Of a stretch of 45,643 bases of DNA, positions 1 to 45,643 are shown one piece after another. The notes beneath the pieces were generated by a model. It saw only the letters and a list, made by a program, of their open reading frames with translations. It searched no databases and was not told where the DNA came from. The position numbers and the translations under genes are program-made. The first letter of the stretch is position 1. Each line of letters opens with the position of its first letter. The stretch is from Gemmatimonadaceae bacterium (GTDB taxonomy: Bacteria; Gemmatimonadota; Gemmatimonadetes; Gemmatimonadales; Gemmatimonadaceae), in the NCBI GenBank assembly GCA_036263215.1, contig DATAHM010000079.1, forward strand, positions 1-45,643, written 5' to 3'.

Positions 1-248
1 GGAAACGTGGGCTCATTTAGATGGACGAGCACGTCCAGTGGATCGCCATCTTCGTGAAGCGTTCGGGGGATCAACCCGTAGTCGCCAGGATAGTGGACGG
101 CCGAGTAAAGCACCCGGTCGAGCCGAATCATTCCCGTGGCTTTGTCGAGCTCATATTTGTTGCGGCTTCCGCGCGGGATCTCGATAACTGCAGTGACGTT
201 GTCTGGGGGATGGATTCCGGCAGGCAGATCGTGCCATGGATTGATCAC
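1..248 (-). CDS. ppa: Soluble inorganic pyrophosphatase, family I (5' part only; runs off the window edge; absent from the ORF track)
   Basis: Manual translation from GTG at 248 gives [11 protein letters not shown]...[16 protein letters not shown]...[32 protein letters not shown], which contains the DGDPLD family I signature. The GTG overlaps the AKR stop codon (GTGA). Confidence 0.93.
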
Positions 249-1279
249 CGGGTGACGCGCTCCATGGTTCCTTTATACGCCATCGGCTCTTCCTCGACGC
301 CGAAGTTCCGCTGCGCCAACTCTTCGACGCGTTGCATTTGTGCCTCGGAGAGATCCGGCTTGTCGGCGGCTTCCGCGAATTCGCGCAGCTGGTCCATGTC
401 GTAGATATTCGGCAGCGTCGTTACCACCCTCGGTTCGGCGAGCAGCCACTTGAGGGCGGCCTGGCCGAGTGTCATCTCGGTGGTGAGGAAATCGAGAGTC
501 CGGATTTTCTTCAGCCCGTTGATAAGCCACGAGCGCGGTCGATGGCGCCGATGGTCGGTCGGCGCGAACTCCGTTTTTTCGGTGTATTTCCCTTCGAGCA
601 TGCCCGAAGCGTGCGTCACCCGAATGTTGAACACGCAATTTGGTGCGTGCTCGCGCGCTGCTTCGATCATCGCCGTTCCAGGATGCTGTTCGATGATGCT
701 CCAGATCATCTGGATGGTGCCGATGTCGTTCTCGCGCTCGCAGAGCTCCACGGCTTCGTAGAGCCATCCAATCGCTGGGCCGAAGGCCGCGCCCCAGACG
801 CCAATCATTCCCTCGCGCTGCATCTCGCGCAGAGCTTCCCAAATCGACGCATCGCGAACGTGCTCCATCTTGATGTTGTGCAGCTGTAGAACGTCGACGT
901 GGTCCGTGTCCAGTCGCTCGAGACACTTGTCGAGCGCGAAGCGCATGTAATCACGGTCGAACTTCTGCGGGAGCTCGTTCTGCCCGCGACGCGCCGATTG
1001 AGCTGCGGGATCGTAGATGTCGTAGCCGATCTTTGTGGAGTAAACGACCTGGTCGCGCTTGCCGCGAAACGCTTCAGCCAGCTGTCTTTCCCCGCGACCG
1101 TTCCCATAGGTGTCGGCTGTATCGAAGAAGTTGATGCCAAAGTCCGCGTGCGCGACGCGAAGCATCTCGACGGCTTCCTCGTCGGTCTTTTCGCCCCACC
1201 AGCCAGTGGAGAGCGTCCAGGTGCCGAAGCCGATCTCGCTGACCTTTATGTCGGTTCCAGGGAACAACCTATAGCGCAT
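245..1279 (-). CDS. Aldo/keto reductase family oxidoreductase
   Basis: [18 protein letters not shown] (catalytic D/Y), STK and LQLH motifs, plus C-terminal QAALKWLL. Confidence 0.9.
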
Positions 1280-1335
1280 AATTACTGGGAGTGATGTCGA
1301 ACGTACAAGTTAACCGCGCCGAAGCCTGGGAGCAG

Positions 1336-2307
1336 CTAGAGCAGGCGCGCGGCTTCAGCCGCAAAGTAGGTGACGATGAAATCGGCACCCGCCCGCCGGA
1401 TGCCAAGAAGGGACTCCATCATTACTCGCTCCTTCTCGATCCAGCCACGCTCGGCTGCAGCGCAGATCATCGCGTACTCGCCGCTCACCTGGTAGGCTGC
1501 CACTGGATAGCCAGTTTCCATTTTCACCCGCGCAACGATGTCGAGATACGGACCGGCAGGCTTCACCATTACGGCGTCCGCTCCCTCGGCAATGTCCGCG
1601 TGCACCTCGCGCATCGCTTCATTCGCATTGCCGGGGTCCATCTGATATCCGCGCCGGTCGCCGGACTGCGGCGTAGACTCGGCGGCTTCGCGGAACGGCC
1701 CGTAATAGGCCGATGCGTACTTCGCGGCGTAACTGAGAATCGACACGGCCGAGAATCCACCGTCGTCCAATGCGGATCGGATTGCCTGCACTCTGCCATC
1801 CATCATGTCGCTCGGCGCCACGATGTCCGCGCCGGCTCGCGCATGCGATAGCGCCGCGCGCGACAGCAGCTCGAGCGTGGCATCATTGTCCACATCGCCG
1901 TCTTTCAACACACCGCAATGGCCATGATCCGTGTACTCGCACATACACACGTCCGTGATCACGACCAGCTCGGGTATTTCTTGCTTGAGCGATTTGACCG
2001 CGGATTGAACCGCGCCCTTGTCGTCCCACGCCGATGAGCCGACGGCATCTTTAGTCTCGGGGACGCCGAAAAGAATTATCCCGCCCACCCCGGACTTTGC
2101 GGCTGCTTCGGCATCACGGAGCATCTCATCGACGGATGTCTGATTGACGCCGGGCATCGAACCAACGGGCCGTCGGATTTTCTTTCCGTCGCGGACGAAT
2201 ACCGGCAAGACGAGCTGCGCGGCGGCAAGATGTGTTTCGCGCACGAGATTTCTGAGCGCGGCCGTCCGCCGCAATCGCCGCGCGCGATACTCTGGAAAAC
2301 TGGACAT
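1336..2307 (-). CDS. hemB: Porphobilinogen synthase (delta-aminolevulinate dehydratase)
   Basis: [13 protein letters not shown] Zn site, [20 protein letters not shown] and [10 protein letters not shown] motifs. Confidence 0.97.
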
Positions 2308-2308
2308 T

Positions 2309-3286
2309 CTACTCCGGCTGCGGTGCGGGAACCTTCGTCAGCTGGCGGAGCTCGACGAGGAGACTCGCCCCACCGCGTGAGCGGATCTCAGCAGCGAGAT
2401 CTTCGCCCGATGCCTCCGGAGACTCGAGGTCGACCAGGCGCGATCCCCGTACTATGTGTTTTCCGGTTACGTCCGCGAGCATACCATATAATGTAGGCCC
2501 TGCGGGTGCAGCACTCACCACGGCTCCAATAGGAACCTGGCAGCCCCCTTCGAGCGCGGCCAGAAACGCCCGTTCGGCGCGCGTCGCCACAGATGTCGGT
2601 CCGTGGTTGAGAGGCATCAGCAAACCTCTCATTCGATCATCATCGCTTCGCGCCTGAATCGCAATTGCACCCTGGCCAGGCGCGGGAATCCAGGTCGTCG
2701 GATCCAGAAATGCCGTGATGCGCTGCTGAACTTCGAGTCTGATCAGACCGGCGGCGGCGAGAATGGCAGCGTGAACCTTCCCCGATTCGACCTTGCTCAG
2801 CCGAGTCGGGACGTTTCCGCGGAGCTCGGCAACTTCGAGATCGGGACGTTTCGCCATCAGCTGCGCCCGCCGCCGAAGGCTCGATGTTCCAACCCTCGAA
2901 CCGGCAGGCAAATCGTCGAGACTCTCGGCGCCTGTGATTCGATTCACGACGAGGACGTCACGCGGATCCTCGCGCTCGAGCTGCGCGACGATTTCGAGAC
3001 CGTCCGGTGAATCGGTGGGCAGGTCCTTCAGCGAGTGAACGGCGCAATCGATTTTTCCCTTCGATAGCGCAGTCTCGATTTCCTGGGTGAAGAGTCCCTT
3101 CGCGCCGATTTCGCTCAGCGGCTGATCGAGGTTCTTGTCGCCTTTGGTCTTGAAGGTGACCAGTTCGCATTTGATTCCGCGGGCAAGCAGCGCGGCCTCG
3201 ACGAGTCGCGCCTGACGCAGCGCGAGCTCCGACGCGCGAGTGCCGATTCTTACAACGTCCGGGTCGCGTTTCGCGTTACGAGCCAC
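2309..3286 (-). CDS. hemC: Hydroxymethylbilane synthase (porphobilinogen deaminase)
   Basis: [30 protein letters not shown] and LEGGCQVP motifs. Confidence 0.97.
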
Positions 3287-4823
3287 GTACTATCGCCGCA
3301 ACGAGTCCATCGATTGTGGACGTCTCGGCCTCGTACCGCACCTCGATGCCTTTCTCCCGCAGCACCAGAGAGGTCTGCGGCCCTATCGAAGCGGCTGGTA
3401 CGCGCGTCGCGAGCTCGTCTCCTATCGAATCGACGTACGCCCGCACGGACGAAGCTGACGTAAACGTGACGAGGTCCACTTTCCCAGCCTCGATCTTGCG
3501 CGTCAGCCGCGCAGCGCCCTCGGCGTCCGCAATCGAGCGGTAGGCTTCGACTACGGTGAGATGCGCGCCAATCGATTCGAGACCCGTTCGCAGAACGTCG
3601 CGTGCGCCTTCAGCGGTGACGTACAACACTCTCGCGCCCGACACGTCGTCGCGGTCGCGCATTATCTCCAGCAATCCTTCAGCAACGAATCGTTTGGGGA
3701 TCAGATCGACGGTGATGCCGTGCTCGAGAAGCGCTCCGGCCGTGGCAGGCCCAACCGCCGCCAGCTTCGTCCCGGCGAGATTTCGGGCGTCGCGGCCGGC
3801 GCCGAGCAGTTGTTCCCAAAAAATCGCTACGGCATTCTGGCTGGTGAAGATGAGCCAGTCAAACGCTCCCAATGTGTTGACTGCGGCCCGCAACGGCGCC
3901 AGATCGAGCCGGGCGATTTGGGTCGCGGGCATCTCCAGAACGTCGGCGCCGAGATCGCGAAGCTTCTCACTGAGCGCGGGAGCCTGTTGAGTGGCGCGGG
4001 TGACCACGATCCTTTTCCCAAAGAGCGGCCGTCGCTCGAACCAGGCGAGCTCGTCGCGCAAGACGACTGACCACCCGATGACCGTGATCACGGGTGCTGT
4101 CACGTTCTGCTCGGCGGCTTTTGCAGCGAGAGTCTCCAGGGTCGCGACCACTGTGCGCTGTTTCGGGAGCGTGCCCCACTGGATCGCTGCCGCCGGAATT
4201 TCTCCAGGCATTCCGCCAGCAATCAAAGCGTTCGCAATTGCCGGAAGCGTCTTCACTCCCATGTAGAGCACGATCGTTCCCCCAGCTTTTGCGAGAGCCG
4301 CCCAGTTTGTCTGCGTCGTGGGCTTGCCGGGATCTTCATGTCCGGTCACGAATGTCACCGAGGTCGACAATCCGCGATGGGTCACGGGAATGCCCGCATA
4401 TGCAGCCGCGGCGATTCCGGCCGTTATCCCCGGTACGACCTCGAACGGCACCGACGCGTCATTCAGCGCCTGAATCTCTTCGCTGCCGCGCCCGAACACG
4501 AACGGGTCGCCACCCTTGAGACGGACGACGCGCTTACCTTCGCGCGCGAGCCTCACCAGGAGCTCGTTGATTTCGCTTTGCGACACCGATCCAGCCGCGC
4601 CGCCGCGCTTGCCTACGTAGTAGAGTTCCGGTCTCCCCGTCTCACGCGCGCCGACAGGCAGCAGTGCCGTGTTCGCGAGGGCGTCGTACACGACCGCGTC
4701 GGCCGATTCGATGAGGTGATTTCCTCTTACTGTAATCAGCCCAGGATCGCCCGGGCCGGCACCAACCAGGAAGACCTTCCCTTCAATCAAGCGAAGTTCC
4801 CGCTCGCGCTTGGATGGCAGCAC
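3276..4823 (-). CDS. cobA: Fused uroporphyrinogen-III C-methyltransferase / uroporphyrinogen-III synthase (CobA-HemD); the true start may be TTG at 4790
   Basis: N-terminal LVGAGPGDPGLIT and RLKGGDPFVFGRG motifs; C-terminal HemD domain with IVVTRA, IFTSQNAV and TFTSASSV. Confidence 0.93.
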   Translation of the reverse strand: MLPSKRERELRLIEGKVFLVGAGPGDPGLITVRGNHLIESADAVVYDALANTALLPVGARETGRPELYYVGKRGGAAGSVSQSEINELLVRLAREGKRVVRLKGGDPFVFGRGSEEIQALNDASVPFEVVPGITAGIAAAAYAGIPVTHRGLSTSVTFVTGHEDPGKPTTQTNWAALAKAGGTIVLYMGVKTLPAIANALIAGGMPGEIPAAAIQWGTLPKQRTVVATLETLAAKAAEQNVTAPVITVIGWSVVLRDELAWFERRPLFGKRIVVTRATQQAPALSEKLRDLGADVLEMPATQIARLDLAPLRAAVNTLGAFDWLIFTSQNAVAIFWEQLLGAGRDARNLAGTKLAAVGPATAGALLEHGITVDLIPKRFVAEGLLEIMRDRDDVSGARVLYVTAEGARDVLRTGLESIGAHLTVVEAYRSIADAEGAARLTRKIEAGKVDLVTFTSASSVRAYVDSIGDELATRVPAASIGPQTSLVLREKGIEVRYEAETSTIDGLVAAIVRGS

Positions 4824-5970
4824 CGCGCGCCGCCGATTCCATCGCGGGCCGTGTCGACTCGCCGCTCAGACCGACACGCTCAGCCCAGAGCGCGTACTCG
4901 ACGGGCGAGATCTCGGACGGCTTGATCTCGCTTCGGCCGCCCCAAAAGACGTTCGTGTAGAGGACAGGAATGCCGGCTTCGGCGAGGTGCGCGTCGATCG
5001 CTGCCTTGTGCGCGAGCACCACGTCTTTGTCCGTGCCATGGGCGACGGCCATGATGTTCACGTTGGCGAATTCTGGTCCGCCCTCGCGCCAGTACGCGTG
5101 GGTGAGGATGTGATGGCGCCCGACTTCCTTTCCCGCCTCGATCTCCCGGCCTGGCGGAACCCGCCAATGAAACAGCGCGTTGTACCGTGTCACCCGCTCG
5201 CCGGTTGCCGATGGCTTGACGTGCTCGAGAAAAGTGGAGAAGCGTCCGATCACTTCGCGCTGGCTTAGCGCGCGCGCGACGTCCATGAATTCGCCGCGGG
5301 TGAGACCGGCTTCGACAGCACGCTTTCGCCAGGGATCGGGTGCGATCTCGTCGATCGTAAACTCGCGCTTGAGTACCGTGAGAACCCGCCACTCGAGTGG
5401 AGTGAGTTCGACGATGTTAGTCTCGAGCACGCGACCAGGCTCCTCGCTCCGTGAGCCGGGTTCCATTCCCCGCCTGCGCACGTGACCGACGCCGAGGGCA
5501 AAAAGGTTTTTCGCCGGCATGATGCGATACGCCGTTGCCCCGACCTGGCGGGCGAGGAAATCGCAGTGCCGGGTCATGGAGAATCCCTGAGGAACTTTGA
5601 GCGTGGTCCACAAGCGATACACGGAACCCTGAGTCTCGACGTCCGTCGATCGGATGACGACATGCCCCGAGAATGGATCATCTCTGGTCATGTAGTTGAA
5701 GGCGGAGTCGAGCTTTTCCGCGGGCACTCGCCAGGCGACAAGCGCTCCTGGTGCGAGGTTGGTGGCCATCAAGGTTTGTCGTATCCGCCGCACCACACCG
5801 GCCTCGAGCATTGCGCGCAGGCGCTCTATTACGATCTCCTCGGTCAGACCAGCCGCTTCGGCGATCGCTGCGAATGGCTCTTCGACAAACCCGGCAATAC
5901 GATCTTCGGATACCGCGAGAATGCGAGCGTTGACCGGATCTGAGACGGCAGCGGGAGTTGCTTCGATCAC
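4783..5970 (-). CDS. Fused AhbA/AhbB (NirDL/GH-like) Lrp/AsnC-type protein, putative siroheme decarboxylase
   Basis: Two tandem HTH plus AsnC-like units (PFAAIAEAAG...GVVRR; PWRKRAVEAG...IGRF), a THAYWR motif, and a position in the heme operon. Start set at GTG 5970 because it overlaps the ccmD stop (GTGA). Confidence 0.75.
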   Translation of the reverse strand: MIEATPAAVSDPVNARILAVSEDRIAGFVEEPFAAIAEAAGLTEEIVIERLRAMLEAGVVRRIRQTLMATNLAPGALVAWRVPAEKLDSAFNYMTRDDPFSGHVVIRSTDVETQGSVYRLWTTLKVPQGFSMTRHCDFLARQVGATAYRIMPAKNLFALGVGHVRRRGMEPGSRSEEPGRVLETNIVELTPLEWRVLTVLKREFTIDEIAPDPWRKRAVEAGLTRGEFMDVARALSQREVIGRFSTFLEHVKPSATGERVTRYNALFHWRVPPGREIEAGKEVGRHHILTHAYWREGGPEFANVNIMAVAHGTDKDVVLAHKAAIDAHLAEAGIPVLYTNVFWGGRSEIKPSEISPVEYALWAERVGLSGESTRPAMESAARGAAIQARAGTSLD

Positions 5971-6074
5971 TTCCTCAACCCTTTGCGCCGAAGGTACAGA
6001 CTCGCGGCATATGCGGCATAAATGCACAGCGCGATAGTATACGCGAGGTGATACGCGGAGGAAGTTTCAGGCAT
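5967..6074 (-). CDS. ccmD: Small membrane protein, CcmD-like heme exporter protein D (35 aa; absent from the ORF track)
   Basis: MPETSSAYHLAYTIALCIYAAYAASLYLRRKGLRK has one hydrophobic Tyr-rich helix and a basic tail. Its ATG overlaps the end of ccmC and its TGA overlaps the next GTG. This is the canonical position after ccmC. Confidence 0.75.
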   Translation of the reverse strand: MPETSSAYHLAYTIALCIYAAYAASLYLRRKGLRK

Positions 6075-6771
6075 CGTCTACTGTGCGGAGCAGTGCATCG
6101 CGTTCGACGGCGTATCGATAGCGCGATCTCACAAAGGCCAGATAAAGAAGCGTGAACGAGATGAGCGAGATGAACAGCGTAAGCAGCATCTCGTTCGGAA
6201 GCGACGGCGCGCTCGGTTTGCCGACGATCGGGCGCGGATGCATAGTGGCAAAGAGATAGACACTCAAGTGAATGAAGGGAATCAACAGGGCTCCAAGGAT
6301 TCCGAGCACCGCCGAATAGCGTGCGCGCATCTCCGGCGACTCGATCGCCCCGCGCAGAACTATGTACGAAACGTAGATGAACCACAGAAACAGTGTCGAC
6401 ACCAGACGCACATCCCACCACGCCCAGTAGGTTCCCCAAATCGGCTTCGCCCAGAGCGGGCCCGTTATCAGGACAACAGTCGTAAATACCACTCCCACTT
6501 CCGCCGAGCTCTCAGCGAATTGATCGAGGCGCTGGTCGCGGAGCCACAAATAGACGGCGCTCGCGATTGCTACGAGGCCGAAGGCGAGAAAAGCGACCCA
6601 CGCCGCAGGAACGTGGATGTAGAAAATCTTTTGCGCCGCTCCCTGCTTTGCTTCGAGAGGAGTGAAGTACGCGGCACGAATCACGGTGCCGGCGACGGCA
6701 AGACCCGCGATGGACGGGAGCCAGGAGATCTTCACCGACGAAGCGCGCTGTGGTACGGAACCATGACTCAA
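6067..6771 (-). CDS. ccmC: Heme exporter / cytochrome c biogenesis protein CcmC (start is either TTG 6771 or GTG 6735)
   Basis: FYIHVP, WWD domain WAKPIWGTYWAWWDVRL, and MHP His ligand. Confidence 0.93.
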   Translation of the reverse strand: MSHGSVPQRASSVKISWLPSIAGLAVAGTVIRAAYFTPLEAKQGAAQKIFYIHVPAAWVAFLAFGLVAIASAVYLWLRDQRLDQFAESSAEVGVVFTTVVLITGPLWAKPIWGTYWAWWDVRLVSTLFLWFIYVSYIVLRGAIESPEMRARYSAVLGILGALLIPFIHLSVYLFATMHPRPIVGKPSAPSLPNEMLLTLFISLISFTLLYLAFVRSRYRYAVERDALLRTVDDA

Positions 6772-6842
6772 TTTAAGCGAGCCGGGGCGGCAGCGCGCTG
6801 CACGCGCGGTGGACGACTACATCCGGGCGATAAGTGGTATCC

Positions 6843-7026
6843 AACTGCACCAGAACGGGTGCGGGCCCTCCGAGGTATAGATGTCAGTTCGTCAGTTCAG
6901 TACGCCCGGATCTACTTTGCCTCTGCATATGTCACTTGTGCGTAGCGCGCGATCGAAAATCCTGGCGTGGTGAACTGATAACTATGATCTGTGCTACTCA
7001 CAGCCCGCACCCGTTCCGTTGCAGTT
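6843..7026. repeat. ~184-bp palindromic intergenic repeat element, copy 1 (REP/REPIN/MITE-like)
   Basis: The left arm AACTGCACCAGAACGGGTGCGGGC...GTCAGTTCAGTACGCCCGGAT pairs imperfectly with the right arm (reverse complement AACTGCAACGGAACGGGTGCGGGC...TCAGTTCACCACGCCAGGAT). Homologous to 37437-37627 and 29195-29295. Confidence 0.85.
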
Positions 7027-7057
7027 TTTACCTCAGAAGCTAGCTGGATGCCAGACC

Positions 7058-7738
7058 CTAATCCTCGATCGTGAACGGGTACGCGATCGTGCATGCGGCC
7101 ACGAACACCAGGTCAAATGCGAGCAGGAGCTTTATCCAGGCGCCCGCCTCGGTCACCGGTCTACCGCTCAACAACTTCGCCGTTGCCTGCGTCGCGCCAA
7201 TAACGATTGGAACGAAGAACGGCAGCGCCAGCATGGGCAGCAATAGTTCCGCGAGTCGAGTGTTGACGGCCATCGCGCTGAATAGTGTTCCGACAGCGAC
7301 AAGGCCAATCGCGGCGAGCAGCGCGATGGCAATGAGCGGCGCCGCGATATTGCCGAGCGGGAGGTTGTAGAAGACGACAAGGGCGGGGATCGCGATCATC
7401 TGCACCGCCGCGACGAAAACCAGATTGGCGATTGCCTTGCCGAGGAAGATGGATTGCCTCGATACGGGGGACGCGAGCAAGCCGTCGATCGCGTGATCTG
7501 CGGCTTCGACACCAAATGAACGATGCAAACCGAGCAGGCCGGAGAAGGTGAAGATCACCCATAGAACACCCGGCGCGAGGTCGGCGACGGCGATGGCCGT
7601 TGGATCCCAGGAGTAATAGAAGATGACGAGGCCGAGCAGCGCGAATACCACGGCCGATAGAAACGCGCTTCGTGTGCGGAACTCAATGGTGAGATCCTTG
7701 CGCGCAATGAGCCAGGCGTCGGAGAGAATGTCAGCCAC
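7058..7738 (-). CDS. ccmB: Heme exporter protein B
   Basis: KDLTIEFR, PGVLW and LLLPMLALPFFVP motifs; multiple TM helices. GTG 7738 overlaps the ccmA end. Confidence 0.92.
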   Translation of the reverse strand: MADILSDAWLIARKDLTIEFRTRSAFLSAVVFALLGLVIFYYSWDPTAIAVADLAPGVLWVIFTFSGLLGLHRSFGVEAADHAIDGLLASPVSRQSIFLGKAIANLVFVAAVQMIAIPALVVFYNLPLGNIAAPLIAIALLAAIGLVAVGTLFSAMAVNTRLAELLLPMLALPFFVPIVIGATQATAKLLSGRPVTEAGAWIKLLLAFDLVFVAACTIAYPFTIED

Positions 7739-8465
7739 CCGTCGAGATCGCCTCGCGATAAAGTCGCGAGTAGGACGTTGCATCGACGTTCGAGCTTGCG
7801 TCGTAGCGCGCGAATCGCCCGCGCGCCATCACCGCGACGCTCGAGGCAAGTGCAAGACCTTCCGGGAGATTGTGGGTGACGATGATTATCGCCGTGCCGG
7901 AAGACCGCAGATCCTGCAACAGCTCCGTCAGTGCGCGCGCGCCACTTTCGTCGAGGCCGCTATAGGGTTCATCGGCGAGAACGAGCTGTGGGCCATGCAC
8001 CATCGCGCGGGCAATAGACACCCGCTGCTGCATCCCTCTGCTCAACGATCGGACCGGAGCGTCAGCGCGCTCGAGCATCGACATGCGTCGAAGAGAATCA
8101 TCAACCCGCTGCCGGATATCGGGCGAGCGGTATAGACGGGCCGCGAACGACACGTTCTCGCGCGGGGAAAGCGCCTCGTAGAGCATGGTATGATGTGAGA
8201 TCAACCCAACCTTGCCGCGCACATCCGCGCCGCCGGGAAGCTTTATACCAGAAACTGTCGCAGTGCCCGAGGTCGGGCTGAGAAGACCAGCGAGCACTCT
8301 GAGGAGCGTCGTTTTTCCTGCACCGTTGGGCCCGAACACTGCCAGACATTCGCCGGCGCGGAGATTAAAGGAAACGCCGGCGAGCGCGCGCCGGCTCCCG
8401 AAAGACCGGGTGAGCTCCTGGACGTCGACGACAGATGGCGGACTCACGGAAGTAGCTGAGGACAT
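7731..8465 (-). CDS. ccmA: Heme ABC exporter ATP-binding protein
   Basis: GPNGAGKTT, LSRGMQQR, LADEP and VTH motifs; directly upstream of ccmB. Start trimmed to ATG 8465 because the longer ORF would overlap acs. Confidence 0.9.
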   Translation of the reverse strand: MSSATSVSPPSVVDVQELTRSFGSRRALAGVSFNLRAGECLAVFGPNGAGKTTLLRVLAGLLSPTSGTATVSGIKLPGGADVRGKVGLISHHTMLYEALSPRENVSFAARLYRSPDIRQRVDDSLRRMSMLERADAPVRSLSRGMQQRVSIARAMVHGPQLVLADEPYSGLDESGARALTELLQDLRSSGTAIIIVTHNLPEGLALASSVAVMARGRFARYDASSNVDATSYSRLYREAISTGG

Positions 8466-8557
8466 TCGCCTAGAACTTGCCACTCTGGCGAGACGCGCGC
8501 AAAACACAGTATCCTTGAAAATCACTTCGTTTCCGCACGTCCATCGAGCCCGCACCA

Positions 8558-10546
8558 ATGAATGACATCGACGTTCTCCTCCAGGAAAATCGGAAGTTCG
8601 AGCCGCCCCCGGGGTTTGCACGACAGGCAAACGTGTCCAGCCCGGAGATCTACGAGAAAGCTGCGCGCGATCCGGAAAAGTTCTGGGCTGATCAGGCGCG
8701 AGAGCTCGAATGGATAAAGCCATGGACCAAAGTGCTCGAGTGGAAACCCCCACATGCAAAATGGTTCATCGGTGGCAAGCTCAACGTAGCGGCGAATTGT
8801 ATCGACCGGCACTTGAGTGGAGCGCGCAGAAACAAGCCGGCGCTCATCTGGGAAGGAGAACCCGGCGACGAGAGAACGCTTACATACGCCGAGCTGCATC
8901 GCGAGGTGTGCCGGTTCGCGAACGTTCTCAAGAATCTTGGCGTGAAAAAGGGCGACCGGGTGGCGATTTATCTGCCACTGATTCCCGAGGCCGCAATCTC
9001 AATGCTCGCCTGCGCACGAATCGGTGCGATTCACTCAGTCGTATTTGGCGGGTTCTCCCCTGAGTCGCTCCGCGACCGCATCAACGACGCAAAGGCAAAA
9101 ATCCTTGTCACGGCCGACGGAGGCTTCCGTCGCGGCGGCGTCATAGCGCTCAAGAAGAACTCGGATAACGCGCTCGTGGGAACTGATTCGATCGAGAAAG
9201 TCATCGTCGTTCAGCGTGCCCGGTCCGGATCGGACAACGAATCGATCAACCAGAAGGCCGCCGTACCAGACGTTCCGATGAAGGCAGGCAGGGACGTCTG
9301 GTGGCACGACCTCATGAAAGATGCGTCAGACGACAACAAGCCCGAAGCGATGGACGCCGAAGACGTGCTGTACATCCTCTACACATCGGGAACGACCGGG
9401 AAGCCCAAGGGAATCGTGCACACGACCGGCGGCTACCTCACGGGCGTTACATCGACGACGAAGATGGTTTTCGATCTGAAAGACGATGACGTTTTCTGGT
9501 GCACCGCCGACATCGGCTGGGTGACTGGCCACTCCTACGTGGTGTATGGACCGCTCGCGAATGGAGCGACGTGCCTGATGTACGAGGGAGCTCCGGACTG
9601 GCCCGAACGCGACCGTTTTTGGGACCTCTGCGAGCGGCGCGGCGTCACGATTCTGTACACGGCGCCAACAGCAATTCGCGCGTTCATGAAGTGGGGTGAC
9701 GAACATCCCGCCAAGCATGACTTGTCGAAGCTGCGACTGCTTGGCTCCGTCGGCGAGCCGATCAATCCGGAAGCGTGGATGTGGTACCGCGAGCACATTG
9801 GCGGCGATCGCTGCCCCGTTGTCGACACCTGGTGGCAGACGGAAACCGGAGCAATCGTAATCTCTCCGCTGCCTGGAATAACGGCGACAAAACCGGGAAG
9901 CGCGACGCAGACGCTCCCGGGTTATACCGCGGATCTCCTCGATTCCACTGCTGAGCGCATCGATGTCGGGGGCGGATTGCTGGCACTCACCAAACCGTGG
10001 CCGTCAATGCTCCGCACGATCTGGGGCGACGACGCGCGATACGTGCAGACCTATTTCTCCAAATGGCCCGGCAGGCCCGACCTTTATTTCCCTGGTGACG
10101 GTGCCAAGCGTGACGAAGACGGCTATTACTGGATCCTTGGCCGAGTCGATGATGTGTTGAACGTTGCGGGTCACCGCATTGGCACGATGGAAGTCGAATC
10201 CGCGCTCGTCGAGCATCCAGCAGTCGCCGAAGCCGCAGTGGTCGGCAAGGCGCACGAGCTCAAAGGCCAGGCGATCGCAGCGTTCGTCACGCTTCGCGAC
10301 AAGAGCAAACAGAGTCCGGCGTTGCGCGATGAGCTACGAGAATTCGTCGCACAAAAAATCGGCGCGCTCGCGCGGCCGGACGACATTCTCTTCTCAGCAG
10401 ATCTGCCGAAAACACGCTCCGGAAAGATCATGCGGCGACTCCTCCGAGACATCGCAGAAGGCCGCGCGCTCGGTGACACGACAACGCTCGCCGATCCGAA
10501 TGTCGTCGCCAGCCTCAAGGATCAGTACGAAGAGAAGGAGGGCTGA
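8558..10546 (+). CDS. acs: Acetyl-CoA synthetase (AMP-forming)
   Basis: [20 protein letters not shown] and [13 protein letters not shown] motifs. Confidence 0.97.
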
Positions 10547-10814
10547 TTTCTATCAGCCCAGGCCGGCAGGGCTCCTAGCTTTATCGCCTTCCCTGTCAAA
10601 AGGTTAAGCCCAAATACCGAACAAACACCGCGGCATTTCGCGGATGGCCCAAATGTCAAAAAAAAAGCACTTTTTTCGCAAAACTAGGGGAAAACCCGGT
10701 TGCAGAGAAGGTGCGTTTTCGTCTTATAGATGCAGCACCCAATCGCCAAAAACGTCCGGTCTTTTGTCTCCTGATCCTGTCACCGGCGCCATCAAAATAT
10801 TCGGAGATTCCACA

Positions 10815-11354
10815 ATGAAAGCGACCCGTTCCCTGTTGGCCGTGATGGTGCTTGGAACAGCCATCGGCGCGAGCCAGGCCAGCGCACAGTGCAGCGGCAA
10901 TGCCGGCACTTGTAACACCGTCAACACCGCATCGGTCACCGTTGGCGCACTCGTCAAGCTCGACATGAGCTCCGCGAGCACAGCGCTCACCAGCCCGACC
11001 GCGGCCGACGTCGCCGCCGGCAACGTCCTGGCTGATGCCGGCCCGAGCTTCACGATCAAGGCGAACAGAAGCTGGACGCTCAAGATCAAGTCCCAGAACG
11101 CGACGAGCTGGACGTACGTCGGCAGCAACGCCGGTGTTAAGCCAATCTCGGATCTCTCCTGGGCCACTTCCGCGGGTGGCACCTATGTCGCGATCTCGAA
11201 CACCGACGCGACCTTCCTCTCGAGCGCGAGCTCGAGCAACGGAACGAGCGCCCAGGCGTTCTTCAAGACCAGCTGGGTCAACGACTTCTCGGACGCAAGC
11301 AACGCTCCCGGTACCTACAGCTTGCCGATCGTTTTCACCCTCACGGCACCGTAA
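10815..11354 (+). CDS. Secreted pilin-like subunit A (probable major subunit)
   Basis: GGAG RBS; signal peptide ...ASA|Q; N-terminal Cys pair; Ser/Thr/Ala-rich beta composition; C-terminal PGTYSLPIVFTLTAP strand resembling chaperone-usher pilin ends; paralogous to 16008 and 12234. Confidence 0.65.
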   Translation: MKATRSLLAVMVLGTAIGASQASAQCSGNAGTCNTVNTASVTVGALVKLDMSSASTALTSPTAADVAAGNVLADAGPSFTIKANRSWTLKIKSQNATSWTYVGSNAGVKPISDLSWATSAGGTYVAISNTDATFLSSASSSNGTSAQAFFKTSWVNDFSDASNAPGTYSLPIVFTLTAP

Positions 11355-11375
11355 TTCATGAAGCATTCTCGCTCT

Positions 11376-11397
11376 CGCTCGCCCGAAAGGGCGGGCG
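11376..11397 (+). promoter_or_regulatory. GC-rich stem-loop with GAAA tetraloop between pilin A and the chaperone gene (mRNA-stabilising or attenuating hairpin)
   Basis: CGCTCGCCC-GAAA-GGGCGGGCG forms a 9-bp stem with one G-U pair and has no U-tract. Confidence 0.5.
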
Positions 11398-11414
11398 CAG
11401 GGCGCAGAGGGCGA

Positions 11415-12227
11415 GTGCGGAACATTACCGTACTCGCCCTCTGCGCTACTGGGATCGCAGTCTCGCAGTCCGCTTCGGCGCAGCTGCTCGTCGACCCGCT
11501 CGAAGTGACGCTGATCACCGCGAGCCAGACTCGCGTGGCTGGCGCCTTCACGGTATCGAACACGACCGATGAACCCGTTCAGGCGACGATTACGCGCCAG
11601 GACTGGGACCGCGTCGAAAACGGCGACAATCGATTCCTGCCAAGTGGCACGAGCGGAAACTCGTGTGGCGCCCTGCTTACCGCGTCACCGCTCTCGATCC
11701 GAGTCGAGCCGCATACCTCGCGAACGATTCGCCTTGCAACCGAGAACGCGTCAACCCTGACCAGGGAGTGCTGGGATATTTTCTTCGTCGAGGAGATCCC
11801 GCGGCGTTCTACCACCAGCGGAAATTCGCTGCAGTACATCTTTCGGACGGGTGTGAAGGTGTACGTCGCGCCGCCGAATCTCACCCGTGATGGCGCTGTC
11901 GAGAATATGGCTGTGGAGGAAGTCCCACAGACCACCAACGTCGCCGCCAACGCCCCGGCCGCGACGAAGCGACAGATTGCTATCTCGTTTCACAACACCG
12001 GAGCCATGAACCTTCTCGCAAAGGGTCGGCTCGAGTTTCGGCGCCTCGATAACTCCCTGGCGATGGAAGTGCCGGTGCCTGAGTTCGCCACTTTGCCGGG
12101 CGCGACTAGAAAGCTGAGCCTCGATGTGCCAAGCGGGCTTGCACCTGGTGATTACGTAGTGCTCGCGCTCATCGATTTCGGGGGCGCCGAGCTAGTTGCC
12201 GGCCAGATCGATTACCAGGCGAAATAG
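11415..12227 (+). CDS. Periplasmic PapD-like fimbrial chaperone-type protein (ORF is open from 11358)
   Basis: Signal peptide MRNITVLALCATGIAVSQSASA|Q; FTVSNTTDEP; IFFVEEIP; LQYIFRTGVKVYVAP resembling a chaperone G1 strand; second Ig-like domain (FHNTG...TLPGATR). Confidence 0.7.
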   Translation: MRNITVLALCATGIAVSQSASAQLLVDPLEVTLITASQTRVAGAFTVSNTTDEPVQATITRQDWDRVENGDNRFLPSGTSGNSCGALLTASPLSIRVEPHTSRTIRLATENASTLTRECWDIFFVEEIPRRSTTSGNSLQYIFRTGVKVYVAPPNLTRDGAVENMAVEEVPQTTNVAANAPAATKRQIAISFHNTGAMNLLAKGRLEFRRLDNSLAMEVPVPEFATLPGATRKLSLDVPSGLAPGDYVVLALIDFGGAELVAGQIDYQAK

Positions 12228-12233
12228 ACAAGA

Positions 12234-12725
12234 ATGTCTCTGCGCTGGCGGGACCTCTCGGGCGGCAGCACCATCGCGGTGGTATTGGCGCTGGGTCTGT
12301 TCGCATCTCCGCTCGCGGCTCAGAAAACAAATCTTACGGTCACTGGCGGCAGCATCACGTTCCCAACGCCCACCGTCGCGGATTACATCAACGGCTATGT
12401 GGACGCCGCCGCCGGTGTGACGTTTACGATCGCCGCCCAGACCGGCTCATCGCGCACGACAACTGTGTCTGTGCGCTCCACCTCCGCGAACCTCGGTGGC
12501 GGCAAGCTAATCGGGGATCTGCAGTGGCGGCGAGCCGATCTGGCGACGTGGAACAGCATCTCGCTTACCGATGCGCAAATCGAGCAGCGAACCCTCGTCC
12601 GAAACTCGCTCAACGACCCGTGGAGCAACACGATCTTCTTCCGCATGGTTCTCAGCTGGGCGACAGACGCTCCGGGCACATACAACGGCAACTACGTAAT
12701 CACGCTCTCCCAGACGGTCCCGTGA
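12234..12725 (+). CDS. Secreted pilin-like subunit B
   Basis: Signal peptide ...LAA|Q. Shares PTxAD..G, KxxxDLxW, TDA and APGTY..I..L motifs with the 10815 and 16008 proteins. Confidence 0.6.
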   Translation: MSLRWRDLSGGSTIAVVLALGLFASPLAAQKTNLTVTGGSITFPTPTVADYINGYVDAAAGVTFTIAAQTGSSRTTTVSVRSTSANLGGGKLIGDLQWRRADLATWNSISLTDAQIEQRTLVRNSLNDPWSNTIFFRMVLSWATDAPGTYNGNYVITLSQTVP

Positions 12726-15568
12726 GCATGCGCTCACAACTCTTGATGGTGGTGGCCGCGATCACCGGAGCGTCGGCGTCGGCCCGAGGTCAGAGTGGGC
12801 TCGACCGAAGCCAGCCAACCAATGTGTCGGCAACCTCTCTCGCAGTGTGGGCTCCCGTGAGCCGGGACTCCGTTGCCTCGCGAGTGATCGTCGTGCCGAC
12901 AGTGCACGGCTCCGGCGCGCCACGGAGCTATCAGGTCGTTTCGATCCCCGTCCCGGAAGCCCTTGCCGGTGCGACGAACATCGAGATGGAAATCATTCCG
13001 CGTGGCGATTTCGTAATTCTTGGCGCGCGCACCCGCACTCTGGCGCCCTCGGTGCGCACCAAAGTCGGCGTAACCATTGGCATCCCGGCAAACGCGATGG
13101 CCGGCCGCCTGATCGCCGCCGAGGTGCGCTTTTCGGCACCCGCCGCAGCGGTCATGATCGTCCCGGTCGAGATCGATGTCAGCCTGGTTCGGCAGCTCTC
13201 GCTTCGCACCAACCGTACGCCGATGAACGCGCAGGCCGGAAGCGACGTGATCCTGCCATTCGAAATCACGAACTCCGGGAATGCGCCCGAGAAATTGACC
13301 ACCGACCTCGAGCTGCCGAACGGCTGGTCGCTGCGAGAGATGCATTCCTCACCGATCGTATTGCAGCCTGGTGAGACCATCAAAAAGCGATTGCGCCTGG
13401 CGGTTCCGTCACTTGCGAACACCGGCTCATCGTTCGTCCACATTGTTCTAGCCGCAGACGGCGAAAAAATGGACGACGCGGTGATGACGGTCGAAGTATT
13501 CAACTCGAGCTCGATTGGGCAGCAGGCCGGTCCGCTGCTGACTACCGGGCTCGCGCGTGTAAATGACGAAAACGGCCGGCCGAATAGTCTCTTGACCCTG
13601 AGCGCGACCGGTGCGCTGTTCGACTCAGTGCGGGTCGATGCGCGCATGTCGCGTTCATCCGCGCTCGGCGGCGCTTCGAGTAACGCATTCTCTCATCTGG
13701 GGGCGTACCAGTCCGCCGCATCCCTCGCCCTCACATCCCCAACTTCGCAGCTGAATTTCGGGAATACGGGAACTTCATTCTCCGATCTCACAGGCCTGTA
13801 TCCTTACGGGCAGGGCGCCTTGATCAAGCTCCAACACCCCGGCTGGTCATTCATCGGGTTGGGCGCGCTCGCGATCGCACAGCCCGGAGTCACAGACCGT
13901 CAGCCGATGGTTGGGCTGCGCGGCGAGCGGCAGGTGGGAGAGGTTCGCCTGAGCAGCTCGCTCACCCATCTGGGTGACGCGGGATTGTCGCCACGTAAGC
14001 TCGATGCCTTCGGCATTGGCGCATCTATCCCGGCATTCCTCGGCACCACCTTCAGGGCAGAAGTCGCCGAACGACGCTTCCAGGACGGGAGTGGTCTCGG
14101 GTGGTCGACGGGGCTCGTGCGAATCGGGTCCGATCGTAACGAAGAACTTCGCGTGACTCACGCGCCCGGAGGAAGCGATGCGTTCGCGCGCGCCGCAAAC
14201 GAAGTGGTGGTTAACCTGTCGGAACAACTCACATCCCGCGCGGCTGTAACTGCGTCCGGCTGGAGAACTACCGACGCGACATCGGTGTTCAGCGGTCTCA
14301 ATGCGCGAGGGCTTTCGCTGCGTCCGCAGTACGCCGTCTTCGGGTCGACGACGGTGTCAGTCGAGGCGCGCACCTATACCTTCGACGCTACGTCGCGGCC
14401 GACGCCCACAAATACAGGTGGCGGGTTCGGCAATCAGGAGCAGCAGCTAGGCTTCGGATTGAGCACTTATCTGCACCAGTACTACGTCAACACGACCGCG
14501 TATCTCGGAAATGTCACCCGCACTGTGTCACCAGTCGCTCAGGCAGTCGTCACGGATCGAACGCCTCGGAACTACTGGACGACGAATGCTGGCTGGGTCG
14601 GAACCGGCGGCGCGCTCGAGTTGCAAAGTCGCATCGAGCAAACTCGCGACCGCGCGGGATTCGTGAATCAGCAGACGATGGTAGGCGTTCGAGCCGAACA
14701 GCTGGTCCTCCCATGGCTCGGCGGCGTACGCGCCGAGGGCGAGCTGCAACACGTGAGTGGTTTTGGGGATCAAAGCTCCGGAATCGTGCGGGCCGGGCTT
14801 GCAGTGCCGATCGTAAACGGTCTTTCCTTCAAGCTCGATGCGGAACGCAACTCGATCTTCCATTCAACGAGTGGCAAAGTGCCGTGGATCGCTGGCATTC
14901 GCATCGAGCATTCGCTCACTGTGCCGATGTTGCGCAGACCTGGAACCTCTGGATACGTCTTCGAAGATCGCAACGGAAACCAGCGTCGGGATGCCGGCGA
15001 GCCCGGAGTACCGGGCGTCGTTGTTCGTCGCGGGGCTGAGACCGCAGTCGCGGATGCCAACGGCAGATATCGTGTTTCGGGCGATGTCTCGAAACCAATA
15101 GTTATCGATGAAGCCTCGTTGCCGGATGGCTGGACAGCGACTGGTAGCGAACGGTCCGACCTTGGGGTTTCGCTCACCACCGCAGCTCAAGTCGAGTTGG
15201 TCGTCGCGCCCCGATCCGGAATCACCTCGGTGCAGGTGGATCTTGCGGCGGCCCACGTCATTGCGCGCGACAGCAGTGGCCGAGAGTGGATCGCGAAAAT
15301 GACCGGACCGACGACAGCGACCTTCGAGTCTCTCCCGGTCGGCACCTACTTACTTGTATTCGATCTCTCGGAGCTCAGTGAGCCGCTGATTCCGAGAGGG
15401 CCGATCCCCACTCTTGTCGTTAACGGCAAAGACTCCAAATCCGTCACCATCACGCTCGACCCGAGACCAATCCGCATTTGGAAAGCTCCGACACCATTGG
15501 GACCGACGAATGGGACAACACCGTCGAACGGGAAGACGGCCGAGACCCCGCCGGCATCAAAATCATGA
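12722..15568 (+). CDS. Large secreted/outer-membrane usher-like protein: N-terminal Ig-like domains, central putative beta-barrel, C-terminal SdrD-B/CnaB-like domains (start GTG 12722 or ATG 12728)
   Basis: Signal peptide; FEITNSGN...LELPNGWS Ig/NEW3-like segment; long run of amphipathic beta-strands; SGYVFEDRNGNQRRDAGEPGVPGVVV SdrD-B-like Ca-binding loop; FESLPVGTY. GTGA overlap with the upstream gene. Confidence 0.6.
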   Translation: MSMRSQLLMVVAAITGASASARGQSGLDRSQPTNVSATSLAVWAPVSRDSVASRVIVVPTVHGSGAPRSYQVVSIPVPEALAGATNIEMEIIPRGDFVILGARTRTLAPSVRTKVGVTIGIPANAMAGRLIAAEVRFSAPAAAVMIVPVEIDVSLVRQLSLRTNRTPMNAQAGSDVILPFEITNSGNAPEKLTTDLELPNGWSLREMHSSPIVLQPGETIKKRLRLAVPSLANTGSSFVHIVLAADGEKMDDAVMTVEVFNSSSIGQQAGPLLTTGLARVNDENGRPNSLLTLSATGALFDSVRVDARMSRSSALGGASSNAFSHLGAYQSAASLALTSPTSQLNFGNTGTSFSDLTGLYPYGQGALIKLQHPGWSFIGLGALAIAQPGVTDRQPMVGLRGERQVGEVRLSSSLTHLGDAGLSPRKLDAFGIGASIPAFLGTTFRAEVAERRFQDGSGLGWSTGLVRIGSDRNEELRVTHAPGGSDAFARAANEVVVNLSEQLTSRAAVTASGWRTTDATSVFSGLNARGLSLRPQYAVFGSTTVSVEARTYTFDATSRPTPTNTGGGFGNQEQQLGFGLSTYLHQYYVNTTAYLGNVTRTVSPVAQAVVTDRTPRNYWTTNAGWVGTGGALELQSRIEQTRDRAGFVNQQTMVGVRAEQLVLPWLGGVRAEGELQHVSGFGDQSSGIVRAGLAVPIVNGLSFKLDAERNSIFHSTSGKVPWIAGIRIEHSLTVPMLRRPGTSGYVFEDRNGNQRRDAGEPGVPGVVVRRGAETAVADANGRYRVSGDVSKPIVIDEASLPDGWTATGSERSDLGVSLTTAAQVELVVAPRSGITSVQVDLAAAHVIARDSSGREWIAKMTGPTTATFESLPVGTYLLVFDLSELSEPLIPRGPIPTLVVNGKDSKSVTITLDPRPIRIWKAPTPLGPTNGTTPSNGKTAETPPASKS

Positions 15569-16011
15569 TGAGTCCTGACGCTCGTTTGAGCCCGAAGTTC
15601 GCCTGGATCGCGGCGTTGTCTTTAGCTACCAGCTGCCTGAGCTCAACCTCGCCGCAGCCATCCCGGATTCAAATGAACGGCGCGTGGGCCTACACTGCAG
15701 TTCAAACTCAACCGGTACGCGAAACCCTCAGTGGAACGCTCAGTGTGTCGCGCGAGTCCGGTTCGAGCTTTCAGGGTCGCCTGGATGTAGTGGCCACGAA
15801 CGAGCAAACTGGGCAAAACGTGGTGTTGGGCGGCCTGGTCAGCGGATCGCAAACGGCAACTGACGTCATCGACTTCGACGCAGACCTCGAGACAGTGCGG
15901 AGACATGTTGGTCAGATCGTCGCCGACACGATTACCGGAACCTGGATCGGGGCCACTCCCGACGGAACAGTCTCTTCCGGCACCTTCAGGGCGGAGCGCG
16001 AGAACCAATGA
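15565..16011 (+). CDS. Small beta-rich lipoprotein of unknown function
   Basis: Lipobox-like SLATSC; MNGAW, LSGTL, ITGTW and SGTFRAER strands; ATGA overlaps with both neighbours. Confidence 0.75.
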   Translation: MMSPDARLSPKFAWIAALSLATSCLSSTSPQPSRIQMNGAWAYTAVQTQPVRETLSGTLSVSRESGSSFQGRLDVVATNEQTGQNVVLGGLVSGSQTATDVIDFDADLETVRRHVGQIVADTITGTWIGATPDGTVSSGTFRAERENQ

Positions 16012-16553
16012 GGATAACCAATCTGTGTGGGTGCGCCTCGTTCCTCATGCTCGCCTCGCTCTCCCTGCCTGGGGTCGCCGGCGCTCAATGCCAGCTCACC
16101 ACCGCCCCCGCATCCTGCAGTCAACCGGGAAGTGTCACGCTCGGCGCAGTCCGCGTCGTACGGCTACAGGTAAATGCGGGATCGACGGCGCTCACTGCCC
16201 CGACCGCAGGCGATTTTGACGCGGGGTTCAATTCCACCACGGGACCGACTCTTACGGTGAGCGCCAACGCTCCATGGATGCTGCAGGTGCGTGCATCAGC
16301 CGCGTTCTGGACGGCAACAAATACTTCGCCTGGCGCTCCGGCTCGGACGGACAAACCAGCGGCCGACCTGAAGTGGGCGACAAGCGCTGGTGGACCTTTC
16401 AACCCGCTCGCTACGGCGGACGCCACCCTGGTGAGTGGATCGGCCACCGCGAGCAGCGCCACCACCCTTTACTTTCAAACACTCTACAGCTGGACGGTCG
16501 ACACGCCCGGCAACTACAGCCTGTCGGTTGTCCTGACTCTGACCGCTCCCTGA
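16008..16553 (+). CDS. Secreted pilin-like subunit C (paralog of 10815)
   Basis: AQC...C, STALTAPT, ANAPWML, KPAADLKWATSAGG and PGNYSLSVVLTLTAP, closely matching the 10815 protein. Confidence 0.65.
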   Translation: MRITNLCGCASFLMLASLSLPGVAGAQCQLTTAPASCSQPGSVTLGAVRVVRLQVNAGSTALTAPTAGDFDAGFNSTTGPTLTVSANAPWMLQVRASAAFWTATNTSPGAPARTDKPAADLKWATSAGGPFNPLATADATLVSGSATASSATTLYFQTLYSWTVDTPGNYSLSVVLTLTAP

Positions 16554-16563
16554 AACCCGCCAT

Positions 16564-16592
16564 TGTGACGTGCCGCACGCATCACGCAGTCT
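16564..16592 (+). promoter_or_regulatory. Putative ECF-dependent promoter 1 (TGTGAC-N18-AGTCT), likely autoregulatory and leaderless
   Basis: The motif ends 7 nt before the sigma ATG (16600), there is no SD sequence, and the same motif and spacing recur at 18922 and 19824. Confidence 0.7.
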
Positions 16593-16599
16593 TTCCACT

Positions 16600-17148
16600 A
16601 TGAGCGAGCAGTCCGACGCCCAGCTCGTGGCTCAGATTCTGGGTGGCGACGTCGAATCTTTCGGTGTGCTTTTCCAGCGATACCGCGACACCTGCACCAG
16701 ATTCGCCGTGCGCATGTTGGGCTCGAGCGCTGATGCGGATGACGTGTTACAGTCGGCATTCATGAGGGCTTATCGCAACCTCGCGAGCTGCCGAGATCCG
16801 GATCGGTTTGGAGGCTGGCTGTACCAGATAGTGGTCAACGAGTGCAGAACATTCGCGTCGCGACAGCGAAGACGCGAGCTGCGGTTCGTACCGGACCATG
16901 ACGTGATTGAGCGGGCAGCGGCAGAGCCCGAAGAAGATTCCAGCGGGACGATGAGCGAGCGGTTAGACCGCGCGCTCGCCGCTCTGCCGGTCGAGCAGCG
17001 GGAAGCTTTTCTTCTCAAGTACGTCGAGGAGATGAGCTACGAGGAAATGGCCGAGGTTACCCGGGTTGGCATTTCGGCGCTGAAGATGCGAGTGAAACGG
17101 GCCTGCGACGGGCTTCGAGACATGCTTGAGGGTGTGTACAATGACTGA
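16600..17148 (+). CDS. ECF RNA polymerase sigma-70 factor
   Basis: Region 2 (ADADDVLQSAFMRAY, FGGWLYQIVVN) and region 4 (MSYEEMAE...SALKMRVKRA). Confidence 0.95.
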   Translation: MSEQSDAQLVAQILGGDVESFGVLFQRYRDTCTRFAVRMLGSSADADDVLQSAFMRAYRNLASCRDPDRFGGWLYQIVVNECRTFASRQRRRELRFVPDHDVIERAAAEPEEDSSGTMSERLDRALAALPVEQREAFLLKYVEEMSYEEMAEVTRVGISALKMRVKRACDGLRDMLEGVYND

Positions 17149-17761
17149 CTTCCGAAACGAAATTTCCGAGGAGACCGCTGCATTCTGCGAGCGCATAGCC
17201 GCTGATCTTCGCGAGCCGGAGCGTCTCGATCCATCGTTCGACGCGAGACTGATGGCGAGGGTGCGACAGGAGGCGGGATTGCCGCACCAGGTTGAGCCCG
17301 GATCTTCGTGGTGGCGTACCGAGCGAGTGCTTCGCGTGTCTCCTCTCGCCGGCCTGGCGCTGGCTGCCGGAATTTCGACGTTCGTCGCGCTGTCGACCCT
17401 TGCGATTGGATCGCATCTCTGGTCGCGCAGCTCGGTTCCTGTTGCGGCTCAAGCGGTCGTTCGTACTCGCACAGACACGGTCAACGTCGTACGATTCGTG
17501 TTCGCCGATCCGAATGCCCGCAGCGTACAGCTGGTTGGGGATTTCAACGAGTGGACGAGGGGAGCTACCAATCTCAAGCCTTCGGGAGCACCTGGTGTGT
17601 GGAGTGTCTCGGTCCCACTGCATCCGGGCCGTCACGAGTACGCCTTCATCGTCAACGGAACGCGATGGATCGCGGATCCGCTTGCAACGAAGAGCTCCGA
17701 CGACTTCGGTACCGAGAGCTCCGTCATCCACGTCGGGGCGAGCTCCCAAAGTTCGAGCTGA
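17141..17761 (+). CDS. Putative anti-sigma factor: N-terminal cytoplasmic segment, one TM helix, C-terminal CBM48/AMPK-type glycogen-binding domain
   Basis: Overlaps the sigma stop; FDARLMARV anti-sigma-like helix; TM LAGLALAAGISTFVALSTLAIG; VQLVGDFNEW...GVWSVSVPLHPGRHEYAFIVNG.RW..DP...DDFG. Confidence 0.8.
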   Translation: MTDFRNEISEETAAFCERIAADLREPERLDPSFDARLMARVRQEAGLPHQVEPGSSWWRTERVLRVSPLAGLALAAGISTFVALSTLAIGSHLWSRSSVPVAAQAVVRTRTDTVNVVRFVFADPNARSVQLVGDFNEWTRGATNLKPSGAPGVWSVSVPLHPGRHEYAFIVNGTRWIADPLATKSSDDFGTESSVIHVGASSQSSS

Positions 17762-18911
17762 GCGCGGCCGAGCGCTGCTCTATTCGGCTGCCGCGGCGCT
17801 TTTTCTCAACACTTCTCCAGCAGCTGCACAGAACCCCCAGGCCAGCATCGATTTCGGCGGCCTGGCACTTCGCTATGCGGACAGTGTGAATGCCACCGCG
17901 GCGGCGATCACCCCCGACTTCCGGTTCGAATCCGCGGGCGCGAACGCGGAGGCGATGGGAACTTTCTCACAATTCAGCAGCGGCGGCTGGAGCTCACAGG
18001 GCACTCTCTCCAGCTCGTTTTTCCCCGGACGAGCCGGTCGGTTTTTTCTGGAACTGTCGGGGTTTGGTGGTGGCAGCTACCACCACGACGGCACCCGGAC
18101 GGGCGAAGCAATTGCCAACGCACGCGTTCATTTCTCGGGTGACCGCTCGGGTTTGTTCAGCGGCGGAGGAATCGGAACCACCTGGAACGTAGGTGGCTGG
18201 CGGCGCATTCTCGTAGGGGAGGTGGGCGCGTGGACGCGCTATGGACCGGGAAGCGCACTGCTGACGTTCAGCCCGGTCGCGGTGAACGACACGACGCGCT
18301 ACGCGGACGGACAGCTTTCATTTGAGGGAGCGGGCGACCGATTGGATCTTTCGGCGACAGCGGGATATCGCTGGGGATCCCGCCTCCCCGCCGACCTCGC
18401 CGGCGCGAGAGCCTGGGCCAGTTTCAGCGCGACTCAATGGCTCACACCAGTCTGGGGTGTGGTTGCGGCCGCCGGCTCATATCCTGTCGACCCAACCCAG
18501 GGTTTCCCCGGTGGTCGCTTTGTCTCGCTCGGTGTTCGACTCGCAACAGCCCGGCGGACTTCAGCAATGCTGCAGAACTACGACGTCAAAACTCCATCGG
18601 TGGCCGGATCGAGCACCCACTCGACCGATGCCGATGTCTTTCGGGTCATTAAAGACGCAGAGGGCCGCAACGTTTTGCGTTTCCGCGCGCCCCAGGCGAC
18701 ACGCGTCGAAATGAGCGGAGATTTCACGCAGTGGGAGCCCGTCGATCTCCAGCGGTCGCCGGATGGCTGGTGGACCGGAGCGGTTCCTGCCGCAGCTGGA
18801 AACTATCAGATGAATCTGCGCGTCGATGGCGGACCCTGGATGGTGCCGCCGGGAATGCTATCCATGAAGGACGAATTCGGCGGCGTTATAGGCCTGCTCG
18901 TAATAGAGTGA
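17751..18911 (+). CDS. Secreted putative outer-membrane beta-barrel protein with C-terminal CBM48-type glycogen-binding domain (start codon uncertain)
   Basis: Signal-like LLYSAAAALFLNTSPAAA|Q; amphipathic strands ending FVSLGVRL; C-terminal VEMSGDFTQW...GWW...VDGGPW...DEFGG. Confidence 0.7.
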   Translation, partial: VRAERGRALLYSAAAALFLNTSPAAAQNPQASIDFGGLALRYADSVNATAAAITPDFRFESAGANAEAMGTFSQFSSGGWSSQGTLSSSFFPGRAGRFFLELSGFGGGSYHHDGTRTGEAIANARVHFSGDRSGLFSGGGIGTTWNVGGWRRILVGEVGAWTRYGPGSALLTFSPVAVNDTTRYADGQLSFEGAGDRLDLSATAGYRWGSRLPADLAGARAWASFSATQWLTPVWGVVAAAGSYPVDPTQGFPGGRFVSLGVRLATARRTSAMLQNYDVKTPSVAGSSTHSTDADVFRVIKDAEGRNVLRFRAPQATRVEMSGDFTQWEPVDLQRSPDGWWTGAVPAAAGNYQMNLRVDGGPWMVPPGMLSMKDEFGGVIGLLVIE

Positions 18912-18921
18912 CCGTTATAAG

Positions 18922-18950
18922 TGTGACTTGTCCGCGCGTTCCCGTAGTCT
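18922..18950 (+). promoter_or_regulatory. Putative ECF-dependent promoter 2 (TGTGAC-N18-AGTCT)
   Basis: Exact repeat of motif and spacing in the intergenic region upstream of 19029. Confidence 0.7.
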
Positions 18951-19028
18951 ATATGGGTATGGAGAACCGGTATGGACGTACGGCTCCCTTGAATGAAATG
19001 ACGAAAGACTCCCGAGAGGAGATGCAGG

Positions 19029-19757
19029 ATGATCCTAATGCGTAAGTCTTCATTGGTTATCGCCGCCGCTTTGCTGATTGCGCGAGTTGCTGGCGCGCAG
19101 ACGCCGGCCAACGATCCGTCCGCACGGTTGAAGCAGGTATTGCCGGCGGACGTTGCCCAGCGCGTCCTCGACAGAATTGCCGCCGCCCGAGCGCATCAGC
19201 TTCCCGCCGCGGCACTGGAAAATCGCGCGCTCAAGTTCGCAGCACGCGGTGTCGACCCGCGCAACATTGAGCGCTCAGTGAACGAGCAGGCCGATCGCAT
19301 GGAGATCGCACGCGATGCAATCGCCGCCGGACGCGGCAGCAAACCAGCAGGCGACGAGATCGAAGCTGGAGCTGAGGCCATCAGAAAAGGTGTGGACGGC
19401 GCTGCTGTGAGCTCGCTGGCGCGGAGCGCGCCGCACGATCGGTCGCTTGCGGTTCCATTGTTCGTGATTGGAAGTCTCAGAGATCACGGCCTGTCTTCCG
19501 CAGAGGCGCTGAATCGTGTGCTTGCCGGACTCGCGGCAAAGGATTCCGATGCGGATCTCGAGAGCATGCCAGGCGCGTTGCCGGCCGAGGCAGCATCGGG
19601 CCAGGCGCACAAGCCTGTCGGAGTGGGATCAGCGAACGGGCGTGGACCGACTTCGACGGGAAGACCGGCCTCGGCAGGACCGCCGGCCGGCGTCCCGGGA
19701 AATGGCGGATCCCGCTCGAACGCGGGTCACGCACACAAGCCGCCGCCGCACAAGTAG
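19029..19757 (+). CDS. Secreted alpha-helical protein with Pro/Gly-rich tail, unknown function
   Basis: Signal peptide ...VAGA|Q; Ala-rich helical repeats; low-complexity C-terminus. Confidence 0.8.
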   Translation: MILMRKSSLVIAAALLIARVAGAQTPANDPSARLKQVLPADVAQRVLDRIAAARAHQLPAAALENRALKFAARGVDPRNIERSVNEQADRMEIARDAIAAGRGSKPAGDEIEAGAEAIRKGVDGAAVSSLARSAPHDRSLAVPLFVIGSLRDHGLSSAEALNRVLAGLAAKDSDADLESMPGALPAEAASGQAHKPVGVGSANGRGPTSTGRPASAGPPAGVPGNGGSRSNAGHAHKPPPHK

Positions 19758-19768
19758 GATCGCAAACG

Positions 19769-19813
19769 CGAAAAAAAGAGGAAGAGCCTGGCGCTCTTCC
19801 TCTTTTTTTTTCG
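19769..19813. terminator. Rho-independent terminator (bidirectional geometry)
   Basis: AAAAAAAGAGGAAGAGC-ctggc-GCTCTTCCTCTTTTTTTTT. Confidence 0.9.
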
Positions 19814-19823
19814 ATAGGTGCGT

Positions 19824-19852
19824 TGTGACCAAATGTGTGCGTAGGCGAGTCA
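19824..19852 (+). promoter_or_regulatory. Putative ECF-dependent promoter 3 (TGTGAC-N18-AGTCA)
   Basis: Same motif and spacing, immediately after the terminator and upstream of the DUF4382 gene. Confidence 0.65.
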
Positions 19853-19921
19853 GAAAAATGTGTGGCTGGACAAAGCATCGTTCCACGCCCTGACCAAAAT
19901 GATGTCATCTGGAGACAAAAG

Positions 19922-20809
19922 ATGTACAGAACTCTTCGACTTTTTGCGGCACTCGCGCTCGGCGCGGTCGGCGTCGCCGCGTGCAGCGATTCCTCCGGAA
20001 CGGGCAGCGGACTGCTCACAGTGCGTCTCACCGACGCGCCGTTCCCGTTCTCTGATGTTGCCAGCGTGAATGTCTATGTGGTGAGAGTGGACGCCAGAGC
20101 CTCGGAGCCCACGGACGCCGAAGCTGCCGACGAGTCAGACACCGACGGGTGGACAACGGTCGCGACACCGAACACGTCCATCGATCTGCTGCAGCTCGGG
20201 GGCGGGCAGACTACCAACCTCGGCGCTACGACGCTCGCGACCGGAACCTACAATGGATTCCGCTTGATCATTGATCCGAGCAAGTCTTCTATCACTCTCA
20301 AGGACGGATCCTCCCCGCCGATCTTTTTCCCGAGCGCGGCTCATTCCGGAATCAAGGTCAACCTCGACCAACCAATCCAGCTAACTGAAAACGGCTCGGT
20401 GATGACGCTGGACTTCGATGTTGGCCGCAGCTTCGTGATGCGCGGAAATAACCCCGCTAACGGATTCAACTTCAAGCCAGTGATCCGTGCCGTCGCGCAG
20501 GACATTACAGGCAGTGTCACGGGCTCCGTGCACGCGAACAGTGCAACCGGGCCTGCTGTGCCGGGGGCGACGGTAGAGGTTCTTACGGCTGGGTCGCTTC
20601 TTACCGATGCGGATCCGGCTCACGTCATTCGTACGACCAGCACCGATGCCGACGGAAACTTCCGCATCGCTTTCCTGCTGCCGGGAACGTACGTGCTCAG
20701 AGCAACCCCTCCGGCAGAGAGCGGCTTCAAACCCGCGCTTCTGCCCGATGGGCTCACCATCACCAAGGGTACCGAAACCCAGAACCAGGTGATCGTGGTA
20801 GCGCCGTAA
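19922..20809 (+). CDS. DUF4382-type lipoprotein with C-terminal carboxypeptidase-regulatory-like (transthyretin/CnaB-like) domain
   Basis: Lipobox VAAC; LTVRLTDAP, IDLLQL, SGIKV, TLDFDVGRS and FKPVI (DUF4382); TDADGNF...LLPGTY. Confidence 0.82.
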   Translation: MYRTLRLFAALALGAVGVAACSDSSGTGSGLLTVRLTDAPFPFSDVASVNVYVVRVDARASEPTDAEAADESDTDGWTTVATPNTSIDLLQLGGGQTTNLGATTLATGTYNGFRLIIDPSKSSITLKDGSSPPIFFPSAAHSGIKVNLDQPIQLTENGSVMTLDFDVGRSFVMRGNNPANGFNFKPVIRAVAQDITGSVTGSVHANSATGPAVPGATVEVLTAGSLLTDADPAHVIRTTSTDADGNFRIAFLLPGTYVLRATPPAESGFKPALLPDGLTITKGTETQNQVIVVAP

Positions 20810-20829
20810 CAGCGCTCGCTCAGAGAATC

Positions 20830-20860
20830 CAAGAGCCCGAGGGTATCCCTCGGGCTCTTG
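20830..20860. terminator. Perfect hairpin after the DUF4382 gene, probable terminator
   Basis: CAAGAGCCCGAGGG-tat-CCCTCGGGCTCTTG forms a 14-bp stem; the U-tract is weak. Confidence 0.7.
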
Positions 20861-20915
20861 TGCATCCGGGTGTTGAGGATTGTGCGATTGCAAGGGCTAT
20901 CCCTTGGTACGCTCC

Positions 20916-21329
20916 GTGCCTAACATCAAGCTCACAGAACTCACGGACGGCCAAATGCATCTTCGCAATCTGTTTCCCGAATCGATCTTCGGTCGCAAGC
21001 TCAATCCCAACGCAGAGCGCAGACTGCGCCTTTCCCAGGCGAGGGCCGAAGAGACGATCATTCGTGGCCACGTCGACAATGCGCTGATGTTCGTCGACAC
21101 CCTGGCTGAGGATCTGTCGTTCGACCGAGCGATCGACACCTACATCCGCGTCATGGGAATTCCGGAGCCTCTGGCAACGACCGTCGCTACGCGAGCGCTG
21201 GTGCACCTCGGCAGAGACCTGGTTCCGTTTCGGCGCCGAATGCAGCGTGAAGGTGAGGATGCTGCTGCCGAGAAGCCGCGTCTCAGGCTGGACGAGGCGT
21301 CGCGTGCGGGGGATATCAGGCGCGCGTAG
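20916..21329 (+). CDS. Hypothetical alpha-helical protein (start GTG 20916 or ATG 20956)
   Basis: Fills the gap between the terminator and the convergent VKOR gene; plausible helical sequence; no family recognised. Confidence 0.7.
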   Translation: MPNIKLTELTDGQMHLRNLFPESIFGRKLNPNAERRLRLSQARAEETIIRGHVDNALMFVDTLAEDLSFDRAIDTYIRVMGIPEPLATTVATRALVHLGRDLVPFRRRMQREGEDAAAEKPRLRLDEASRAGDIRRA

Positions 21330-21349
21330 AGCCCGGTTTTAACAAGGTG

Positions 21350-21796
21350 CTAGTCTGAATCGTCGGGAGTCGTCAGGGCCGTGATCTCCCGGAGATCCGC
21401 AACACTGACGACGAGTATCAAGGTGACTACGACTGCCGACGTCACGCACCAGATGCAGATCGCCTGAATCACCGCAAGCTCCAGGTAGGTGAGCCATGCG
21501 GAGAACAGCACCCCTACCGTTGCCTCGAGCACAATCACCAGCGAAATAACTCGAGCGTACTCGAACTTCGGCATCGTGCCCACGACGGCGATCGCGAATA
21601 CATCGAGGTAGAAGAGCAGACCCCATGCTGCGACAGGGAGTCCGAGGAAACGCGACCACTTGCTGAGATTGACGGTCTCGCAGGAACCGACGCTGCAGCT
21701 CAGCTCGGCGATGACGCCGAGCTTGTAGAGAGTGAGATACAGGCTGATGAAGATCCCGGCCAGCGCGAGCGCGGCCACGATCATTCGCTTGGTCAC
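21350..21796 (-). CDS. Vitamin K epoxide reductase (VKOR) family protein
   Basis: CSVGSC loop cysteines, VNLSKWS and CIWC active site; four TM segments. Confidence 0.92.
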   Translation of the reverse strand: MTKRMIVAALALAGIFISLYLTLYKLGVIAELSCSVGSCETVNLSKWSRFLGLPVAAWGLLFYLDVFAIAVVGTMPKFEYARVISLVIVLEATVGVLFSAWLTYLELAVIQAICIWCVTSAVVVTLILVVSVADLREITALTTPDDSD

Positions 21797-22587
21797 TTCC
21801 GCGCTGTCGAGGAAGCTGACGTTGCTGCGGATCCTGTAGCGCTTGCAGTCTTCGCGACTGAGTCGACGATCGCTTTCATGTCGTCATACGACCTCATTCC
21901 AGCGTAAAGCTTTCTGCCAATGACAAAGCTCGGAGTCGAGTTGACGCCTCGCCGTAGACCTTCAGCGAGGTTTGCGCTGATGCGCTTCTGGTACTTTCGC
22001 GCGTCGAAGCAGCTCTCCCATTTTCCGACATCGAGGCCGAGCTCCTGTGCGTAGCGCTTGAAAAACGGCTTCGGCACATCGGTCGCCTCGCCATTCCATT
22101 CGGTTTGCGCCTGGAACAGTCTGTCGTGCATCGGCCAGAACTTGCCCTGTTCGTCGGCGCAGGCGGCGGCGTTCGACGCAGCCAGGCTGTTCCGATGCTG
22201 GGTTAGCGGAAAATCGAAATAGGTGATATTGGCGAGCCCGGGATTGATGATGCGGGCTCTGATGTCGGGCTCTGTGACAACGGAAAAGCCGGCACACGAC
22301 GGACACTCGAAGTCGGCGAATTCCAGTATCTTGACCGGGGCATCGGGTTTGCCAAGCAGATACCCCTGGGCAGGACCAGCGTTAGTGGTGTCAGCCACGT
22401 CATTGACGTCTCGCACCGTATTTTTCGGCTTGGTTGCTACATAAGAGAGAGCCGCGACTCCTATTACAGCGATTGCGCCAAGCAGCCAGTAGAAAGCTTT
22501 TGGCCGACTTGATGCATTGCGAGCCTCCCTGACGGCGTTCCTGCGGGGTACGTTCCTGTCTCTCGGCGGACGTTCGTTCGGCGGCAT
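21793..22587 (-). CDS. Membrane-anchored DsbA-family thioredoxin-fold oxidoreductase
   Basis: EFADFECPSC, DFPL and GVNSTPSF (cis-Pro) motifs; N-terminal TM; coupled to VKOR. Confidence 0.92.
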   Translation of the reverse strand: MPPNERPPRDRNVPRRNAVREARNASSRPKAFYWLLGAIAVIGVAALSYVATKPKNTVRDVNDVADTTNAGPAQGYLLGKPDAPVKILEFADFECPSCAGFSVVTEPDIRARIINPGLANITYFDFPLTQHRNSLAASNAAACADEQGKFWPMHDRLFQAQTEWNGEATDVPKPFFKRYAQELGLDVGKWESCFDARKYQKRISANLAEGLRRGVNSTPSFVIGRKLYAGMRSYDDMKAIVDSVAKTASATGSAATSASSTARK

Positions 22588-22658
22588 TTCCCTGGCCGGA
22601 ATGTTTGCAGTGACTGCAGAGTATGTTGTGACGCGAAAGCTAAGAGAGGGGTATAGAG

Positions 22659-23501
22659 ATGCAAGCTGATGTCCTCAGAGCACCGGTCGGTCCTGGCGCA
22701 ATTCACGTCGAGCGCTACGGACACGGCGGTACTGCCGTCATTCTGCTCCACGGGTTCGGCACCTGCAATTTTTTATGGCGGGCTGTCGCGCCGGCGATCA
22801 CAGCTGCCGGACACACCGCATACTCAGTGGACTTGCTGGGACACGGCCAATCAGACAGGCCAATCGACGCCGATTTCGGGATAGCCGCACAGGCGGAATA
22901 CGTTGATGCAGCGATGACCGTTCTGAGAGTGGCGCGTGCGGTAATCGTTGGCGTCGACTTTGGCGGAGATGTCGCGATGAAGCTCGCGGCCAACCGCCCG
23001 GAGCGCGTCGAAAAGCTCGTTCTCATCAATACGCCGGCGTTCGACGAGCTACCGGCAAAAGACATCACCCAGATGCAGCGGCGAACCGCGAGGTTTGCGT
23101 TCAGTCTCACCCGAGGAGTAATGGGGGCGGCACCGCTCCTCGAAGGCGTGCTCAAGGGGAGCGTCGCCGACCAGGAGCACATGCCGATGAAGCTCATCGC
23201 GCGTTATCTCGCTCCCTTCGTCGGCAAGGACGGCGCAAACCATCTGCTCACTCTCGCGAGCGCGGTGCACCGCGGCGATCTCGACGAGGATGAATACGCC
23301 GAGATCCACGCGCCAACGCTCATCGTGTGGGGCGACGAAGATCGGTGGGTGGATCCGAAGCTCGCCGATCGACTGGTGAATGCAATTCCAGATGCGCGAC
23401 TCGTGAGGCTGGCGGGCATTGCTCGGCTCGTCCCCGAGGAAAACCCCGAACATCTCTCCGAGCTGGTACTCGATTTCATCAAAAGGCGCGCAGCGGCATG
23501 A
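22659..23501 (+). CDS. Alpha/beta hydrolase fold protein (epoxide hydrolase/dehalogenase-like; catalytic His apparently missing)
   Basis: LLHGF, DLLGHGQS, GVDFGG, PTLIVWGDED and GIARLVPEENP motifs. Confidence 0.88.
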   Translation: MQADVLRAPVGPGAIHVERYGHGGTAVILLHGFGTCNFLWRAVAPAITAAGHTAYSVDLLGHGQSDRPIDADFGIAAQAEYVDAAMTVLRVARAVIVGVDFGGDVAMKLAANRPERVEKLVLINTPAFDELPAKDITQMQRRTARFAFSLTRGVMGAAPLLEGVLKGSVADQEHMPMKLIARYLAPFVGKDGANHLLTLASAVHRGDLDEDEYAEIHAPTLIVWGDEDRWVDPKLADRLVNAIPDARLVRLAGIARLVPEENPEHLSELVLDFIKRRAAA

Positions 23502-23583
23502 ACCTTTCTCCTATGAAATGGTGTCTAAGATCAGTAGATTGAGAGAGAAAGATTTCACAGACGTTTTCACTTCAGCGGACTTG

Positions 23584-23844
23584 ATGAACACTCAGAAAAA
23601 CAGATTCAGAAAAGAACCAGTTCGAGTGGCAACTCCCTTTGAGGAGGCCCGGGACGAGCTGTTTCAGCAGATTATGCGTTGCGGAGTTGTCGGCGCGGCG
23701 CCCGAGGACCAGAAGGATTGGTTCGACAACACGATGGCGTATCTCACGGAACGGTACCATGAGCTAAAGCCATCGGAGCTCAGCGAGCTCAGGGTGCTCG
23801 GCGAGAGATTCGCGCAGCCACCCAAGGTCAGGCGGGCAGTTTAA
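23584..23844 (+). CDS. Small hypothetical helical protein (86 aa)
   Basis: ATG 23584; ends directly at a strong terminator; protein-like composition. Confidence 0.72.
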   Translation: MNTQKNRFRKEPVRVATPFEEARDELFQQIMRCGVVGAAPEDQKDWFDNTMAYLTERYHELKPSELSELRVLGERFAQPPKVRRAV

Positions 23845-23881
23845 TAAAACGGGGCGCTCCTTCGAGCGCCCCGTTTTATTA
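23842..23881. terminator. Bidirectional rho-independent terminator
   Basis: TAATAAAACGGGGCGCTC-cttc-GAGCGCCCCGTTTTATTA between convergent genes. Confidence 0.9.
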
Positions 23882-23922
23882 GCGCAGCGTTTCCCGAACT
23901 CCCCTGGTCGGTAGCCGAACGC

Positions 23923-24420
23923 TCATCTGCGTTCGGGGATTCCCTTGCGGATCCCGATGCCCACCCGCGTTCCACCACCGAGCCCGACCTCGAGGGCCGG
24001 CACCCATCCGCCGGCTGCGCCACGGCGAAGGGGACCTTCTATTCCAAGGAAAACGAGGAGATAAGCGCGCGCACCGCCCGCGGCTGCGGTTCGATACCGC
24101 CCCGAGAGCCCGGCGCCCGCGTACGGCGCCCACCGACTCTGCCGGAAGGGATCCATGCTGAAGCGAGCGACGAGATCGGTACGGCCTTCTACTCCGTGGG
24201 GACCACCACCCAGCCCACCGATCAGACCCGTACGAACGTAAATGCCGGTGGGAACCGTGAGGCCGAGCGCCGCCTCGATGCCAGTCGTCCGGGCAAAAAT
24301 ACCATCGACGCGGACTTCGGGTTGAACTGCCTGCGTCGTATTCTGTCCATCTGCCGCGCGGGGCAGACAGACGACAAAGGCAATGACTACTGCGGCGACG
24401 ATGCGGTCAGAGCGAATCAC
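23923..24420 (-). CDS. Secreted small beta-rich protein (possible small outer-membrane barrel)
   Basis: Signal peptide ...AADG|Q; Gly-rich amphipathic strands (APYAGAGL, VGIGIR). Confidence 0.65.
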   Translation of the reverse strand: MIRSDRIVAAVVIAFVVCLPRAADGQNTTQAVQPEVRVDGIFARTTGIEAALGLTVPTGIYVRTGLIGGLGGGPHGVEGRTDLVARFSMDPFRQSRWAPYAGAGLSGRYRTAAAGGARAYLLVFLGIEGPLRRGAAGGWVPALEVGLGGGTRVGIGIRKGIPERR

Positions 24421-24430
24421 CCGTCCAAAT

Positions 24431-24955
24431 CTATCGGGCCCGGCCTCGCCACAGGGCGAAGGTGTAGTCCACTATCGATGCCGCCGAGATGACGCCGATG
24501 GTCAGAATCAGAATCGTCGTCAGCTCCGGCATGATGATTATTCCGACGAGCGTCACCAGCTGCAGAACGGTGACAATCTTGCCTAGCATTCTCGCCCTGA
24601 AGACCGCGGGCCGCAGCGTTGGAATAATTTTGGCGACTACGAAGCCGACGGCCGTGGCAATATCGCGGGTGAGAAAAATGAAATACTGGCCGGTGCTGAG
24701 CTGACCCTGAATCAGGTAGGTAGATATCGCGACGAAAACAAAAACCCGATCGGCGATTGGATCGAGTAGCGCACCGGCAATGCTCTGCGTTTTTTCGTGT
24801 CGCGCGAGCCATCCGTCCATGAAGTCGGTAACGCCAGCGACCGCAATGAGTGCGATCCGGTCCCAGGGCTCCGAGACGAGCACGAACGCAACCGCGAGAA
24901 CGACGCGCGATAGCGAAATAGTGTTGGGAAGGGTGAACAGCGCGCTGCGATTCAT
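24431..24955 (-). CDS. CDP-alcohol phosphatidyltransferase (PgsA-like)
   Basis: LPNTISLSR and TDFMDGWLAR...GALLDPIADR family signature. Confidence 0.92.
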   Translation of the reverse strand: MNRSALFTLPNTISLSRVVLAVAFVLVSEPWDRIALIAVAGVTDFMDGWLARHEKTQSIAGALLDPIADRVFVFVAISTYLIQGQLSTGQYFIFLTRDIATAVGFVVAKIIPTLRPAVFRARMLGKIVTVLQLVTLVGIIIMPELTTILILTIGVISAASIVDYTFALWRGRAR

Positions 24956-25021
24956 GCGAGGAAAAAGTACGAGCGTGCATCAATGCTTGCCAGCACGTAA
25001 CGCGTTCTCTAGCTTCGCTCG

Positions 25022-26548
25022 ATGATCCCGCACAGCACGCTCGCCGCTCTGTACATCGCGATCTCGATTGCGATTATCGCCTGGGATATCCTGATGGCGG
25101 GGCGCATCGCGCAGCTCAGACGCATCCCGCGCTCATTCCAGGCAATCACCGGCATCGCGGGCTTGCTGCTCGCACCGGCGCTCGTCGTCGCCTATACCTC
25201 GCAGTCGCTGTTGTACGGTCGCGCCATTCTCCTCGTTTCATGGTTGTGGCCCTTCACCGCCCTCCTTTTTCTCCTGCAGACCATCTACGCGCTCGGGCGC
25301 AGGCTCGTCACACCACTCCTGGGCTTTCCGCTACTCGTGTACAACGCCGTAATCGCGATCGTCGCGGTAACGAAGTTCGTGATCACGCGCGGCCAGTCAC
25401 CGTTCGAGTTCGGCCTTGCCCTGAACGCCGCACAAGCCAGCATGCTCGGCACGTTCTTCGGCGCGCCGGTGCTCTGGAATCCCATTTTTCTACAGGTCCC
25501 GATCTTCGCGCCGTCACTGCCCGCTCGCTGGACAATCACGCGGTTCGCGCGCGCAGTGATCGCCGTCGTCGTAATAGTCATGACGGCGCTCGTGGTCGTG
25601 GAGCTCCCCGGAGCCTACGCGGGAATCAAGAGCTACGCCGAGCACGCGCGTGATCAGCTGCAGGAACATCCGGAAGGTGATTTCAAGATCGGCCTCAAGA
25701 TCTTTCCCGATCTGCGCAGCGGCCCGCCCCCTATTGCACTCACCTATGATCTCGCGCTCGCAGATACGCTCGGGGTCGACGCGATAGCGGTGGTGATCGA
25801 TCCCGAAGCAGCGCGCGGCGTCGCGCTCGACTCACTCGCGCGCTCGATCGATGTCGCACGCGCTGACAGTACCCTCGTTATCGTCTCGCTCGGATACCCG
25901 AAGAAAGGCGGGGAGGAAATTCGGCAATCCCGGGATGCCTACACCGTGTCCAGGCTCAAGGACGTGGACAGAATCGCGCGGCGGCTCAAGCCGGATTACC
26001 TCATTCCCGCCGTGAATCCAACCGAGGAAGGATCGCGCATCCTCGGCGATCAGACACCGGAGTACTGGATCGATTATTTCACGCGCGCAGCGCGTGTGGC
26101 GCACTACATCTATCCGCGCATCAAGGTTGCGGTTCCGATGAGTACTTACGGAACGAGAGACAGCACGCTCTACGCGTGGGCAGCTCGACGCGGCTCACCG
26201 ATCGATGTGGTTGGATTCTCGCTGCTGCCCGGCTTTGACGGCGCTCGCTCTCTCGACACGCATCTCCGCGTAGCGCAGCGCTGGCTGCGTTTATACCCGA
26301 ACCCCAAGGAGCATTGGGTTCTCGCCGCCGGCGGGTATCCGCTTCTTCACGGCGAACAGAATCAGGAGCGAGCGATCTGGGGGGTGCTCGCCTGGGCCAC
26401 GGCTCAAACGCCGATAAAAGGCCTGGTCATTTACGAAGGCGGAGACTACAACACTGTCCTTGGCTTGCGCGCGCCGAGCGGACGTTTACGCCCCGCCACG
26501 GCGGCAATTCTCAGGGCGGAAAAGGGACTCAAAGCGAGCGCGCAGTAG
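25022..26548 (+). CDS. Membrane protein with multi-TM N-terminus and a soluble C-terminal alpha/beta (possibly TIM-barrel, glycoside-hydrolase-like) domain
   Basis: About six hydrophobic segments followed by alternating beta/alpha elements (LKPDYLIPAVNP, IKVAVP, IDVVGFS, EHWV, IKGLVI). Confidence 0.7.
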   Translation: MIPHSTLAALYIAISIAIIAWDILMAGRIAQLRRIPRSFQAITGIAGLLLAPALVVAYTSQSLLYGRAILLVSWLWPFTALLFLLQTIYALGRRLVTPLLGFPLLVYNAVIAIVAVTKFVITRGQSPFEFGLALNAAQASMLGTFFGAPVLWNPIFLQVPIFAPSLPARWTITRFARAVIAVVVIVMTALVVVELPGAYAGIKSYAEHARDQLQEHPEGDFKIGLKIFPDLRSGPPPIALTYDLALADTLGVDAIAVVIDPEAARGVALDSLARSIDVARADSTLVIVSLGYPKKGGEEIRQSRDAYTVSRLKDVDRIARRLKPDYLIPAVNPTEEGSRILGDQTPEYWIDYFTRAARVAHYIYPRIKVAVPMSTYGTRDSTLYAWAARRGSPIDVVGFSLLPGFDGARSLDTHLRVAQRWLRLYPNPKEHWVLAAGGYPLLHGEQNQERAIWGVLAWATAQTPIKGLVIYEGGDYNTVLGLRAPSGRLRPATAAILRAEKGLKASAQ

Positions 26549-26551
26549 CCG

Positions 26552-29182
26552 CTAAACGGTTCTGCTGACCCCGCGCACGATTCCTTCGACGCGACGCGAC
26601 GGATCAAAGCAGTCTCGCGCCAGGTCACGCATTTCTTCTGCTGTAACGGCGCGAACTCGCGTCTCGTATTCGGCGATCTCCTGCAATCCTTCGCCGAACA
26701 TCCAGGCGTCGAGCATTTCCGCCAGCAATGTCGACCCGAGCTCCTGCGATATCGCATGCGACCCGACGGTGTATTCCTTGGCGCGAGTCAACTCGTCATC
26801 GCTCACCCGCGCATCGCGCAGCTTCTCGAATTCCGCGAGCAGCCCCGTCCTCGCGATGTCTTCTTTTTCTGGTGACGTCGCGATGTAGGACACGAAAATT
26901 CCGGCGAGACGCTTTTCACTACTGCCAGCGTGAACCGTGTAAGCGAGTGACTGGCGGTCCCTCAGCTCATCGAAGAATCGTCCGCCGAGGCCGCTCGCGA
27001 TAGTTCCAATCAGAGACGCGGCAAACCGCGACGGCTCTCTGCGCGAGGGCGCCGGAAAGGCGAGCACCATTGCCGTTTGCGCTTTGTCTCGCGACTCCAC
27101 AGCAACTTCCACGTGATCTGGCCAGTGCGGCGCCGCAACCTCCGGTAGCGGCGCGGGCTCGAGGTCGCCGAACTCACGCGCTACCTGGTCTGCAATCGTT
27201 TGCTCCTCCACATCCGCGACCACACCGATAACAATGTCAGAGCTGAGCACCGCGCTCTGGTGCCAGCGGCGCAAATCGTCCAGCGAAATCTCCTTTAGTG
27301 TTTCCTCGGTTCCCATAACTGGTGAGCCGTACGGATGCCGAGCAAACGCAAGCGCGCTTGCCAGACGCACAGGATATCGGAACATGTCGTCGCGCAGCAT
27401 CGCGACGTTCGACAGCGCTACCGCGCGCTCGATCTCCAGTGCGTCTGGCGGAAAGGTGGGATTCTGAATCACGTCACCAAGCAGTGCGACGGCGTCGCCA
27501 AGCCGGGCCGCGGGAACCGAGAAGGACCAGCCGAAGCTGTCGCTCGCCGCGCTGGGAGAGATCGAGCCGCCTAGCATCTCCGACTCTTCCGCGATTTGCG
27601 ACGCGCTCCGATTCGAAGTTCCCTTGAGCATCGTGCGCGCGGTGAGCAACGTCAGACCGGCGAGTCGTGCCGGTTCCTCGACCGCGCCGCCGGCGATGTA
27701 CACGCCGATATTCGCGATCGGAGTTCCGGGTTTTCGCCGCACCAGGATCGGCACTCCACTCGCAGTGCGGAAGATGGAAACGCCATATTCCCTTTTCTCC
27801 AGCGACGCTCGAGTAGCCGAGTGCGTCGAGGCGACATTGGCAAGGGGTACCGTGGGCAAAGAGTCGCGTACGCTTCCGGCGAGCAGCTGCTGCATGTCAG
27901 CCGCGTTTGCAGCCACGACCGAGGCACTTTGCGGACGATAAACCAGAGCCGCGGTTCGCTCCGGAGCCAGATAATGTTTTGCAACGCGCCGGATGTCGGC
28001 CGCGCTCGCTGACATGTAGCGGCGAAAATATTCGTCGCCCAGTCGCCAATCGCCCAGTGCTTGCCACTCGCTGAGATAGTTGGCGCGCCCCTCGGCCGTC
28101 TCGAAACGTCGGACCCATCGCGCCTCGAAGATCCGGCGCACACGTGTAAGCTCCTGCTCGTCGATTTCGTTCTCCCGGAGCTCCTGGAGCTGGGCCCAGA
28201 TCGCCGCGGCCGCCGCGGCAGTTTTTGGCGGCTCGGTCTCAGCGTGAATCACGAAGACGCCGAGCTCGGTCGGCGTATAGTCGTACGCGCTCACCGAGGA
28301 CGCGAGCTTTTTCTCCCGCACTGCTCTGTAAAGCCGCGATGCACGCCCGGTGGCGAGTACAGCAGCGGTCACATCCAGCACTGGGGTGTCTTCGTGAAGC
28401 GTTCCAGGAGTTCGCCAGCCGAGCACGAGTTGACTTTGGGCGATGTCGCCCGAGAGCTCCCGATAGCGGAAGCCAGTGTGGTCCGGCTCGCGCGGGCCGG
28501 ACTGCGGAGCGGGAAGTTCCGACGTGAGTCCACCGTAAAGACTCGTCACTCTGCGCAGCGCGTCGTCGGGATCTACGTCGCCCGAGATGGTGAGAATGGT
28601 GTTCGCCGGACGGTAGAAGTTCCGATAGAACGCCATCATCTTCTCGCGGGTGAAAGCGCGCAGTCCCGGCTCGCGTCCGATTCGCCAGCGTCTCATCCGG
28701 TGCTTATCGTGAAGGAGCTCGTAGAGCGTCTCAGTGGCGACCGCGGACGGGCTGTCGGACTTACGCTTGGCTTCCTGGATGATGACTTCCATTTCTTTCG
28801 CGAGCTCGTCGGCAGCGATCACGGAATTGGCGTAAGCGTCAGCCTGGATGTCGAGTCCCTTCTCGAATCCCGCCGAAGGGAGAACGGTGTAGTACGTCGT
28901 GTTGTCGTAGATGGTGTGCGCATTCAGGTAGCCACCGCTCGCTTTTGTTTCCTTGGCGATGTCGCCGACGCCGCGCCGTTTGGTGCCCTTGAAGAACATG
29001 TGCTCCAGGGCGTGGGCCAACCCGTTCTCGTCATCTCTCTCGTCGAAGTAGCCTGCCTTGACGTAAGTGACTATCGCGACGACCGGTGCGGAGTGGTCCT
29101 CCTGGATGATGACGGTGAGGCCGTTCGCCAGAACTGTGGAGTGAATTGAGGAGGGATTCATTGCGGGTTCTTGTTTCGGCAT
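26552..29182 (-). CDS. M16 (pitrilysin-family) zinc peptidase, two-module
   Basis: HALEH (HxxEH) Zn motif and LNAHT; the second module lacks HxxEH and has RFFDELRD..SLAY. Confidence 0.93.
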   Translation of the reverse strand: MPKQEPAMNPSSIHSTVLANGLTVIIQEDHSAPVVAIVTYVKAGYFDERDDENGLAHALEHMFFKGTKRRGVGDIAKETKASGGYLNAHTIYDNTTYYTVLPSAGFEKGLDIQADAYANSVIAADELAKEMEVIIQEAKRKSDSPSAVATETLYELLHDKHRMRRWRIGREPGLRAFTREKMMAFYRNFYRPANTILTISGDVDPDDALRRVTSLYGGLTSELPAPQSGPREPDHTGFRYRELSGDIAQSQLVLGWRTPGTLHEDTPVLDVTAAVLATGRASRLYRAVREKKLASSVSAYDYTPTELGVFVIHAETEPPKTAAAAAAIWAQLQELRENEIDEQELTRVRRIFEARWVRRFETAEGRANYLSEWQALGDWRLGDEYFRRYMSASAADIRRVAKHYLAPERTAALVYRPQSASVVAANAADMQQLLAGSVRDSLPTVPLANVASTHSATRASLEKREYGVSIFRTASGVPILVRRKPGTPIANIGVYIAGGAVEEPARLAGLTLLTARTMLKGTSNRSASQIAEESEMLGGSISPSAASDSFGWSFSVPAARLGDAVALLGDVIQNPTFPPDALEIERAVALSNVAMLRDDMFRYPVRLASALAFARHPYGSPVMGTEETLKEISLDDLRRWHQSAVLSSDIVIGVVADVEEQTIADQVAREFGDLEPAPLPEVAAPHWPDHVEVAVESRDKAQTAMVLAFPAPSRREPSRFAASLIGTIASGLGGRFFDELRDRQSLAYTVHAGSSEKRLAGIFVSYIATSPEKEDIARTGLLAEFEKLRDARVSDDELTRAKEYTVGSHAISQELGSTLLAEMLDAWMFGEGLQEIAEYETRVRAVTAEEMRDLARDCFDPSRRVEGIVRGVSRTV

Positions 29183-29194
29183 CGCGGGGTTCTA

Positions 29195-29295
29195 AGGTTG
29201 GAACTGCAACTCGACGGCCGAGGGCCGGTCTTGCATCTCGCTGGTTTTAGGTTGGAACTGCAACTGAACGGGCGAGAGTTCCAAGTCAATTAGTC
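29195..29295. repeat. Two tandem partial arms of the palindromic repeat family (copy 3)
   Basis: AGGTTGGAACTGCAACT occurs at 29195 and 29249. The second copy continues GAACGGGCGAGAGTTCCAAGTCAATTAG, nearly identical to the reverse complement of the right arm at 37627. Confidence 0.8.
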
Positions 29296-29315
29296 GACAG
29301 CCGTTGCACCAGAGC

Positions 29316-30047
29316 CTAGTCAGCTAACTGTCCTCGCTTCAACAACAGCAGCCCGAGCACGAAGAACAGCAACCCGTACGCTAGCAGCCAAGTGATGTCC
29401 GATGCCGGCGCGCTACGGTAGGTGATGATGCCGTTGGCCACGCTGTCGAGCTTGTGCACCGGCGGCAACAGCTGCACGAGCTTCCCCACGAATCCAGGTT
29501 TGGCGCCGTACAAGCTGCGCAGCATGTGGGAGCCGAGCCATACCGCCGCGAGAGTCAGCCAATCGAGGCGCGTCGCGACTGATATGAAAAATCCGATTCC
29601 ACCCATCGCGATGTAGATGAGCGCGGAGTACAAGACGAAATTGAAAACGCTGAAGCTGGCGACGAAATGCTTGAGCATTAGCGACAGCAGCAGCATCGCG
29701 ATGAGGACGCCAACCATGTACACCACGAACAGCTGCGCGTAAAACGCGACGGGGCTCAGCGGTTTCGCGAAAATGAATCGGTAGTAGCCCATCTTTCGAT
29801 CCGTCGACACCATGCCGTTGAGAGCGATGAGGACCGCGAGCGAAACCACCGATGAGATGACGGTCATCAGAATTGACCACGTCGGTGAAAGTGGATTCGC
29901 CGCAAAGGCCGGCCCCATGCTCGCCCTCACAGGCGCGATCAGCAGGTAACCCCACAACACGCCGATGATCATGATTGCGATTCCGCGATCCACCACGAAA
30001 TCGCGGAACTGCCACGGCGCGTATCTGATGAGGCCACGCTCGCTCAC
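29316..30047 (-). CDS. ABC-2 type transporter permease
   Basis: About six TM segments; DRKMGYYRFIFAKP; follows the ABC ATPase with a GTGA overlap. Confidence 0.82.
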   Translation of the reverse strand: MSERGLIRYAPWQFRDFVVDRGIAIMIIGVLWGYLLIAPVRASMGPAFAANPLSPTWSILMTVISSVVSLAVLIALNGMVSTDRKMGYYRFIFAKPLSPVAFYAQLFVVYMVGVLIAMLLLSLMLKHFVASFSVFNFVLYSALIYIAMGGIGFFISVATRLDWLTLAAVWLGSHMLRSLYGAKPGFVGKLVQLLPPVHKLDSVANGIITYRSAPASDITWLLAYGLLFFVLGLLLLKRGQLAD

Positions 30048-30955
30048 TGAGTATCTCCGACGGCTTCGCGAAATTGCTGCTCCAGCACCGAGCGCTCCGG
30101 CACAACGCTGGCGACCAGCCCACCATTTGCGATCAGCTCGGCCAGCGCTGCATTGAGCTCCCGCACGCTTCCCACGGTGACATCGTACTCGCCCTTTCCG
30201 GTTTGTTCGACGAGCGAGAAAGCCTGCCGCACGCGATCGAACCCGGCTGCCATCGTCAGTCGAAAACGCGTCGCGGCTGGCGCGGCTTGCTCATAACCGG
30301 TACTCACGACGCGCTGAAGGCGGCCGTTGTCGATGATCGCCACGCGATCCGCGAGTCGTTGCAGCTCGTCCAGGTTGTGGGATGCGATTACGATCGTACG
30401 GTCGGGACGCTTGAGGCTCTCGACGATCTCGCGGAAATTCTGGGTCCAGACCGGATCAAGCCCATGGGTCGGCTCGTCGAGAATCAGAATCTGCTCGTCG
30501 CGAAGGAGCGTCTGCGCGAGCCCAACGCGTTGCAAGTTTCCCTTCGAAAGCGCTTTCACTTTCTTGTCGCGGTGCTCCTCGAGTCCCAGACGCTCGATTA
30601 CCTCACCGACGCGGGCTCGTACCCTGTGTGAGGGGATGCCCGCCAGGATCGCATATCGCGTGAGCGCTGTGTCCGCGCGCCATTTCGGATTTATCGCGAC
30701 GAGCTCGGAGAGATATCCAATTCCGTTTCGCTCGACGTAGGTTCTCGCCGGCAAGCCGTTGATCTCGACTTTGCCCGTCGTTGGCCGAAGGTAGCCAAGC
30801 ATCATCGCAATGAGGGTCGACTTCCCCGCCCCGTTCGGCCCCGCGATGCCCAGAATTTCTCCGTCGAGTATCTGTAACGAAAACTCCTCGACCGCTTTTA
30901 CCGACGTGCCGAGGAGTGATTTGTAAGTCTTCCCGACGTTCCTGAAGTCGATCAC
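30044..30955 (-). CDS. ABC transporter ATP-binding protein
   Basis: GPNGAGKST, LSKGNLQR, ILDEPTHGLDP and ASH motifs. Start GTG 30955 overlaps the upstream stop. Confidence 0.93.
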   Translation of the reverse strand: MIDFRNVGKTYKSLLGTSVKAVEEFSLQILDGEILGIAGPNGAGKSTLIAMMLGYLRPTTGKVEINGLPARTYVERNGIGYLSELVAINPKWRADTALTRYAILAGIPSHRVRARVGEVIERLGLEEHRDKKVKALSKGNLQRVGLAQTLLRDEQILILDEPTHGLDPVWTQNFREIVESLKRPDRTIVIASHNLDELQRLADRVAIIDNGRLQRVVSTGYEQAAPAATRFRLTMAAGFDRVRQAFSLVEQTGKGEYDVTVGSVRELNAALAELIANGGLVASVVPERSVLEQQFREAVGDTQ

Positions 30956-32169
30956 AACGGAGGAGGCGACGTTGTGGTCACCGGCTGCAAGCAGGCTGTC
31001 CACGGACCTGTACCCGCGTTGCTTATGAACTTCGTGCCTTCCTGTACGCGCGACAGGCGCATCAGCGCGCAGCCGAGATACCCTTGCGACGCGCGATCCT
31101 GCGGATTCGCCTGAACGGCGCGGACCAGAAAGCGCCGAGCGAGATCGTACTGTTTGCCCGAAAAAAGAATGAGACCCATTTCGCGCAGAGCAATGTAGTT
31201 GCGCGGATCGAGGCGCAGGGCGCTGTCCAGCTCTGCTCTGGCAGTAGCAAGGTCCCCCTCTTCGCGTGAGATCCGGGCGAGGAATACGTGCGGGGTCGCT
31301 GCCTGAGGATCGTCCTTCACCGCCTTCGCGAACTCGCCGCGCGCTCGCTCACGCTGGCCATTTTTCATCGCGTCGATTCCGGCAGCGAGTGACGCGTTCC
31401 CGCCTGAACGTCCGCGAAGCGCGAAATAGCCACCGATAACCAGTAGGAGCAGCAGTGGAACTCCAACGACGAGCCATACCGGCATCCGTCGCCAGCCGCG
31501 CCCGCTTTCTGCCGCTGCGAGCGCATGCTCGACGTTGGCGCGCCCGATGCCGCCACCGCCGGCCGGAGCTGCCGTGGTTCCTGTTGGAGGCGTGAACGTG
31601 CCTGCCGGTGGCAGCTCTATCGTCGGCGGTCCCGCGGAGCGGCGACCCGCATAAGCTGGCGGCTGACGGTAGCCCCCGCCGGCTGAAGGTGGCGCGTACG
31701 GCGATGGAGGTGCGGACGGGGCTGGCGCCGAAGGTGGATTCGAAACCGAACGCTGGCCGCGAGGAGTGTAGGCGGGTTGGGCAGGAGCCGTTGTGGTAGC
31801 AGTCGACGCCGGAGCCTGTCCGGTCAGCGCAGCTTCGAGTGCCTTGAACCCGTCGACGGCCGCATCGCCGTCGGCCTGGGTCGGCCGGTAACTGGTGCGA
31901 TTTGCGCGGTCGCGCGCCGCGAGAAACTCGAGCAACAGGTGCGCGTTATCGAGCGAGATGAGCTCCGCCTGCCGCGCGGCGCGTATGAGCTGTTGACCAG
32001 TGAGCGACGAATTTCCGACGAGGGCCTGCAGCGCCGCCTCGGCGCCGCCCCAGAGATCGATGATATCGGCCGCCAGATCTTCAGCCGAACGTGGTGTATC
32101 GAAGTGCGCGAGAACGGGGCGAGCCCCGTTAAGTGCGGTGAGCGCCGCCTGGTTGTTCTGCGGGCTCAC
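30952..32169 (-). CDS. Bitopic membrane protein: N-terminal helical domain, Pro-rich linker, TM helix, C-terminal TPRs
   Basis: TM WLVVGVPLLLLLVIGGYFAL; TPR-like ALRLDPRN and AVQANPQD repeats. Confidence 0.82.
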   Translation of the reverse strand: MSPQNNQAALTALNGARPVLAHFDTPRSAEDLAADIIDLWGGAEAALQALVGNSSLTGQQLIRAARQAELISLDNAHLLLEFLAARDRANRTSYRPTQADGDAAVDGFKALEAALTGQAPASTATTTAPAQPAYTPRGQRSVSNPPSAPAPSAPPSPYAPPSAGGGYRQPPAYAGRRSAGPPTIELPPAGTFTPPTGTTAAPAGGGGIGRANVEHALAAAESGRGWRRMPVWLVVGVPLLLLLVIGGYFALRGRSGGNASLAAGIDAMKNGQRERARGEFAKAVKDDPQAATPHVFLARISREEGDLATARAELDSALRLDPRNYIALREMGLILFSGKQYDLARRFLVRAVQANPQDRASQGYLGCALMRLSRVQEGTKFISNAGTGPWTACLQPVTTTSPPPL

Positions 32170-33218
32170 CTTAGAATGCGCAAAAGCCCTGCATCCGCAC
32201 TACGACGAATGAAGCTCTCTGCATCCTGCTCCGGTTTCGGAGCCTCCTTGAGGCAATTGGCATCGCGCATCTTGTCGACGATCTCTTCCCACGTTCCTTC
32301 GAAGGTGTTGCCGTCGTCGAGCTTGATGCGGTGGGACTCTGGCACCGACTTCACATCCGCGAAGCTCGAGAGCAGCGCGCCGAACAGCTCGAGCTGGCCC
32401 TTCGCTTCCGTTTGCGTCGCGTCCATGTGCTTCGCTTCGATCTCGGCGAGCATCTCATCGATGTCGTCGAGCTCGCCGGCGAGATCGCGAAGTCTCTCCT
32501 CCCACGGCCGGATTTCGGGATCATTGTCGCGCAGGCGGTAGATCATCTTCTTCAGCTCGATGAGTCTCCAGATGCCGAGCTCGTCCCAGTGGTCTTCAGG
32601 AGTGGAGCGATCGAGATGATAGAGCGCTGCTTCGTAATCGCCGCGATCGTAGAAGATGTTGCCTAGGTAGATGCGCGCCTCGGTGTGATCGGGATCCATC
32701 TGCAGCGCGCGACGCAAAGTCGAGATCGCGGCTTCGTCGTTCCCCAGCCGGTGCTCGGCGTACCCGATGCACGAAACGGCCTCGGCGGCGTCTGGCGTTT
32801 GCTGCGCGGCGATCTCGAAGAACTGCTTGGATTCCTCGATCAGGCCTTCACGGAAAAGTGCGCGGCCGATCTGAAGCATCAGCTCAACGTCGTCCTGGTA
32901 GCCAAGCTCCAGGGTGTGACGGAAGCTCTTTAGCGCGTAGTCCTGCTGCCCGAATTTGAGCAGCGTCTCGCCGAGCCCGGCAAGTGCGTCCTCGTGATCA
33001 GGATCGAGAACGAGGGCTTCCTCGAAGCTCCGGCGTGCCCAGGCGTACTCTTCGCGCGCGTGGTGCGCGTAGCCAACCCCAATGTGGAGCTCCACCGAGT
33101 TCGGGTAGAGACTGAGTCCCTCTCTGAGCACGTCGAGAGCTTCATCGTACTGGCCTTCGTTGTATAACTGATGCGCTCTCTCGTCGTACTCTTCAGAACT
33201 CAAAAAAGGTGTTGGCAT
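32166..33218 (-). CDS. Cytoplasmic tetratricopeptide repeat protein
   Basis: Multiple TPRs (ALVLDPDH, ALQMDPDH); acidic; GGAGG RBS. Confidence 0.88.
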   Translation of the reverse strand: MPTPFLSSEEYDERAHQLYNEGQYDEALDVLREGLSLYPNSVELHIGVGYAHHAREEYAWARRSFEEALVLDPDHEDALAGLGETLLKFGQQDYALKSFRHTLELGYQDDVELMLQIGRALFREGLIEESKQFFEIAAQQTPDAAEAVSCIGYAEHRLGNDEAAISTLRRALQMDPDHTEARIYLGNIFYDRGDYEAALYHLDRSTPEDHWDELGIWRLIELKKMIYRLRDNDPEIRPWEERLRDLAGELDDIDEMLAEIEAKHMDATQTEAKGQLELFGALLSSFADVKSVPESHRIKLDDGNTFEGTWEEIVDKMRDANCLKEAPKPEQDAESFIRRSADAGLLRILR

Positions 33219-33253
33219 AACGACGCACCCTCCGAGGAGTCGAGTATAAGACT

Positions 33254-33283
33254 ATTGTACTCTTTAGACACAGCATTGTTCAA
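33254..33283 (-). promoter_or_regulatory. Putative sigma70 promoter for the TPR-ABC operon
   Basis: On the minus strand, TTGAAC-N18-TACAAT in an AT-rich intergenic region. Confidence 0.45.
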
Positions 33284-33309
33284 GGTAGTAACATCCGCCG
33301 AAATACGGC

Positions 33310-34512
33310 TCAGGTGACGACCGCAATTCGCTCGGAGTACCGCTGCCAGGTGTCGCTCTCGAGAGCCGCATCGATTTCGTGCACGGCCTCCTCGAGCTCC
33401 TCCTCTTTCGTGAAGAAATGAGGGGCAATCCTGATACCAGCACCGACGCGATAGTCGACCAGGATGTCCCTGGAAAGTAGGTGCTGGGCAACCTCGTAGC
33501 CATGAGGGACGTCCACAGCGACCGTTCCTCCTCTCCTGGCGGGATCGCGCGGTGCTTTCACGATGTATCCGCGCTCGAGCGCGAGATCGATGAGGCGCGA
33601 AGTGAGGCGTACACTCTTTTCCCGGATCGCGTCGATCCCCGCCCGGCGAAGAATTTTCGGCCCTTCGGCGGCAGCGTACAGGGCGGGAATCACCGGAGTC
33701 CCATTCAACCAGCGAAATGGGCCCGTCGTGTACTCCATGGATTCTTCGAATGCAAACGGTCGCGAGTGCGCCTGCCAGCCGGTGAGCGACGGCTTGAGCT
33801 GGTCGCGAACCGCTGGGCTCACGTAGAGGAAGCACGCGCCGGGACCGCCGCACAACCACTTGAGAACGCCTCCAGTGAGAAAATCCACTCCGCTCTTCTT
33901 CACGTCGACCGGAACGACTCCAACCGCGTGAAAGGAGTCGAGGGATACGAGAGCGCCCATCTCGTGTGCCCGCCGGCAAATTGCATCGGCATCCATCAGA
34001 AAAGCGCTTCTAAAGAGAACGTGCGATACCGCGACGAGCCGGGTTCGTTCGTCTATCGCGGCGATGAGCCGGTCGAGGTCGATCGTGATGCCATCGTCGG
34101 AAGGTACGACAACCACGCGTGCGCCCAAGCGCGCCGCCATCTCGGCGTAAGCGTAGCGCACCGACGGAAAATCGAGCTCGCTCATCACGATGGTGTCGCG
34201 CTCATTGGGGAAATCGACCGCGGAGAGAACGGCGGTTTGAGCGATGGTGACGTTGGGCATCATGACCACTTCGCCGTCGCCTGCATTTATCAAAGGCGCG
34301 ATCTCGTTCCCGACGTTCACCGGTTTTTCCCACCAGCCGCGGGCCCACGCCTTCACACCCAGCTCTCCCCAATCGCGGGCATACTCGGCAAGTCTCTCGG
34401 GCACGGTGCGCGGCATTGGCCCGAGCGAGTTCGAGACGAGATAGTTCACCCGCTCGAGGATCGGGAACTCCTCGCGGAACACGAGCAGCGGATCTTTCGT
34501 TGTGCTTTGCAC
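33310..34512 (-). CDS. Kynureninase-like class V PLP-dependent enzyme
   Basis: REEFP, YLVSNSLGPMP, WARGW, DFPS, LDSFHAVG and LKWLCGGPG motifs. Start trimmed to GTG 34512. Confidence 0.85.
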   Translation of the reverse strand: MQSTTKDPLLVFREEFPILERVNYLVSNSLGPMPRTVPERLAEYARDWGELGVKAWARGWWEKPVNVGNEIAPLINAGDGEVVMMPNVTIAQTAVLSAVDFPNERDTIVMSELDFPSVRYAYAEMAARLGARVVVVPSDDGITIDLDRLIAAIDERTRLVAVSHVLFRSAFLMDADAICRRAHEMGALVSLDSFHAVGVVPVDVKKSGVDFLTGGVLKWLCGGPGACFLYVSPAVRDQLKPSLTGWQAHSRPFAFEESMEYTTGPFRWLNGTPVIPALYAAAEGPKILRRAGIDAIREKSVRLTSRLIDLALERGYIVKAPRDPARRGGTVAVDVPHGYEVAQHLLSRDILVDYRVGAGIRIAPHFFTKEEELEEAVHEIDAALESDTWQRYSERIAVVT

Positions 34513-34534
34513 CGTCAGGGTGTGGCTGCGCCCG

Positions 34535-36199
34535 TCACTGACCTTTCTGCGACGACTCGCGGATTGCCTTGAACTCGGCATCCGCGTTCCAGGTCGGGAC
34601 CGTATCGCCATTCGCGAGACTGAACCCGAAACGATAGACAATCTCCGCGAGCTGCGCTGCGCCGCGCAGATCAAAATCGCGGTGGTACTCGTCGGAGGGT
34701 TGGTGGTATCGGTGAGCGGTGTAGTCGTCTGCCTGCTGCAGTCCCCAGCCCGCCGGACGCCCGACGTAATCGGTGCCAGCGCCGATCGATACGGACGGAA
34801 TGCCAACCTTCGCGAAGGAGAAGTGATCGGACCGGTAGAAATGTCCCTGCTCAGGGTGCGCGTCCGGCGAGAGCTGAACGCCTTCCGGTCTCAGCATCTG
34901 CGCGAGCGCCGGGCCCAGGGAGCTCTTGTTGTCGCCCATTACGTCGAGGTCGCGTACGCGGCCGCTGAGGGTGACAACGTCCATGTTCAGCGCCGCGATG
35001 ATCTTCGAGGCGGGAACCGTGGGATGCTCGGCGAAATACTGGGAGCCGAGGAGACCGGACTCTTCCGCCGTAACGAAGATGAAGAGCTGCGAGCGGCGAG
35101 GCCTCACGCCTTCGGCTGCGGCGTGGGCGATAGTCAGCACGGTGGCGACGCCCGATGCGTTGTCCACCGCTCCGTTGTAAATCGAATCGCCATTGATTGC
35201 GGGACCGATTCCGAAGTGGTCCCAGTGTGCGCTGTAGGCGACGTACTGGTCGCGGACCTTGGGATCGAGTCCAGTCAGTACGCCGACCACGTTGTTGGAC
35301 GACATGTGCTGCAGAGAGTTCTTCATCGACGCGTCGATGATGATTCCGGTAGGAACCGGGCGAAAACTTCTCGACTCGGCCTGCTTCCGAAGTTGCGCCA
35401 TGTTGAGCCCGGCCTGGGCAAGCAGCGCCGCGGCAGCGCTGTCGGTGATCCAGCCCCGTACGCCAATCGGTGCGGGCAGGGACGCAGGGCGTGGCAGGAT
35501 GCGGTGCTCAGTTGAATTCGAGCTCACTACGACGGACCAGGGATAGCCGGCACGCTCGGTCGTGTGAACGATGAGCATCCCCGCGGCGCCCCGTCGCTCT
35601 GCCTCCTCGAACTTGTAAGTCCAGCGACCATAGTAGGTCATCGCCTTTCCGCCGAAAAGATTCGGCTCGCCGGGAAGTGCTGGAGGATCGTTCACGAGCA
35701 CGAGCAGAATTTTTCCACGGACGTCCGTGCCCTTGAAATCGTCCCACTTGTATTCGGGCGCGCTTGCGCCGTATCCGACGAACACCAGCTCGCCGTGCGC
35801 CGCGCTTGATTCGGTCGCGGAGCCGGGCCAGACGACGACATCGTCGGTGAATCGGAGATTCGCATTGGCTTTGCCCGATGCCGTCACTTTGATGCTCGCG
35901 GGATCAGCCTTTACGACATCGATCGGAACGCGCTGGAAATAGGAGGAATCGCCGACTCCCGGCTTGATGCCGAATGTCTGCAGCTCGGTCGCGATGTACT
36001 GCTCGGTCAGCTCGCCGCCGCGCGTCGCCGGGGCGCGGCCTTCGAGCAGATCCGATGACAAAAAGCGGAGATGCGCGTCGATCTCCTGAGGATTGATGCG
36101 GCTGGCTCCGCGATCTGACTGAGCGGTCGCCTGGCCATTGGTAGTTGCAGCTAATCCCAGCGTGAGCGCGAGGGAAAGGAAAACGGTGGAACGAGTCAT
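34535..36199 (-). CDS. Secreted M28 family peptidase with PA domain
   Basis: Signal peptide; SDLLEGR, AHWDH, NGAVDNASG, TAEESGLLGS, RSDH and YHQPSD motifs. Confidence 0.93.
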   Translation of the reverse strand: MTRSTVFLSLALTLGLAATTNGQATAQSDRGASRINPQEIDAHLRFLSSDLLEGRAPATRGGELTEQYIATELQTFGIKPGVGDSSYFQRVPIDVVKADPASIKVTASGKANANLRFTDDVVVWPGSATESSAAHGELVFVGYGASAPEYKWDDFKGTDVRGKILLVLVNDPPALPGEPNLFGGKAMTYYGRWTYKFEEAERRGAAGMLIVHTTERAGYPWSVVVSSNSTEHRILPRPASLPAPIGVRGWITDSAAAALLAQAGLNMAQLRKQAESRSFRPVPTGIIIDASMKNSLQHMSSNNVVGVLTGLDPKVRDQYVAYSAHWDHFGIGPAINGDSIYNGAVDNASGVATVLTIAHAAAEGVRPRRSQLFIFVTAEESGLLGSQYFAEHPTVPASKIIAALNMDVVTLSGRVRDLDVMGDNKSSLGPALAQMLRPEGVQLSPDAHPEQGHFYRSDHFSFAKVGIPSVSIGAGTDYVGRPAGWGLQQADDYTAHRYHQPSDEYHRDFDLRGAAQLAEIVYRFGFSLANGDTVPTWNADAEFKAIRESSQKGQ

Positions 36200-36262
36200 C
36201 GCTTCTTTCTCTGTGAGTGTGATGTTGCCACTACATTATACTCTCCTGTCCATAACCTTAGC

Positions 36263-37432
36263 ATGACTCCTACGACCCCGAGCAGACTGAAGCGAGCAGC
36301 TCCAGCGAAGCAAAAGCGACGACCGCGCAAGATCGCGCTGGTGCTGGGCGGCGGGGGTCTCAAGGGCTTCGCGCACATCGGGGTGATCCGGGCGCTCGAG
36401 GAGCTCAAGATCGATCCCACGGTCGTGGCTGGCACGAGCATCGGCGCCCTCATCGCGGCGGCATACGGCAACGGGATGCCAGTGTCAGAGATGGAGGACC
36501 GTGCGCGAAATCTCAAACGCCGCGATCTCTTCCGCCTCAATCGCATGGGCATGCTGCTCGAGCGGACGAAGTCACCGTCGATCTACCTCGAGGATCCGCT
36601 ACGGAAGGTCGTCGAGGGAGTAGTCCAGCAGCCGGATTTCCAGAAACTGAAGAAGCGGGTGCTGGTAAATACGGTCGACATCCAGCGGGGCTCGCAGGTG
36701 GTGTGGGGACTGCACGGACTTCGCGACGTCAGCGTGATCGATGCAGTGTACGCGTCATGCGCTCTGCCCGGTTTCTATCCGCCCGGGTACGTTGGTGGAC
36801 GGCTGTGTGTCGACGGAGGCGTGATCGACAATCTTCCGGCATCGATTGCCGGTCGCGGGATGGATCTGGTGATCGCGGTGGACACGGGATCCAGTGACCT
36901 CGAGCCCGAGAACGACATCGCGACCGCGGGTTTCACTTCGATCTACATGCGCGCGGCGACGACGATGATGCACGCGTTGCAGCTGGTGCCGTTCCAGAAG
37001 TGGACGAAGCCGCCAATGATTCTCATTCGTCCGAAGGTGAGCCACATAGGTTGGTTCAGCTTCAGCGACACCGACGAAGTGCTCAAGGCGGGATACGCGG
37101 CGGCGATCGAGGCGCTGCAGCATTTCGAGGAGTGCTGCGAAGAGGGAGCGGGAGTATTCCCGCGTCAGCCGACTGAAATTGTGGTTGACCCCGAGAAGTG
37201 CATTGGGTGCGAGCTGTGCGTCGCGCTCGCGCCGGATCTAATGGCGATGGACGGGCGTCGGAAGGCCTACCCGATGACACCGATCGTGAACTGGTCGCCG
37301 GCGGACGGGGACTTTGTGCACCACTGTCCGACTTACGCAATCGAAGCGACGCGACTCGAGAGAGGGGAACGGAAAGGAGGCAGGACGACGGTTGATCCTA
37401 CTTCCGAGCCAACTACGAGGAAGACCGGTTAA
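36263..37432 (+). CDS. Patatin-like phospholipase fused to a C-terminal ferredoxin-like Fe-S domain
   Basis: GGGGLKG, GTSIG and DGG catalytic motifs; C-terminal CIGCELC...CP. Confidence 0.88.
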   Translation: MTPTTPSRLKRAAPAKQKRRPRKIALVLGGGGLKGFAHIGVIRALEELKIDPTVVAGTSIGALIAAAYGNGMPVSEMEDRARNLKRRDLFRLNRMGMLLERTKSPSIYLEDPLRKVVEGVVQQPDFQKLKKRVLVNTVDIQRGSQVVWGLHGLRDVSVIDAVYASCALPGFYPPGYVGGRLCVDGGVIDNLPASIAGRGMDLVIAVDTGSSDLEPENDIATAGFTSIYMRAATTMMHALQLVPFQKWTKPPMILIRPKVSHIGWFSFSDTDEVLKAGYAAAIEALQHFEECCEEGAGVFPRQPTEIVVDPEKCIGCELCVALAPDLMAMDGRRKAYPMTPIVNWSPADGDFVHHCPTYAIEATRLERGERKGGRTTVDPTSEPTTRKTG

Positions 37433-37436
37433 AAAC

Positions 37437-37627
37437 AACTGCAACAGAACGGGCGAGAGCTGTCAGTAGCATAGATGTCAGTTAGTCAGTTCACTACGCC
37501 CAGACTTACCTCCGTGGCGTTGTAGCCACTGCCTGTGCCGCGAATGGCGGAGAGGAAAGTCCCGACGTCGTAACCTGACTAACTGGCATCTAACTGACTT
37601 GGAGCTCTCGCCCGTTCAGTTGCAGTT
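37437..37627. repeat. ~191-bp palindromic intergenic repeat element, copy 2
   Basis: Left arm AACTGCAACAGAACGGGCGAGAGCT...GTCAGTTAGTCAGTTCACTACG; right-arm reverse complement AACTGCAACTGAACGGGCGAGAGCT...CCAGTTAGTCAGGTTACGACG. Confidence 0.88.
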
Positions 37628-37755
37628 CGGTTTGAAACCATACGCGCCAAAGTGTATTAGATTGCGAGTAGCCTGTCGGCCCAGGAAAAAGGCCCGGCAG
37701 TGGCTCCGCGCCCCACTGGCCAGCGCATGACGCGGCCAAAGTTCGGAAAAAAAAC

Positions 37756-40551
37756 ATGACACACCCGAATACCTTCGGTAGCCGATCAACGCTGGACGTT
37801 GCGGGTCGGCAGTACACGATCTTTCGGCTGGACTCCCTTTCCTCCCTCGCGAACGGGAATGCTGACAGACTCCCCTTCAGCCTCAAGATCCTCCTCGAAA
37901 ACCTTCTCAGAAACGAAGACGGCAAGTTCGTGAAGGCCGATGACGTCCGCGCCCTCGCGACGTGGGACGTCAAAGGCAAAATCGAGAAAGAGATCGCGTT
38001 CCGCACCGCTCGGGTTCTGCTCCAGGACTTTACCGGAGTGCCCGCGGTGGTCGATCTGGCGGCGATGCGCGATGCGCTCGCGCGATTGGGCGGCGACCCG
38101 CGCTTGATCAATCCGCTCCAGCCGGTCGACCTCGTCATCGACCATTCAGTGCAGGTCGACGAGTACGGATCCGAAGCGGCGCTCTTGATCAACGCTGACT
38201 TCGAGTTCCAACGCAACCAGGAGCGCTACGCGTTTTTGCGCTGGGGACAAAAAGCCCTGCACAACTTCCGGGTTGTCCCGCCCGATACGGGAATCGTCCA
38301 CCAGATCAACCTCGAATATCTGGCGAAGGGCGTTTTTACAGAGGTCGTTGGCAAGCAGACCTTCGCGTATCCCGACTCGCTCGTCGGCACCGATTCCCAC
38401 ACCACCATGATCAACGGACTCGGCGTACTCGGCTGGGGTGTCGGCGGAATCGAAGCGGAGGCGGCCATGCTCGGGCAGCCGGTGTCCATGCTCATTCCAG
38501 AAGTCGTCGGGTTCAAGCTGCACGGCAAACTGCCGCCGGGCGCGACGGCAACCGACCTCGTGCTCACCGTCACCGAGATGCTGCGCAAGAAAAAAGTGGT
38601 CGGGAAGTTCGTCGAGTTTTACGGCGCGGGACTTTCGAGCTTGTCGCTCGCGGATCGGGCAACTATCGGGAACATGGCGCCCGAGTACGGAGCGACCATG
38701 GGCTTTTTCCCGATCGACGCAGAAACCATCAACTACCTGCGGTTCACCGGACGCGACGAAGCGCAGGTGCAGCTCGTGGAAGCCTACTGCAAGGCGCAGG
38801 GACTTTTCCGAACCGACGAGACGGCCGACCCGATCTTCACTGACACCCTGGAGCTCGATCTCCGCAGCGTCGAGCCGAGCATCGCCGGACCGAAGCGCCC
38901 GCAGGACAGGGTGCCCCTGAAGCTGGCAAAGAAGATGTTCAAGGAGGCGCTCAGTGCCGACCTGGAGCGCACCGGAACCGTTGCCGCAGTCGCCGCCGCG
39001 AAGCAGGCTATGCAGGTCGCCGCATCGCCGCAGCTATCGCCATCGGTGGTAGCGACCGATCCAGACGAGCAGGCCGGCGCCCAGTCGAGCGTTCCAGTCG
39101 AAATGAATGGCGAGAAATTCTCGATCCGTCACGGCTCGGTCGTAATCGCAGCCATCACCAGCTGCACGAATACGTCGAATCCAAGCGTCATGCTCGCGGC
39201 TGGATTGCTCGCCAGAAATGCGGTTGCCAAGGGCTTGATGTCCAAGCCGTGGGTGAAGACCAGTCTCGCACCTGGCTCCAAGGTTGTCACCGATTACTTC
39301 CGCGCCGCCAAAGTAATGGACGCTCTCGAGAAGCTGCGCTTCAACGTAGTCGGCTTCGGGTGCACGACGTGTATCGGTAACTCCGGCCCACTTCCGCAGC
39401 CAATCGCCGAAGCGATCGAAGCAAACAAGCTCGTCGTTGCTGCAGTACTGTCGGGAAACCGCAACTTCGAGGGACGCATCAATCCTCTCACCCGATTCAA
39501 CTATCTCGGCTCGCCACCGCTGGTCGTCGCCTATGCGCTCGCCGGCCGGATGGACATCGATTTCAATACCGAGCCGCTTGGTGTGGGCAAGGACGGGCCG
39601 GTGTTCCTGCGCGATGTCTGGCCCGCGCCAAAGGAAGTGGAGGACGAGATCCTGCGCTCGGTGAAGGCCGAGATGTTCAAGGCGCAGTACTCGAACGTGT
39701 TTCACGGAGACGACAACTGGCGCAGTCTGCCGGTACCAGAGGGAGATCTGTACGCCTGGGATCCTGATTCAACCTACGTGAAGAATCCGCCGTTCTTTGA
39801 GGGCATGAAGCTGACGCCCCCGGGAATCCGGAGCATCTCGGCCGCGCGAGCGCTGGCGATGTTCGGCGACTCGATCACGACGGATCACATCTCACCCGCG
39901 GGTTCGATTCCCGCTTCGAGCCCGGCGGGCAAGTGGCTGATCGAGCACGGCGTCAAGACAACCGACTTCAACTCCTACGGCGCGCGTCGAGGCAATCACG
40001 AAGTGATGATGCGTGGCACCTTCGCGAACATCCGCTTGCGCAACGAGCTTGCACCCGGCACCGAAGGTGGCTGGACGACGCGAACGCCGGGAGAAAAAGC
40101 GGTCACCATTTACGATGCGTCGATGGAGTACCAGAAGAATGGAACGCCGCTCGTGATCATCGCCGGCAAGGAGTACGGTACCGGGTCGTCGCGCGACTGG
40201 GCAGCGAAAGGAACTTTACTGCTCGGCGTGCGCGCGGTGATCGCGGAGTCTTTCGAGCGAATTCATCGCTCGAACCTCGTGGGGATGGGAGTGCTGCCGC
40301 TCGAATTCATGAACGGCGAGTCGCGCACGACGCACGGACTTACGGGCTTCGAGACCTACGACATCGAAGGGATGTCGGAAGAGATGAAGCCAAAGACCAT
40401 CGTGACGGTGCGGGCGCGCTCGGCGGACGGCAGTGAGAAGACTTTCCGGGCGGTCGCGCGAATCGATACCCCGGAGGAGATGAGCTACTATCGGCACGGG
40501 GGCATTCTGCCGTACGTGCTTCGGCAGCTCGTTGGAAAAGAACGGGCCTGA
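37756..40551 (+). CDS. acnA: Aconitate hydratase A
   Basis: [47 protein letters not shown] and [10 protein letters not shown] motifs. Confidence 0.97.
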
Positions 40552-40582
40552 AACCCCCCGCTCGAAGACAAAAGAACAGCGG

Positions 40583-41233
40583 CTAGCTGCCGGGAGGAGT
40601 TTTCGCTTTCTCCTCAGCCGCGGCTTCCGTCGCCGTATTTCCGTCCTTTCGCTTCTTCATCGAGAACCGTGGAATCGAGGCGTGGATCTGCTCCGCGAGA
40701 TCGGCCTCGATTCGTTTCGGATCGAGTGGCTCGAGCATCGCCTTGAGCTCCGGATCGTCGGCGAGCTTTAGTCCCAAGCGCGAATAGAGTCCCGCGACGA
40801 GGTGAAGCGTCTTGGTCACTTCCTCCTCGATGCGCAAATTCACCTGCAGCGTCAGCTCTTCGCGTAACTCACCGATCTTCGATTCTCTGCTCTGGGTCAT
40901 CAGGACGAAGATCGAAAGAAAGATTGCTTCGAGGGATACGATCGTCGTCAGCATCCCGTAGGGATACGGGTCGAAGCGCGGAAGGTGGATGCCCGGAACG
41001 TTCCACAGAATCCACAGCACGAACAAAACGCCGTGGATGATGAGAAACGGCGTCGAGCTCGCCATGCCGATCATGCGATCCGCGAGAATCTCCATGCTCG
41101 ACCGGTTGGACGAGTGCTGGGCCTTGATCGCTCGGAAAGCACGATTGAGACCCGTGCTGCGACGAATTCGCCGCTTTTCGGCGGGTGCGACCGCCTCCGG
41201 AACTACGGTTGGAGTGCTGTCGTTTGACTCCAT
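40583..41233 (-). CDS. DUF1003 domain membrane protein
   Basis: WILWN...FDPYPYGMLTTIVSLEAIFLSIFVLMTQSR. Start trimmed to ATG 41233. Confidence 0.88.
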   Translation of the reverse strand: MESNDSTPTVVPEAVAPAEKRRIRRSTGLNRAFRAIKAQHSSNRSSMEILADRMIGMASSTPFLIIHGVLFVLWILWNVPGIHLPRFDPYPYGMLTTIVSLEAIFLSIFVLMTQSRESKIGELREELTLQVNLRIEEEVTKTLHLVAGLYSRLGLKLADDPELKAMLEPLDPKRIEADLAEQIHASIPRFSMKKRKDGNTATEAAAEEKAKTPPGS

Positions 41234-41314
41234 AACTCTGCCTGAGGGATGGGATAAACTAACGCAATCACTCGGCCACTTCCTGTGCCGAAACAAGGCA
41301 TTAACCTTTCTCTT

Positions 41315-42235
41315 ATGGCCACCAGCAACGCATTCACGGTCGGAATCGTACAAGAGGCGGTTACGGCCGACGTCGGGCGCAACGTCGAGCACGCCGAAGC
41401 GCGTATTCGCGAAGCCGCAGACCGTGGAGCGCAGATCGTCTGCCTTCAGGAGCTTTTTAACGCTCCATACTTCTGCAAATCGCAGAAGCACGATCGATTC
41501 GACCTCGCGGAGCCGATTCCCGGTCCGACTATCGAAAAAATGCGGAAGCTGGCCCGCGAACTCGAGATGGTGATCATCGTGCCCATCTTCGAGCGGCAGG
41601 CGGCCGGCGTTTATCGGAATTCGGCGGCTGTCATCGATGCCGATGGCTCTCTGCTCGGCGCGTATCGAAAGATGCACATCCCGGACGATCCATTGTTCAA
41701 CGAGAAGTTCTACTTCACGCCCGGCGACTCGCACATTGCCGACAACGGGGATCACAAGGGCGAAGGCGGATTCCGGGTCTGGAAGACGCGTTACGCGAAT
41801 GTTGGCGTGTTGATCTGCTGGGATCAGTGGTACCCGGAAGCGGCGCGCATCACCAGCCTGCTCGGCGCCGACATCATCTTCTATCCGACGGCGATAGGGT
41901 GGCATCCATCGGAGAAGGCCGAATACGGTGAAGCGCAGGTGGAGGCTTGGCGAACCGCGCAGCGCGCGCACGCGATCGCCAACGGCGTCTATGTGGCAGC
42001 GCCGAATCGCGTGGGCCATGAGGACGAACCAGGCACCGACGGCATCGAGTTCTTCGGGCACTCGTTCATCTGCGACCCGTTCGGACGAATTCTGGCCGAG
42101 GCGGGCACGGAGCCCGCGGTGCTCGTCGCCAAGTGCGAAGTGTCGCTCATCGAGAGCACGCGTCGGAACTGGCCCTTTCTCCGAGACCGTCGCATCGATG
42201 CCTACGCTCCCATTCTGAATCGGTACATCGGTTGA
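41315..42235 (+). CDS. aguB: N-carbamoylputrescine amidohydrolase (nitrilase superfamily)
   Basis: E-K-C triad (LQELF, YRKMHIP, LICWDQWYPE), EKFYFTPG and YPTAIGW; adjacent to agmatine deiminase. Confidence 0.88.
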   Translation: MATSNAFTVGIVQEAVTADVGRNVEHAEARIREAADRGAQIVCLQELFNAPYFCKSQKHDRFDLAEPIPGPTIEKMRKLARELEMVIIVPIFERQAAGVYRNSAAVIDADGSLLGAYRKMHIPDDPLFNEKFYFTPGDSHIADNGDHKGEGGFRVWKTRYANVGVLICWDQWYPEAARITSLLGADIIFYPTAIGWHPSEKAEYGEAQVEAWRTAQRAHAIANGVYVAAPNRVGHEDEPGTDGIEFFGHSFICDPFGRILAEAGTEPAVLVAKCEVSLIESTRRNWPFLRDRRIDAYAPILNRYIG

Positions 42236-43353
42236 TGGCAAGAGCGCAGAAGAGCGCCGTTCCGAAAAGGGACGGCGCTCTGACTATGGATCTCTCCCTC
42301 GCTCGCCGGATGCCGGCCGAATGGGAAAAGCACGAGGCCACCTGGATCGCCTGGCCGCACCACGAGCCGGATTGGCCCGGCAAGCTCGCGCCAATTCCAT
42401 GGGTGTACGCCGAGATCGTGCGGGTGCTGAGCGAGCACGAGCGGACCGAGATCCTTTGCCACGACGAGACTGTCGCCGCGAGCGCGCGGAAGCTCCTCGC
42501 CGCGCATGCCGTCAGGCCCGAGAGGTACCGGCTTCACATCGTCAGCAACGATCGCGTATGGCTTCGGGACTCCGCGCCGACGGGCGTGCGTCGAGCAGAT
42601 GGCCGGATCGAGTTGATCAACTGGGGTTTCAATGGGTGGGCGAAGTACGACAACTACGAGCGCGATGCGCTGATAGGGGCGGAGCTCGCGCGCCTCACCG
42701 GATTACCGCGAGTCGTGCCAAAGCGCCCCGACAACGGTGAGCGACTGGTGCTCGAGGGCGGAGGCATCGAAGTGAACGGCGCCGGCCTCATGCTCGTCAC
42801 GGAAGAATGGCTGCTGGGCGACGTGCAGGTGCGAAATCCAGGTATGAGGGCTGGCGATTACGAGCAGGCATTCGCTGAATATCTTGGTGTAACCGATGCG
42901 ATCTGGCTCGGCGAGGGGGCGGTCGGCGACGACACCCACGGACACGTCGACGACATCGCTCGTTTCAGCGCCCGCGACACGGTCATCCTGGCTTACGAGC
43001 AGGATCCGTCAGACGCCAACCACGCGCGCTCAGCGGACAATCTGCGACGGCTCCAGCTCGCGGCGCAGAAATATCAGCTACGGGTTATCACAATTCCGTT
43101 CCCCAGACCCGTCATGATGAACGGCGAACGTTTACCCGCGAGCTACGCGAACTTCTATATCGCCAATGGCGCCGTTCTTGTACCCACTTTCAACGATCCA
43201 GCGGATCGAGTGGCGCTCAACGGAATCGCCGAAGCATTTCCGGGTTACACTGTCGTTGGCATTCACGCGGTAGATCTCGTGTGGGGTCTCGGAACACTCC
43301 ACTGCCTGACGCAGCAGCAACCGGCAGGCGCCAAGGGAGAAAGCAAAGAATGA
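42235..43353 (+). CDS. aguA: Agmatine deiminase family protein
   Basis: MPAEWE, WLRD, LEGG, DDTHGHVD, ASYANF and GTLHCLTQQ motifs. TGATG overlap with aguB. Confidence 0.9.
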   Translation: MARAQKSAVPKRDGALTMDLSLARRMPAEWEKHEATWIAWPHHEPDWPGKLAPIPWVYAEIVRVLSEHERTEILCHDETVAASARKLLAAHAVRPERYRLHIVSNDRVWLRDSAPTGVRRADGRIELINWGFNGWAKYDNYERDALIGAELARLTGLPRVVPKRPDNGERLVLEGGGIEVNGAGLMLVTEEWLLGDVQVRNPGMRAGDYEQAFAEYLGVTDAIWLGEGAVGDDTHGHVDDIARFSARDTVILAYEQDPSDANHARSADNLRRLQLAAQKYQLRVITIPFPRPVMMNGERLPASYANFYIANGAVLVPTFNDPADRVALNGIAEAFPGYTVVGIHAVDLVWGLGTLHCLTQQQPAGAKGESKE

Positions 43354-43751
43354 AAATCACTTTGACCGGCGAAGAATCACTCAAAATAGAAGCAATTGGC
43401 GGGATGCTCACGATCGAAGCACCGAAGGCCGACTTTCAATATTCACCGTTTCACATGCTGGGCAGTGCCCTCGGCATGTGCACTTTCTCAGTCGTGCAGA
43501 GCTGGGCAGCAAACAAGAATGTCGCCGCCGACGATCTCAAGATCGATGTGGCCTGGAAGTTCGTGGATGGGCAGCACCGGCTCGAGTCCATGAAGGTGAA
43601 GATGGAGTGGCCATCGCTGTCGGCCGAGCTGTGGCCTCGCGCAATTCGGGCGGCAAATCTGTGCGGCGTACATCAGACCTTCACGCATCCGGTTCAGATT
43701 TCGGTGGACGCTGTCGGAGCGCAGGCGCCAGCGATTGAGGCATCGGCGTGA
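43350..43751 (+). CDS. OsmC/Ohr-like family protein
   Basis: SPFHMLGSALGMCT and a second Cys in LCGVHQTF; ATGA overlap. Confidence 0.8.
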   Translation: MKITLTGEESLKIEAIGGMLTIEAPKADFQYSPFHMLGSALGMCTFSVVQSWAANKNVAADDLKIDVAWKFVDGQHRLESMKVKMEWPSLSAELWPRAIRAANLCGVHQTFTHPVQISVDAVGAQAPAIEASA

Positions 43752-44224
43752 CGGTTCCGGTGGTGAGATTCACCGTTGCCGGCCGTGAGGTGGAGGAGCC
43801 GATAGCGCCCACGATCGGCGAGCCGGGGCGGCATTACACAGTGATCTACGATGGACACTGCAAAGTGTGTGGCAAGCTCGTGAAGATGCTGACCAAATGG
43901 GATCGGAACCACGAGCTGGAGATCATCCCGTCGCAAGCGCCCGGAATTCGCCAGCGCTTCCCGTGGATCCCTCCGAGGGCATACGTCGAATCGGTGCAGG
44001 TCGTGCGCACTCGCGATGGAAAGACATGGCAGGGGGCCGCGGCGTTCGAGCAGCTGCTCAACGTGCTGCCGAAGGGTCGCCTGATCTCGTGGCTGTTCAA
44101 GATCCCTTTCGTGCGTCCAATCGCCGAGAAATTCTACAGATGGTTCGCGCGCAATCGCTACAAGTTTGGCTGCGGGGAGCACTGCCAGCTGAGGCCGCAG
44201 GACCTCGACTTCGGCGACGCATGA
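43748..44224 (+). CDS. DCC1-like thiol-disulfide oxidoreductase (DUF393)
   Basis: VIYDGHCKVC and YRWFARNRY motifs. Confidence 0.88.
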   Translation: MTVPVVRFTVAGREVEEPIAPTIGEPGRHYTVIYDGHCKVCGKLVKMLTKWDRNHELEIIPSQAPGIRQRFPWIPPRAYVESVQVVRTRDGKTWQGAAAFEQLLNVLPKGRLISWLFKIPFVRPIAEKFYRWFARNRYKFGCGEHCQLRPQDLDFGDA

Positions 44225-44256
44225 TCGATTGCGCGTGAGCCGCGGCGCCAGTCGCA

Positions 44257-44958
44257 GTGGCATCGTCACGCAATAAGCTGAGCGCGGGCGACAAGGCTCG
44301 CCTCATTGCGCCGTTCGTCATCTACGCCGGCGTCGCGCTCGTGATCTGGAAGCTGGGCTACTTTCACGCCGAAAAAGTTTCGGCCGCCGCTGAGAGCGCC
44401 AGCAGCGGGTTCTCGGTCGCCGCGATCTTCGTAGTTCTCTACGCGGCACTCAGCGCAGTTGCCCTGCCCATCAGTCCGCTCGCTTACGCAGCGGGAGCCG
44501 TATTCGGGTTCTGGCGCGCATCTATTCTGGTGTGGGTGGGCTCCATATTAGGCGCCGCCGCTGGTTACTACTTAGCGAGTGGTGTGCTCGCCAAACCGGC
44601 GCGCCGATTATTGGGGAATTACAACGCGAAGCTGCGCGAAATCAAACGGGGAAACGTGTTTCTGACGGCACTGCGGCTCCAGCTGATGCCCATCATTCCG
44701 TTCGGTGCGTTCAATTACGCCGCTGCGATCAGCAAGCTCGATGTGCTCAGGTTTCTGGCGGGAACCGCGGTCGGCATCATTCCGGGAACGTTGCTGGCAA
44801 CATTTGTCGGGGCGCAGTTCGCGGCCGGCATCCATGGAAAGAGCAAGACTCCCTACATTCTTGCGGGTGGCGCGGCGCTCGTGCTATTGGCGCTGACCTT
44901 CACCCCCAAATTGTGGGAGAAATTCCATCAGAAGCGGAGCCAGGACTCGATAGCGTGA
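44257..44958 (+). CDS. TVP38/TMEM64 (DedA/VTT) family membrane protein
   Basis: AAGAVFGFW, PIIPFGAFNYAA and GIIPGT motifs. Confidence 0.88.
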   Translation: MASSRNKLSAGDKARLIAPFVIYAGVALVIWKLGYFHAEKVSAAAESASSGFSVAAIFVVLYAALSAVALPISPLAYAAGAVFGFWRASILVWVGSILGAAAGYYLASGVLAKPARRLLGNYNAKLREIKRGNVFLTALRLQLMPIIPFGAFNYAAAISKLDVLRFLAGTAVGIIPGTLLATFVGAQFAAGIHGKSKTPYILAGGAALVLLALTFTPKLWEKFHQKRSQDSIA

Positions 44959-44971
44959 AGGACGTCCGCAA

Positions 44972-45643
44972 TCAATTGAAGCGGGTGGTCTTCCAAAGCG
45001 CGCTGCTGGCCGCGGCTACAATCCCTACGCTCGCGATGACGAGCGCGAGCGCCCAGCGCCAGTCGAGCGATATCTGCGGCGCCCGGGCAATCAGAGCGAA
45101 GCCCACGATTACCGCCGTAGCGACGATGACTACTGCAGCATCTACCCACGTTCTTCGGCGGGGGCTCGAACCCGCATCTTCACCGGCAATACGCGAGCGG
45201 GTGTACTCGGGATCGACACCATAGCGCTCTCCTTCGCGCGCGGCCGCGTCCTGCCAATGCAGGTGCTCTTTGCGGCTTACCGAGGATAGCGCAATCACCC
45301 CCGCTCCGATCGCCATCACAATCGACCCAGTGATCACCTGCGCCAATACCGCGTGCGGCGCTCCGCGTAATTCTCCGAAGACCAGAATTCCCCAGAGGAG
45401 TCCCCACAGCTGATTGGTGTTGGATAGCGGAATTCCGCGAGTGATGCCGGCGTACTTCACGGCGTACTGCTGGAACAGATCTCCAACGACCCAAACGAAT
45501 CCACCCGCCAGTAGCCAGAAGAGCACGTGGCGCGCGCCGGAGAGCTGTTGGATGAGTGGCGTGAGCCCGCCAGAATAAGTCAGCGCAAGCGCCGTCATCA
45601 TCGCGAGCTCGCCGACGGTGAAGAAAGTGATAAAAGAGAGCGG
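44972..45643 (-). CDS. GRP-family (glucose/ribose porter, DMT superfamily) sugar transporter, 3' part; start lies outside the window
   Basis: YAVKYAGITRGIPLSNTNQLWGLLWGILVFGEL; multiple TM segments; the frame is open to the window edge. Confidence 0.7.
   Translation of the reverse strand, partial: PLSFITFFTVGELAMMTALALTYSGGLTPLIQQLSGARHVLFWLLAGGFVWVVGDLFQQYAVKYAGITRGIPLSNTNQLWGLLWGILVFGELRGAPHAVLAQVITGSIVMAIGAGVIALSSVSRKEHLHWQDAAAREGERYGVDPEYTRSRIAGEDAGSSPRRRTWVDAAVVIVATAVIVGFALIARAPQISLDWRWALALVIASVGIVAAASSALWKTTRFN

Follow-up and report, generated by a model that had tools for sequence, protein, structure and literature searches.

A divergent chaperone-usher-like operon with a predicted plug-less usher-like barrel in a member of the Gemmatimonadaceae

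RESULTS

Six linked genes at the locus

The window analyzed here is a stretch of 45,643 nucleotides from a Gemmatimonadaceae bacterium (assembly GCA_036263215.1, contig DATAHM010000079.1), and it contains a cluster of six open reading frames that follow each other with intergenic gaps of 3, 6, 2, -4, and -4 bases.

10815..11354, plus strand: pilin A (P0001, 179 aa), likely the major subunit, heading the cluster in relatives as well
11358..12227, plus strand: two-domain periplasmic chaperone (P0002, 289 aa), with a PF00345 match
12234..12725, plus strand: pilin B (P0003, 163 aa), a pilin homologue without a donor strand, likely the tip cap or first subunit
12728..15568, plus strand: usher-like outer-membrane protein (P0004, 946 aa), assigned from its AF2 model and Foldseek matches to ushers
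15565..16011, plus strand: predicted lipoprotein (P0005, 148 aa, Cys24), beta-rich and with a lipobox-like pattern
16008..16553, plus strand: pilin C (P0006, 181 aa), which closes the cluster in relatives as well

The tight, co-oriented linkage reported in a preliminary description of this DNA was thus confirmed, with all six genes on the plus strand and no gap above 6 bases. Of the start-stop overlaps described there, both ATGA overlaps are real, while the GTGA overlap between pilin B and the large gene is conditional on the start codon, requiring the in-frame GTG at 12722 instead of the ATG at 12728. The lineage is non-proteobacterial, as proposed, the nearest named records being Gemmatimonadaceae. 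The third-codon-position GC content of the six frames is 0.68 to 0.83, which is expected for real genes in a genome of roughly 61% GC. Close relatives carry the same genes in the same order at 63 to 90% identity, and so do distant Gemmatimonadales at about 25 to 35% identity, and this recurrence shows that the cluster is more than a chance arrangement. Signal peptides and the lipobox were called by eye and by regular expression. A promoter and terminator scan of the locus gave results at chance level only, and three metatranscriptomes from the same study yielded five short fragments of 37 to 71 bases, which are uninformative on operon expression. ECF sigma and anti-sigma genes lie downstream of the operon; since they were adjacent in just 3 of the 35 loci scanned, they were excluded from the system.

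Three related pilins, one without a donor strand

The motifs PT..D..G, K...DL.W, DA, and PG.Y and the TLTAP or TLSQTVP ends that were first noticed by eye are indeed common to all three small proteins, which are 38 to 41% identical to the first one, pilin A. Two features precede the body of pilin A.

Residues 1-24: predicted signal peptide of pilin A
10887..10952, plus strand: N-terminal extension of pilin A (predicted donor strand), with Cys2, Cys9, and then hydrophobic residues at 15, 17, and 19

Cys2 and Cys9 are each found in 62 of 65 members, and positions 15, 17, and 19 are hydrophobic in 91 to 95% of the 65. The AF2 model of pilin A (pLDDT 93.6) has an Ig-like pilin body, and in this monomer mature residues 1 to 22 are without strand or pairing, with a pLDDT of about 90 from residue 11; the pairing was read from the secondary-structure list of the model and not from coordinates. 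The earlier reading of the small proteins as pilins agrees with the model, in which the N-terminal strand is left unpaired and the body matches donor-strand pilins: TLP-1b (VIA Z 10.7), CsuA/B (8.6), and CS20 (8.5). The first four VIA rows and the first ten Foldseek rows are without exception donor-strand fibre subunits. We predict that pilin A combines an Ig-like pilin body with a donor strand at its N-terminus, and it is likely the major subunit; a search with it returned 884 matches at E <= 0.001, the best 120 of the 884 at 77 to 93%.

Pilin B is homologous to pilins A and C (hhalign 99.5%), but its residue 3 aligns with mature residue 23 of pilin A, and all 25 aligned pilin B members have the same short N-terminus without a donor strand. 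This donor-strand-less paralogue is conserved beside the chaperone gene, and diverged equivalents were spotted by eye in 8 further copies. It is likely a tip cap or the first subunit. Pilin C is 41% identical to pilin A and resembles it in the Cys pair and the N-terminal pattern; it is a predicted second donor-strand-bearing pilin that may serve as a minor subunit, adaptor, or terminator.

A PapD-like chaperone

The two-domain periplasmic protein in which the strand LQYIFRTGVKVYVAP had been pointed out is the 289-aa product, where the strand was found. Its suggested PapD-like nature was borne out by a match to PF00345 PapD_N with 38.5 bits against a cut-off of 23. PapD_N is matched by 18 of the 29 members of the family, and PapD_C of Pfam gave no match in the chaperone. 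The nearest solved structures are CupB2, YadV, and FaeE.

Within 11358..12227, plus strand: G1-like strand of the chaperone, LQYIFRTGVKVYV

The Arg and Lys anchor sites were placed by alignment and by PapD numbering. Lys126 is invariant (29/29) and falls on the G1 Lys of CupB2 and FaeE in the alignment. At the expected N-terminal Arg site Glu prevails (position 8, 24 of 29 members), and 6 of the 29 have Arg at position 6. Pro70 is also invariant (29/29). Classical chaperones have an Arg and Lys carboxylate anchor in domain 1 (Arg20 and Lys139 in Caf1M), and the most characteristic feature of the non-classical, archaic/alternative ones is an invariant strand-F Arg89 of domain 1 (PMC4654587). 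The strand-F Arg of an archaic Caballeronia chaperone, which we infer to be the equivalent of CsuC Arg89, aligns with Ile100 here; position 100 is Ile in 20 of 29 members, and Arg is absent from its four commonest residues. At the sequence level, the chaperone lacks the strand-F arginine of the archaic/alternative group. Arg187 and Tyr225 are invariant (29/29), the archaic domain-2 pair being Arg174 and Tyr196 in a comparison by sequence only. Over the C-terminus, a crude hydropathy profile peaks at 1.48. The family grades into DUF916 proteins of Actinomycetota, and a link runs from the Deinococcus chaperones to an Arthrobacter DUF916 protein. Since the chaperone tree is unrooted and its long branches meet, no order of events was drawn from it.

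An usher-like barrel without a plug

The beta-rich protein of about 950 aa in the preliminary description has 946 aa and is modelled as a barrel whose best Foldseek matches are ushers. The AF2 model, for which 83 of 149 alignment rows were used after eight repeat proteins among 150 matches had been dropped, has a pLDDT of 90.2 and a pTM of 0.68, which makes the domain positions uncertain.

12884..13501, plus strand: two N-terminal Ig-like domains (residues about 53-151 and 157-258), the second NEW3/NPCBM_assoc
13535..14920, plus strand: predicted barrel of 26 strands (residues 270-731), with a short helix between strands 13 and 14
13835..13843, plus strand: turn of three residues joining strands 6 and 7, at the plug site of ushers, with no plug
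14948..15463, plus strand: C-terminal domains, SdrD_B-like and then CarboxypepD_reg-like, at the usher CTD1/CTD2 position

Foldseek ranks 1 to 12 are all FimD or PapC (best E 2.7e-13), and in VIA the barrel and both C-terminal domains align with FimD over model residues 222-867 (Z 16.8), although the rmsd to ushers is high (6 to 17 Å). The usher alignments in VIA begin at model residue about 221, and the two Ig domains occupy the N-terminus. No match to Pfam Usher (PF00577), PapC_N, or PapC_C was found in 32 close members at E <= 0.05 or in 10 distant members at E <= 0.01. In the predicted arrangement, two periplasmic domains follow the outer-membrane barrel on its C-terminal side, and the gene lies together with those of a chaperone and pilins. 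The 26 strands are a prediction taken from the DSSP assignments of the model, not from coordinates or experiment, and differ from the 24 strands of fimbrial ushers (PMC3394950); a preprint on strand counts also lists 16-strand Fim/Usher forms (10.64898/2026.03.07.710327).

The span from strand 5 to strand 7 is 28 aa here compared to 105 and 110 in two plug-bearing ushers, values that agree with the 83-residue plug of PapC (PMC3394950). Across the plug site, 148 of 149 aligned rows have 14 to 17 residues and none of the 149 has an insert of 40 or more; all 35 distant relatives have 26 to 29 residues there, and the usher-like G-D hairpin motif at strands 5 and 6 is preserved in 33 of the 35. At the level of sequence and model, it is well supported that the roughly 80-residue plug is absent from this protein and its relatives. 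The plug of Pap pili closes the pore at rest, and pili do not form without it (PMC3394950); a plug-less usher would therefore need a substitute.

Three outcomes had been set beforehand as speaking against a chaperone-usher-like reading, namely, self-complemented pilins, a chaperone without a PapD-like fold, and a large protein without a barrel, and none of them appeared. What makes the usher atypical is above all the absent plug, together with the predicted 26-strand barrel.

Spread of the plug-less design

In a sample of 301 genomes of the phylum, a full-length member of the barrel family was found in 24, after 76 of 100 matched genomes had been dropped as partial matches, mostly to the SdrD_B-like domain. 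Pfam Usher finds 2 of the same 301 genomes, and surveys that use it will thus undercount such pili. The gene order is conserved across Gemmatimonadales, and the design of chaperone, plug-less barrel, and pilin is also present on Deinococcus plasmids and in metagenome contigs with a GC content of 37 to 70%. Both N-terminal Ig domains are kept in all distant forms. Profile comparisons by hhalign were not significant for the barrel-only profile against three Deinococcus proteins (4.1%) or for Deinococcus major pilins against the pilin A profile (0.7%), and tblastn of the usher-like protein against plasmids gave no match. We found no paper on the plug-less family in a literature search that covered few subscription papers and no supplements. 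The plug-less chaperone-usher design thus recurs unrecognised in many other bacteria, and its wide spread is well supported by sequences and models.

The lipoprotein as a lineage accessory

The lipoprotein Cys is invariant (29/29), and a lipobox-like pattern is present in 28/28 homologues. No match was found in Pfam, NCBIfam, or PDB; the nearest ESM clusters are unnamed, and the named ones (OAA lectin, 0.86; avidin, 0.81; calycin, 0.79) are all below the lead threshold. The gene lies directly after the barrel gene in 28 of 35 usher copies and shares a locus with it in 33 of the 35, and strong matches occur in the same 24 of 301 genomes that have the full-length barrel, an overlap that is partly circular, these loci having supplied the profile. 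A lipoprotein that acts as a plug has a precedent in LptD/LptE, and together with this linkage it could speak for the lipoprotein being the missing plug in trans or an obligatory pore gate. We find this unlikely: no homologue at E < 0.01 was found on either strand of 84 distant plug-less loci, 38 of them at least 7 kb long, the L065 locus is without the lipoprotein and none was detected elsewhere in that genome, and two genomes with two barrel genes each have one lipoprotein match. The extra lipoprotein component claimed at first consequently stands for the Gemmatimonadales form, which it accompanies, and not for the 84 distant loci of the same design, which is why we regard it as probably a lineage accessory.

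DISCUSSION

We think it probable that this operon makes a surface fibre whose subunits undergo donor-strand exchange under the guidance of the chaperone and pass through a barrel predicted to be a plug-less usher. All six proteins would be exported via the N-terminal signals read from their sequences, and the PapD-like chaperone, judged by its family, would bind each incomplete pilin and lend it the G1 strand. Lacking a donor strand, pilin B would be the first to enter and form the tip cap, as SafD/AfaD do. The fibre would then grow by addition of pilin A, each copy placing its N-terminal strand in the subunit before it, and pilin C would be a minor component. Holding and threading the chain would fall to the barrel together with the two C-terminal domains, as it does in FimD/PapC. 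Before the first subunit arrives, the pore would most likely be closed by one of the N-terminal Ig domains taking over the job of the plug, since both Ig domains, unlike the lipoprotein, persist throughout the distant forms. The lipoprotein itself likely has an accessory part in usher insertion or in anchoring, and the fibre likely serves adhesion or biofilm formation in soil.

The barrel could instead be a passive wide porin or a surface anchor, with pilins that polymerise through chaperone priming alone, in the manner of WxL/ElrD or TasA fibres, and pass through it or dock to it. In VIA the barrel matches the electron-conduit porin MtrB best (Z 19.4, against 16.8 for FimD), the plug and any Pfam Usher match are missing, the chaperone family grades into DUF916, and pilin A has an ESM link to WxL (0.93); a report on Elr pili also describes that ElrE alone drives ElrD polymerisation (10.64898/2026.10.17.759780). 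We nevertheless consider a passive barrel improbable, as both C-terminal domains stand at the CTD1/CTD2 place and align with FimD, the first 12 Foldseek matches are ushers, the G-D hairpin is retained, and the barrel gene follows the chaperone gene in most of the longer loci examined. Least probable of all is a genuine usher machine that yields no long pilus but a short fibril, an F1-like capsule, or a mixed-paralogue surface lattice. In its favour, the cluster is without a two-domain adhesin, several loci have at least four pilin paralogues, some on the opposite strand, and the single-domain cap resembles FGL poly-adhesin systems (PMC5700814). Against it, the solved structures nearest to pilin A form long rods (TLP-1, Csu, and CS20), and pilin A is strongly conserved, as expected of a major subunit.

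Beyond fibre assembly through the plug-less barrel, a doubtful but conceivable extension is that these systems form a separate multi-phylum chaperone-usher branch that escapes Pfam Usher. Its 26-strand usher without a plug would have as its gate either an N-terminal Ig domain or the subunit that enters first and has no donor strand, and the branch would also provide the assembly route for TLP-1-type fibrils and connect, in evolution, the usher pili of diderms with the usher-less WxL/DUF916 pili. A natural family that is without the plug, yet has the chaperone, the pilins, and both C-terminal domains, makes the purpose of the plug directly testable, and cultured Deinococcus strains with related clusters, among them the four-gene cluster DEIDE_RS15110-15125 of Deinococcus deserti, offer a route to bench work.

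Comparison with known systems

Compared to the classical Pap/Fim systems (FimD 3RFZ, PapC 7LHG), the operon has in common a PapD_N chaperone with the invariant G1 Lys, a barrel followed by two C-terminal domains, and a donor-strand-type pilin fold. It differs in having a predicted 26 strands and no plug where these have 24 strands and a plug, in two N-terminal Ig domains that replace PapC_N, in the lack of a Pfam Usher match and of a two-domain adhesin, and in the extra lipoprotein. The archaic/alternative systems (Csu and CupE; CFA/I, CS20, and ECP) are similar in the pilin fold (Z 8.6 for CsuA/B and 8.5 for CS20), in SCPU being among the nearest ESM clusters of pilin A (0.93, 14% of members), and in the invariant chaperone Pro, which is kept here in 29/29. 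In contrast, their strand-F Arg aligns with Ile here, an archaic usher control carries the plug and passes Pfam Usher, and no two-domain tip adhesin is present in our cluster.

The DUF4402-pilin usher loci of Gemmatimonadota (L064-L077 and L087), of which we found no description in the literature searched, share the C-terminal domain pair (hhalign 99.3%) and the pilin-pilin-chaperone-usher layout. They differ in another N-terminus, PF14352 pilins, and another chaperone group, and the L087 usher, the sole one measured, keeps its plug.

A WxL cluster is among the nearest ESM matches of pilin A (0.93). The strict WxL C-terminal motif was found in 0/65 pilins, and no WxL or DUF916 Pfam match (PF13731/PF06030) was found in the window proteins or their alignments. 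An identity with WxL/DUF916 pili was rejected, the barrel gene being present and the motif and domains absent. Chaperone-primed donor-strand exchange, predicted here, is also described for the Elr pili of Bacillota, which differ in that they lack an usher, have their chaperone anchored in the membrane, and use a sortase anchor (10.64898/2026.10.17.759780).

The best fold match of pilin A is to the orphan pond-water fibrils TLP-1a/1b (PDB 9IKJ and 9IKK), which likewise have an N-terminal donor strand, with n+4 donor geometry in an 8-nm tubule (PMC11494351); A0A2M8AA21 is a TLP-1 homologue named in that paper. By sequence, the match to TLP-1 is not significant (E 0.15 and 0.54 with the Gemmatimonadales pilin profile), and no TLP-1 match was obtained with 51 distant pilins or the Deinococcus NW-56 pilin. 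The TLP-1 protomer has 236 aa and long loops, compared to 155 aa here. The predicted structure of pilin A shares the TLP-1 protomer fold with its N-terminal donor strand (VIA Z 10.7, 147 residues aligned, rmsd 3.2; Foldseek E 5.3e-4; next row Z 8.6), and this model-based match suggests where the assembly genes of the orphan TLP-1 fibrils may be sought.

Results

The six genes described at 10815 to 16553 were all recovered as + strand ORFs in the window sequence, with the spacings and motifs quoted in the preliminary description, and the GTGA overlap, between the pilin B gene and the gene for the large barrel protein, stands provided that the in-frame GTG at 12722 is the start codon. A gene order of pilin A, chaperone, pilin B, barrel protein, lipoprotein and pilin C recurs repeatedly in the regions fetched from relatives; in eight copies where the profile missed pilin B, inspection by eye showed a small, diverged protein in its slot. 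Contig C79, which makes up the window, belongs to a genome that is 56% complete, and the closest named relatives are Gemmatimonadaceae MAGs, 67 to 74% identical in the large barrel protein. Some match to this protein was present in 100 of 301 genomes sampled from the phylum, near full length (E ≤ 3e-38) in 24 of the 301, the window's own genome counted, and partial only, mostly to the SdrD_B-like domain, in the remaining 76. Pfam Usher matched in 2 of the same 301 genomes, above the cut-off in 1. The following were also seen (L, fetched locus; G, genome; C, contig):

L056 (G136:C1:2017000-2037000), two full clusters in tandem, with one divergently transcribed lipoprotein gene common to both
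L040:11297-11809, L045:4703-5197, L046:5385-5891 and L050:3248-3754, opposite strand to the operon, a fourth pilin paralogue convergent with the operon end in several Gemmatimonadales
G000:C99:2933-3469 (L079), - strand, a lone pilin A paralogue, 64% identical, in the same genome as the window
Window 16591-20809, after the operon, an ECF sigma factor, an anti-sigma-like membrane protein that bears CBM48, a barrel-like protein whose tail is CBM48-like, a secreted protein of no assigned family and a DUF4382 lipoprotein

The 8.5-kb contig of the lone paralogue holds no chaperone or usher match, and this pilin may use the machine of the window operon. The genes at 16591-20809, possibly a glucan-sensing module, lie beside a pilus cluster in only 3 of the 35 loci scanned.

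A search of 1.84 billion representatives with the profile returned 142 members of the barrel-protein family among the best 150 matches, mostly full length, and the fold was made from 83 rows (pLDDT 90.2, pTM 0.68). The model begins with a pair of Ig domains, continues with an unbroken series of 26 barrel strands as counted from its DSSP list, in which a short helix separates strands 13 and 14, and ends with two C-terminal domains. The proposal that this is an atypical usher was supported by Foldseek, in which matches 1 to 12 were all FimD and PapC. In VIA, the barrel with both C-terminal domains superposed on FimD (Z 16.8, rmsd 10, 483 residues), but for the barrel alone MtrB, a 26-strand barrel, ranked higher (Z 19.4).

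Known ushers are 24-stranded and contain a plug of 83 residues, which closes the resting pore and is needed for pilus formation (PMC3394950). In the window barrel a turn of three residues links strands 6 and 7. Counted from the strand-5 motif to strand 7, the distance is 28 residues here, compared with 105 for an usher of the DUF4402 type and 110 for a canonical one from the same phylum, and at least 40 extra residues between adjacent barrel strands occur in 0 of 149 aligned rows. Because of this short span and the lack of any such insert, the loss is seen in the sequence and not in the model alone, and on this alignment the usher plug is absent from the window barrel family.

Mature pilin A was modelled with AlphaFold2 from a 65-row alignment (pLDDT 93.6), with residues 1 to 22 lacking secondary structure and a beta-sandwich body following. 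The N-terminus has two cysteines, each in 62 of the 65 members, and hydrophobic residues that alternate across the 65 in the pattern of a donor strand, the extension inserted into a neighbouring subunit. The suggested kinship with known pilins was matched by structure searches, TLP-1b coming first in VIA (Z 10.7), then CsuA/B (8.6), CS20 (8.5) and FimG (8.0), a level also reached by the CEP192 domain, which is not related; Foldseek ranked TLP-1a, PapA and CfaB first. Pilin B, homologous to pilin A (99.5%), has lost the donor strand: it starts at the point where the pilin A body starts, so it could receive a donor strand but has none to offer. A cap made of a single domain has a precedent in SafD (PMC5700814).

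The chaperone passes Pfam PapD_N (38.5 bits), as do 18 of 29 family members, and its closest solved relatives are CupB2, YadV and FaeE. The invariant Pro and the G1-strand Lys are each kept in 29/29 members. The family alignment shows no clear N-terminal Arg of the classical kind, and the position of the strand-F Arg that archaic and alternative chaperones carry (PMC4654587) aligns with Ile in the window chaperone; by alignment the protein therefore fits neither the classical nor the archaic/alternative anchor signature cleanly. In an unrooted tree of 45 chaperones, a supported branch (96/86) has the 29 of the window type on one side and separates them from the 10 DUF4402-type chaperones; the Deinococcus and Arthrobacter DUF916 rows group together on long branches.

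Of 35 barrel copies, 28 have the lipoprotein gene directly downstream and 33 have it inside the locus. Strong lipoprotein matches are confined to the same 24 of 301 genomes as the near-full-length large protein, a co-occurrence count that is partly circular and includes kin genomes that are not independent; weak matches alone occur in 13 further genomes (E 1e-11 to 8e-6). A search of both strands in 84 distant loci, 38 of them at least 7 kb long, gave no lipoprotein homologue.

Beyond Gemmatimonadota, a tblastn search of plasmids with the chaperone pointed to Deinococcus sp. NW-56. Genes for a pilin, a chaperone, a short pilin and a large protein occur in this order on three Deinococcus plasmids, and D. 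deserti has a four-gene variant. The Deinococcus chaperone (99.7%) and the N-terminal (97.4%) and C-terminal (98.2%) domains align with those of the window; neither the barrel alone (4.1%) nor the major pilin (0.7%) aligns. Relatives of the D. deserti chaperone, used to scan metagenomes, gave 266 matches, and among + strand ORFs of the best 80 of these loci (E<0.01) the window profiles were found for the chaperone in 80, the N-terminal domains in 68, pilin A/C in 47, the C-terminal domains in 43 and the barrel in 32. Thirty-five distinct full-length large proteins from the metagenome loci align with the window barrel alone (97.4%, 384 columns); the plug site is 26 to 29 residues in all 35, and a G-D motif is kept in 33. 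Their loci range from 37 to 70% GC and typically contain pilins both with and without a donor strand, the former aligning weakly with the window pilins (77.6%, 49 columns). Together with the Deinococcus alignments, these loci speak against a family restricted to Gemmatimonadota. Some metagenome loci have a further gene:

L107:1843-2847 and L110:1837-2841, upstream of several pilins, a second chaperone-like gene that is more diverged

Discussion

The results show which genes are present and in what order, the family of the chaperone, and the loss of the donor strand in pilin B and of the plug in the barrel, whereas the pilin fold and the barrel topology are predicted. We propose that the proteins are exported and the lipoprotein lipidated, and that partners would undergo donor-strand complementation and exchange. 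Subunits would be assembled in a set order through a pore gated by an N-terminal Ig domain of the usher-like protein, and the fibre would be adhesive.

Other clusters were also noted:

L064-L077 and L087, a second chaperone-usher-like cluster type of Gemmatimonadota, in which the pilins belong to DUF4402 and the pair of C-terminal domains is the same
L088 (G249:C1:3707219-3710698), a canonical usher that carries a plug and passes the Pfam Usher cut-off, and a chaperone-like ORF upstream of it
L085:3229-5534, Arthrobacter sp. YA7-1 plasmid, a pilin-like gene, a DUF916 protein whose C-terminus forms a hydrophobic tail, and another pilin-like gene

The L087 usher, the one measured of the DUF4402 type, keeps the plug and matches Pfam Usher weakly (E 6.6e-4). 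The L088 type was found in one genome, from another family of the phylum. L085, reached via the Deinococcus chaperone, has no barrel gene and is an actinobacterial usher-less counterpart.

The TLP-1 fibrils, of unknown origin, are polymers joined by donor strands (PMC11494351), and the sequence link of our pilins to them is not significant. The operon is not a WxL system as described in 10.64898/2026.10.17.759780, where the sections covered mention neither Gemmatimonadota nor Deinococcus nor TLP. We found no description of a plug-less usher family of this type in the main texts of the openly available literature. In a strand-count preprint, barrels of the Fim/Usher group are listed with 16 and with 24 strands (10.64898/2026.03.07.710327). 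The window operon probably has its mode of working in common with chaperone-usher systems, but its barrel differs from the fimbrial usher family in the plug, the predicted strand count and the Pfam match.
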